64,000 nt of DNA from Podarcis pityusensis (Eukaryota), in NCBI GenBank assembly GCA_964106645.2, contig OZ067039.1. One strand, written 5' to 3'. Shown piece by piece: positions 1 through 64,000 of this stretch. Made by a program: the position numbers and the translations under genes. A model generated the notes under the pieces. That model saw only the letters and a program-made list of their open reading frames with translations. It did no database searches and was not told where the DNA came from. Each line of letters begins with the position of its first letter. Position 1 is the first letter of the stretch.

Positions 1-850
1 ATGCATGTGTGCATAAATTTACAGGTATGGAAATTTACATAATCTGGGTAGGCTATTCAGGTTGCAGAATCCAGTATTTCTGGGAGCAGAATTTGTGTCA
101 GGCTGTTGTTACAGAGTTTCTATTTCCTTTACATGCACATAGCTCCATAGGACAATAGAGGTCTGTGTTCCTCTCACATGTTTATAAAGCTGTCAGTTGG
201 AGCTTCCTGCAGATCATGTTTAGCTACTGCCCACGTTTAGCTACATTACAGATCACCTTTTATTCCTCAGCTCAATTCAAACATTTGTTTCCTTCCATCA
301 GGACATGGGAGGAATTCAGCGTAGTGCTAAGGAGATAGCTCCATCAGCACACGCATTTCTGCTTGGCTGATGGAACAATCTGCCCTCTCCTCCCTCTGCA
401 GGATGTTATGAGGGTTCTCTCAACTCCTCCAGAGCCAGTTTGGGGTGTGTGTACAAGGGATGCCCGGGGGGAAAAGATGAGGGAATGCCCCACTGCACTA
501 GCAGAAGTTCTGGTAGGTTTACTTTGCTGAATCCTGCCCATGGATTCTAATGTATAGTCTTGGGAAACATTGCTCAGACTCAGCAAAGATCCACATACAG
601 TAGTCTGGTATCTGTCATGTGACACACATTAACCAATCAAAGTGGGGGGAGCCAGAGTGCCTCATGCCGTTATCTGGTATTAAATATACAAAGACTGAAA
701 AAGGAATGACCATTTTAAAATCAGGTCTGTGGTTCAGGCCTGACATTTAGTATGAAATCCAGTGGGACGTGAGCTCTGGCAAACCTTATAATGTCAGGGC
801 TGGGAACTTACTGCAGCCTGGACTCATCATTATCTTCCTACTCCCCTTTC

Positions 851-853
<3 letters not shown>

Positions 854-893
<40 letters not shown>
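854..893. repeat. (CA)n microsatellite
   Basis: Seen directly. Confidence 0.99.
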
Positions 894-895
<2 letters not shown>

Positions 896-2009
896 TGCCA
901 TGTGGGGAAGGTTCCCCTTCAGTAGCAATTTGTGCAGGTGAATGGAAGATCTGCATGCGGAAACTTGTTTGCACATGAACATATTTGTTTCTGCACAATA
1001 TCAGGAACATGCTTATTTGAAGGGAATGGGAAGAGAGGAGAAGCTTACAACTACCAGAAGATAATTATTTGATACATTAATGAGTGGCTTAAAGGATAAA
1101 GATGTGACAAGCTACTTCTCCCATGTGGACGTGGTAGTGCTTGACACTGCAGCCCTCCATTACAATCTTAGAGTCATCCTGACCACACCAACAGCTCTCC
1201 TGAAATGTATCAATGCCTTAAGCAGCAACTACAATATCTGCCCAATCCCTACTGTTTTTGCTTCAGCTCAGGTGCGGAGGAACCCTCACCATGTGGAAGC
1301 AAATTATCAGATTTCAGGTTCCGTTCTCCATGCTGACTAGGAAATAATCCTTCCACAAAAGTAAATGTGTACTGGAAGGGCACTTCCAGATGAGCTGCTT
1401 TATTGAACACCCACCCTGATTTGTTTACAGGGAAATTAGATGACATTGGCTATTTGTTGAGCATTCATCCTGATTTGTTTGCAGGGAGGTTAGATGATGT
1501 TATGTCAAAGCAAGCGCCATCCCACACTTTCTAGGGCATTTCCCCATCACTCTTCTTATTGCAAAAAAGTCAGATCTTTAGGGGAAGTGAGTTTGTTGCA
1601 TAAGACTCTCCCGATCAGTTATGATTGTGTAACCTGAATTTGCCAGAATGTGATTGAATCCCATCTGAAAACAGTGGCAATCTTCAAGCATCCCAAAAAG
1701 TCATTGTTAAAGAATCCATTTTCTAACCAAAATCTTGCTTTAGAACTGAAGTTCCCTCACTCTTTCATCACTGTTACTCACAAGCATTCGAGGTTTTCCA
1801 CAATCAAGTGCTGTATAAATTTTATGAAATAAAATTAATTAAATAAATAAAGCCTATTGCTCCAGCAGTTTAATTTTTTATGTGACTCCTTTTGTCTTCA
1901 GCAAAGCTCTTAAAAAGCTATCAATACTCATATTTTACACTGGGTTTTGTAATATTTTATCAGCCTGTCTTTAGCACTCTCTTCCTTCCCTACAGAGAGG
2001 CAAAAGGCT

Positions 2010-2064
2010 AAAACAAGAAAATCCTTAATAAAAATTTTTTTTTTAATAAAAAAAACAAAAAAAA
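2010..2064 (+). mobile_element. 55-bp poly(A) retro-insertion (L1-type tail only)
   Basis: AATAAA plus A-tail between perfect 16-bp TSDs agagaggcaaaaggct. Confidence 0.85.
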
Positions 2065-2537
2065 AGAGAGGCAAAAGGCTTGGTGGCAGGCAGAAAAGAC
2101 TTCAAAGATTTGAGGAACCTGGACCAAGTATCTTCTCAACCCTATATTTTCTTACATGAACATCTTCAATGTATATACAGAGATGGGTTTAATGTTACAT
2201 GTGACCTGAGCCACCAATGGACTTCAATTCCCAGGCCTCAGGCATGCTTGGCCAATGGTGAGAGATGATGGGAGTGGTAGTCAAGCAACATGTGGGGGGT
2301 CATGATGTCTATGAAAAGGATATTTGAGACTACAGTCCTATATCCATGTAACCTGGAAGTAGCCTGAGAGATCCGTTGGACTTACATTTGTGTAGACATC
2401 TATTGGATCAGATTGTAAATTATCTTCGTCATTAAATTCAACAAGATAGATGGACCAACACGTTGTGTGCATGTTTCCCCACTTATGACAACATTTATGC
2501 AATTGTCTTTGGTGCTGATCACTCTGAATTATGAATA

Positions 2538-2779
2538 CAGTGGTACCTCGGGTTAAGTACTTAATTTGTTCTGGAGGTCTGTTCTTAACCTGAAACTGTT
2601 CTTAACCTGAAGCACCACTTTAGCTAATGGGGCCTCCCACTGCCACTGCACCGCCGGAGCACGATTTCTGTTCTCATTCTGAAGCAAAGTTCTTAACCTG
2701 AGGTACTATTTCTGGGTTAGCGGAGTCTGTAACTTGAAGCGTATGTAACCTGAAGCGTATGTAACCCGAGGTACCACTG
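2538..2779 (+). mobile_element. Tc1/mariner (Tigger/pogo-like) MITE, copy 1
   Basis: TIR CAGTGGTACCTCGGGTTA at both ends, TA TSD, internal taacctgaa repeats. Confidence 0.93.
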
Positions 2780-3251
2780 TAACATTATTTGGCAAAAGCT
2801 CTCAGAAATGTGAGAGGTTATGTGAAGCGATCCTAGAGGTGTTCTAAACACACAGGACCATTTCATTGGATCTTTGCTGATGTCACCAACCTTAATGCCC
2901 TCACCGTTTGATAGCAAGGACTAGCTGGATTATTGTACTGATAAAGATATTTCCTAAAACAGATAAGACCTTTATTAGGCAATGGGTTGGTTCTTGTGTT
3001 TAAACTCCATGCTATGTTTTCAAGGTGAAAAGGGTCTGAAACAAAGTTGAAGCATCTGAGACAGTTTCAGATGGAAAATTTTAGAGGGAAAGAACTGGAT
3101 AAAGTCCAAGGTTGTTGTTGTTTTTCCTTTAGTGAAGCCTTTTTTGGAAACTGAAACAAAAAAAAATGCTTGTCGATTCAAGGCAGTTTGTTATATTTAA
3201 GGATTAACATTTACAGGGAACTTTCAAATTTCCACTATTTCGAGATGGGTT

Positions 3252-3372
3252 TGCAAAGCACATTGCAGTTTTTGATCCCATTTGATTTCACAACAGTCCT
3301 GTGGGGTAAGTTGTCAGCAATCCCATTTTACAGATGGGAAATTGAGGCAGAGAGGCAATGACTCACCTCAGG
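3252..3372 (-). mobile_element. MIR/CORE SINE fragment
   Basis: cacaacagtcctgtggggtaag...atcccattttacagatgggaaattgaggcagagag core. Confidence 0.75.
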
Positions 3373-3925
3373 TTGTACAACATCTAAATCTCCAAGATCC
3401 AAATGAAACTCCCTGTTTTTTTGTACCTATGTAGAACAATTTGCTCTTAAAGTTTTGACACAAACGTAAGCAAACGTTTCCATTCCGACAGCTAAAAACA
3501 ACCACCCTCCAAAAAGCACACAAAGTTAGGGTTGCACACAACCCTTTTATTTTGACAAAATACAAATGGTTATGATCAGAGTGAGCACTCAGTGCCCAGT
3601 GAAATGGTCACTTGATTGCTTTCCATGCACCCAGATTAGGTCACCAATGTACCCTTTGAGCCAACCACAGTCTAACTGCAGGGTGATGCAATATGCCAGG
3701 ATTCACTCACCAAGAGCAGCAGCCCACATCCTGCCACACTTTGAAAGGGTCACATGAATCAGCCCACAACCCACCACAAATCAATTGTTTTTACACAACT
3801 GCAAATTCACAAATGCCAACTAGAATGACAGCTATCCATGGAACAGACCAGTGAACAAAACAGCAACAAAAACCCTAAAGCAAAGTGACTGTGCAAAGTG
3901 GAGAGGAGAAACGTGTCTGACCTTT

Positions 3926-3928
<3 letters not shown>

Positions 3929-3971
<43 letters not shown>
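3929..3971. repeat. (CA)n microsatellite
   Basis: Seen directly. Confidence 0.99.
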
Positions 3972-3973
<2 letters not shown>

Positions 3974-4179
3974 ACATTCAGGTAGAAAGTCTGCACAGAT
4001 CTATACAGTTACCAAAGTTTATTTGTCAGCCCCTGTGGCTAATCACACAGTATATAAAAAAAATCTACAGAGTCCCAATTAATAATCATTTACATAAATA
4101 ATAAGACACAATATGTATAATTTTGTAATCCTCACAGCAACCTGTAAGGTAGATGAGAATCATTATATATGTTCAAGGG

Positions 4180-4694
4180 ATCTCTCCCTACTTGTGACTC
4201 CCAGCATACTGCGTCTGATATTGGAGGCAGAACACATTTATTATGGCTAGTAGCCATTGACAGCCTTACGCTCTGTGAATCTGCCTATTACTCTTTAAAA
4301 GCCATCCATGTTGGAGGCCAGCGATACATCTAGTGGGAAAGAATGCCATAGTTTAACTATGTGCTCCATGAAGAAGCACTTCCATTTCTGTCCTGAATCT
4401 TCTGACATTCCACTAGTATTATGGTGCAGCGAGGGGGAAACAACTCTCTATCCACCTTCCCTACATCATGCATAAATCTTACACACTTCTATCATTGCCA
4501 CCCCTTACTAGTCTTCTTTTCCTAAACTGAAAATCCCCAAATGTTGCAACCTTTCCTCAAAGGGGAGTTGCTCCAAGCCAGTGATCATTTTGGTTGCCCT
4601 TTCCTGAACCTTTCCCAGCTCTATAGGATGCCTTCTGAGGTGCGGTGACCAGCACACAGTGTACCACTAGTTGCACCATAGATTTGTATAATGG
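4180..4694 (-). mobile_element. CR1 LINE ORF2 3' fragment nested in a MIR-like SINE (about 4085-4175 plus 4695-4815)
   Basis: Typical CR1 reverse-strand motifs (aaagccatccatgttgg, gatcattttggttgccct). The SINE halves resume on both sides. Confidence 0.8.
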
Positions 4695-5728
4695 AGCTGA
4701 AGCTGAGAGAGTGCGGTTTGCCTAAGGACCACATGAGGAAGGCAGAGGGAAGATTGAAACCAGTGGCCTTCCTGATTCACAGACTAATCTCCTAGCTATT
4801 ATTGCACCAGCTCCCCCAACTCTGTGGAGCGAGTTTGGTGAGTCTCGGGGAAATAAGAAAATATCTTTTATGTTCTGTGATGCAACAACACTTTGGAATA
4901 GTGGTGAATCCTTTAAAATGAAGGCAATCTGGCAACTCTGAAGCAGACAAGACATGCTTACTTCATTGTGTGACTCAAGAGCAGTATCCACAGTTGCTTT
5001 GAAGTGGTTCAGACCAAAGGAGGCAGTGTTTAAGAATGAGAGAGTGGAGAACATATTACAGAAGCTCTGGAGAGGCAAATACACAGTACACAATCTGCCC
5101 TCATTTGTTCTCTTAAATGCTAAGCATGATGTCGCTGAGGGAGGCTGAGCATACAAAATCCTCTTGCCTTGGCTTTGCTCTTTTCAAGCTCTCACTCACA
5201 AAGGCCATTAACCAGCAGGAACAGCAAATGGTGCTGCAAAGGATCTGAAAAGCAAAACAAGCTGTGTGTGCACAGGTATATTACTGGTAACAAAACTGAT
5301 TCTCAAGCCTGAAAACGATTATCCAGAGGCATCACAGAGGGCAGTATGCTATTTGTAGGGCTGCCCTATCCAAGCCCAGTTTAAAGATAAAGAACCCTGA
5401 GAGAGAGCTGCAGGGAACTTGATGCTGCCCTGCAGGGAACTTAAGGGGCACTTGAACAGGCACACACAGCAGCTAAGCACAGTCTTCTCCATTACGGTGA
5501 AATGTTTGTGTTTCTATTTAGTCATTCTTCCTATATTTACATAAATTAGTAAATTAGCACATTTTATGCAAATATGTGTCATCTTTCGATCCTTTTTTTT
5601 ATTGTGCCTTTCTTTCTCTCTCCACTCCCCTTCCTTCTTTTTGAGGTTTGTAAATAGCCATCCTAGGCAATGCCTGAATGATCATAGTTACATTGCAATT
5701 TTTTCCTTTTAATCCAGGAACCAGCAAT

Positions 5729-5906
5729 GGAGCCATTGGTCACAGTTCCTGCTTTGCATGCAAGAAGCTATAGATTCAATCCCTGGCTCCTACAGCTACG
5801 CCTGGGAAAGACTCCTGTCTCAAACCCTAGAGAGCTGCTGCCTGTCAATTGGGTCAATACGGAGAATGCTGGATCAATGGTCTAACTCTATATAAGGTGG
5901 TTCCCT
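5729..5906 (+). mobile_element. Squam3-type tRNA-derived SINE
   Basis: tRNA-like head (tttgcatgc...ttcaatccctggc) plus CR1-like tail. Confidence 0.75.
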
Positions 5907-5911
5907 TAATA

Positions 5912-6361
5912 CAGTGGTTCTCAAACCTTTTTCTCTGGGCCACACTTTCAGAATAACAATTTGCCCATCCCACACTATTATTATTTTTTATGGATGAGCA
6001 ATACATTGTGGGGGGGGGGGACTCCTAGCGGTGCTTGATTTATAACATAGAATACAATTGCTTTATAATATTATCATGGGGCATCCAGAAAGTATAAAAC
6101 AATGCAGCTCCATAAGAACACAAATCATTCCCAAAATATAATTATAAACGAGCCTCTTGTGTATATACCTTAAGTATGCATGCAAACTGAATGAGAGGTG
6201 TGAGCATGCTGTATCACTTAAATGTTCTTGCTCTGATTTTGCAAATGAAAAACAAACATTTTGATACTGTACTATGAGTGCTACACTGAACTGTTTCAAT
6301 GTTAACTTTGATTGTCCTTGAATCTTTCCACCACACTTGCCACACCCTTTGAGATCCACTG
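5912..6361. mobile_element. hAT (Charlie-like) non-autonomous element
   Basis: TIR cagtggttctcaaa / tttgagatccactg; 8-bp TSD ccttaata/cctcaata. Confidence 0.88.
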
Positions 6362-6503
6362 CCTCAATACCTCTATTCATCGGGATAAGGCTACTAGCCT
6401 AGGCTCTCCCTGGCTCAGGCTGTACTCAGCTCCCTTCCAATTTCTGCTCATGTGACCTGTGCAAGTCTTGTAGTTGGCCTTAAAGTAACAGTACCCTATA
6501 CTA

Positions 6504-6576
6504 TGCCTGGCGTGCTCTGGTCCATGGGGTCACGAAGAGTCGGACACGACTAAACGACTAAACAACAACAACAACA
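6504..6576 (+). mobile_element. BovB (RTE) LINE 3' end, extremely 5'-truncated
   Basis: gcctggcgtgctctggtccatggggtcacgaagagtcggacacgact plus (CAA)n tail; perfect 11-bp TSD accctatacta. Confidence 0.92.
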
Positions 6577-6791
6577 ACCCTATACTAAAGTTACTTTGAA
6601 AAAGCATTAAGTTTGTGGTCTTATTGCTCCATGGGTTCATGGCTAAGCACCATATAGAGAGCAGGAGCAAAAATAAAAATAAAAATTATCTATTGGTATG
6701 TAAGCCTGCAGGTAGGGAGTGTCATATTTTGATTTCATGTAAGCCACTTTGGGAGCCTTTTTGGCTAAAGAGTGGGGTACAAATGCTCACT

Positions 6792-6831
6792 ATAGATGAT
6801 AGATAGATAGATGGATGATAGATAGATAGAT
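6792..6831. repeat. Imperfect (GATA)n at an L2 tail
   Basis: Seen directly; follows the L2 end at about 6735-6790. Confidence 0.9.
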
Positions 6832-7701
6832 CCATGTAGATGCCCATCTCCTTGTCCTAATGCTGGCCAATGCCTTGTATGCAACTGGCTTTTGCTGCAG
6901 GCCTGTGCCAATTTGAAACACATGGCATTGGATGCAGCTGTGAGCCATTTCTTAGGTGGACTTCATGTGGACAGGGCTGGTCTTCTCCTTGTTTTCATGA
7001 ATAGTTCCATGATGCAGGCCTAGCATGCACCACATAGTTTGCAGGGTAGAAGTCACACACTGCTCTCAATAGAAAGCAGTTCTAATTCAAGCCAATATTG
7101 CACAAAGTGGCCATGTAGTGGACCCTTACATTGTCAGTATCAAAAACATGAGATTCTGCATAGTTCCGAGTGTACTAAAACATAAAAAGAGGCTGAAAAA
7201 AGGAATAATTGGATTTTGCGGGCAAGACCTACATTGTACATTGATTCATAGGTCAGATCTGCACAGCTTGTGAACCACCAAGCAAAAGACAGCCCAGCCC
7301 ACCAGCTGAATCTTGTGGCTTGTAAAGTGCTTTACAACTTCTTTGTTTCTGCTATCCTGGGCAAGTAACAAAATCAGGTGGTCTATTGACTCCTTGGTAG
7401 GCTAGTCCACACACTGCACTCTGTAAGAGGCATGTTTTATGTGTGGGTGTGTGGCACTTGAGACTCACTCCTATAGGCCTCCATGTGAAGAATTTACATG
7501 CTGAAGCTACGCATGAACTGCTCAAAGCAAACCAGAACTAAAACCTACATGCAGCCAGTGGATGCAGTACAAATGAATGCTGCTGATATCCAATCCTTCC
7601 ATCTGATCAAAGTCATCCAGTTTGTGCTGTTAATTACAAATGAAAACCCATCAAAACTAGATATTATGTGACTATGGTTTGTGGGAGGGACTACTATGTT
7701 G

Positions 7702-7739
7702 CTCTCCTCCTCCTCCTCCTCCTCCTCCTCCTCCTCCTC

Positions 7740-7770
<31 letters not shown>

Positions 7771-7792
7771 CCTCTCTCCCACACTCTCTCTC
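7702..7792. repeat. (CCT)n-(CT)n compound polypyrimidine tract
   Basis: Seen directly. Confidence 0.98.
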
Positions 7793-10194
7793 ATGTTCCG
7801 TTTCTGCTCCCGCTGGTTCAGAGCACTTAGACAGACAGGGTTATATAACCTTATTTATACTTTGCACAATTGTGCATTTTTGCAAATTGGCTCAGTGGGA
7901 CCATAAAACGTTGTTGCTGATGGCGAGGAACAGAGGAAATGCAAGGGGCACTCATTTGAAAGCAGGTGTCATTGCCACGCATGAATGTACAGAACTCCTC
8001 AGAGATTCGCAAGAGGGAGAGAGGACCCAAGAAAATGATAGCATCTGCCCTCTGTTGCCTCAAAGATTACCTAATGTTTATTTATTTAGGAATTCTTATG
8101 CCACCACCACACAAATTCATATAAAATTTCAGTGTAACTTATATATAGAAGCAGTTTCATGGATAACACTGATGTGTACAGAAGCATTACAGGGCAGCCC
8201 TGAGTATGAGAAAAGTGAAGCGACTTTCCATGCAGTGTTGACATTGCTGCTGCTGACTCCTGACCCTGCCGGCACAGTGGATGCGACTGTGTAACTCAAA
8301 TTCTGTTGCTGGACCACAACAGGGCCCCAGGATAGACCAGAGCCGAGTTCAGTTTTTGTTCGACACTGCTGTGCTCCACCCTCACTTGGTGGTTTTCTCT
8401 AGGACGTGTGGTTTTGCTTCCAGTGTGGATGCCCAACAACTAAAGCCAGGAACGCCCAAGATAGCCATACAGCTTCCCAGCTCCTACTTCAGTCATGCCA
8501 GCTGAATAAATTCAGGAACAGACATGGACTTGGGGGGCTAGAAGGTGGCAGTATGTTCTTTGCTTGGCTATCAGACACTTTTTTTTTTTTTTTAAAGGAA
8601 GTCGTTTGACACAAGGCTACAGCTTTCTCGTCTGCAAGAAGTAGTAGAAGAACACCAGACACACCCAGCTTTTCCCAAAAGCAATGAGGACAGCCTGAGC
8701 TAGCCAATGTGGCTGAATTCAAGGCCATGCAGTCATTTCTGGCACACAGATGTTCTTTCTGGGAAGGAAGGGTCAAAGCAACACGAATGCTGAGGCAAAT
8801 GGAAATCAGGCTAAGACAGAACACTCTTCCTGACTATGGGCAGTGGGTGTTTCTTCATGAGATAACTTCTGCTCTGAAGATTCAGGGACAAATTTACATA
8901 ATCAAAATGGCGTGTGCACACGCACGCACACACAGAGGCATACACAGTGTTTTAGAGATGAGGTGGCTAATATATGGCCCTTCAGATATCATTGAACGCC
9001 AACTCACATCAGCTCCAGCCACCCTAGCAATGGTCAGGAATGATGGGAGTTCTAGTCCATCAATACACAGAGCTTCCTCACCCCTGCTTCAGACTGTTCA
9101 AAGCACTTGACAGAATTACCTCAGTAATTCTTACCACAACTCTGTCAGTGCTGGCTCTAGGCCCAGGGTTGTTGTTTTTTGCTTGGGTGTGGGGAGGGCC
9201 CTCAGAGGATCCCCACTTCCTCAACACTATCAATCCTTTAATGCGGAAGAGGGTATTTCAGCTTTGCATGACAATGTCCTCCTGCTAAGGAAGCCTGTTC
9301 AACACAACTATTAAAGGTGCAGGAGCACACACACACACGTCCTTTTTTGTACCTGACAACCAAGGGAGAAAGTCAGGCAAATAAGCAGGCAGTGGCCACA
9401 CATGCGGGTGAGCAGGGTGACAAGTGACTCAGAGCCAGGGAGTTCAGTCAGCATTGGGCTTTGGCATGTGACCCGTGATGTCCAAGCCATGAATTTGGTT
9501 AGACTGGCCAATATTATTCTCCCTATACTGCAATAGAAGGGAGCCACATGGTACCCGTTCATGACAGAGATGAGATTTCAGCGAGAAACATCCTGGTTTA
9601 TGGTCCAATCCCTTATCTATACTATACCACACAGTGGCATGCCTTTGCCTCCTCCTCCTCCTCTGCTGCAGAAACATTTCTGAACCTCAACAAATCTGTG
9701 TCATGGTGCTTTAAAAAAATAACAATCTCTAAATTTATGTTAACTGCAAAACCACCACAACGAATAACTACAAAGAGGAATTATGGCTTTCAACCACCTG
9801 CTAACAGTTGAGAATGGATAATGATGTGACCAAGCAGCTTCAGGCTTCAGTAACAAGGTATGGCCCAAAGTGGTAGACCTACATTTTTGGGGCCCCTGTA
9901 GTTTGAACTGGGGTCTGGGACGAGGTCTGGGAAACCACTGTTGTCTTCTTCAGTTGGATTGTTCCACAACAGATCACCATACCTTTACTGACCCTCAAAC
10001 TTCAAGACTGTTGAAATACATACAAGAAAAAAAATAATAATCATGCAATTCAAATTGGGTTTACTAGATCCAAAAAAAAATATTAAGCAATATGGACTAA
10101 AGTCGCTTCTGGGGCCCCTCTGGAATTAGGGGCCCTGCAGCTTAAGCTTCATTAGTTTCACAGTAAATCCACCCAGGCAATCGCTTTACATATT

Positions 10195-10362
10195 AAGGAT
10201 GCTACATTGTTCCCTCTAGCTCAATATGGCCTGCAGTGACTGGCGGGGCTCTCCAGGGATTTTGACGGGGATTCTTTCCCAGCCCTACCTGGAAATGTCA
10301 GGGTTTGAACCCAGGGTTCTTCTGGATGCAATGCCAATGCTCTACCACTGACCATGACCCTT
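10195..10362 (-). mobile_element. Squam3-type SINE
   Basis: Reverse complement of the tRNA head (gctctaccactga) and body. Confidence 0.8.
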
Positions 10363-11197
10363 CCTGCTATGCTAAGTGTCTTGAGGAACTGCACATAGTT
10401 TGGGATTGAGGCAGAAAACACTTCTTTGATTAAATCAGCAGTACAAAGACGTCTTAAACTTTAAACCCCATTTTCCAGCATGGTGTGCTCTTGCCCAAAA
10501 TTAAATTGCCTGTAAAATGAGGCAGTGCAGGGAGAAATATCTGCAGCAACCGTACTGAATTAACCTTCATTTTCCAGGGTTATGCTACCTACACAGGGAA
10601 TACGCACGCACCCGGGACACCCTATCCTAGCAACGAGAAACCCCCTTGCCCAGCAACTAAATCTCTCCAGGCAGCAATACAAACATTTCCAGAGGATAAA
10701 GAGCGGGTGGAAGCTCCTGCCTTTTCACACAAGTTTTGGCACGAAAGGCAGCGCTAAACCACAACACACAGGCAAACAAACTGAGCGGCCAACATCCAGA
10801 ATATAAAGGCATCCTCCAGCCAAGAGCTGGGATAGCCCCCGCCCCAGTCCTCCAAGCTTCCCCACCACCACCAGCCGCCCAAATTCACACTTAACAGGCT
10901 CTGCATTCATTCTCTTCCCTTGAAAATTCACCCAAAAACTGGAAAAGAAGGGGAGTGGGGATGGAGTAGGGGTAAGAATCAAATGAAATCCAGATCCAGA
11001 AAACCATTTTGACCCTTGCTACTTCTCTAGCAACAACATCTATGTGCAGACCATAAAAATGGTGAGGGGAAGGCAGAGTTAAATAAATGCAACTTATAGA
11101 ATGCTGGAGTGAAATAAGAGAGGTTGGCTGATCTGCTTCCAATGAAGCTGAAGAGCCCACAAGGGGCAATAGCTGAAAGTGGGGGTGAAAGACAGAA

Positions 11198-11199
<2 letters not shown>

Positions 11200-11229
<30 letters not shown>
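11200..11229. repeat. (AC)15, read as (UG)n in the SEPTIN9 pre-mRNA
   Basis: Seen directly; starts 26 nt into the intron after the i3 donor. Confidence 0.99.
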
Positions 11230-11232
<3 letters not shown>

Positions 11233-11254
11233 ATCAAATGACTCCAGCACTCAC

Positions 11255-11276
11255 CTGTAATCCGGTCCCTCTCCAT
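11255..11276 (-). CDS. SEPTIN9: SEPTIN9 isoform i3 (v3) alternative first exon, coding part MERDRIT + 1 nt
   Basis: Minus strand reads cagg ATG GAG AGG GAC CGG ATT ACA G|gtgagt. Strong Kozak context (A at -3, G at +4), canonical donor, phase 1. Matches the mammalian SEPT9_i3 N-terminus MERDRIS/T-ALKRSFE. Exon 2 lies 15 kb upstream on the same strand, in the expected order. Confidence 0.92.
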
Positions 11277-12050
11277 CCTGACCAGATGTATTCAGCATCC
11301 GCCTGTCCCAAATTGTACTTTTTAACCACTCTCCCTGTTGCTTTTCCCCAGCTTTCCTTCTCCTCCTCCTCCTCCTCTTCTTCTTCAAAAAATGTTTTTA
11401 GTCAAATTTCTTCAATCGGCTGCAATCACGAATGCACCCAGATTACCACATTTCCATGTGCTGATCATATGTTTGTGCTCCAAACTGAAGTAGCTTTGTC
11501 TCGTTGAAATAAAGAGAGAGAGAGGAATAAAGAAGGTGCCAAAGGCATGACCCAGGAAAAAAGAGAGAAATTCAATGTGATTTCTCTCTCCCCCCCAACT
11601 CGAAAAAAATATATTCTGCCACGTGCAGGGCTAAACTGAGAAACTCAGTTCACCCGCAAGACAGTCTTAAAGGCACAGTGTGTACATTTCCAGGACAAGG
11701 CTGCCGCTCTCTTGACTTGTCATTTAATATTAGCTGGGAGATGCTCTGCAACTTGGCTCCTTGGAACAAAGCAAGCAACTCTCCGCCAGCTGCTAAAAAG
11801 TCTCTCCTGATTTCTCCATGCTTAATTCTGCTGCCGTTTCTCCTCCTCCCCTACTTTTTTGGCTTAAAAAGCACTTCGTAGCTCCAGAAGCCAGCTGATT
11901 CCTCCATCCAGCCTGGTCTGAGGTTTTGTGATTGTTTTTTTTGGGGGGGGGGTCAAATTATACACAAACTATTCCGCTGATGAAGGCTGACTTCACTCCT
12001 CAGTAGAAAGAGAGAGAGAGAGAGAATGACAGGCTGTTAGCTAGGAAGGA
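11277..12050 (-). promoter_or_regulatory. SEPTIN9: 5' UTR / proximal promoter of the SEPTIN9 i3 first exon (upstream limit uncertain)
   Basis: No recognisable TE in the sequence directly upstream of the i3 ATG. It holds several upstream ATGs and a GAG/GAA-rich tract. The length is inferred from the long mammalian v3 leader; the TSS cannot be seen. Confidence 0.5.
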
Positions 12051-13270
12051 TTACGGCACATGTTTGATGTCTCCAGTGAAGAGGCTTCCTACTCAGTCTT
12101 GGCAAGGAGCTGCCGTGTTGCCTTGGCATGAGGAACTGGACCTTCCCTTGTCACATTTGCCAACAGAGGGATGGGGCTCCTACAGCTGGCCTGTAACTGA
12201 GAGGCTGCAAAATCTCTCTTGCCAGTGATGGGGTGGGGTGGTGGTGGTGGTGGAAGAGCCTAGAGGGAAAAGGCTGGATCTCCAGCAGCCCCTGTCAAAA
12301 ACTCAAGGTGATGAAGTCTGTGCTGGCAGAGCAACCAACCAGGGTGGAAATTAAATGGAATGGTCACAGTGAGCTCACCAACAAGGTGGGGTATCACAGC
12401 TGGTCTTATTAAATTGTTGCTATGACTTGGGAGGGTGCTGGCATGGGCATCCCCCCCTTGCAATGCCTACCAGAGAATGGACTTGGACTTATTTGCAGCT
12501 GTCAGGGTGGGTCTGCAGTGGGTTATTTACAGCAACAGGATGTGCTCATTTAGCATCTCTTCCCATCAAGGCAGCCCACCCATGCCTTGAGCTCAGCCAT
12601 CATTCCTCCCTGGTCTACCCAACAAGAGGGGACCATAGCACAGTTTTTGCAGTTTTTCCTGGCCGCAAAACCCAAGGTGTGGTTGGATTGCTGGTGGGTG
12701 GGTGGAAATGCCTTTTGGGTGCATGGCTGGACTGCATCAAGCTGGCAGAACTTGTGACTTACCAAGCCAAATGCAGATCACCCGGAGCTTGAGAAAATTC
12801 CTGGTTCTACTGCCAGGAGGTTGTTGAGCTGCTGGCAGGCTGCCATACATGGCTAAGTGGGGCTGCATTTGACTTGCTAGGTCCCAAGTTGTGCAGGCCT
12901 GGGCTAGATTGTCCCTTTCAGCTCCAGGGTTTGGTCAACCAACATCTCTCCAGCTAGTTTTTTAAAAAACAAATAGGTTGATTGCAATATGTCAATGGTC
13001 ATGCATGTGGAGTTTCAGGAAGCAGCCATTAGAAAGCAACCAGATTCCTGCCAGTCCTATTCATAGGGCTGCCTCCACACAAATTCTGCACAGATAGCCA
13101 ATGCTAACAAATGGGCCTGCACTGGAAACACTCTAGAAAGCACTCCTGTGGAAACAAATGTTGCCAGGCCCACAAACTGCTGAGCCTGAAAATGTTCTTC
13201 AGATCTCCCAGTCCAGTTTCCAGTAAAGAGAGGCAAGAGCCTCCAAAGCCATTACTTGAAACAGATTAGT

Positions 13271-13410
13271 CCAAAGGTGGGGAACCTGTGACCATCCAGT
13301 GGTTGCTGGTCTACGGCTCTCATCACTCCTGTCCACTGACCATGCTGGCTGGATCAGTTGAGAGTAGGAGTTCAAAAACATCCAGCAGGCTGCCGGTGCC
13401 CCATCCCTGT
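13271..13410. mobile_element. Degenerate palindromic hAT MITE (related copies at about 2200-2310, 8960-9087, 17025-17150, 23580-23700, 44885-45020)
   Basis: Shares the actacaactcccatcatc...gatgatgggagttgtagt core with 22379-22514. Confidence 0.65.
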
Positions 13411-14117
13411 TTCCATGCCATTCATCCAATAAAATCTACCACTTTGACTATTACAGTGCTTAATATACCAGTGCAGTAAACCTGACACAAATCCTGAGTG
13501 GATTCCCTAAAACGATTGAATAGCACCTTGTACACCTCTTTCTGGAAACACCAGCAGCCATGCTGGCACCAAACATATTGCCCTGCTTTCCTTTGGACCA
13601 CATCAGTGAGGCTGAGAGGGCGGTCCTGTCATCTGGACAGTCCAAGGACTCCATACACAGTCCAGGCTTGCACCATGGAAGGTCACTTTGGTTCTTCTAA
13701 TGCTGCTGTTTGACTTCACCCCTGGAGGTGCATTCCATTGTCTCTCGAGACAGACAGATGCCGACAGGAGAAAGACCTGTTTTATATATGCAGTGGGGTG
13801 TGGGACTCGGAGGAAATTTTATGCACCCATAGACTGCATGCAGAACATGTGTGATGAAGAATGTATGTGTGTTCAGTTCATGTACTGCCTGCCTGCCACA
13901 CATGCTTCCAGGATAGGTGTGTAAGCCAGAGACTCATTTTGCACTTCTCACCCACATGTAGTTCAACCATAAACTGGGAGCCTTATGAACTCATCCTTTG
14001 TCTTATTGTCAGCATAACATTTGCAAGTACAACTGCAAGGTTTGGGGCACTGGTGTATTATCCTCACATTACACATGAATTCATGGCTGAACTGAGATTT
14101 ATTTATTTCTATTTATT

Positions 14118-14345
14118 TAGGAACATAAGGTAAGCCTGCTGAATCAGACCAATAGCCCATTTACTTAAGAATCCTGTCCACCCAGGAGTCAACCAGATTC
14201 CTGTGAGAAGCCTGCAAGCCGGACATGAGTGCAACAGCACCCTGCAATTCCCAACAACTGCTGTTTGGAGGCATGCTGCCTCTGACAGTGGAGGCAGAAC
14301 ATTGCCGCCATCTAGTCCTCTTCTAAAGTCATCCATTTAAACCCA
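14118..14345 (-). mobile_element. CR1 3' end (other short tails at about 26570-26640, 31696-31820, 45232-45330, 48040-48195)
   Basis: taggaacataagg...gctgaatcagaccaatagcccat. Confidence 0.75.
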
Positions 14346-14796
14346 TCACTGCCTCCTGCATCTCACATTTATTCCTTCATGGAACCCAAAGTAGCAGGTG
14401 CAGGTGATTCCCAGGTGGTCTCCTGTCTAGGCACTGACCAAACCCAGACTTGTGTAGCCTCAAGTGCCTTAAGACCACACCCTGGGACTAGAGATTCCCC
14501 ATTCACTGATCTTCTTAGATCAAGCGGACTTCTGCAACACTTGGGACATACCTCGCAACAAAGGATGCTTGAGAAGCATGCCTTAGGGTGACATTAAAAC
14601 TGTCCTTCCAAGTGCTTGTCTATCTGCACAGCTGCCACGGCTTCCTCCAGAGCCCTCCCATGTTTGAGAATATCCTTCCCAGGGCCTGGACTCCAAATTT
14701 AGATGTGCTGTTCCAGCCTGCTTGACCCATGCTGACTAAGTGGAATAATTTTGCATTATGGAGAATGAGTATGGCTTGACTACATCCCCCAAATGA

Positions 14797-14798
<2 letters not shown>

Positions 14799-14839
<41 letters not shown>
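14799..14839. repeat. (CT)n microsatellite
   Basis: Seen directly. Confidence 0.99.
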
Positions 14840-14842
<3 letters not shown>

Positions 14843-15489
14843 AAGCACATGACATTGCTGGTCTGCATTTATCTGGTGATTCATTTCCATCCCCAGATTA
14901 TTAGGACAGATGAATCATCCTCCCATGAAGCTGGAGAAGCAGCTAAGAATTCTGCCTTTTGGGCTGCAGCCTCCATAGACAGGCAGGCACTGAACTTATA
15001 TGTGCTCTCCCCACATGTCTGCTAAATATGGCATTCTGGTTACTGGGGGTGGGTGAGCAGGACAGGAAGTGGCATGTGGGATCAGACAAATGCATTCCAA
15101 CCAATGTGGTCCCTTCGGAGGAAAAAAGTAGGAAACACAGCAGCAGGCACTCAGTCACTCCTTCTAAACCTTGAGTAATTATAGGATCCCTTCAAATACT
15201 CTGACACAGGAAGGCTTGTTTAATGTCTTTCATATCTGACGGTGCAACTCTGGATGCCCCTTTCTGCCTACAATCTCTTATACAGTCATCTTGCAGGATT
15301 AGACAGCTAAGCAAGAAGCTATGTCTTTCCATACATGGTAAGAAACTCTGCATTTTTCTGTATAATATAGAAGACAAGGCTACATGGCCTGCTCAGGCTC
15401 CAATGTGTGTTATATAGCAGTAGTGTGATATAGTGGTGTGCTATGCAGCTGATTACAGGGAGAACAGAAACTCCTTGTTATCACTCCCC

Positions 15490-16256
15490 AGGCCATTTCT
15501 GAGAATGATTCAAAGAGCTGCTTATGACCTACAAAGCCTATACAGCTTGGGTCCAGGCTATTGGATGGACTACATCTCCCTATATGAGCCTGCCCAGGCT
15601 TTGGGACCTTCCGGGAACACTTTTCTCTTGGTCCTGCCACCTTCACAGGGATGTTTGGTGAGGCCATGAGAGAGGGTCTTCTTGGTGGCTGCTCCTGGAT
15701 TGTGGAACTCCCTCCCACAGGAGGCTAAGCTGGTACCCTCTCTGTTTTCCTTTTACTGGCAAGCAAAGACTTTTCTGTCCTGACAGACTTTTGAGGCGGG
15801 GTCTTCTGAGGCTGCATGTTATGCTTTTAGATGTGTCCAGTACTGCCTTTAATGGAGTTACTTTTTAATATGTATAGTGTGTGTTAGTTGTATCTGTCTA
15901 AGGGCTTATTCACACTTGCATTTCCTCTATACTTTCCAAACACTTTAAAGCTCTGTGTCAGAACACACTCTCTCCCTTTGCCCCGGAGCTCTCCCCACAA
16001 AAACCCACTCTTTAAAGCTGAACTGGAGCAAACAGCAATCCACAGAAAACCCGAGCTGCGATTTAAAGAGTGGCTTTTCACAGAGAAAGCTCTTGGACAA
16101 AAAGAGAATGTGCTTGGACTTGGAGTTTTAAAGCACAGACCTGTGCCTGGAAAGAGCAGGACAAAAACTAAGTGTGGATAACCCCTTAATTTATGCTGTG
16201 AGATGGCTTGGGTGTTGCAGTGGGAGAATGGCAGGATATTAAAAAATAAATAAATA
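15490..16256 (+). mobile_element. L2 LINE 3' fragment (interrupted by the MITE at 15901-16186)
   Basis: Decayed ORF2 end ...YSLGPGY...RVFLVAAPGLWNSLPQE...; (AAAT)n tail. Confidence 0.85.
15901..16186. mobile_element. Palindromic PIF/Harbinger-like MITE inserted in an L2 3' UTR
   Basis: TIR gggcttattcacactt / aagtgtggataacccc, TWA-like flanks, internal symmetry (ccactctttaaa...tttaaagagtgg). Confidence 0.75.
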
Positions 16257-18197
16257 GCAGTGTGCCAGGAATGTACCCTATTCCAAGTACCTCCAAGCAA
16301 AGGCAAAGTTGTGGGGAAGTCCTTATAAAGCTATTCTTTCTTTTCAGTATGTTTTCTTTCAATTTGAGAATGGGAGATGCTTGAAGGTATAAATTTTGTG
16401 TGTGTGTGTAAGAGTGATTTGCTATATTCTGTCTACATGCTTTGGATGCAGCTAACCTCTTGCAAAACTCACAGGAGAGTTCAGATTTTTTTTTTTAAAA
16501 AACCTAAAAATTAAAAATGTATCTTTCTGCGCAGATAAACATTTGCATACAAGTTTCATTAACTTTCAGCCCAGCCAGCCACCATCTTTAGCTGCTGACA
16601 TGGAAAGCTTTTTCTTGGATGGGGTGTGGGGACAGGAAGAAAAGCAAAATCCAATTAAAGGCTCAAAACTTCGGTTTGGACAGACCTTGTCTTTCATGCT
16701 CAGAAGTCCTTTCCAAAGCAACAAGGGCAGTGCTCGCAACAGAGAGACAAATAAAGCATCCATTATGCAGGCAGCCAAGCTCAGACAGCTTTGGATATTC
16801 TGAGCAGCTTCAGAAATGCAGGAAGTGTAAGGGAATCCCAGGCTGGATGCTGGGATTATCCACAGTGTACAGACAATGAACACAGCATTTCCAAGGAATG
16901 CAGTGTTCTCATTGGTCCAAGCACCATGCACCACACATGACATACACAGTATCTGCACTTATGAAACTTCCTTAGAGCAGGTCAGACAATTGGTTCAACT
17001 AGCCCAGCATTGCCTACTACATGGTTAGTCCCCTCCTGGTGTTGTTAGACTACAGTTCCCTTCATCTCTGACCACTGACCACACTGGCTATGGATGATGG
17101 GAATCTGAAGCCCAATAAAATATTGAGGATGCCATGTTGGCTACCTTTGGGCTACTTTGAAAGGCAGAGGTCTTACAGGTGTTTTTAGGGTAGCGTGACA
17201 GATGCGGCTGCATTGGGTGCAGGAGGTGCCACAACAATGCTGTAGAACGGAGCATGAGAGATTGGGGGGGGGACGGCCACCAAATTTTAGTGTCGCACAG
17301 AGCGCTGCTGAAATTTGAGAGCCCGAAGTCTGCTACTGCATGCTGCCTGCGGTATTTTAATTGGTACACCAATGATCAAACAAAACTCTAGTAGGATAAC
17401 TGGCACATATTTTCTGGTATATTTTCTTACTTTCTTAAGATTTTTGTGGCAAGCCATCAGTCAGGAGCACAGAGATCACCCATGTGGAATGCATTAACTA
17501 TTGATAACCAATATAATAAAGTGCTAAGATCCAGTAGCAGATGCCCCATTATTAGGCAATTTAAATTTTCAAAGTTTTCCCAGGTGATTAGTCTGCCCGC
17601 CTCCCCCAAAATAATGAGCTGAATTTGAGGGGAGGGGGAATAAAAGACCTGTTGTCTAGCACCCCGGAATATTTTTAATGATAACATTGTAAAGAAACAT
17701 ATTGTAAGGGGAGCTGCCATCTCTGGGAGTTTACGGGCATATATTCGTTTGTTATATTCAGAGTTTTAGTTTCTGGAGTTTTGGTCTGCAACTTTCATTA
17801 AGAATAGTTCCCCTCTGGCTGAACTGCTGTTGAGAAGAAAACCCATGGAATATCCTGCCTGAGCCTATTACTGTACTTCCTAGGAACTTGGATGGATGCT
17901 TTTAAAACTATAAACTTTTTAAAATCTATTCTGCATACTAAACTCTGCTTCCACATACCTCCTACACCACACATTATCTCCCAAGGAACATTTTTAATCA
18001 CCAATTACTGACTACCTATAAGAATGGCTATCCATCAAAGCTACAGAGTGACTGAAGGTTATCTCGCTAGCTCCAGGCCTTTCTGTTATGCAAGGCCCTT
18101 CATGCACACTGAGACATGCTGCTTGAAGGAGCAGAAAAGAAGGAATTTGCTTTGAGATGAGAAAAAAATATTTAATAACAAGACAGCTGTGTTTTGT

Positions 18198-18537
18198 AGT
18201 GCCTTTCCCCAATCTGGTGCCCTCCAGGTGCTGTTGACCTCCAATTACCATCAGCCCCAGCCAACATGGCCAATGGTCAGGGATGCTGGGAGCCAGAGCC
18301 GGCACACCCACGAGGCAAAGTAAGGTGACCGCCTCAGGCGGCAGGATCCACAGGGGCAGCAGATCCCAAAGAAGAGCTTTATGCCTTGCTTGTTCCTGAT
18401 GTAGATCTTTACTTACCGCTTCTTCCCTGATGTGGGGGGGGGGGGGAGCACCATTTTGTCATTTTCCCTCAGGTGCCAAAATGGCTTGGGAGCTATAGTT
18501 ACACCATATCTGGAGGGACACAGGCTCTGCCACCCTG
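18198..18537. mobile_element. Old palindromic hAT MITE interrupted by a second element (about 18294-18486)
   Basis: Host arms continue on either side of the insert, which starts cagagccggc and is flanked by a duplicated tgggagc. Confidence 0.7.
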
Positions 18538-20865
18538 TGTTTTAAAGGATATATTAACCTATCCCTGCATTAAAAGATATACACCTTGAGGGTACCTCAA
18601 GATATATCTCAAGGTTGTGGGAGACTGGTCTACATAGTGGCTGTTTCTCATATACACACTGCAACCTGTCTTTGTCTCTGTCTCACACACAAGCTGCTCA
18701 CTTCAAATTGAAAATATTTTTTAAACAAACATAAAACTTTGCTATGATAACCTAAATATACAACAGCAGAAACACTTGATTCAGAAAAGGGAAGACCTCA
18801 TGAAGAATTTTTTTTAACATTGCTCTGTACCCAAACACTCCTCTCTGGACCCAGTTCCAGCAGTCCTGAGACAGGAAGGAAAAGTCTCGACTTATACTCC
18901 ATGAATAGCTCTGGTCTGAGGACAAATTTAGATGTGGGTACATTATTATGTGGCTAAGTTACAATTAGGGTTTCTGGAAAGCACTGCAGAGTAGCTGAAA
19001 GATCTTGTCTTTACAACCCCAACTCGGGCATGGCCAGAGAGCTCCTGCTCTCTCTACTTCTACCTCCTTCCCTTCTGGACACAGTTATTTATATATCTAT
19101 GAAGGCAAGTTATAGGGTCACGGGGAGGAACAGAAGGGGAATTCAACTTGGACATCAATAGGCCCATGGACATTTTGCAAAAAAAGAAAAACAACCTAAC
19201 CACCAAAAATGAGTCTCAGAAGTCAAATGTTTCTTGGTACATGAGAAAGAATGGGTGGAGGTTATGATGTTCAAAATGCCATAAGAAGAGGACCAAATAA
19301 TATTTTTGTAATTGATTGTCTTGTAACTTTTTCAGGGTTGGCCAGCGTACAAAACACAGTTCCTCACAGCCAGCACTCTTTGCAAGGACTCAGCTGGTGC
19401 TAGCATCAGAAGCCTGCTACTGACCTTCCAGAGGACCACTCTCTAATTTCCACTCGCCCATGGTATAAGGTAGAAATTCAAAGACATTCCTGACCTGGCC
19501 TTTTCTCCTACAAGACGCATATATGCACAGGGAGAGACATACAGTGAAACACACCTATTCCCTAAAAGGACCACCAGATGAACCTTCACAAACACGACAC
19601 TAGCAGTTTTCTCTTGGTAGTTTGAACCAAGAGTCATTCTCTTCATACTGGACCCTACACATGCACCCACAGTCCCACACACAGAGAGGAGCATTGCAGT
19701 GCTAGCAGAATATGTAAAGGGGGGGGAAGCTGAGCTGCTTCTCCCTCACCCCATCCCCCACATACTTCAGTTCTCACAACAGCAAAGCGTCATCACCACG
19801 GTACCTTTCAACACCTTTGCTGCAAACAGTTCACCTCTGCTCGCCTGGTTGCTGAAGCTCCTTATGGAGTAAATCTCTGTCTAGTCTTGTGCAGTTAGTT
19901 TGCTGCCTTCCCAGCACGGTCTACTGTTACTCTCAAGGCTATTACATTCCATGTAGATACATATTGGTTGGCATTAACAGATAATGAGTGTGTTTTATCT
20001 CTCTGTTGGTGTATTGTGTTTGAGCAAAGGGTAATCTGGAATGACACCAAAAAAAGTAATCAAACATAACTAAATCCCATTGTGCTTTGTTTTGTGAACA
20101 ACTATCCATCCTTTCATAGTTATAAAACTGAGGCCAGGAATCTGTTTTTGATATCAAAACTGGAGCTTGCACCCTTATCTTTTCACACACAAATCTACTC
20201 CTGTTTCCTACCACCACCAAACTTTCTTAATTTCAGGCTGCAAACCTAACCTCAATCATATGTGAGGAAGCCCCACTAAATTCAACAGTTTTGAGTAGAC
20301 ATGTTTAGGATCGCACTATAAATTTGAAGGGGAAAACACTTTTTGTTCCCACTATAACTGATGGGAGTCAGTCTCAGACACCTTTGCTGATCTACTGCAC
20401 ATCTACCTAGTAGACCCAGACCTATCCTTTGTCCACCCTGGTCTAGTTGAAAGACAGCCATGAGACAACCCTCTTTAATATCTCATAGACGGAAAATCTG
20501 TGGTATAGTAGAGCATAGTGTAACCTGGATCTGTTGAATCTCAGCTGCTGGGCACAATGCTGGCATGCATTTACTCTGATTGCACTTGCAAAATGAGGTC
20601 AGGGTTCTTGCACTGTGCCCTGCACAGAAATACATAATGATAAGAAATGCCTGCTGCCTGCTTTAAGGATTGCTCCCCCATAGCTCCAAAAAACCCTAAC
20701 CAAATAAACAAAAATGCCAGTTGAAGCATCACAAGACAAAGCAAAGACAAATTATTCATCTATCAAGCTTGGGAGCTGGCTAAAAAGAAGGGAGAGTTAT
20801 AGCAGGACCTCAAGATTCAATAGCACCACCGTACAACAAGAGACTATAACTCCATACTAATGTCT

Positions 20866-21065
20866 GGGACTGTAGCTCAAAGTACAGCACACATTTTTAC
20901 ACACAGGAAGTCTCAGGGTTGATTCTGGACTTTTCCATTTAAAAAAAAACCAGGCAGCAGATGATGTGAAAACACCTCTCTACCTACGATTCTGGAGACC
21001 CAAAGGGTCAGAACAATACTGGGAAAGATGGACAAATAGTGAGACCTGATCTAAGCAGCTTCCTA
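20866..21065 (+). mobile_element. Squam3-type SINE
   Basis: gggactgtagctcaa head; taagcagcttccta tail. Confidence 0.7.
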
Positions 21066-22378
21066 CGGGTTATATCTAATGCTGTCTGTACACAAGTGGA
21101 ACAACCTTCCACTCATGCAACAGGATTTCATGTCCCTGCAGCCCTTCACATACCCTCAAAAACTGCTCCAGAGGATTGGCAGACTTTCTGGAGCAAAGAT
21201 GGAGCAAAGCTCCATGGGAGAGGAGAAGTATGGTAGCATAAACCGAAGTCCATTTGCACTCTCTGGAATCCACCCTTTGCTCTAAAGGCTGCAATCCTGA
21301 ACACACTGACTAGGGAGTGAGCCTCACTGAACAAAGTATGACGTCCTTTAAAGTAAAAACTACAGATTGCTCAGGAAGGAAGAGGAAATCTAGATGAAAG
21401 GAGACCCATTCAGATCCAAAGCGGGAACTAGGGATGAGCAAACCTCTTCAGGCTGGTTCTTTCTGTTTCTCATTTTTCCAATTGCATGTTCCCTTCTCCA
21501 CAGTTCTGCAGCAATTTGTGATTTAAACAAAAACAAAAGACCTCATGAGATTGTGTCTGCATTTTAGTGCAAACATCTCCTAACATACACATTTTTGTGT
21601 GGAATTTTGAACTTATCTCCCACCCTTGGTTGGGCCAATCCTTTCCTGATAAACAATGCAGCTACCGGTGCCCAAGTAGGACATACCCATCTTCTAAAGT
21701 CCCTTTTAAATCATCTCCAGCTGCATGTGCATATGAGCAAGCTCTCTGACAGAGTGGCAAATGCAGCTGGGGTGACTCGCCTGGCAAGCAGGACAAATGG
21801 GGACAGAGACAGCCACAAGAAAGCCCAGTGATCTCATCTAGGGAGGCAGAAAAGCAGGTGGGCAATGTCAGCCAGCATGTAGCTAACCAGCTCCTTGGCC
21901 GCTGTGGGGGAGAGAGGGAGAAAGCACAAACGGAAAATGCTGCCTGCCTTGGAAATTCCTGGGCCAATGTTAGATCCAAAGCATCCCTTGTGTGAGGTAA
22001 GTTTCAATGGAAGAGATTATTTGTAGAGTGCCTGCAGATTTACACCAGGTTGTGAGATGCCTTCTGTGTCCAGCCCTCCAGCTGGGCTAGAACGGAAAGG
22101 AGTATCCACCAATAGATTTGGAGGGCTTTGCAAAGCAGAAAATTAACTGGAATGCTTTAAGTTCATTGGCTTCTCTTGAATATTTTAATTTTAAGCAAGT
22201 TCCAAATGGTGAGTAGATTTCCTATGCTAACAGCTGCCAAGTGTTCATTATCACTGCATGATATCTCTCAAATGCTGACAGAGGGTAAATACAAGATAGA
22301 TGTTGTCAAACGCTATCAGGTGATGTCATTCATCCTCTGGCAAGAGGCTATTGTAGCCCCATCATCTATCTCATAAAG

Positions 22379-22514
22379 CAGGCATGGCCAAACTTAGCCC
22401 TCCAGCTGTTTTGGGACTAAGATTCCCATCATCCCTGACCACTGGTCCCGTTAGCTAGGGATGATGGGAGTTGTAGTCCCAAAACAGCTGGAGGGCCAAG
22501 TTTGGCCATGCCTG
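22379..22514. mobile_element. 136-bp palindromic hAT MITE, young copy A
   Basis: Near-perfect hairpin caggcatggccaaact...agtttggccatgcctg; perfect TSD tcataaag. Confidence 0.93.
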
Positions 22515-24669
22515 TCATAAAGGTAAGTTGGCAATGTACATTTATTGACTCACTAGTTAAAACACTGGAAAGTGCACCTCAGGCCCCCCCTCCCCCCTGG
22601 ATATTTAAGGTAAGAGTCTCTCTGGAGAGACTAACAATTGCAATTTTTACTTACAACATGCACATATACACTTTATGTAATAATATGCAAATGCAACAAC
22701 AAAATAATTATATTCTTCGATTGACAGGTAGGCTGCCCCAGCCACCTGTCCAAGTTGGTTCCCAGGATCATATGTTCCTACAGAGCCATATACTCACTAG
22801 GTTTTGGGAAAAGGTGCTAGACAATATAAATATGATTACGCAGAAAAACTTAAAATTTTCAGAGGTGTAACAGGAAACTGTGGCTTAAACTAACAAGAAT
22901 GGAAGCCCCAAAGCCAGCATGCAGGGAAACGGGGGAGGCATTGTGTGGGCGGGCCAAACATCAGTTCTTGGCCTAATAAACTGGAAGGAATTAAACTAAG
23001 TTTCTGATCCAGGCAGTTGGAAGGAAAGGCGAGTTATTCTTTGTACAACACATCTTCAAAGTGATCACTATAATTTGTGGAGATCCATGTGTAAGAAGTA
23101 GGGCTATTGAAAAATTAAGGAGTTTTTGATAGATAGTAATCTGCCTTTGAAATTATATATTTAAATGAAACCAGTTTGTATTTTAACAAAACATCAATAC
23201 AGGTACATTTTTTGAGGTAGTGAAATACGTATGTGATATCTAAGAATTCAGTAAAGAAAGATATCATTCATAGTTCATAAGCAAGGCAGGCTTTAATATT
23301 TTGCTTTTTTTCAGCCATGAAAAATAAATAGGGAGGATTCAACATCGTGGTAAAGCAATCATTCCATCAGGCCAAGCATTTCAGCTTGCCAGATGGAGTG
23401 ATACACCCTGCCCCATGCACTGTTACTGGGAGCTCTCCCGGCCCACCCAGAATCAATTTCTGAGGCCATGGAGGGAGGAAAGGGAGGGGAGACCCATTGA
23501 GCAAGCAGAAACCCTTGCACAGCACTTCTGCTGATGGGACTCATTAGTTGAATCCCACTTTTGTCACTAACATCAACATCAGGGGTCACCAACATGGTGT
23601 CCCATCAGTTGATGTTGTGCTACAGCTCCCATCAGCTCCAGCCAGCATGGTCAATGGTGAGGCATGAAGGGAGCTGTAGTCAACAACATCTGGAGGGAAT
23701 CAATAAATGCTGAATTTATCTAGTACAGGCAGAAACAAACTAGTTAATCATCAGGTCAACATCTAGCTGAAGATCATCTTGAATGGTACACTATTCTACC
23801 AATGAACTAGGCCCCTTTGGAATTTCCACTGAATGTGTGAGGAGCAAGAGGAAGCTCAGTCTATCTAGAGTAAAAAAGGGACTGCAAACTTCAACGGTTC
23901 TAGATTTATCCACTGCCCATAAAACAACATTATGTCAGGAATGGCTGTTACATTACAATCTGCTTCTCATGCAAAGACTATGATGAACCCCACGTGCGGC
24001 AACATTCTGTCAAAGAAGTCAGTGTTGCTTTTCAAAAAATAAGAGAACCACCTGCAGCTTGAATCCATCCAAATGATGTAGTCAGTGGGTATCCATGGGG
24101 CATGTTATTCAATGATGCAATGCCCTGTCTGTGCCAGGCTGCCTCTTTTCCAAAGACATGGGCATTACTCACAATGCATCAAGCAAAAATAATAATAAAA
24201 AGTACACAAATAAGAATTGCAATTGAAATGAGCTTGAAAACAACAACAAATCAGCCAATCAGCCAATGGATCAGTGTGTTTGATGGATAGGGTTCTGCCT
24301 TGTGTCTTCCAGTTCAGGAGGCTGTGCACATTTTCTGCTATGAAGATTGATACTTAAGCCCATGTTTCTGTATTCCATTTTTCTGCTCCTTTAAGAGAGC
24401 TGGCCATATTATTTTTCTATAGAGAAGGCTTGATGGGGGGGGTGTCGCATGGTGGGGAAAATTTGTCAAGATGTTCTTTGGCAAGAGAGAGGGTGAAGAG
24501 GGAAGGGAGCCTTAACTCTTAAGAGGTTTTCAAAATGTGCTATTTTCTTTTGCTTTGGAAGGGCATCTTTTTGTTTTTGTTTTGATTTTTTGTTTTGCAT
24601 TTTTTTTTCCAGGTTCATCATTTGTCATCTATCCATATACTTATACACATACTTCATTATACACCATCA

Positions 24670-25137
24670 GGCACCCGGCAAAAACATTCCCTTTTAACCT
24701 TTGGTTGATTTGATTGACATCCTATGCCCTTTTAAAATGTGGTTATTTGGGGGGGGTTGTTAGTGGGTTGTTGTTTTTTATTTTGATGATATGTATTGTG
24801 GTTTTATATTTTGATTTTGTTCTGTGAACCACCCTGAGACCTCCAGGTATAAAGGTAAAGGGACTCCTGACCATCCAGTCGTGACCGACTCTGGGGTTGC
24901 GGTGCTCATCTCGCTTTATTGGCTGAGGGAGCCGGCGTACAGCTTCTGGGTCATTTGGCTACCATGACTAAGCCGCTTCTGGTGAACCAGAGCAGCGCAT
25001 GGAAACACTGTTTATCTTCCCACCTGAGCGGTACCTACTTATCTGCTTGCACTAGACATGCTTTCGAACTGCTAGGTTGGCACCTCCAGGTATAGGGCAG
25101 TATATAAATGTAAATAAAGAATCAAATCAATAAATAA
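24670..25137 (+). mobile_element. L2 3' UTR (host of the Sauria SINE); a second L2 tail follows at about 25155-25220
   Basis: tgtgaaccaccctgagacctcc...tatagggcagtatataaat...aataaataa. Confidence 0.75.
24852..25081 (-). mobile_element. Sauria SINE (Squam1), 5'-truncated
   Basis: (ACCTTT)n tail and typical body; perfect 13-bp TSD acctccaggtata; sits inside an L2 3' end. Confidence 0.92.
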
Positions 25138-26391
25138 TACTTATCATATGCATTGTTTTTGTAAACCACTTAGAGACTGATGTGGTGTTCAGCAGTATAT
25201 AAAAATGCAAAATAAAATGATAAAATGAAACTGCTTTCAGACAATTACATTTTCACTGTGTTCAAATTTCATTTTTGCTCCAAAGAACTCAAGGCAGCAT
25301 GCCATTGAAGAGATCAATGTCATCAAAAGACACTGCCTGGCAGATTGAAATGGTAGTGTCAGACAGCAGACGTTGGGGAGAAGCAGCACAGCCACAAAGT
25401 GCTGAGAGGCAGAGGGGTGTGTGTGTGTGTCTCTGTGTGTGTGTGTGTATTATGCAACCTGTCTTGTGTTCTTTACTCTACTTCGATGTCCTCAAGTGCA
25501 CTGCCCCATTGCCAGCGTCGAAGGCAGCTTTGGCTGGTATGTGTGTGTATCTTGACTTCCCTCCTCAGGCAGCAAAAGGTGTTGGGCTGGCCCTAGTCTC
25601 TATACTCAGAGTGCTAAAGCCTTCTAAGGCCACAGCCACACCATACCTTTAAACCCTCCAATGACTCCTAGGAACTATAGTTCGCTCCTCACAGAGTTGC
25701 AATGATCAGCAGCCTTAACAAACTAGAGTTTCCAGGATTTGGGCTGGGGTGTGGGAGGGAATGTGCTTTAAATGTACAGTGTGTGCATAGGCTAAGCTAG
25801 CCAGCCACTGGTGGAAAAGCAATTCCACAGAAGAAGCATCTTTCAAAGCCTGAGAAGCTCCAAATGGTGATGATAGACGATGTGCTAATGAGCCCAGGAA
25901 ACACCTGTTTGATAGAGAAAAATTCCACCCACCTGCTGTCTATCAGAGCAAGAATTACTGAGTTGCAATTAGGAGTGTAACTCTACATCAAAATCACTTA
26001 TCAAATATAAACACCCACATGCAATAAACATAATTGTAAGCTGGAGTTATCTAGGACCCATTAAGTGTTTCTGCTGCAGTTCAGGTCCCCAACACATCCC
26101 TCATCATGAGAGCTTATGGGGATGATGAAGGTTGCAATTTCCTGCTTATTCTTTCCATATACATTAAACAACTGGACAACCACACTGTTCCCATTACAAG
26201 CTGTTCCTTGGAATAGATATTATAAGAGCTTTGCTGCATTTTTCTTTAGCTCCTGGTTTACTCTTCTCACTGGGGATGGCAGGCTGGGTCGGGTTTTGAA
26301 ATGCAGGCTGCCACTCAGGCATGATCTGTGTAGCTTTTATATCAGAGAGTAGAAGGTCAGAGAGAAACAGAGAGATATTAATGCAGCTTAC

Positions 26392-26448
26392 TTGGACTTG
26401 TCGGGTCACCAAATCTTCGGAGTCTCCCACTGGAGGTCCTTGAGAGTC
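26392..26448 (-). CDS. SEPTIN9: SEPTIN9 exon 2 (57 nt, isoform i1 N-terminus): (G)LSRTSSGRLRRFGDPTSP
   Basis: Minus strand: branch-like CTAAT, tatttttcctttaccgtag|GACTCTCAAGG...ACAAGTCCAA|gtaagc. 57 nt, phase 1-1. Aligns without gaps to human GGTRTSSGRLRRLGDSSGP. Confidence 0.95.
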
Positions 26449-27370
26449 CTACGGTAAAGGAAAAATAGGCATTAGGTGCTAAGCAGGTGATGGCAAGCTC
26501 AAGGCTTGCCATGGGATCTAGATTTAGCAAACAGGTGTGAACTACTGAACTTCAGATACTTTGCATAAAAACATCACAGCCTGGCTGGATCAGGCCAAAG
26601 GCCCATCTGGCCGAGCACCCTGTCCTCACAGTCACCATCCCCGTGTTAGGAATGTACCAACTATAACCCAAGACATCAAAGATCTTGTTTGCCTTTTCGC
26701 AAGAAACATCAAGAGCTAAAAATGCCAATGGTGAGGCTAGGTTCTCAAGTTTCTGCATGATTTACTGCAGAAACAAAGACCAGAGGCACATCCAGATTGT
26801 CAGAACCAGTAACTCTCTGAGATAGTGCTATATGTATGCCTTTTGTGTAGTAAGAAGCAGCTTGGAAGGGACCTGGGATCATCGCCTTTGGTTGTACTCC
26901 TATTTCTAAGAAACAGCAACTTTAGGAAGCCATAGCCAAAACCCAGCCAGTCATATAAGGGGCAGGGGAGGAATTACTACCATACTCTGGGATGATTGTC
27001 TTCCCCCACCCCCTGGCAGCACTCCTGGTGCTTTAATAACTATGTGATAAGAGATTTGCAGGAACTTAATTCCCACCCTCCCCCAACAAAAATAGCATAT
27101 GACTATTAAGAAAAGCTCTGCCTGCTAAATCTTTGCTTGTCATTCATGTATGACTTTTCAAATAAAGCATACAACAGCCATTAGACACCCTGGGGTAATG
27201 TTGGGAATGGGGGGAGTTGATTACCTAACATTACAAGCCTCTTGAAACATGTGTCATTCATACCCACAAGCCAAGCATCCCTTGTGATTTCTTAATTATT
27301 CAATTCTGACAATAGTCATTGGATATTCAGTCTGTCCCTCAGTTCTGAAATAAGTGACTACGTCTTAGAT

Positions 27371-27615
27371 CAGGGGTCAGCAAACCTTTTCAGCAGTCCA
27401 CTGTCCCTCAGAACTTGTGGGGGGGGGGCGGACTATATTTTTTGGGGAGAAATGAACGAATTCCTATGCCCCACAAATAACCCAGAGATGCATTTTAAAT
27501 AAAAGGACACATTCTACTAATGTAAAAACACGCTGATTCTCAGACCGTCCGCGGGCTGGGTTTAGAAGGCAATTGGGCCAGATCCGGCCCCCGGGCCTTG
27601 GTTTGCCTACCCATG
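27371..27615. mobile_element. hAT MITE, OC1 (OposCharlie1)-like
   Basis: Ends caggggtcagcaaac / gtttgcctacccatg; perfect 8-bp TSD tcttagat; CpGs retained. The family assignment is from recalled similarity. Confidence 0.88.
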
Positions 27616-28013
27616 TCTTAGATACACCTTCATCACATCTCAAAAAGAGTTGTGTGTCATCAGGATAGAGACAGAACAAGCAGCAAACACAATGAAACTA
27701 GACAAAGATGATGACGATTCCTGCTGACAGGTCTGCTTGGAAAAAGTGACTCACGCCCTATGCGTCTGCATGACTCTATATGTGCCACGTGGCTTCCTTC
27801 GTTAAGTAAGTATTATTGTCATTATAAGGATTATTACATTGAAATATGACATGTGACCAAACAATTTACCTGTTTTAAAGGAGACTAAAGTCAACCTGAA
27901 ACTACTAACACTGGTGTAGTTGGGGTTCCATTATAATTGAAAAACAGTACTTTCTCCACTGATTTGGCTGTACCTCTTTAAGGGGCCTCCAGCCCTGAAA
28001 ATGTAGCTCCATT

Positions 28014-28325
28014 TAATGGTATAAAAGAATATGGAAAAATTGGATTTTCAATAGGTCAAAACTTAATGCTATAATATATTAAGATTAAAGATCAGGATAA
28101 AATAAGGAGGGAAAGGAATTGCTGAACTAATAAATTGAACTGGAATACAAAAAAGGGAGGCATGAGGAGGTCCGGGAAACAAGTAAATGAAAGATAAGTG
28201 ATGAAAAGATGGAATTGTTTTTAATTGTTTTTTTTTGTATTTTGTATTTTTCTTTTCTCTATTTTTCTTTTTCTTATCTATGCAACCTTTTTTTGAAACC
28301 TTAATAAATATCATTTTTTAAAAAA
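28014..28325 (+). mobile_element. L1-like LINE 3' UTR
   Basis: AATAAA plus A-tail; perfect 17-bp TSD gaaaatgtagctccatt (27997-28013 and 28326-28342). Confidence 0.85.
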
Positions 28326-28345
28326 GAAAATGTAGCTCCATTAAC

Positions 28346-28960
28346 TTTCATGGACTGGCTGGACACAGAGGAGTGGTGGGAGGAACGAGTGGGGGAAACT
28401 ACCAAGGGAAGAAGGCTCAAAGCCTGGGGAGTGGTGGGACAATGATGAGTGGTCACAGGGAGAAGAAGAAATTTGGGGAGGGGAGGTGTTGGAAGCTGAG
28501 TAGGTAACAGGGCTTAGTGAGCTGGGAGAGTCTGTGGCAGAGAGAAGTTCAGAATCAGAGGCAGAAGCTGAAGCAGGAGGATGGGAGGAGGCCAAGAGGC
28601 AGAGATGAGTCAGGCTAGTGAAGAGTCATGGGTGTCTTCCTCTCCTGCTGCAACAAGTTCCCCTTCCTCATTGTCTTGAAGAACCAGAAGAGGCATGAAA
28701 AGGTTGGAGCAGAAGTTGGCGATGTGCAGACACAGTCTCCGATTGCTTGGTGTGTGTGTGGGAACCCTGGAGAGAAGGGGACTTAGGCAGTTGTGGAAAG
28801 GTGGGGACCTTCAGACTCAACAACTGCTTCATGGGGGTAAGAGCTGCCGGAGATGAGTTGCTGTGCTCATTAAACCTGACACTCCTGTGTAGATGTTTTT
28901 GCTAATAAAGAGTTAACTCCAACTTGAACGGTGTGATTTACTGCTGGCTCACTCCTGACA
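28346..28960 (+). mobile_element. Solo LTR (probably Gypsy/Ty3-type), 615 bp
   Basis: Termini tttcatgga...tcctgaca (degenerate TGTCA...TGACA inverted ends). 5-bp TSD ttaac/tttac. AATAAA at 28904-28909. Confidence 0.8.
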
Positions 28961-31889
28961 TTTACTTACAGTGCCAAAGACTAAACCGATGGTGTCCTAC
29001 AGTATGACCCCATCATGTCCATGAATGCTCAGAAACCAAAGGGAAGGGCTCCCAGTAGTCAACAGGAAGGCAGCCATTTGTTGCCTCCAGAGCACCCAGC
29101 CCTCCCTTGAAGCTAATATTCTCTGCACTCCTGCTCATCTTGTCTCTTTCCTTCACCAACCATCCTTCCCCCCCTCAGTGCTCTCAAAAACTAATCAACA
29201 TTATTTTGAATTCTAGATTTTGAAAGCACAAATTGCTTAGAATTAGCAGGCATTTTTGCACAATTTGGAGGAACTTGCAGGCTTTGGCATTGATCGTAAT
29301 AGCTAAAATGCCTTCAAATTCTGTTGGGAAAGCACTGTAGCAAACCAAATGAAGGTGTATGGCAAGGGGAGGAGACAAACGTAAGAACTGTTCTTCTAAA
29401 CTGCAGCTCCTTTCCCACTTCCACTCTCCATTGAAATGGAACAACTCAAAAATTAAAAGATGGGCCATCCAAGAACATTCCACTGCGTGACTATATCCCG
29501 GCTATGCTAAATTATAGTCTTTGGGGTGGTTAAGCCATTTTGCGGCTGGACAATATTCCTTGAGACTTTATGGCATCTGGTTTGGCAAGCCTCTCCCAAT
29601 TTTCCACGATTCAATAACGCTGATAACAGACTCCCCCTTTCCTGGACACTTTTCTTCAATTCCAAGCAGTCTGGCCTTCTGTAACTCCTTCCATCTTGAA
29701 TTTCCCTCCCCACTGGCCCTTCCCATTTTACTTTGGCCAGTTCAAGCAAGAAATCAAAAATTGAAAATAAATGCAGATTCAGGTCACACCACCCCAAATT
29801 TCCTTACATGGCAAGATCCAGGAAAACAGCAGGTAATTACAGCACAAAATTCCCACAATTATCCAGGCTAGCAGGGTTGCAAATGGATATTTTCTGCAAC
29901 CAATTAACACAGAAATGTGTACTAAACTTCCACTAGGTTGTATTAGTTTACCAGAAGTGGTTTTTAATGATGTGTGAAATATCGCATAAAATACAAAAAT
30001 TATCAGGTAAGGAAGCATTCTGAAAATGGAATGAAGTGCTGTCTCAGTGCAGCCTTCATTGCATTTTGTCCCAAAAATAGTGTGTGAAATATTTCACTTC
30101 AGGGAATAGTTATCGGAATGGAAGATATTTGGGCCCTTCCCTCTCTAACAATTCCTCAATTAATTAAAAAACAAACAAACCTGACCAGGCCTGCCTCTGT
30201 GCTTTTAACAGGAGGTTGGTCTTAAGCATTCAATCTGTAAAACATACCTCCATGCCATGAAAAGCATAATCATTTGCTAATGGCCACAGGTCAAGCTGCT
30301 TCTTCAAGGGACAGCTTAAGGGGATAGTTGAAAATGTGGGGCAATCAGGCTTATATAACCAACATGCTTAGCTCTAATCAATGCATGAAGGGGTTAAGAC
30401 CACAGAGTAAACTGTCCTGCCATGCTTAGGTAGGTCACTTCCCTTCACCTTGGGAGGAAAAGTTATGAAGCCTTTGTCCTTTTCATTTCCACCGAGTGAA
30501 CCCTACCAGTAAGGGGGTCTAAGGTGGATGCTTCAAGCTTAGACTATGTGGTTTAAGCAATCCATCTTTGTGTTTCTATACAAACAATGTAAAAACATTT
30601 ACCATTTTGGAACCTAAGTTATACTACCTGTCTCTTTCTGTGCTAAGGAACGTGGAGAACTTTGGAAGCAACTTACAAAGAGGATATTTTAAAGGTACAA
30701 CAGCCTATATTTCCATGCTTTACTTTGCTGCATGTTTTGTAATTTTAAATCTCTGCTAGGGTTCTCTCCTCAAAGAGTACTTGCTCCAAACCTGATTCAG
30801 AGTCAGGGCTACCATTTCCCCCCATTTCATTAAATTTATACAACACTTAATTACAATTGTCTCCAAGTGGTGTGTAGGTAACTCAAAACAATGGGTCCAG
30901 ATCTTATTTACTGGGTGTTGACCAACTGGAATATGCAACTATTGCTTACAAAAATGGCTTGTCCAATCTAGAACACACGTGATCCAGAAGGGGACTCTGC
31001 ACAATTTTTTTATACTGTTCTCACATACTGTGGGGGGGGGGGGCGGGAAACACCCCTTGGCTGCTTTTTGGCCCTCAAGATGCAGTTTATTATACATCAC
31101 TTTCAGGGGCAAACAGCAACTGGTCATGAGAGAGGGGGATTTCAGTGGGTAACTGGTGCAAGTCCTCTATCCAGACTGAGAGCACGTTTCAGATCTTAGC
31201 CCCACATAGCTGCTTTCCCTTCAAAATAAAAGGTGACTGGCTTCAGCATAATTTGTTTTGTTTTTAAGGATGAAGATGGTAACGTGAAAAGGAAAGGACC
31301 TAAGTGATTAGCCTGTTGATGTTCATCTGGCTGCATCTTGCGTCCCTTGCAATAGTTCAAACAAGCCCTCCCCTTTATTAGCACTAAAATTAAACCAACA
31401 AGAGGAATATGCAAAGCCACAGCTGCTTTCCAGCATTAATCAGAAACACTCATTGAAAAATTTATGGTTTCCCAGCCTCTGTGTAAAGGAACCACTTGCC
31501 AAATATAAGCCAAGCGCAGCTGCGCTGAAAACACAAGCCATGTGTATGAGCACTTTGTGCTTCTCTCTGCCTCAAATATGCCTGGCAGCAACGCGGTGCA
31601 TACAGCTCACTTCAGGGAAGAGAGAGAAAAGGTGTTTCTGCAGTTGGCTCTTCAGATTGGCAACTCCAGCATGACTTGCTACACAGCTGACAGTCATAAG
31701 AACATGATCATAAGACGAGCTGGGCTAGATCAGGCCAACAGCCCATCGAGTCCAGCATCCTGTTCTTACAGTTGCTAACCAGATGCCCGTGAGAAGCTTG
31801 TGAAGCTGGACATGGGTACAACAAGTCCATTTGCTGGCTGGCTGACAAGGTTGCAGGGCCAGGCATTGGTGCTGCAAACTTAGGGTATA

Positions 31890-32093
31890 CAGTGGTACCT
31901 CGGGTTAAGAACTTAATTCGTTCCAGAGGTCCGTTCTTAACCTGAAACTTTAGGTAATGGGGCCTCCCTCTGCCACCGCGCCACCGGAGCAAGATTTCTG
32001 TTCTCATCCTGAAGCAAAGTTCTTAACCCGAGGTAATATTCCTGGGTTAGCAGAGTCTGTAACCTGAAGCGTATGTAACCTGAGGTACCACTG
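31890..32093 (+). mobile_element. Tc1/mariner MITE, copy 2 (internally deleted)
   Basis: Same TIRs and TA TSD; homologous to 2538-2779. Confidence 0.93.
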
Positions 32094-33113
32094 TACTATA
32101 ATCTTTCTGCTCTTGATTTTAGCAAAGAATGATTGTAGCCCTGAATGACCACAATCCTGCAGGCTCCCCTAGATTAATGTCAAGAGCTCAGAAGGGTCTC
32201 TCCTCCCCTCTCTGAGTCTCCAAAATGGAAGAACTTGGGTTCTATCTCTGTTCCTACTTCATGACTGGCTTTCTACCACCATGTCACAGTATCTAGTAAT
32301 TAAGACTGGGGGATTTTGGTGTGTAAATTTGGGTCTCTGCAGCAAAGAATGGGATTTTCCATGGAAAATATGTTTGCTGTTCCAGATTTGCTGATATTTG
32401 GGTGGCAGGATGAAAAGGAGAAGGCACAGTCTATGCAGTACAGATACAACTATGCTGCACTTGTACAAAGGGTTCTGGCAGGTTGCATAGGCCATATACC
32501 GCTAGAGTCCTCTGAATGGGGTAGATCACCCCTTTGCCACTGCCTTCTAGTGGAATGTGGGTGAAACTACAAAGGATAGAAGGAAGAAATCAGCAAGCAT
32601 GTTAGTAGTAGATTTTCACATATTACTACATGAATAATCTGAAAAGCTGTCTCTAGCTGGTAAAAAAAAAATCTACCTTGTTTTAGGGGCATACTTGGAA
32701 CAATGCATTTTCTTCACTGAGATACTAGTGGGGGTTAGGCTCATCTTAATTATTCTCCTCCACCCTCCCTCATGCATCATACAAAACCTCCAGTTACAGG
32801 CTTTCAAGAGCTCTTGAAGAGAAGCAGATAATATTTTAAAGATTTCAAAGTAGCATACAAAGGCACAAATGAAACTAATTCACAATACCTATAAATACAA
32901 CTTATAACCAACAAATAAACGTAACAAAATACTACATGACCAGAGTCTGGGGATAAAATGTATTGAGATGAAACATGTCCTGTTGTGTTTTTCAAACAAA
33001 AACTGGTTCAGGGAAGCAGACTCCTTCTGACATCATAGCCTTGGTTTGGTTTTGAGACATTTGACTACCCTGAGTTGTATTGGAATATAGCTTAGGGTGG
33101 AGAAACACTCCCC

Positions 33114-33116
<3 letters not shown>

Positions 33117-33160
<44 letters not shown>
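33117..33160. repeat. (GT)n microsatellite
   Basis: Seen directly. Confidence 0.99.
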
Positions 33161-33163
<3 letters not shown>

Positions 33164-33460
33164 AATGGGCCTGGATGAAGTTAAAAAACAGTTCCTTCCA
33201 GCGTGAAGATTCAGGTTTCAGTTCTTAAAACACACACACACAATTTGATCTTATTTTCCATGCACACTGAACTCTGTGATTAATCCAAGGTTTATCCATC
33301 TGATCTTGAAGCTATGGTTACTGTTTACATACATTTCTGAATAAGTGGTGCCATGCAAAGTCAGCCTTTGAGGTCACTCAGGTTCTATCAAGTAGGGGAG
33401 CTTCTTGAAAAAGCAAACTCCAATGCTTTCGTGTCATTAATCTCTCAGCGGCGTGTGTAC

Positions 33461-33865
33461 TAGGCATGAATAAACCTGCCAATTTAAGTTTCTCTGTTTC
33501 TATTTCTCATTTTTCCAATCTTAAATTCAATTTAAATTCATTTCTGAATCAGCTTGCAATTTTTTAAAAAAAAAATTCATCAGGGTTTTAGTGCAAATTT
33601 CTTCTAATGCATACATTTCTGCAAAGCAATTCCCGGAAATATAATGCATTTCTGTTTCTTCATGAATATGTGCATTTTTATACATGCATTACCCCAGTAT
33701 ATACATTTTTGTACACATTACTTGGCAGGACAGCTGCACTGAAAAAAAATTCAGAGATGTATGTATTTCAAAGGATGACTGTATTTCAGATTGTGTATTG
33801 TTTTGGAAAGTGTTAGGTAGCTTAAATGCAAATTGATTCAATTCCCCCCAGTACCATCATCCCTA
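33461..33865. mobile_element. hAT-Ac-type non-autonomous element
   Basis: TIR taggcatg / catcccta; 8-bp TSD gtgtgtac/gtgtgcac. A related fragment lies at about 21429-21628. Confidence 0.8.
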
Positions 33866-35164
33866 GTGTGCACAGCATTCTGAAGAATCAATCCTGACTC
33901 CAGTTAAACTCCAAAGCTTGTTGATTTAATCCCAGATGCATGGATCAATGGAACCCCTTGATCAAAAAAGCTCTAATAGAATATTCTGTAAGTAAGCAGA
34001 GGAAGAAAATGGCTACATCCTCAAACGTTCCTGCAAACACTTCAATGGGAAAAAACTGCACCTGAAGGCGTATACCCCACACTTGACATCCCAGAAGAGC
34101 AATCAGATCCTGTTACATTTGCCAAGAAGGTACAGCCTTCCCAGATATGTGGGAGAGAATGTTCATTCCCATATATTAATGAATTTAACAAAACCTCCCT
34201 AAAAACAATCCATTTCCAAATGTTAAGGAAGGCAAATTGCAAAAATTAAATATTCAAGCTAGTTTAACTAAAATCTGGCTGCAGCCAGTCTGGGCAGCAA
34301 AATCCATTTTGAAGGAGGAAAGCTGAATTTTAAACCTAAGGTCTAGCATTCCCCTGAACAGCCCTCAGACTCCCTCTGCTGTCCTGTGCCTCATTTTTCT
34401 CAAACCCGCCCCACCAGCAGCACTCTTTATGGAGGGAGAGTTGCCTTCTGTATGAAAGCTATTTTATTGATGCAGCTGAAACCCTCCTTAGTTTTTGGAG
34501 AGTTTTCTGACACAAAACAGCAATGTGTTTCTTAAAAGCAATGTGTTGTTTTTTGTGTGCGTGTGTTTTAAAGAGGTCTTTACTCCACATTTCTGCCATT
34601 GCATTTCAAACAGATGATTGTATTTTTCAGCTGCAGACTTTCCCCTTGTGGCCCTTTGCTTCTTTCCTGCTCTGATTTCAAACACGCTCCACTCTCTGTT
34701 TTTTATTTTAAAGACTCACCTTTCCCTGCATCCCCCAAACCTTCAGCTGATGCTGCAGCATTAATCAACAGCTGCTGCAGTTTCTATGTACTAACCTGTC
34801 ACATGAGGATATATGCCTAAACTGCTGTCCCCTCGCTGCCCCGTTAAGTCAGGCTCCAAAAGGCAAATGTTGGATTTTCCCAGGGCATGATTTATTAAGA
34901 GGAGACCATCAGCAGCTCCCACTTTCACCCCTGTTCAAACGTCTCCCTTGCTTACTGCTTATCATTCATAGAAAAAGGGTCTGTGGGAACTCAAGAGCAG
35001 TACGGACGTGGTGCAAACTTGGATCCTACCACAAGCCAGAGCAAATTCAAGGCATGTGTAACGTGCATTTAACCTTCATCAGTTATTCCATTAAAAGGGA
35101 ATTACTAAAGCCATCTTTCAGTTACCAAAACCCATTCAAGAGATTCCAATAATTTTAGGAGGCA

Positions 35165-35167
<3 letters not shown>

Positions 35168-35204
<37 letters not shown>
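35168..35204. repeat. (CA)n microsatellite
   Basis: Seen directly. Confidence 0.99.
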
Positions 35205-35206
<2 letters not shown>

Positions 35207-35499
35207 TTCTGGGTGTGTGTAGTCTCTGAATCGACAGCTTCAATTCAGGTCCCCTCCTGCATATGCTACAACTCTTACATGACTTAAATAAAAGGAACTA
35301 CATTTATAAGCTATGATAGAATTCGCACTTAGAAAAAGAAAAGAGGCTAATGGCAGTTATAGCTTCCATAACCAATCTCACAGAGAGAAATCACACACAT
35401 GGAGATTAAGGTCAACACCTTTTGCTAAGGGTCCACATGTACACCTAGATCCTTCTGATACAATTGGTCTTTCTGATGGGGGTTGTCCATGTTTGTGAA

Positions 35500-35714
35500 T
35501 ATTAAGAAAAGCCCTGATGGATCAGATGAAAGTCCAGCATCCTGTCCTCACAGTGGCCACCCAGATGCCAATAGCAAACCCACAAACAAGAAATGAGGGC
35601 TATAGTTCTCTTCCTGCTTGCCAGTTTCCTGCAGGGATCTGGGTGGCAACTGTGAGAACAGGATACTAGACTAGATGGACCATTGGTCTAATCCAGTAGG
35701 CCCTTCTTATTCCC
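35500..35714. mobile_element. Two CR1 3' tails in inverted orientation
   Basis: The left arm cagcatcctgtcctcacagtggccacccagatgcc is complementary to the right arm ggatctgggtggcaactgtgagaacaggatact. Confidence 0.75.
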
Positions 35715-36430
35715 TCAGGGCGCCTAGACTAGTTGAGCCTTTGTTCCAGTTCAGGTCCAATGGCTCTACTTACGTTCTTCTAGATAATTTCCTGCTCTTC
35801 TTGAGATGCGTGACTAGAAGCATTTCAATTGTGGCTGCATCAATATTGATATAAAGGCATCACAATATTGACTACTCACTATCCCTGTTAGTTTCAAGTT
35901 GCTAGGCAATTGTCAAGAATGTGCAAATTGTAGACAATGTGAATGCTGTCCGAAATAGTTCTGAGTGGTGTTTCTTTATTCTTTTTATTATTGTTATTGT
36001 TATTTTATTAGCAAGTAAGCCAAGAATCACTAAAGTTACATGCTGGGCATTTGCCATTAAAAGTCTGAACCAGCTGCTCAGTTTAGCAACCTTTACATGT
36101 CTCATCTTATATCAGCACAGCTGGGCACTAACAAACTAGAAAGCAAGACAGTAATTGCATGAAAGTGTGGGCAGCTCACCTGCAAACAAACAGAAGCACA
36201 ACACAGAGTTTCCCCACTTTATTACAAAGATTGCCTACTTCTGCTCTAAAATTACCATGCAAGAAAACCACTGGGCACCCAAAGACCCATGTCTGAACTA
36301 AAGTATAGGGTAAGGCAAACTTGAACCTACCATTTTTTCTGCTTAGCCTTACAGATTTTTAACAACAAAAGCTTTAAAAATGTGGAAAGTCTACTGCTGG
36401 AGGAGAAACAAAACGAAGTCAACTAAAAGG

Positions 36431-36613
36431 GGAGAGCAATAGCTCTGTGGAAGAACATCTGTTTCACATGCAGAGGATCCCAGGTTCAATCCCTGCCAAC
36501 TCTAAGGAGGGCAGCCTCCCTGTCTGAAACTGCTGAAAGAGCTGCTGGTGGACAAGACTGAACCAGGTGGACCAGTGGTCTGTCTCTACGTAAGGGAGCT
36601 TTCAGTGGTTCTA
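36431..36613 (+). mobile_element. Squam3-type SINE
   Basis: atagctctgtggaagaacatc...cccaggttcaatccctg (A/B boxes) plus CR1-like tail. Confidence 0.78.
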
Positions 36614-37883
36614 AAACAATTAAGAAATAACTTTGGTGTTACTGAATATCGCCTACCCTCCATGTCCTAGGAACAAGCCTTCAGTTCTGGCTGTAGCTAA
36701 GTGCATTCAGTCACCACAAAGACAATTCTCCCAAGGATGGTTTGGAAACTCAAGCTTATGTGCTTCCTCCTACCATTTTAGTACATAGGTTCCCTCTTCT
36801 GGCAAACTATGGTTAGAACCATGTCTCCAAACCACAGTTTGAAACCAGGGTGCAAATAGAGGCTTGGAACGCAAATAGTGTCTTTGGGAAAGTTTTTTTT
36901 TTTTTAAAGGACTGTGGCAGGGAGACAAAGATTTCAACTCCTTGTCTCCACCCCCACAACAATCTGGAGGCTACCCAGTTTTCCCTGTGACTACTATTTA
37001 CATAATGAAGTGTGTGTGTTGCATTCACATAATCAATACCACATGAGTTTCTGTCCTTTGACCAACAAAAAAGAGTCAGTGGGGAGGTCAGACATTCCCA
37101 GTTGGTGGTTCCTGTATCTTGGATTTCCCCACAGCCCAGTGGTCAACATGAGAGGTGCTATGTGCTGCTAGTGGCCACCCACTTCTGCACCGTGTGTGTC
37201 TATGAAGTTACCATGATGTCGTCATGACATTCCTGGAGTCACCCCATGGTGATTGTTACCTTCACTGATGATATGGGGCTATCATCAATAAGCATCCCTT
37301 GGGTGGGTGGCAGCAGAGTTGCAACAGACTTTGTTAGAGGGCCTTTCAATATCACTGTCCTGCTTTGTGTTCTGCTTTGCTTCAGTGAACGCACCTGATT
37401 GTCACCAAATTATGGTGGTGTCGAGCTTATGTAGCAGCCTCAAGCAATAGCAGAACCCTAGGAAGCAGCTTGTGAGTTACTATGCTAAATACCTTCCTGG
37501 AATGAAACAGAGATAAATTGTACTGCTTTAATTCACAAAGCCATGATATGTGTGCTGGAAGAAATCAGGCTTCTTATCTCATTCCTGTTCTTTAAGCAAT
37601 CATGCACCAGAGCTTTTGAAGACTATTGAGATTATTGTACAATAATCCTTGCAGAGGGGGAGGGATAAAAAGGCAGTGGGAAAGTTATCTATGCAGGCAA
37701 CTGATAAGCAAATCCATGCTCACACCTCACATATTAAGAAGCAGCCTCCCTACCCCAGCAAGACACCATAGATAATATATGTGCTAGATACCAAGCAACA
37801 TACAAGGATTAAACTGACATGTGGCAAAAGCAATGGGAACCAGACAATTTAACCAGGAAATTCCAAGTTCAGACACTGAGAAT

Positions 37884-38078
37884 TGTTTAGTTGTTTAGTC
37901 GTGTCCGACTCTTCGTGACCCCATGGACCAGAGCACGCCAGGCACTCCTGTCTTCCACTGCCTCCTGCAGTTTGGGCAAACTCATGTTTGTAGCTTCGAG
38001 AACACTGTCCAACCATCTCGTCCTCTGTCGTCCCCTTCTTCTTGTGCCCTCAATATTTCCCAACATCAGGGTCTATTC
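37884..38078 (-). mobile_element. BovB LINE 3' end
   Basis: Minus strand encodes TLMLGNIEGTRRRGRQRTRWLDSVLEATNMSLPKLQEAVEDRSAWRALVHGVTKSRTRLNN*; TSD cactgagaat/cattgagaat. Confidence 0.93.
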
Positions 38079-39035
38079 CATTGAGAATAATGGAAAACAA
38101 AGAGGGATCTTCCTGCAACCCTCTCTTCAATCTATAAAATCAATGGAACATCCTAGCACTCACATATCATGCTAGTTAGTTTTATTCACTGGAATATGGA
38201 GTAGAAGGAGTGGTGGAAACAGAACTATGTTTTTCTGTAGATATTAACATCAACAAGCAGCTTGGATGCTCTTAAACTAATTGCTTTCTATACATGGAGC
38301 AGAAAAAAGAATGGACTCTATTAGGGATGAGAAAAAAGAAAAGAAAAGAGTAAAGCTGGGGTTTCCAATTGTCTCAAATGATCAGGCTCCAGAAGCCAGA
38401 TGGAAACATCTACAGAGTCTGGAAGGCAGTTAGGGGATCCCTTCTGTCTTGTGGAGAGACTGGCTCTGCAATGCTCTATCCCAAACTAGGGTGGAATCTA
38501 CACACAAATAAAAAATGCTGTGAAAATGCTTTTTTAAAAAACGTTTTGAAAAATACATTGACTTTTGCATAGCTCACTGTCTCCATCTAGTGTCACATTT
38601 GTATATTAAACTTTACAGCACATTTAAAACATTTTATTTGCAGCTGTATAGCTGAGTCCCAGGACTGCCTATTACAACCTATTTGCCAGGTACCTTAAGC
38701 TTAACCTCATCTCCCCCACAGGACCCAAAGAGGTAGAGAAGGATCAAGAGTTCACTTAAAGGCAGTATAGCCATTATACAACCATTTTTCTCACTTGTGG
38801 AAATAACACATGGCCCTAGGCAGATTGTCACTGTTATCAGCCCAAACTACTTGCATGCCACCACGGCAGCTTTGCATATCATTCAGGAGCAGAATGCTAG
38901 ATGAAAACCCATGTATCTCATGGAAACGCTCACTTGGAAACAGGTTAAACCCCAAATTGTGAAGCATGCCTTGGCTCAAAGGATACACTTCAGGTCTGCT
39001 ACCCAACCCTTAAATACTTGCTGTCATCACCAATA

Positions 39036-39278
39036 CAGTGGTACCTCAGGTTACATACGCTTCAGGTTACATACGCTTCAGGTTACAGACTCCGCTAACC
39101 CAGAAATAGTGCTTCAGGTTAAGAACTTTGCTTCAGGATGAGAACAGAAATCGTGCTCCGGCGGCAGCAGCAGCAGCAGGAGGCCCCATTAGCTAAAGTG
39201 GTGCTTCAGGTTAAGAACAGTTTCAGGTTAAGAACGGACCTCCGTAACGAATTAAGTACTTGACCCGAGGTACCACTG
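39036..39278 (-). mobile_element. Tc1/mariner MITE, copy 3 (inverted)
   Basis: Reverse complement of the family. TA on the left; the right flank is AG rather than TA. Confidence 0.93.
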
Positions 39279-39284
39279 AGTGTA

Positions 39285-39509
39285 CAGTGGTACCTCGGTT
39301 TAAGAACTTAATTCGTTACGGAGGTCCGTTCTTAACCTGAAGCACCACTTTAGCTAATGGGGCCTCCCGCTGCCACCATGCCGCCAGAGCACGATTTCTG
39401 TTCTCATCCTGAAGCAAAGTTCTTAACCCGAGGTGCTATTTCTGGATTAGTGGAGTCTGTAACCTGAAGCGTCTGTAACCTGAAGCATATTTAACCTGAG
39501 GTACCACTG
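39285..39509 (+). mobile_element. Tc1/mariner MITE, copy 4, head-to-head with copy 3
   Basis: TIRs and TA TSD on both sides; 6-bp spacer from copy 3. Confidence 0.93.
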
Positions 39510-39559
39510 TAATATCTTGCTTTTCTGATCTGATGCTACACTTCATCCTAAAAACATGA

Positions 39560-39733
39560 TAGGAACATAGGAACCTTATACAGAGTCAAACCATTGGGTC
39601 CATTCCATTTCAGTATTGTCTACAATGACTGGCAGTGACTCCCCAGGATTTCAGATAGGGAGTTTCTTCCAGCATTGAACCTGGGAACTTCTGCATGCAA
39701 GGAAGATGCTCTCCCACTGAGCTACATCCTTTC
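39560..39733 (-). mobile_element. Squam3-type SINE
   Basis: (taggaaca)n tail; head gctctcccactgagcta. Confidence 0.82.
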
Positions 39734-42700
39734 CTAAGCCTTTATTCCCCAATACATGTTTTGGCCTTGGGTATTATCAACATAACAAGAACCTTCAATG
39801 AAATATATATGTTTTTCCCAAAAACACACAAGTACTATATATGTGTATGAAAATATGGGAAAGCTCTTCATTTTCCCCTTTCCAAAGAACAGTACCACAA
39901 AATGAGGAGAGCAGTGGAGGGAGAGGAGGAAGGAAAGCACTCTTTTGCCAACTATTTTGTCTCTCCAGATTTAATTTTTTTTTAACAGGGTAACAAATTA
40001 AAATCAGGAAAGGCACATGATACTTTGATTCCCAGAAGGGAGGAAAACTGAATCCAGTTTGGTGGAAAATGTTTTAGATCAGACAGCTGCATCATCTAAG
40101 AACAAAAACCAGTCCTTCTCCTACCCACTCAGCCTTTCCTCCTCAACTTCACCAAAACTGTCTCAAGTCACCCCTTTCTTAACATCTTGCAAATCAAAAC
40201 CAGACAAGAGCTTACATTTGGAAACAAACACCTTGGCTTATATGGAAAGGGATGAAGGATGCTTTCTTGGGGAGTATCAGCCTCCAGAAAATCCAAGCAT
40301 CTTGCTAAATTATACTGAAAAGCCTCGATGGGCCTTCTGAGCTCATCGAGGGTTGTTATCTTTTTCCTAGTCTTGAAGTATGTGAGAAAAGCGAGGAAGA
40401 TCTACCACCACCCTCAGATGATTTTGTCTCCCCCCCTGCTTTAATTATGAACCTAAAGTGGCTATAAGGACTGAGAGACAGGAGTGCAGTCAGGACCAAA
40501 GTCCTTTCCTGTGTAAGCATTTCAAGTGTGCCATATTATGTTTAAAATGCATTGCACCACACGAGTTGTCCCATTTGCATGCAATGTTAGCACATCCAGT
40601 GCACTCACCTCAGCAACTGGTCATGCAAATTCTATAAGCAAGTGGGCCACCCCATGTGGTCAGTTCATTCATACATCATATAGCACATGATGAACCCTTA
40701 TGTGGGCAACCACTTTACCAGTGACTGAAAACCCTGTTGATTTCAGTCGTAAGCTTGAATAGTAGACCCTTCCACACAGGAACTTTCTGCACTTCTTAGT
40801 GTTTTCGTGTGGAAAATAAACTCTCGCCCTCCCCCCACCCCCAAATTAGAAGGTATGAAGGTCGCTTGGGATCCCATGCACCAACATTGCTCCTTCCTTG
40901 GGAAGATTGCATTGCCCACCTTCAACCCATGACCCCCACTCTCAAGGCAGCAACGTGGGTGTCCAGTGCTGTTGTTTACTTATGGAAATCAGTTGTGCTG
41001 TTGCAGTGCAATTGAGTCCGGTACTGGGGGGCAGGGACCTCTTCTCATGGATCCTGTGGAACTGCAGTGCTATCAGGACCAAGCCACATGTGGTATTAAT
41101 CGTACGAATTGCGTTAATGGAGTGAATTCACATTTCTGTTGTATAAAAAGCAGCCAAAGGAAAAACAACTTGAGCAGCTTAGGAGGAGGTGGGTTTTTTT
41201 TGGGGGGGGGGCATTGTGAATCGGTGGAGACCTCCCTTGAAATTAGTGCTGCTGCACCAGAGTTTGCATTCCACTTTTTTTAATTATTATTCATTTTGGC
41301 ATTTCAAGGGAAGTTTAGGCAAAAGATTGGGTTAATCATCAGGAAAGCAAAATCTCAGGATTTTCAGGTGGGGATAAGATTACCTTTAAACAATTTCACT
41401 ACTACTTCAAGCGGAGGCCAGGCTTCCCCCAGCAGCCTGGGATGCATTCCCTTCTAATTTGGGGCTACCGAATTTTCTAGCAGGCATCTTGCCCTTGAAG
41501 GTAGTAACACAAAACTCTCCTTTAGGGTGTCTCTCTCAGTTTACATTACAAAGGACTTGAACCAAACAAGCTATGTGCTGTATGCTGTTTACGACCACAG
41601 ATTTGCTTAGTTGCATGACTCACTCTTGAAGTAGCATTCATTGCAATAAAATATAAAACCTCCTTCTGCAAAAGGGAAATATCCCGGATAGGCTATCATT
41701 ATTTACAGAAGATCGCCGTCATTTAAAACAAGGTGGGGGGGGGAACCCTCTTGGTCTATTATTCCCCTCAGGTGTTATCACATCTTCCCCTTTTCTAACC
41801 CCACAATTTTGGCCCAAGCAAAATGTTATAAAAGATCCTGTGCTCTTTTAATATGCAAGTAAATTTGCCAAGGGTCTCATGCATCCGGAGGAGATACCAT
41901 AAATCACACAAACTTGTCTTATGTACCCCCTATCTTGGCTTCCCAGCATTTGCTATTAAATATGGGAAGTCTGGGCCACTTCCTGGACTTGGTGACTAGA
42001 TGCTTTGAGGCTCACTGGTTGCCCTAAGAGCAGCCAATATGTAGAACAAGCGAGAGATCAGTGCATTGAGAGACCCAAGGCTGAGAATGAGGATTTATTG
42101 TGGAAGGAACTTTAACTATTGTTACTGGAAATGAAAGGTAAATACTGACAGGGAACTGGGTGCCTCAAGCTCTTCTACTATTAAGGTTTGAACGTTCTAC
42201 AGCACTGCTTTCCAAACTTCCAGCAGCTGAGGCAAAGGGGAAAACCCAACAACACACTAGCATGATCAATCTGTCAACATAAGCATTTCTGCTTGACGGA
42301 CAGAATGATATACCCTCTCCTCTTCCCGCATGCTATTGTGAGAGATTCTCCAGACACCACTGCCCCAGCCAATGGTTGGGTGTAAGAGGGAGGAGTCCTG
42401 TGCTAGTAGGACTTGTTGAACTTACCCACACTAGTTCAGCTATTTAGTTCAGACCTGCCTTTCCCCCCTGAACTAAGGCATCCAAAATGGCTTCCTTTTA
42501 GGCACTGCAAGAGTAAGAACAGAATGTCCTTAGAGGAGACCCACCCACCCCATGTATCTTTGTGGGTTATTGATACGAACAGTCACCTCAGTTGAAAAGA
42601 GACATATCCAGAATATGGACTCATGCAGAAATGCAGTTGGCAACCTCCTAGAAAGGTGGAAAACTTTTGCTGCAACTCTACACACAGGGAATGTTACAGT

Positions 42701-42775
42701 GATTGAATGACCCTCCACTACAGTTACGTTTAGTCTGGAGAAGTGAAAAATGACGGTGTCATTCTTTTAATACCC

Positions 42776-43053
42776 AAAGGGTCATGAGACAAGGCAAATA
42801 CTTGTCTTCTGCTGCTGCAGAGGGTAGAACTAGAACTAATGTGCACATGTTAAGGATGATCAGAGTGTATTGATGGTAAGAGCAGTTCAACAATGGAACC
42901 AATTGCCTGGAGGGCTAGTGAGGTGTACCTGGCTTAGAGGTCTTCAAGCAAAAGCTGGATAACCATCTGTCAGGGGATGCAATAACTCTGGATTGCCTCC
43001 ATTGAACCCCAGGGAGTTGGACTAGATTGCCTATAAGGCCCACATCCAATTTA
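42776..43053 (+). mobile_element. CR1 LINE 3' fragment, second lineage (short tail also at about 59460-59525)
   Basis: gtaagagcagttcaacaatggaacc...gaggtcttcaagcaaaagctggataaccatctgtcaggg...gttggactagat. Confidence 0.78.
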
Positions 43054-43513
43054 TCCACAGTAAAGGCAGATTCCATGTTCTGGCCTTGCTACCTTCCAAC
43101 CCATAAAGAGTTGAAGCAGGCAACCTTTTCTTATGGGAGAGTGTTTTGGACTCAGAAGAATGTTTCATTATGTCATTCCTTTCTCTCAGTTTTGAGAGTC
43201 ACTGGTAGACACTCTTCAGCCACTTTGATGCTTGCAGTCCAGTCCCAAGTCTGTATGCTCATTGAGACTTGCTTCGTAACAAGTCTGCTTACAATTACAG
43301 TCCTTGGCCTTGTCTGTGTAAATACAACAAGTAGTGCAAATGTGCCCCCACCAGCCAGAAAACCACAGTGAGTGGTGTAAAACTGGTTTGCCTAAATGTT
43401 GTGGTCATTGTAATTGCACATTGTAAGCTACACACAGACATATCTTTAGAATTAACATTACTTTTTGTGATTACATGAACATCAGTAGCAGACAGCATGG
43501 TGGGACAGTGGCG

Positions 43514-43514
<1 letters not shown>

Positions 43515-43553
<39 letters not shown>
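43515..43553. repeat. (ATT)n at the tail of a minus-strand L2-like end
   Basis: Seen directly; followed by tcctccccaaggagcccagggtggc. Confidence 0.95.
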
Positions 43554-43554
<1 letters not shown>

Positions 43555-44084
43555 ATATCCTCCCCAAGGAGCCCAGGGTGGCAATTAGATACACAGCCAT
43601 CAACAAAAACATTTAGTAAAATCAGTCTAAGAACAAGTACAATTAAAAACATCAAAAAGTAGTTACAGATAAAAACAAAACACAATGAGATCAAACAGGG
43701 GGCTTTTAATTTTCTCTTCAGTCCCTTTCTTGTTTCTTTGTTATTCGGTATTTGCTATTGTCTCTAGTTTACTATTTATTATTTACTCTATTGACTATTG
43801 CCCGACCTCCAGTCAGTCACTTCTGCTTTATTGAAAGGTAGAAAGGGAGGGGCTATGTGGCAGTGAGGTTGGCATGGTGCAAACACACCAACGGAAGCAC
43901 CAGATTGGTTCTGCTGGTGCATTTTCACCATGCCAACCTCACTAACACGTCACCCCCTCCTCTTCCTCCCTGGAAGCTGCAGCAACGTTACTGACTGGAG
44001 GTCAGGTGAGTGTCACCGTCCTACCTCACCACCTTATACTGATGAGTATGTTCCTGGAAGCCACTCCAGTGCCTTTGTTAGGGA

Positions 44085-44175
44085 GTTGCAATCCTGTACC
44101 CACTTTACTTGGCAGTGGGCCCAGCTGAACTCAATGGAATTCACTTCCAAGTAGGCGTGCCTAGGATTACGCTGT
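44085..44175. mobile_element. Short old palindromic repeat (tgcaatcct...aggattgca family; others at about 2330-2416, 20235-20318, 21286-21372, 61560-61640)
   Basis: Inverted ends and a shared cccactgaattcaatgg core across five copies. Confidence 0.55.
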
Positions 44176-46942
44176 AAATCATCCTTGGGGAAAGGGTTAA
44201 TATATTACTTTCTCCCAGAAGAGTTGCATTCCAAGGGCCAGGGTGTGTCTCAGCCATACCAGTGCGTCTTTTATCAGAGGCAGCAACATGTATTAATCCT
44301 TCTCTTAAGACATGAGTGAGTTATACGTGGCATGGAAAAGAGCCCTGAGGCAAGGATTTTTGTTTTGTTTTGCTTTCCAGTTCCTACCACAGAAAGAGTA
44401 CAGTTCTGGCCTTTCCCGCCACCAGGCAACTGGATTTACAAAGATATTATTTCCTTTGTTTAGCTTTTCGGTTTCTGGCCTGAGCCAAGCTCATAGGGGT
44501 CTTGCCATGCTCTCCTTTACTTCTCATGCCTTCCGCTGCGTAGCTTATTATAATCACAGGCCTTCCTGAATAAAATAATGAGAGTGGACAATCCTCCACT
44601 GCCGAGATATACAGCTTTGGGTGCAGCCATTGCAAGATGTGGCAACATATTGCAATTCCACTTAACAACTGCAACTTTCATTTCTTTATACCATTTTTCT
44701 AAGCCAAATAACCGGTCTGAGGGGGAAATGCACCAAGTAGCCTATTTATTGAAGCAACCTTTTAAAATATAATCCCTTGGCAGGTGTTTAATGTTCACTG
44801 CAGACAGATCTCCTCAATGCAAACGGAACAGCGGGATGCAACATTCCAAATTCTGCTCATAGACTAAGTCAGATGATCTAAGTCACGGGGAACCAACATG
44901 ATGTACTTCAGATGTTGCTGGACTACAACATCTATCGTCCCTGACCTTTGACCACCTTTCTGAGGCCAATGGGAAGTTGCGGTCCAACAACATCTGGTGC
45001 TCACCACGGTGGCCACCCCGATCTGTGTGATACCAGTAGTTAGAAGCAGTAAAGAGCACCAAAAAGACAAAACAAATCACAGAAATATGAGCACGCCACA
45101 ACTTTGTACTCATATTTGCTATGTTTTTGTTCTAGGACTAAACACTTTTGATTATAAAACATCATGGATGGAGGGCATCTGAACATCTTAAAGAGCCTGA
45201 TGTGTACTCCATAGATCTCTAACTAAAAAGGTAAGAACATAAAGCAAGCCCTGATGGATCAGCTGAAGGCCCATCTAGTCCAGCATCCTGTTCTCACAGT
45301 CACAAAGCAGATGTCCACAGAAGCTGACAAGGAGTGTTCATCATTCCCACAGTCCATAAGTGGTAATGGTTTCAATGCACTCTGTCTGGCCTGAGCTTCT
45401 ACCAACACCTCAAGCAACAGAATACCGCAGACCTAGAAGGATTTTGTACCTATGACAATAACTCTTCAGCTAACAGAGAGAGTGTGGAAATGGCTTCAGA
45501 CCCAACCCCAAGCATAGAGCCATGGAAACATTGTGGTGTAATCAACTGCGGCAAGTATTGTGCCTGGAAAGGGCAAACAGTAAGTGTGTATGAGCATTTT
45601 GTGAGAATTAAACAACACACATGGGCAAAAACAGTCATACAGGTCATACCAACTTGATTGGCTCTCCACTGGAAGGAAGGATGCTGGGTGAATGGACAGA
45701 AAAGACCTGTGTGGTTGGCTCCAACTGGTGTTTAGATGAAGGGAGCCCTCCATGGATTAGTTTTGCTCAACCCCATCAGATCAAAGTAGCAAACAACCAC
45801 CCCTTTATTTCCTCTCCTCTTTCTCTAATATTCTTTGCCTCAGCTCTTTTGCATAAGTCATGTAGAACAACTGCACTGCAAGCTCCTTGTATGTACTTTC
45901 TGCTTTTGTGGGCCGCATGCAGCACTCAAGACTGAGTTGGTTGCTTAAGGGGTGGGTGGTCCTGCTTTTGAACTGGGTATTGGAAAGGGTAACTTTCTGG
46001 GTCCCTTCTGACACCACCAGGCATTTTGTGGTCTTCTCAGAGCCAGATAGGCAGCAATGAGAAGGCAACAGAGGAGAGGTGCTTCCTCCACTGCTGCCTG
46101 GGTGGCAGCCTAAGTCTTCCTTCTGTTTACAGAGATAATATGATTCCCATGAGCTGTCAGTCCTGGGCAGTTTCCCAGCACTAAAGTTATGCCAAAGCCA
46201 TCCTACCCTACATTCATCTGTCCATTAATCCTCCCTGCCTTGACTTGCAACTCACAGAGGGTTTCCCCCCTCTTTCTGTAATTCATGCAGTTGCTGTACA
46301 TGTCCAGGCACTTGCAACTCAAGTCCTCAAGCCATTCAGTTCCTGAGGGGGTTTGAGGCAACTTGTACTCATTTCCTTTGTTCACCTTGTTATATGAAAA
46401 TAGATGAAATCTTTTCCCCAGCGCCTTTGATCACCCCAGAGATAACAGCCTGTGGAAGAAACCTGCTACCCACCTGGTTTTGAAAATTTTGCTAATGTGA
46501 TATTAGAAGAGCAAATTCCTACTACAGCTGAGACAATGGCTTCAGGTAATGAGGCCTCCAGTCCGAATCAACAAATCTGCCTAGTGAATATGTGGCAATA
46601 TTCAGGTTCCCCTTTGCAGCCACTACTCAATTTTTGTCCCCTGTGAGCCCTTGATAACTTCATCCACGTAATTGTGTTCCTCCCCAGTCATGGTCTGGCA
46701 GACCATGAATGGACTTCATGCTGATGTGCTTCCTCCTCAACATACTCTGGCTCCCTTCTTCACATTCTGATTGTCACTAGCAACAGTTTGCTATAATGTC
46801 TTAATCAGGTATTATTTAGGATTCTGCCATCCATAGCTTGCTTCCGAATGAGAATTTGAATCAATGGTTTGAACAGGTTTTCCAGTTACAGTTTTTATGC
46901 AAACTATGGGTTGCAGTGACCACATATTACTAATCCTGAAGT

Positions 46943-47159
46943 AAGGGCCGGCCCACCCATGAAGCAAAGTGAAGCAGCCACCTCAGGTGGTGAAAACCCC
47001 AGATCGGTGTTACTGTGGGTAGCTTACCTGCCCCTGCTGTGGCTCATGGCAAGTTCTCATGGAGATCCATGAGATCTTGCATGATTTCAACGAGACTTTG
47101 GTGGGGGCAGAGTACCTTCCTGGTTCGCCTCAGGTGGTAAAATGAAATGGGCCACCCTA
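46943..47159. mobile_element. hAT-like element related to the insert at 18294
   Basis: agggccggcccacccatgaagcaaagtgaagc...gcctcaggtggtaaaatgaaatgggccaccct; TSD not clear. Confidence 0.55.
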
Positions 47160-47413
47160 TTTTCAAGGGGGGGGGGGAAATTAGGGTTATTTACCAGAGC
47201 TGGCAAGAATTTCTGATGTGTGTTACAGCACTGCCCTGCCCCCTCTCAATTTCCTTGGTTTCCAGTCCAAACAAAAATCCCATTCTCCATAGGAATCCTG
47301 TTCTCCAGTACAATACTTCTGACTTAGAGGCATCTTATATTTTCACAGCATCAAGCTGGTTTGGACACAGACACATTGATGCTCAGACTAAAGACTTACC
47401 AATAGTTGCTTTT

Positions 47414-47414
<1 letters not shown>

Positions 47415-47451
<37 letters not shown>
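47415..47451. repeat. (GA)n microsatellite
   Basis: Seen directly. Confidence 0.99.
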
Positions 47452-47454
<3 letters not shown>

Positions 47455-47821
47455 TAAGTTTGTACATTGTTGCCTATAGTAACCACATTTGTGGTTAATT
47501 ATCAAAGAGGCCTACAATATTTTTTTGAAGTGCTACAAAAACTTGCCACGTTTGAACAGAACAACAGGCCCTCCTGTTTCAGTTCTCTGAAAAAAAATTA
47601 TATACAACTTAAGCAGAAGACTATAGAAATTCTGGTATTCAGGCATGGATCCAAGAGACCCCACACACTCAGTGTTGACATACTAGCTAAGGTCCTCCAA
47701 AACGACACTTTCCATTGTCCTCAAACTTTTATCAGTCATGGTTTAAATAATCTTTTTTATCATTCCCCCCTCTCAGATATCATGTGTATATCTGCTAGTT
47801 AAACTATTTGGCAGCTTAGAG

Positions 47822-47957
47822 CAGGCATCCCCAAACTTTGCTCTCCAGATGTTTTGGGACTACAATTCCCATCATCCCTGACCACTGGTCCTGTTAGCTA
47901 GGGATGATGGGGGCTGTAGTCCCAAAACATCTGGAAGGCCAAATTTGGGGATGCCTG
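47822..47957. mobile_element. 136-bp palindromic hAT MITE, copy B
   Basis: caggcatccccaaact...aatttggggatgcctg; TSD gcttagag/acctagag. Confidence 0.9.
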
Positions 47958-48852
47958 ACCTAGAGTGTGAGTATTTGGGGAGTATTCTACCACATCTATT
48001 TCTTATTAAATTTACTAGAACAGAGTCACATTAATTTGCCTTAAGCTGATTTTAAGGTCATCTAAACTGGTGGCCATCACCATGTGTTCTGGGAGCGAAT
48101 TCCATAGTTTATCTAGGTGCTGTGTGAATAAGTACTTTCTTTTGTCTGTGTCCTCAATCTCCCACCATTCTGTTTAATTTGACAACTTCTCAATATTATA
48201 AAAGTGGGGAGAGGAACTGTTACAGAGAGATCTCTTTGCAGTAAGGGGTAGAAGCAATGATATGAACAGTAAAGATAATCAAGATGCATTTGCAAGAGCT
48301 GAGATGCTGAGTCAGACTTAGAAACTGAAATGGTCCTGTTCAGCATTAAAGCATGCAACAGGTCAGCTTCAAGTAATGACATGCTGCCAACCATGCCTAC
48401 ATGTTCACCCATGGAGTGGGAGCGGGATCTTTACCAGGAAATTAATCATTGAATGACTGAATAGGAAAGACCACCCACATGAAGACATTCCAAGTAGCAG
48501 CATTTCCCAATGATAAAAGTCCCTGGCAGCTTTAAGTAGCTTAAAAGTTGGCAGCCTTAAATAGCTGGGATACAGTCAGTGTTACACAGCTGGATTACCT
48601 CAGTCATCGTAGCATCTTTCTCATCTATGCATGGTGTGCTATACTTAAATTATGCATGTTTATTATGAACAGCTGCCTGTTCATAATAAGGAAGATGCAG
48701 GAGGTTACCATGGTGGTTTCTGTGTAAGGCGGGGGGGGGGTTGCACAAAAGAAGGGGAGGTGGTGGCATGGACATAAGGGTGAAGGTGAAAACAGGTGGA
48801 AAGCAGGGCTGTGAAACAGAATAGAGAAGTGGTTTCAAAAATAGGGATGGGA

Positions 48853-49300
48853 CACCTTCACCCCGGTATGGCTCCCCTTTATCACATACACAGCCCAACA
48901 AGACAACGACAAAAATCCACCAACATCATATAAATCAATATGGCTAACCTGATCCAAAACACCCACCCACCCCACTCACACATGAAAACAAAAACCACCA
49001 CAGCCCAACCACAAATGAATAACCACACCCAAGGCCAACCCCAACCTCTCTCACCACCAAAGGAACACAAGCGAACAGCAAAGAACCTGCACAAGCAACG
49101 CTGACACCAAACCCTACATATAGTAAGTGAAATAGAAACATCGCCACCCGACCCCACCCCCACCCATCTTTCCCCCCCTCTCCACCTCTTTCCACCTTTT
49201 CTTCCTAATGTCTCAACAAATGAAACTGATTTGTAAAAATGTTACGGGGGAAAAACACGAGAGAGGGACATTGCACACTTTTGTAAATCAACAAAATCAC

Positions 49301-49351
<51 letters not shown>
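48853..49351 (+). mobile_element. L1-like LINE 3' end with ORF2 C-terminus
   Basis: 48851-48952 encodes DTFTPVWLPFITYTAQQ...WLT* (F..VW.PF..Y terminal motif). TSD agggatggga. The tail is (TA)n(CA)n. Confidence 0.75.
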
Positions 49352-49354
<3 letters not shown>

Positions 49355-52177
49355 GATGGGAAGGTGAAAAGTGAGCTTCCCAAAATGGTGTGGAAAGGGG
49401 AAGCTGTAGGAGGTTAATGTGGGGGGAATGGCAAGGGGTTGGCAAGCGGAGCACACTTCCTAGTACATGCATATATTTATGTCCCCAGAATGTGGAACTA
49501 CCTCTGCACCAAGGTGTATTCCCCCCCAAAAAAGCTGCAAACCTTTAAGTAGGTTTTTAAAACACATTTCTCCAGGTCAACCTTCACATTGTTAAGAGAA
49601 CTATTTTAAGATGGATAGTTTCTTTTGTCTGTAGGAACTTTATAGTGTTGTTTTATTTGTTTTAACTAGCCTAGGTTTCTAAATGGCTGTTAGCTCTTTG
49701 CGTTGTGTTTTCATGCTTTGTAAGCTACCTTGAGGGGGCTATGCCCCAAAAGCAGCCTATAAACAATTTTATATCAATACATTAATAGCAATCATTATTT
49801 CCACACTTGATGCATCAGTGCCCTGAAGTGCTGCCCTCACTATCACACACAGCCCCTCCAAACATCCTTCTTATTGTACATTCATGATGATTTATGCTCA
49901 TGACGGCCTCCAAAAGTTTGGGGTGGACATACTGCTTCGTTTCCAACTGGTGCATGTCCTGTAACTTCCTGCTGAAATCCTGTACTTTTTCATACCACAA
50001 ACAATCCAGTTTGTGCACAGTTGTTGTGGTATTACGCAAGTGTGCCTCTCCAGATGGCAATTATGCAGTCCCACTGCAGAAGCATCACAGGATAACCAAC
50101 GAAGTGGAATGATGTGCAGATAGCTCTCCACTAATGCACTATTACTGCATCAAGGACATGTTGCAGCATATAACCGCAATGAAAACATCAGCCTGGAGGT
50201 ACCCTTCGAGTGAGAACTGGTAGAGGATAAGGAGGTAGTTTTCAATGGTAGTGGCACATTGGGGAGCAGGGGAAGATTTGATGGCAGCTCAATTCAAATA
50301 CTCAGATCTGTGCCGCCATCATATCTAGCTTTTCCCTAAGAGAACCAGTAACTGCACAGAGGTTCTTTCCCCAACAATAATGGTCATGTTTACAAGCAAC
50401 AATTTTCTGCTTCTTTTTTTTTAGCGCCTCTGCTGCTGTAGGGCTGATGCACAATTTAATATCGGTGGCTTGGTGCTTAAATTGCTGGCGAACTACCCAG
50501 CTGAAGCGCTGAGCAGCAGCATCTCAGGGGAGAACATCAGTACAGTACTCTGCTGCAGAGGGTCACTGGTGTTGAGAGAGTAATTACTTCTGCTCTCCTA
50601 GCCAGAGATGTGGTGCTGAGAGCTCTTTTCAGAGCTCAGCGGACTCCCTATCCTCAGAGCAAGACAATAAGTGAAGAAAGAGTTTGTTTACTTTCATCCC
50701 AATGTAACTTGTAAAACAAAGTGGAAATAGTTCAGTAACTATGGCTGTGTGCACACAACATTTTAGGATCAATTGAGACAGAGTACTTGTCCCCCTATGT
50801 AATCCACACACAAGCTAGATCGATTACACTCCCCCCACATAAAGCACTTCTTCAGAATATAGTTTCAATCCAAAAATAAAAATTCCTTACATATTGATTC
50901 TGCATTACACTGCAGTGTGTCCAAATGCAGGTGATACCAGCAGAGAGAGTGTAGCCACACCTGCCCAAGGTGTACACCGTGATCACAATCACCACTTTCT
51001 TCTTCATTCACCTGGGTCATATGCAGGGCGGAAAGGTGTGGATAACCTAATCAAAGAGTCCTCCTGACTCCCTCGCAAAGCCTAGTAAGCGCTTGTCCAG
51101 CTTTGGGGGGGAGGTGGGAGGGCTCTAGGGCCATGCCAGAGCCTTACGCCTCCTTCCCAAAGCCATTGCTTCCCTTACCATGCTCACTGTTAACAATCAA
51201 TCCTGTTTGATCTATGGAAAATGTTTCTCACAAACACTTGTATGCATGTAGGGACAACCCATTTGAATGGCAATGCCCATCAACTTTGGTGGGTGATCCC
51301 CTCAAATATTTTATGGGGCGAGCGAAGGGTCCTCAGCCCCTAGGAATTGACTCCTATGTACCTGCATTCAGTGCAACATGTGATGAACCATATTGTGAAA
51401 TGCACTTCAGAACTGGACCTTCACAGGTTCAAATCACAGCTCAAGTACAGCTCTAGTGAGGGCACAGCTTGCTAAGAGTGGGCAAAAGGTAGACTGCAAG
51501 AGAAAGGGGCATGTTTGTCATTCATTCTGCTGCCAGACAATCACTCAGTATTTCTGAGCTAGTCATGGAAAGGTCTTTGCAGTCTCACTAGCTTATATCA
51601 CGTGCCAAGTTTTGCTGGGTTCATAAAGGACAAAGAGCACTGAGCTGGGCAGAAGGAAAGAAAAATTTTCTGAGCAAGGGATTAGTCATCTCTTCAGACA
51701 TAAAAACGGCACGGCTTTCCGGTTTCCATTTTACTTGCAAGTATATACCAGAGATGTGGCGTGCTTTACAAAGCTGCGAGTGAAATAAAAGCTTTTATAC
51801 ATATGTATACACTTGTTTGAAAAAGAATCAAAATTCAAATTGTCCCTCTTTGAGAATCATTAACAACTTGGGCTTCCTTTAATTAATTTTGACAGTATTA
51901 TGCCGCTGTTTAAATTTGCTTTGGCAACTCTGAATAAAAATTCAGATAGATACCCTGCAGCTATGGCTACAGCGGATCTGAAATGCTGGGCCATATCTGC
52001 AAAAATATCAAATATAAAAAGGGGTGCAGATGGCAGCCCTCAGGCCAATTTACACCTAGATGGGGTGAAAAGCATGAACTCTCATGTTCCATCATCTTAT
52101 GTATGCCATAATGAGTTGTTCCACCTTGCCTCTTAATTTTTGAAGAGGAAGGCTCACGGAGAAATTATGCAGGTAAA

Positions 52178-52355
52178 AGGCCATAGTTCAGTGGCAGAGC
52201 AACGCATGCTCTGTGTGCCAGAGATCCCATGCTCAGTCCCCAGCATCTGAAGGTCAGGCTGAGATTGACCCCTTCCTGAAACCCTGGGGAGCCCCTGCCA
52301 ATCAGTGTTGACAATACAGTTCAGTGGTCTGACTTGGTGCAAGGTAGCTTCCCAC
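52178..52355 (+). mobile_element. Squam3-type SINE
   Basis: ggccatagttcagtggcagagca head; cctgaaaccctggggagcccctgccaatcagtg body. Confidence 0.8.
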
Positions 52356-53068
52356 ATATGCATACAACCCATTTCACATTTTACGCTAAAGGTATAGGGG
52401 GTGTGCATCCTGAATAGATCATGATGTGTGCTCTTGATATTTATCAGGGCAGTTAAATGTGATCACATTTTCAAACCCACTTGTGCCTACAAAAGCTTTG
52501 GGGCAGTCCTACTGCTTCTTTCTCAATAGGTGCATGTCCCATAGTTTCCTACTAAAATCCTGTCAAGTGTTGATTTTCCCTCTCCTCTCCCCCACTTCTG
52601 TTGTGCTACAGCAACAGAATGCCCATCCAACTATCCAATAGCATTGGGGAGATGTTGCAGAACCACTAATAAAGTAGAATGATGTCTTGATAGTTCAACA
52701 TAATCACACCACTAATGCACTATTTTCGCATCAATGACATGCTGCAGAATGCACCCATTTAAAAAGAAGATGTGGAAGGGCCCATAGTGGGAGTCCCGTT
52801 TTCCTCACATTGTGTACAGATTGCCCATTCTGATAAGTGCTTGAACTGGCTCTCAGTCTCTGCAGAGCTCATTATACCCATTGCACTGCCACCAATTATC
52901 AGGGAAAGCGCTGTTCAGTGCCTGGTACTGATCACTGCAATCCCACTGCACCAAGCCACCAGCCCTGTGAGGTTCCAAAGAAATAAGGAAAGAAAAGGAA
53001 GGAAGTGTGAACACAGCACACAATCCCTTGTCCACTGAATATCTCCTGGTGTGCCTTAGCCCTGGGGA

Positions 53069-53227
53069 CAGGAGTGCCAGCTTGGCCCCGCAACCATGGG
53101 TGCCCGGGGCTGTGGGTGCCATGCAGTGTGCATGGCCCTGACACTGAAATCTGTGGAAGCCCAGCCCCTTCATGGGGAATTTTGTGGGTGCTCGGGCACC
53201 CAAGGCCCCAAGGAGTTGGCACCTATG
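53069..53227. mobile_element. hAT MITE
   Basis: Ends caggagtgccagct / agttggcacctatg; TSD cctgggga/cctgagga. Confidence 0.75.
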
Positions 53228-53854
53228 CCTGAGGAGATGTTGCCAGCACTGGGCACAACTGGTCTCTCCTTTCAAGAAAGCATTACCAAGATAGTTTATG
53301 TCTACTTCAGGTATTCATATAGACCATGCTGCCCTCACCCTGCCCCATTGCATAATTGGCAATCCTTGCTACATTCAGTTCATGGTCGCTCTATGGCATT
53401 CTACCAGCCAACGTTCTTTAACAAAGGCCTACAAATATATCCTTTTTCCTACATGCCACTATCATATTTCTAGGTGCCCAGAAGAATTTTTAGTAGTCTT
53501 GCTCAAGGAGTTTGATCTATCTTAGGTAGATAATAAATATCCATATGCAGCTGCATGTAGGCTTTCTCCTGCAGATAAATGATTTAACAAAAGCAAAAGC
53601 TTTGTGGAAAAGCCAGATCCTTGCTGGCAGGGCTAATGGTGGAGGTTTGAGCAATCCTGATGATAAATCCCAGTAATACTTCCTCTTCTGATGTTATAAA
53701 GTGGAGAGGGAAATCATGGTATGATGAACTATTGAGCATATAAGTGTTACAGGAATTTAAACAGGACTAATCTCAGTAAAAGATTAAGCCAGTGAAAAGA
53801 TGACACATGAGAAGTCATACACAATCTATATGAAGAAATTATATGGCCCTGTAT

Positions 53855-53991
53855 TCTTCTTCTTTGGCGATCACTCGTAGCCAAGTAAGATGGTCTTACA
53901 TAAACACAGTTTTAACAATGAGTCCGTAAGTGACTGTAGAGGCCAATTCTGGATCCAGTCTGTTTCCTTTTCGGAAGGCAGGCGAACTAAT
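53855..53991 (-). mobile_element. RTE-clade LINE 3' end (not BovB)
   Basis: Minus strand encodes GSRIGLYSHLRTHC* (end of an RTE C-terminal zinc finger); (GAA)n tail; perfect 9-bp TSD gccctgtat. Confidence 0.8.
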
Positions 53992-54552
53992 GCCCTGTAT
54001 ATGAACATGCAAAATAGAAGAATGGCAAACTCAAAAATCCTATCTAGTGAAAAGATCCTGCAGCAAAGAAGGGGAAATGGTGGAAGGGAAAATGGTGACA
54101 TGTATAAAGAAAATCATAATAGACTGAAAATCATGTATGTTTGTAAGAGGCACCATTTGTGAATACTGTATTAAAGTAGATGCATACATTAGCAGAAAGC
54201 TGTGTAACTCAGTAACTGAGTTTGTGCTTTCACAATCTGTGCTGGCTGGTTTTGGGTCTCAGCATAACTCGACTCTGCCCCTTGATTGCCACATGTGCAT
54301 AATATGCATCTCAGCTGCTGGGTACTTGGGGCTTGACAGCAATACTCTCACCCATGGCATGGGCCTTCACTGCTTAAAAGGGAGACGGGAGCACTGTTTT
54401 AGTGATCAGAAGGAGTAGTCACCCCCCCTCTTTTTTTTAAGACCATGATAAGGTATAGATTAACCCCCTGCTTCTCTGCACAATGAGTAGCTAAAACGAA
54501 TAAAGTGTTCTGGCTGTGTATACAAAGCCCCAAATCCTTTTGCTTCAATTTA

Positions 54553-54588
54553 AAACAAACAAACAAACAAACAAACAAACAAACAAAC
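54553..54588. repeat. (AAAC)n microsatellite
   Basis: Seen directly. Confidence 0.99.
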
Positions 54589-57130
54589 CTGTTCATCATG
54601 CATCAATAAATGTTGCTAGAGCTAGTATGAAAAAAGAGAAAAAATAGTTGCACCACATGTTCTTAGCATGCACTGCTCCTTAACCATCAAAATCTTGAAT
54701 GAATGGCAAATTTCCTCTCCCATTCTGAAACAGAGACCCTGAGAAATCCTAGAATTGCAAAATGAACACACAAATGCTTGGATGAGAGCTGGAAAATGAG
54801 TACTAATCAGTGTCAGTAAATGACAATCAGTGGTATGCAAGGAGAAGCCAACAAAGGTATTGAATAAATAAAGGAGCCCATCTTCTTAAGAGCCAAGGAT
54901 GTGGTGAAGCAACAAGGGAGGTGGATCCCCACAACTGGAAGGTTTCTGACCCAATGGTAGAGGGTCTTACCCACTGAAAGATCAGAAGTCAAGAACAGAG
55001 CAAGTATGTTGAAACCAGACTGGCTGTTCAGCCACAAGAAAGGAAATGACTCATGTAGGAAGCTGATAGGTGATCCATGTGAATTGGTTAGATTTCATAA
55101 TCCTAAAGTCTCCAGGCAAACATGACCAAGCACGGTGGCTTTTGTTTACTGGCTGAAAAATGTAACTATGCTATCAACTCATCAAGAGAGGCAGTTACTT
55201 GAAACAAGGGCACAGTGTTTTCCACGGCAGAGAATGGGTGCTTTTTAGTGGAGGGATTGGGAGAGAGAGAAGTGATGTGTGGAAAGAGAGAAGAGAGCTG
55301 ACCTTTAATATGTTGTGGTCAATTCCAGCTGCAAACTCAGGCTGTTCTAGTCCATGTGACTTTACAAAACTAGGCCACAGGAATTTCTTCTTGCTCGCTA
55401 AAGGGAAAACATAAAGCTCTTTCTCTGGATAACAGCTAGTGGCCACTCCCAGATTAAAAGAAGCCTTTCCTCACTGCCTTTCCTGCTCTCTTCCCATGAT
55501 TTCAAGGATAAAGCTTGATTCTTTGAAAGCAAACAGAATCTCGTATGCGGAGGGTGTCTAGATTGGAGCAAGCTAAATTCTGAAAGATAGACGAAAAATG
55601 CCCAAGCAACAAATCACAGGTTGGATTTTGCAAGCTGAAGCAAAAATAAATCAGAAGCTGAGCTGAGGTCTGGCAGACTTGCAGAGTTTGTGGCTCAGGT
55701 GCCAACCTAATTTTAAACTTCCTTCCCAACAATTAAAACATTTCTGCAAGGTGAGCTTTCATGGCAAGTCCTTGAGGCGGTTTTCATTCACTATATGCTC
55801 CTCCCCTGCTGCATCATCCCACACATTTAAATTTCCCAATTTAGAAATGCCTAAATTAGGGAGGATCAATGGTTCCCGGTATTTTCCAAGTACCAGCATT
55901 GTGGAAGAAGAATTGCCCAACACGTCTTGCAAAGGAAGATTGTCACTCTTCCATTGTTCTCCTATGGAATCACATATTAGATCTGATATAGACTGCAGAC
56001 AATGCATATGGTGAGGCATGGGAGAAAGTCTACGATGACAAATAAAGAAAAGTCTTATCCCTTGCCCTCATACTTAATAAATGTTCTCAGGAGATTTGAC
56101 AGTCCAATTTCTCTCCTGATGAGTGAAAGGCAGCTCTCAGTAAAAATGTTATGCCATTCATTCCCTTCAGAGATTGAGTTATTGCCATAATCAGTGAAGA
56201 TTTTCCCACTGACACAAAAGCTCTTTTAGCAAGGCCTTTTAGGCTTGGCCATTGGGTTTATTCTTCATTTGGCCTCAAGGATTAGGTGAAAATTAGTGCT
56301 TTCTTTTTTATTGCATTTAAGGTACACTAAGCATTCTGCCTCCAACAGCAGTTAACTAGGACTCAAAGCCCAACTAACTTGTTTCTCGAGGTGGACATTA
56401 TTATTAGAATTTCAATCAACACAATAATCAAGACAGGAAAATGTATTTTTTATTAGAAACAATAAAATGGGATAAATGTATAATGATTGCTCAACTTCTG
56501 GCAATTTAACTGGCCAAGACAGGCTTCTGCAGGCTCCTTGCCAGAGTGATGAGTAAGATGGCATTGGCACAGTGGTAACACTTTCTTCACCAAGCCATGG
56601 ACAGTTAGTGTAAAATATAAAACGAACTTCATATCTAAATATTCCTCATTAATCTGAACAGAAGTTTCATTCATCTTTGGCATCTAGCAGCCTACTGTGT
56701 TGCAAGGGGCAACTGTTGTGGTTGGCGAGGTCCAGCTGTTCTGATTGACTATTTTTAGTGAGCAAATCCAGCAAGAAAAAACAAGCAGTTGTTAATTTTG
56801 CAATCACTTTTTTTTTTTTGGCATCATTTAGCAGTTGTTTCAGATTCCATATCAGTAGCAATTGTTACACAATAATGAACTATGAAGGGATCATTGTCAA
56901 ACAGTGGGGAGGCAACAGCTGGAGTTCTTCAGGGTATGGCTCCAGAACTGGCTCTGCTTAGTGTTCTTGGTACGCATCCAGATGGCATTGTTGCCCATAG
57001 CTGCTTAAGCACTGTAGCGCTAAACCAGAAGTAGGGGAGAAGGTACCTCCAAAGAAAAAAAAGAGGTCCCGACTAATGGGGGATGGGGTTAGTTATGCTA
57101 CAATGTCAGCTTGGAATGTTGCATTTAGCC

Positions 57131-57146
57131 TGCTGCCATCTAGTGT
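57131..57146 (-). promoter_or_regulatory. Candidate CTCF site
   Basis: Minus strand ACACTAGATGGCAGCA, one mismatch to the CCASYAGRKGGCRS core. Confidence 0.4.
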
Positions 57147-57199
57147 AGCACAGTCCCTGTGTGGTTTGTGGTTGCCAGGCATGCCAAATATGAATATAT

Positions 57200-57397
57200 G
57201 TAACTGCTTTATATAGTGAGTTAGACCTTTGGTCCATCTATCCCAGGATTTACTGTAAGCAGCAAGTGGCTGTCCAAATTCAGCTCCCCGGCATCTTAAG
57301 TGGAGATCTTTTTCAACCCTGTTACATTATATGCCTGTGTTGGAGATGCCAGAGACCCTGTACAAAGCCTGTTTTCTACCAATGAGCTACAGACTCT
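57200..57397 (-). mobile_element. Squam3-type SINE (degenerate)
   Basis: gacctttggtccatcta tail; ctaccaatgagctac head. Confidence 0.65.
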
Positions 57398-57788
57398 TTG
57401 GCGCAATACTTGCAAAGCCCTCCATTTGGAAGTACTGTTGTTTAAATAACCAAATAATGCACTGAGCAGATTTTCAAGTTGTCACAAAATGTGCATGGGC
57501 TATGAGCAATTTTGAGGAGGAATTTTGGGTTCCACCAACTACACTGATATCCTAAAGGATTAGATGAATGAAGTTATGCAAGAATTTTACAGTACTATGT
57601 CTAGCAGAAAAAGCAAACGTCACAAGCAGAGCTTCTGAATAGGTAGTAGAGCTGTTGAGAACCATAGTGGAAGTGGATACATGCTAAACGAGACGAAGGA
57701 AGGAGCTTACCCAAAATCCTTCATGAGTCAGAATCAGAAGGAAACTTGCCAGCCTTTTATACCATGCTTGGTTTCATTATACCCAATA

Positions 57789-58029
57789 CAGTGGTACCTC
57801 TAGTTACGAACTTAATTCATTCCGGAGGTCCGTTCTTAACCTGAAACTGTTCTTAACTAGAGGAGTGCTTTCGCTAATGGTGCCTCTTGCTGCCGCTGAG
57901 CCGCCGGCACACGATTTCTGTTCTCATCCTGGGGCAAAGTTCTCAACTCGAGGTAACTTTTTCAGGTTAGTGGAGTTTGTTACCTGAAGCGTTTGTGACC
58001 TGAGGCGTTTGTAACTCAAGGTACCACTG
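57789..58029 (+). mobile_element. Tc1/mariner MITE, copy 5 (diverged variant)
   Basis: TIR cagtggtacctc...aggtaccactg with TA TSD. Confidence 0.92.
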
Positions 58030-59204
58030 TATTTACTGATGCAAAAATTCAGGAAAACAGTGGCCCAATTACAAAACTTGTCATATTTTAAAACGTGGTG
58101 ATTTTGGAAGACTTTTGTAAGTATCAAAATACCTGGAAAAGCCTCCTTCACCCACATTATGAAGGTTATGAATCATAATCCTCAATAGACCAGGTTCTTA
58201 GGACACTTGTTCTGGTGGCCATCTGTGGTATGTTATTCCTGTACCCTACTCAACAATGATGTGCTCTATGCTTTGAAAACACTGGCAAGGAATTTACCCA
58301 TGTCCTTTTAAATACATCCCAGGCCATTTGGCCATGCTGTACACTTCCAAGACCTCTACATAAATCAGACCCAGTTCCCAGTTCCTTGCTTGGCAAAAAT
58401 CAGATGTGGATTAATGTATCCGGTAGAGTGGAAGTCCTCCTCCATAAAAATCCTGCTACAATTTAGCTGCTGACAACCAAAAAGCATAGTTACGCCTGTC
58501 CACTGTAATGCGACCCAGCCTTCAGAGAATCAGAGCTGTGGTTACCACTCCAGGGATTAATGAATAAATACAGCTGATCAGTTTCACAGTAACAGTAATT
58601 ATTCTTCCTGCAATAACAGGTCTCTATTATTGGTATATGCCAAACCAATCTTTATTTGCCAGTCTAATAGATAACCCGGCTTTCAGGTCACATATTACTT
58701 TATTATTAGGACTCTCCCAGTTTTTCAGAACTTGCAACATAATTAAACTGGAATACCGTGAGCTCAGACTGTGCAGACATTCAGGAGAATTCCAGTGACT
58801 CAGTATCTTTGCAAGAACGCATTCCAAATTCTGTTAATAGAGGATTGTTCACTGCATGGTTCAAAGGCTTGACTGCTCTGAGTTGGTCCCATGTCAGGAA
58901 ATACATACTGGATCTGATTTATGTACAGGTTTTAGAAGTGGACAGATGGTGCTAGTGTTTTGCAAGCTAGTGGCTACACAGTTTATTTCTGCTTATTCTG
59001 AAGAATTTATAAACTGCCCAAACAATCCCTAAGTGGTATACACACAGTCATTTTAAACAATTATTAACATATTAATAAAACCAGCAAAATTTAAGAGCAG
59101 GTATACACAACTTGTTTTCATGTCCAGATAATGAATGGCTCTATCAATTCTCAGGTATTGGTTTGCTGACAATCTATAGGACATGTCCAAGATGTACTAA
59201 TGAG

Positions 59205-59418
59205 AAAGGCAGAGTAGTGCAGTGGTTACAGGGTTGGACTAGGACCAGGGAGACCCAAGTTCAAATCTCCACCTAGCCATGAAGCTCCAGTGCCACCTTA
59301 AACCAGTCAGCATCTGTCAGCTTAGCCTACTTCACAGCAAATGTTGACAGTGGAGGAAAGAGTGATGGCACACCACATAAAGCTCATCTGAGGAATAATG
59401 GGATACAAATGAAATAAT
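59205..59418 (+). mobile_element. tRNA-derived CORE/MIR-like SINE with L2-type tail
   Basis: tagtgcagtggttacagggttggactagga...gttcaaatctccac head; gggatacaaatgaaataa tail. Confidence 0.72.
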
Positions 59419-62400
59419 CTTTGATGAAAGTCTCCACATGATTTAGTTGCAATTGCTGCATCTCAGGGGGTTGAATTTGATGACCCTTGGGATCCTTTCC
59501 AATTCTGCAATTCTATGATTCTATGTGATGGTGGTTCCATTTTGTTGCGTTCACATGTAAGTCAATGCAAACTGGCTCTGTCTAGTTTTATTGTACATGT
59601 ATTATGGACTGCCAGCAAGCCAAGACCTGAGTGGTCCTAATGAAAAAATAAATAGAGCACCCTGACTAAATGCAGTTGCACTAGAATGCACTCAAATGAT
59701 GCATGCCCAGAATAGCAACTCACATAGGGGCAAGCTCATTTGGGAGCTGATGGATCTTACTCCTATGTACATGAATGCCTTGTCTCTTAGAAGTTCAAGA
59801 AACACAGCACTAGAATTTTAGGAGCCTCTCTCCTCCCCTTCACAGAGCCATTCCTTTTGGGGGAGAGTTACTGTAGTTTCTGGCTCTGCAAATAGTTGTG
59901 AGATCATAGTACACTCTTTGCCAAAGTGTGTGATAAATCTGTGGCTGTATTACAACATGCTTTCTTCTGCTAACCAGCAGACTTCTGAGCATCCAAAAAC
60001 ACTCAGGAAATAAAGTCTAGTGAGAAAAAAACTATCTACATTGCCTTCTGTCTGTGTCAGCCTGATGAATAATGACCACTAATATAAGTTTCCAACCAAC
60101 AAAATAAAAATTCCTTGAATTGCTAATAAGCTGGAGAGAAAAACAAGCCATTGATTCATTGGCTACCGGTGTCATAACAACTCAAAACGAAGAGCTCTGC
60201 TACCATTTGGGCAAAGATGTTGGCGTTGCCCCTAGCAACCACCTGGGCCTTCACACAGTCTTGTTTGCTGTAGCCATGTGGGATTTATTTCTAGGAAACT
60301 TCATAGGTCACATACAGTTCAGGGCAGCTAACATTGATAGCCTGGACCCTTACTCACAGCTGAAGAGAAATATGAGCACTTTGCTGACCATTGTGGAATT
60401 TTGCAAGTACCTTGCTGAGATGAAAAAGATTCCTATTTCCTGTATGGAGACCTAACTTCACTTTAGCCTTTGGTCCAATTTTATTGCTGAACAAACAAGA
60501 CGTAAAGTCAGCAGGCATAGAGATGTAGAGCTTCTTTCACCTACATTAGCTGTTCTGGACTTTCATCTAACCTCTAAGGCCCCATCTGAACTATACATTC
60601 AAAGCAGTATCATACCACTTTAAACAATCATTGCTTCCTGCAAAGAATCCTGGGAAGTGTTAGGCGACCCTATTCTGCAAACTACAGTTCCCAGAAGTCT
60701 TTGGAGTAAGCCATGGCTGTTTAAAGTTGTATGAGGTTACTTGTGGTTCTGTAATTTCCTCAGTATGTATTATATGCAAATGCATGTAGGTGAACCACAA
60801 TGGCTTCTCTTTATTTCCACAATCAGGAAGCAAACATGCATTTAAAACTCCACAGGTAGCCTCTGACTGGGGTGCAATTTGCAGCAGTAACAGGTAGTGA
60901 AAATATTCAGCTGCCCCTCATCTCTGCTTGCCACTGCAAATCACCCACATTGTTTTTTCTTAGGAGGGAGGGAGGCCATCAGTGTTCAGTTGCACAATGT
61001 GGAGTCAGGCCAAGACACCCTGACATCTGCTCTGGTTCCTTTGTACCTGCCAATTTATATTCTCCCAACCTTTTTTTTTAAGCTTATGCCAGTTGACTCC
61101 TTAGCATGCAGGCCATTTTCAGTTTCAAGTAACACATACTCATTTAAATTAACTTAGTGATTTCCAGTTCCTACATCTCCAGAGTGAGGAGATCTATTTG
61201 ACAAGCTCCTAGTCCTCAGAGTTGCAAAGAAACTTTAAAACAAGTACACAGTTTACAGGTATACTGAAAGTTTAGGGTTGCTTCTCATGAGTTTGATTCT
61301 TGTTCTACAACATATTTTCCCAGGTGGTGGAAAACATAATATATAAAGTACCTCATACTGCAACCCATGAAGCTGCCCTATAAAACCATGAGAAGTCACA
61401 GTAGGGATTCTAGAGTTCAAAAGTAGGGGGGGAGAGAACTACCATTTTAAAACACTAATTGGTTCACATTCAAACTGTAATCTGGAATAAATTCTGGAGA
61501 GAAACAGCAGCAGAATATGCATGTGCTCCCCCCCCTTTTTTTACTGGTCTAAGGATTTAGTTTGTAATCCTAACCCCCACTTACCTATAAGTCGGTCCCA
61601 CTGAATTCAATGCAATGTAATTCTGAGCAGACGTGGCCAAAGTTTTCAGACTTCATATGCTTATTTCCCCCATCAGCTTTTGCTGCCAATGCTTTCCCTA
61701 TTTCCCTACACCATGCAACTTTGATCTTTCCTGAGCAGTTAACCACACAACAGATAAAACAAAACGAACAACCCAGGCTCTCTCTCTCTGTATGCAGCAA
61801 GAGAGCCCAGGTGATGGATGCAAAGCCCCTGAAGAAACATTTTCCCCTCTGCTCACCTGTGTTCGATGTCTTCCTCATGCTGCTCTCGTCCCAGCTGTTA
61901 CATAGGAAGCCAGCAAAGTTTCTTCAAGCTACTCCGGCAAATAATCCCCAGGGTGATCTGCGTCTGCTTTATAATCCTTTTGTTCCAGCAGGCAGGGCTC
62001 AGCAGGGAAAGTGTACTCCTCCTACGTGTTACATGCATATACAGACACAGTTGCAGCTGAGGAGGGAGTCCACAGCACTCCCATTAATTAGAACACACCT
62101 TTTCTAATCTGATGTGCAGTCATGGGGTTGTTCCAACTAGGCTAAAGCTGAAGGAGGCGGCTAGCGGAAGAGCTCAGCTGCTGCGGCAGCACTTTAACCT
62201 TTTCCCCTCTGTGAGCAAATCAGGCTTGGTGCAGGTCCCTGCCCACTCCGGGCCTCGGAGATTCCCTTCAGGTTTAACCTGTGTGCTTTGGGGGAGGTAT
62301 TCTGACTCCCCACCCACTAGGTCCCACACCCACCCACTGGCTTTTTCTCTGTGTGTGCCTTGCTCCCTGCTCCTCCCCTTAGCTCAGGTCAGAGTTAGGT

Positions 62401-62622
62401 CTAGAGGCAAGCAGGCACTAGTTCAAAGGACATCAGGGCCTGTCTGGCTGTTTACGGTAAACACAAAGCTCCTCTTTCCCCTCTGAAAGGAGAGACTTGC
62501 ACAAGGCTGCTGGTTACGTAAGAACATTGGTTCAAATCCTGTAGTGTAGACTTAGGAGACTACGTGTCTGTGTGCAGCCAGTCATTGTTTGGAGGGAACT
62601 GTGCATGCCAGGCAGCTACTTT

Positions 62623-62817
62623 AGGCATTGTACACACTATACCTTGAAGGCACCTTTGAAGTACTGTTCTTTCTCTCCAAGAACCCTGGCCACTGTAGTT
62701 TACCTGGCCACAGAATTATACTTCCCAGCAACATTTAACAAGCGACCAAACCCAGAATTCTTTGAGGGGGGAAATGTGTTTTGAGTGTGCTTTAAAGGTA
62801 TAGCGTGTCCACAACCT
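62623..62817. mobile_element. Palindromic Harbinger-like MITE (related copies at about 25625-25795 and 60575-60745)
   Basis: tacacactataccttgaaggcac...gtgctttaaaggtatagcgtgtcc inverted arms; shared aagaatcctgggaa/actacagttccca core. Confidence 0.6.
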
Positions 62818-63280
62818 AAGTTTCCACATAACACCACTAATATTTTATTTAAAGGAGGCTTGGGTACCTGAGCACCTTGTGTGACATCTGATCTTTTGCA
62901 GATTTTGTGTGTGTGTTTGGGGGCGGTGAGGGCAGGGAAGACACCTGCAGTAAATTGCAGGTAATTGGGGATCAGGAAAATGAGTGAAGAGATGGGAAAA
63001 CATTAAAATTAAGGAAAGGGTCTGAAACATTATGGGTCCTGTTTTTTAAAAGATGAAAAAAGGAGTCATTGCCTGGGCTAAAAAGGGTGAGCTGTTCTTG
63101 CAGCATTCACAAGAGATACCACCTTGCTGATTTTCATTTAATAAATAAATAAATATCAGCCTACTGGGAGGGTTTTTCTACTTATGCATTCATGCATGAC
63201 AATTTCTGGCTGCTAGAATTATATGGTAAAACCAGGATTAGAAAAAGGGCTGCACTATTTTATTTTATTTTACTTTTATA

Positions 63281-63379
63281 CAGGCATGCCTCAGGGATGC
63301 CTCAGGGATATTACGGGTTCAGTTCCAGACCACGGCAATAAAAAACAAATATTACAATAAAGCCAGTCACACACATTTT
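63281..63379. mobile_element. Tigger1-like terminal fragment
   Basis: TA|caggcatgcctcaggg...atattacgggttcagttccagaccacggcaataaa resembles the recalled Tigger1 end. Contains an 11-bp tandem duplication (atgcctcaggg). Confidence 0.7.
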
Positions 63380-63793
63380 AGACTTAAAGGGAAAAAATCA
63401 ATTGAAAAGGGATGTGCATATCATTCATATTCATCTTCATAATAAAAATAACTTGAATGTGGGAAGGCAATTTACTCAGGAGGAGCATCCACCCCACATC
63501 CCTATGCAGGAAAAGAGGTGGATCCCTTGCATCGACTTTAGATCAGAAGAACAGGAATCTGTGTAAACCACTATTAAGAAGGTACTACTGTCTCACCCTG
63601 GAAGTCACAGCCCACAAAACCTTCTGTATCTTTAGTAGACCTGTAAAATTTCAGCACATGGACCATGTCACTCAGGGATAAGAAAAGCTGCTCCTCCTGT
63701 AATTCTCTCTTCTGCCCAACTAAGAAAAACACACAAGCTCTGTCCTCATGAGAAGATGCACAGAATCAATTGGTGCAGCAGAATCCCAGCACA

Positions 63794-64000
63794 GTAAGGT
63801 AAAGGTAAAGAACCCCTGGACAGTTAAGTCCAGTCAAAGGTGACTATGGGGTGTGGCGCTCATCTCGCTTCATGCCGAGGGAGCCGGCGTTTGTCCACAG
63901 ACAGCTTTCCGGGTCGTGGCCAGCATGACTATACTGCTTCTGGTGCAACGGAACACCCTAACAGAAACAAGAGCGCACAGAAACGCCGTTTACCTTCCCG
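63794..64000 (-). mobile_element. Sauria SINE, different subfamily, runs off the window end
   Basis: aaggtaaaggtaaag tail; gcgctcatctc...gagggagccggcgt body. Confidence 0.92.

Follow-up and report, generated by a model that had tools for sequence, protein, structure and literature searches.

The window, a stretch of 64,000 nucleotides of genomic DNA from Podarcis pityusensis, contains at positions 28346-28960 the solo LTR of a lizard Ty3/Gypsy family that is old and present in many copies, here named family A. The LTR, its borders and the parts of the reading frame inside it are the following:

28341-28345, no strand assigned: left target-site duplication, TTAAC; 5-bp duplications are also present at other copies.
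28346-28960, plus strand: solo LTR of family A, Sushi-type chromovirus-like, judged from its copies and its att-type ends.
28347-28786, plus strand: decayed reading frame in the phase of LTR base 2, of about 139 codons in most copies.
28350-28352, plus strand: ATG at LTR base 5; 31 of 49 family-A copies have it, and 0 of 6 sister-family copies.
28350-28500, plus strand: acidic, Trp-rich head, with two copy-specific changes, one base gained near 28396 and three lost near 28431.
28501-28503, plus strand: in-frame stop TAG, copy-specific.
28580-28590, plus strand: second frameshift, copy-specific.
28620-28676, plus strand: Ser/Pro-rich segment.
28677-28697, plus strand: segment equivalent to SPRTRR, with a copy-specific stop TGA (28677-28679).
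28725-28745, plus strand: basic motif, reading CRHSLRL in the window copy.
28784-28786, plus strand: in most copies, the TAG closing the frame; out of phase in the window copy.
28904-28909, plus strand: AATAAA polyadenylation-type signal, 51 nt from the LTR end.
28961-28965, no strand assigned: right target-site duplication, TTTAC, read from the sequence.

TG..CA ends, a short target duplication and dispersed copies identify the members of family A as solo LTRs. The 5' end of the window LTR is decayed, reading TTTCA where other copies read TGTCA, while its 3' end is CCTGACA. Of the 49 near-full family-A copies, 24 are bordered by a 5-bp target duplication (one mismatch at most), and the copies are dispersed over all large contigs, with unrelated flanks. 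Searching the genome (1.5 Gb, 336 contigs) at the DNA level gave 4941 candidates, of which 40 were scored, with identities of 77-83%, and searching it at the protein level with the family-A frame gave 11280 candidates, of which 150 were scored; the mean difference among 28 DNA-picked copies is 19.8%. The family-A ends fit the Sushi att motifs TGTYANR and CNTNACA (Table 3 of PMC3601003), and the AATAAA is close to the 3' end; the ends of rGmr1 are similar, so the fit does not single out Sushi elements.

Pieces 95-99% identical to window positions 28601-29100 are present in three other organisms, one of them spanning the 3' junction, and the insertion of the window LTR is likely common to several species. 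At the TGA stop no difference is listed for these pieces, which does not prove that the stop is shared. Four presumed-RNA runs contain many diverged family-A pieces, none of which is specific to the window copy. Among the 25 frames searched out of the window's 48 of at least 100 amino acids, none has a Pfam match. Several MITE-like DNA transposon copies with short inverted repeats are located elsewhere in the window, at 2534-2785, 31886-32115, 39032-39515, 57785-58035, 22374-22522 and 47817-47965, and include a head-to-head pair at 39 kb.

The window copy of the reading frame is dead, being interrupted by two frameshifts and two stops. The original prediction had read peptide pieces, the two stops (TAG at 28501-28503 and TGA at 28677-28679) and the motif codons (28725-28745) from this copy, all of which are correctly placed. 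Its frameshifts, positioned by hand, are also right: only 3% of the remaining copies share the additional base in the G/A run near 28396, and around 28580-28590 the window copy has a spacing of 38 nt, as against 36 or 42 nt in most copies. A TG expansion at 28751-28755 forms a further copy-specific break. The extent of about 135 codons described a real frame, although in most copies this continues a few codons further, ending at the TAG after about 139 codons; the spacing that keeps this terminal TAG in frame is found in 27 of 32 copies. A frame length of 163 codons, taken from copy L013, was rejected, as the length of L013 is copy-specific. The layout expected for the frame, acidic and Trp-bearing, then Ser/Pro-rich and finally basic, is present, with a net charge of -30 followed by +8 in the basic part.

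The continuity across copies on which the prediction depended was found: in 35 DNA-picked copies, five of the six frames each have 3-7 codon columns in which the majority of copies have a stop, and the sixth, the frame entered at LTR base 2, has none. Its highest stop column, at a CpG site, reaches 31% of the copies, and it contains 2.1 stops per copy, compared with 4.0-8.5 in the other five frames. When the first 415 nt were shuffled preserving dinucleotides, the given plus-strand frame was stop-free in 11 of 4000 shuffles and any plus-strand frame in 23 of 4000, a chance test that is slightly overstated because the shuffles do not keep triplet periodicity. For each of eight intervals, the spacing between anchors keeps phase in 26-33 of 34-35 copies; the common variants are 27, 30, 33, 36 and 39 nt in one case and 36 and 42 nt in another. 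The indel phase agrees with a coding frame over the first 360 nt, where 5 of 7 shared indels are in frame, but not between nt 360 and 492 (1 of 7) or in the last 100 nt (0 of 4), and slippage of GAG/GAA in G/A-rich triplets would account for part of the in-frame indels. The data support a frame that was protein-coding in active elements.

A sister family preserves the sequence upstream of such an LTR. In the decayed element L146, the integrase core is followed by SH3, the chromodomain, a purine tract and an LTR homologous to that of family A; it was reached through a purine-tract pattern that led to the locus L127, the chromodomain of which led to L146. Over its first 65-76 nt, the L146 LTR shares 80% identity with family-A copies (E 1e-13); with the window copy it shares 66% over 208 nt. 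The residues closing the L146 chromodomain are in the same frame as the LTR entry; a one-base break is located 67 nt before the LTR, and the 5' half of the element is missing. A solo sister-family copy aligns with a stop-free family-A copy in one frame over residues 1-136 (36%, E 4e-17), an alignment that begins in the Trp-rich head and reaches the basic tip, and the sister LTRs start with TGTCAGG or TGTCAAG. In three more distant relatives (L150, L186 and L194) a single frame runs from the chromodomain into the LTR, with a similar start, EEEWW or DW. In a tree of SH3-chromodomain sequences, L146 and L180 fall into one subclade (support 100/100, inner order open); this tree comprises local copies and no reference elements, its row L111 is a second chromodomain at that locus and not the LTR-joined one, and L212 was left out as too short.

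The locus L127 (1514-2120, on contig C19) is itself a decayed chromovirus 3' end, of which the LTR also starts TGTCATGGACTGG and has an acidic, Trp-bearing frame. This 3' end is interrupted by what appears to be a retroviral LTR with a primer site of putative tRNA type. Decayed and intact chromovirus remnants are numerous on contig C19, as are repeated sister-type LTR copies; the contig may be a poorly recombining chromosome.

For family A itself, five PPT-junction patterns (0, 16, 2, 8 and 0 matches) gave no family-A junction; no 3' LTR with internal sequence and no full-length element was present among the LTRs read (about 94 starts and 53 ends), 100 of 103 LTR ends listed and 45 longer regions; the chromodomain searches were dominated by young families. 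One guessed self-priming pattern gave no match, and the sequence upstream of copy L043 is unique DNA. A same-strand pair of family-A copies 6 kb apart, considered as the two ends of an element, was rejected as a segmental duplication. Naturally open family-A copies do not match longer database proteins, and their matches to short proteins (4 and 11) are all pieces of the same LTR family; the database proteins containing family-A pieces carry Podarcis names. The search for full-length elements that the original prediction called for thus yielded the sister junction of L146 and intact relatives, but none for family A. Comparison with these nevertheless makes it very probable that family A had the chromodomain-PPT-LTR junction as well.

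L031, an intact element of an unrelated family, is located next to one family-A copy. Its Gag is followed by a Pol of 1374 amino acids, which contains protease, RT, RNase H, integrase, SH3 and chromodomain, and of which the last 100 codons are inside the 3' LTR. Two other intact elements, L046 and L180, have Pol frames of 1558 and 1623 amino acids, with 211 and 117 codons inside the 3' LTR, respectively. In all three, the LTR is entered at LTR base 2 and the LTR pairs are 99.7-100% identical. The stop-free 3' ends of L111 and L119 extend 109 and 113 codons into the LTR, and the five chromovirus 3' ends that were examined and are stop-free all share the same entry phase. Each tail begins acidic or neutral and turns basic over the final third (net +6 to +10). 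LTR-encoded tails are already present, unannotated, in UniRef, where four of the six Podarcis muralis Pol proteins returned bear one.

Very recent bursts are seen in at least three chromovirus families, those of L031, L046 and L180 among them. The L031 family has at least 150 identical copies (150 of the 150 matches listed), mostly with full-length Pol frames; for the L046 family, 149 of the 150 matches listed are identical, most of them in full-length Pol frames. Copies of the L046 family cluster at contig ends (C2:1-1750000, C1:138.7-139.7 Mb and L128-L141); on contig C2, 51 of the 87 matches listed are in the first 1.75 Mb, compared with 4 for the L031 family. Of 14 L046-family copies that were fetched, five have their own 5-bp duplications and others are tandem or nested; several lie in a shared AT-rich repeat. 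The clustering may reflect either targeting or local amplification.

In L031, L046 and L180, the sequence that follows the 5' LTR is the complement, over 10-11 nt, of a site in the LTR. We take this self-priming complement to mark the 5' end of the RNA. In all three intact elements it is located about 30 nt behind a TATA-like run, near or after the stop of the tail; with the likely transcription starts at these positions, the tails are left in U3. Self-priming is described for Tf1/Sushi elements in PMC6317226.

Together, the sister junction and the three intact read-through families make it likely that the family-A frame is a C-terminal Pol/integrase tail, in the manner of plant CRM elements. 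The Pol of such a Sushi-type chromovirus would read past the chromodomain and PPT into the U3 of the 3' LTR. Transcription would start at or behind the stop of the tail, which would therefore fall in U3, be present only at the 3' end of the full-length RNA and be translated as the end of Gag-Pol; the promoter of a solo LTR would not transcribe it. The tail would stay on the mature integrase, where its basic tip, beside the chromodomain, is predicted to contact the nucleosome acidic patch as a second anchor.

Family A (28 copies) and the sister family (6 copies) differ in 29 of 93, 18 of 86 and 41 of 90 columns at codon positions 1, 2 and 3, respectively, an excess with a chi-square p of 0.002 and a permutation p of 5e-5. 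In the head, 12 of 30 third positions differ, compared with 3 of 32 second positions, and in the basic tail 18 of 26 compared with 4 of 22, while the middle part has no codon-position signal (14/37, 11/32 and 11/34). The basic tails of L111 and L119 differ by 14 silent changes and one replacement, and among those of L111, L119 and L031, pS is 0.90 and pN 0.21. These comparisons show protein-type selection between families. Within family A, there is no codon-position signal: the shared variants comprise 18 silent and 32 replacement changes, versus 16 and 34 or 14 and 36 in other frames, and the pairwise dN/dS is 0.56, versus 0.74-0.80, with 0.59-0.78 in a non-coding control. Such flatness is predicted by the neutral decay of inserted copies. 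Of the selection expected by the original prediction, the third-position excess between families was thus observed, while dN/dS within the family proved uninformative.

It is possible, though less likely, that the read-through is real and the tail a tolerated, mostly functionless disordered extension, with selection only excluding stops and the basic end being promoter DNA or a plain nuclear-import signal. The tails vary wildly between families in length (100-211 amino acids) and sequence, the family-A frame has no match in Pfam or the Atlas, and its middle part is the one without codon-position signal, all of which agrees with such an extension. The RRSARL codons, moreover, contain no silent change among the L180-group copies, so that DNA constraint near the promoter is possible there. 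However, the silent changes that far outnumber replacements in the basic tails of L111, L119 and L031, and the third-position dominance in the head and basic tail between family A and its sister, would not result from constraint on the DNA.

The original prediction was of a small stand-alone accessory protein. For family A, this would mean that a Pol tail had been made into a separate protein starting at the ATG at LTR base 5, in the manner of nef or sag, from a spliced or read-through RNA. Most family-A copies without the ATG are one change away from it, the family is known only as solo LTRs, and in two Podarcis gene models (P0002 and P0003) a SCAN zinc-finger exon is read in frame into such an LTR. 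But the ATG is absent from the sister copies, the sister LTR is joined to the chromodomain in the same phase, and L180 has an ATG at this LTR position too, where it encodes a Met in the interior of the 1623-residue Gag-Pol. The sequence TGTCA-Y-G is, besides, largely dictated by the att site, and the likely transcription starts are at or behind the stop in all three intact elements. We consider the stand-alone protein improbable and the ATG likely to encode an internal Met of the Pol tail. Family-A LTRs are located just behind a SCAN zinc-finger exon at two paralogous loci (L046:8300-8900 and L122, flanks 75% alike); the run of P0002 and P0003 from the exon into the acidic segment of the LTR is possibly exonisation or annotation read-through.

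That purine bias and triplet slippage alone made a protein-like frame in a non-coding LTR is very improbable, as the junction in L146 and the test by codon position already speak strongly against it: the U3 is indeed G/A-rich (GC skew 0.32 in the kb concerned) and substitutions within the family are flat across codon positions, but flat decay is expected after insertion, only the LTR-base-2 frame is without shared stops, third positions are in excess between families, and the phase is that of Pol read-through in the five stop-free chromovirus 3' ends.

At the basic motif, the 49 family-A copies have the serine in 42, the first leucine in 43, the arginine in 27 and the second leucine in 45. The variable codons vary as CpG sites do, in agreement with the idea that CpG reversion would restore RRRSLRL, although none of the 49 copies reads RRRSLRL. 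The HMGN-like motif proposed from the window is less conserved than SPRTRR, which is exact in 24 of the 49 copies, and the sister family reads [K/R]SL[R/Q] at this place. The likeness stands at the matching place in the intact element L180, a member of the same chromodomain subclade as L146: L180-group tails end in RRSARLKA, with RRSARL in 15 of 17 distinct frames. RRSxRL is absent from L031, L119 and L046; L031 and L119 contain RRESRRR instead. HMGN and Dsup grip the nucleosome acidic patch via arginine anchors of the RRSARLSA type, as described in PMC12487698. The RRSARLKA end of L180, the subclade it shares with L146 and these anchors lead to the proposal that the basic motif may bind nucleosomes, as a second chromatin anchor on the integrase; for this motif considered by itself, the proposal is tentative, at somewhat less than even odds, with nuclear import or DNA/RNA binding as alternatives.

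Taken as a whole, the explanation we favour, with good confidence, is that the window contains a dead solo LTR, the frame of which is likely the C-terminal tail of a Gag-Pol/integrase, with a basic tip that would likely act as a second chromatin anchor. A wider reading, which we regard as rather doubtful, is that U3 tails evolve fast, that their tip converged on the HMGN motif and that, unlike one another in co-existing families, they steer the insertion of each family, as an animal parallel to the CR motif, with thousands of solo LTRs bringing acidic coding modules into host genes. It cites the L046 family, found at contig ends in satellite-like DNA where the L031 family is not.

A Pol that continues into the 3' LTR is a known feature of plant centromeric chromoviruses; this design now extends across several lizard families, with the chromodomain kept and, in very young elements, an RRSARL tip. 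This suggests a mechanism by which vertebrate Ty3/Gypsy integrases may reach chromatin, and Pol tails would account for the protein-like look of thousands of 'non-coding' solo LTRs. The window copy matters only as a fossil of the tail design, the weight being carried by the intact relatives. In the open literature searched, no LTR-encoded tail of 100-211 amino acids with an HMGN-like tip was found described, nor RRSARL in a retrotransposon integrase or such tails in reptiles.

In plant CRM elements of group A, the LTR of which encodes the CR targeting motif, and also in some beet chromoviruses, Pol extends into the 3' LTR, according to PMC3059260 and PMC3605345. The likeness of CRM group A and of Beta Beetle7 and Bingo1 to the lizard elements is the extension of the Pol ORF into the 3' LTR, seen in L031, L046, L180 and the sister element L146, and probable for family A. 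In CRM group A, however, the CR motif replaces the chromodomain, whereas the lizard elements keep a chromodomain upstream of the PPT, followed by the acidic, Ser/Pro-rich and basic tail. CRM elements are a plant clade and centromeric, while family A is from a lizard and dispersed; the likeness is in design, and none in sequence is claimed. The lizard elements work like CRM elements but are not CRM elements.

With the Tf1/Sushi elements (V-clade) of vertebrates, they share a Gag with Retrotrans_gag and DUF4939, the order PR-RT-RH-IN-SH3-chromodomain, the 5-bp target duplication, TGTYANR..CNTNACA ends, the AATAAA near the 3' end and, in the intact relatives, the self-priming complement. The mark of this class, an integrase with a C-terminal chromodomain upstream of the 3' LTR, is present in L146, and family A would be placed via its sister. 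Compared with the RRSARLSA of HMGN and Dsup, the L180 group has RRSARLKA and family A has S-L-R-L after arginine-type codons, with L at the position of A, and the sister family departs further; only 6-7 residues are alike, which implies no homology. The CBS of foamy virus Gag and MLV p12 are likewise short basic motifs, reported to tether the integration complex to nucleosomes, but those tethers are Gag products. HIV nef and MMTV sag have coding sequence in U3, as separate ORFs on their own spliced RNAs, while the lizard frame is continuous with Pol in the relatives and has no conserved start of its own.
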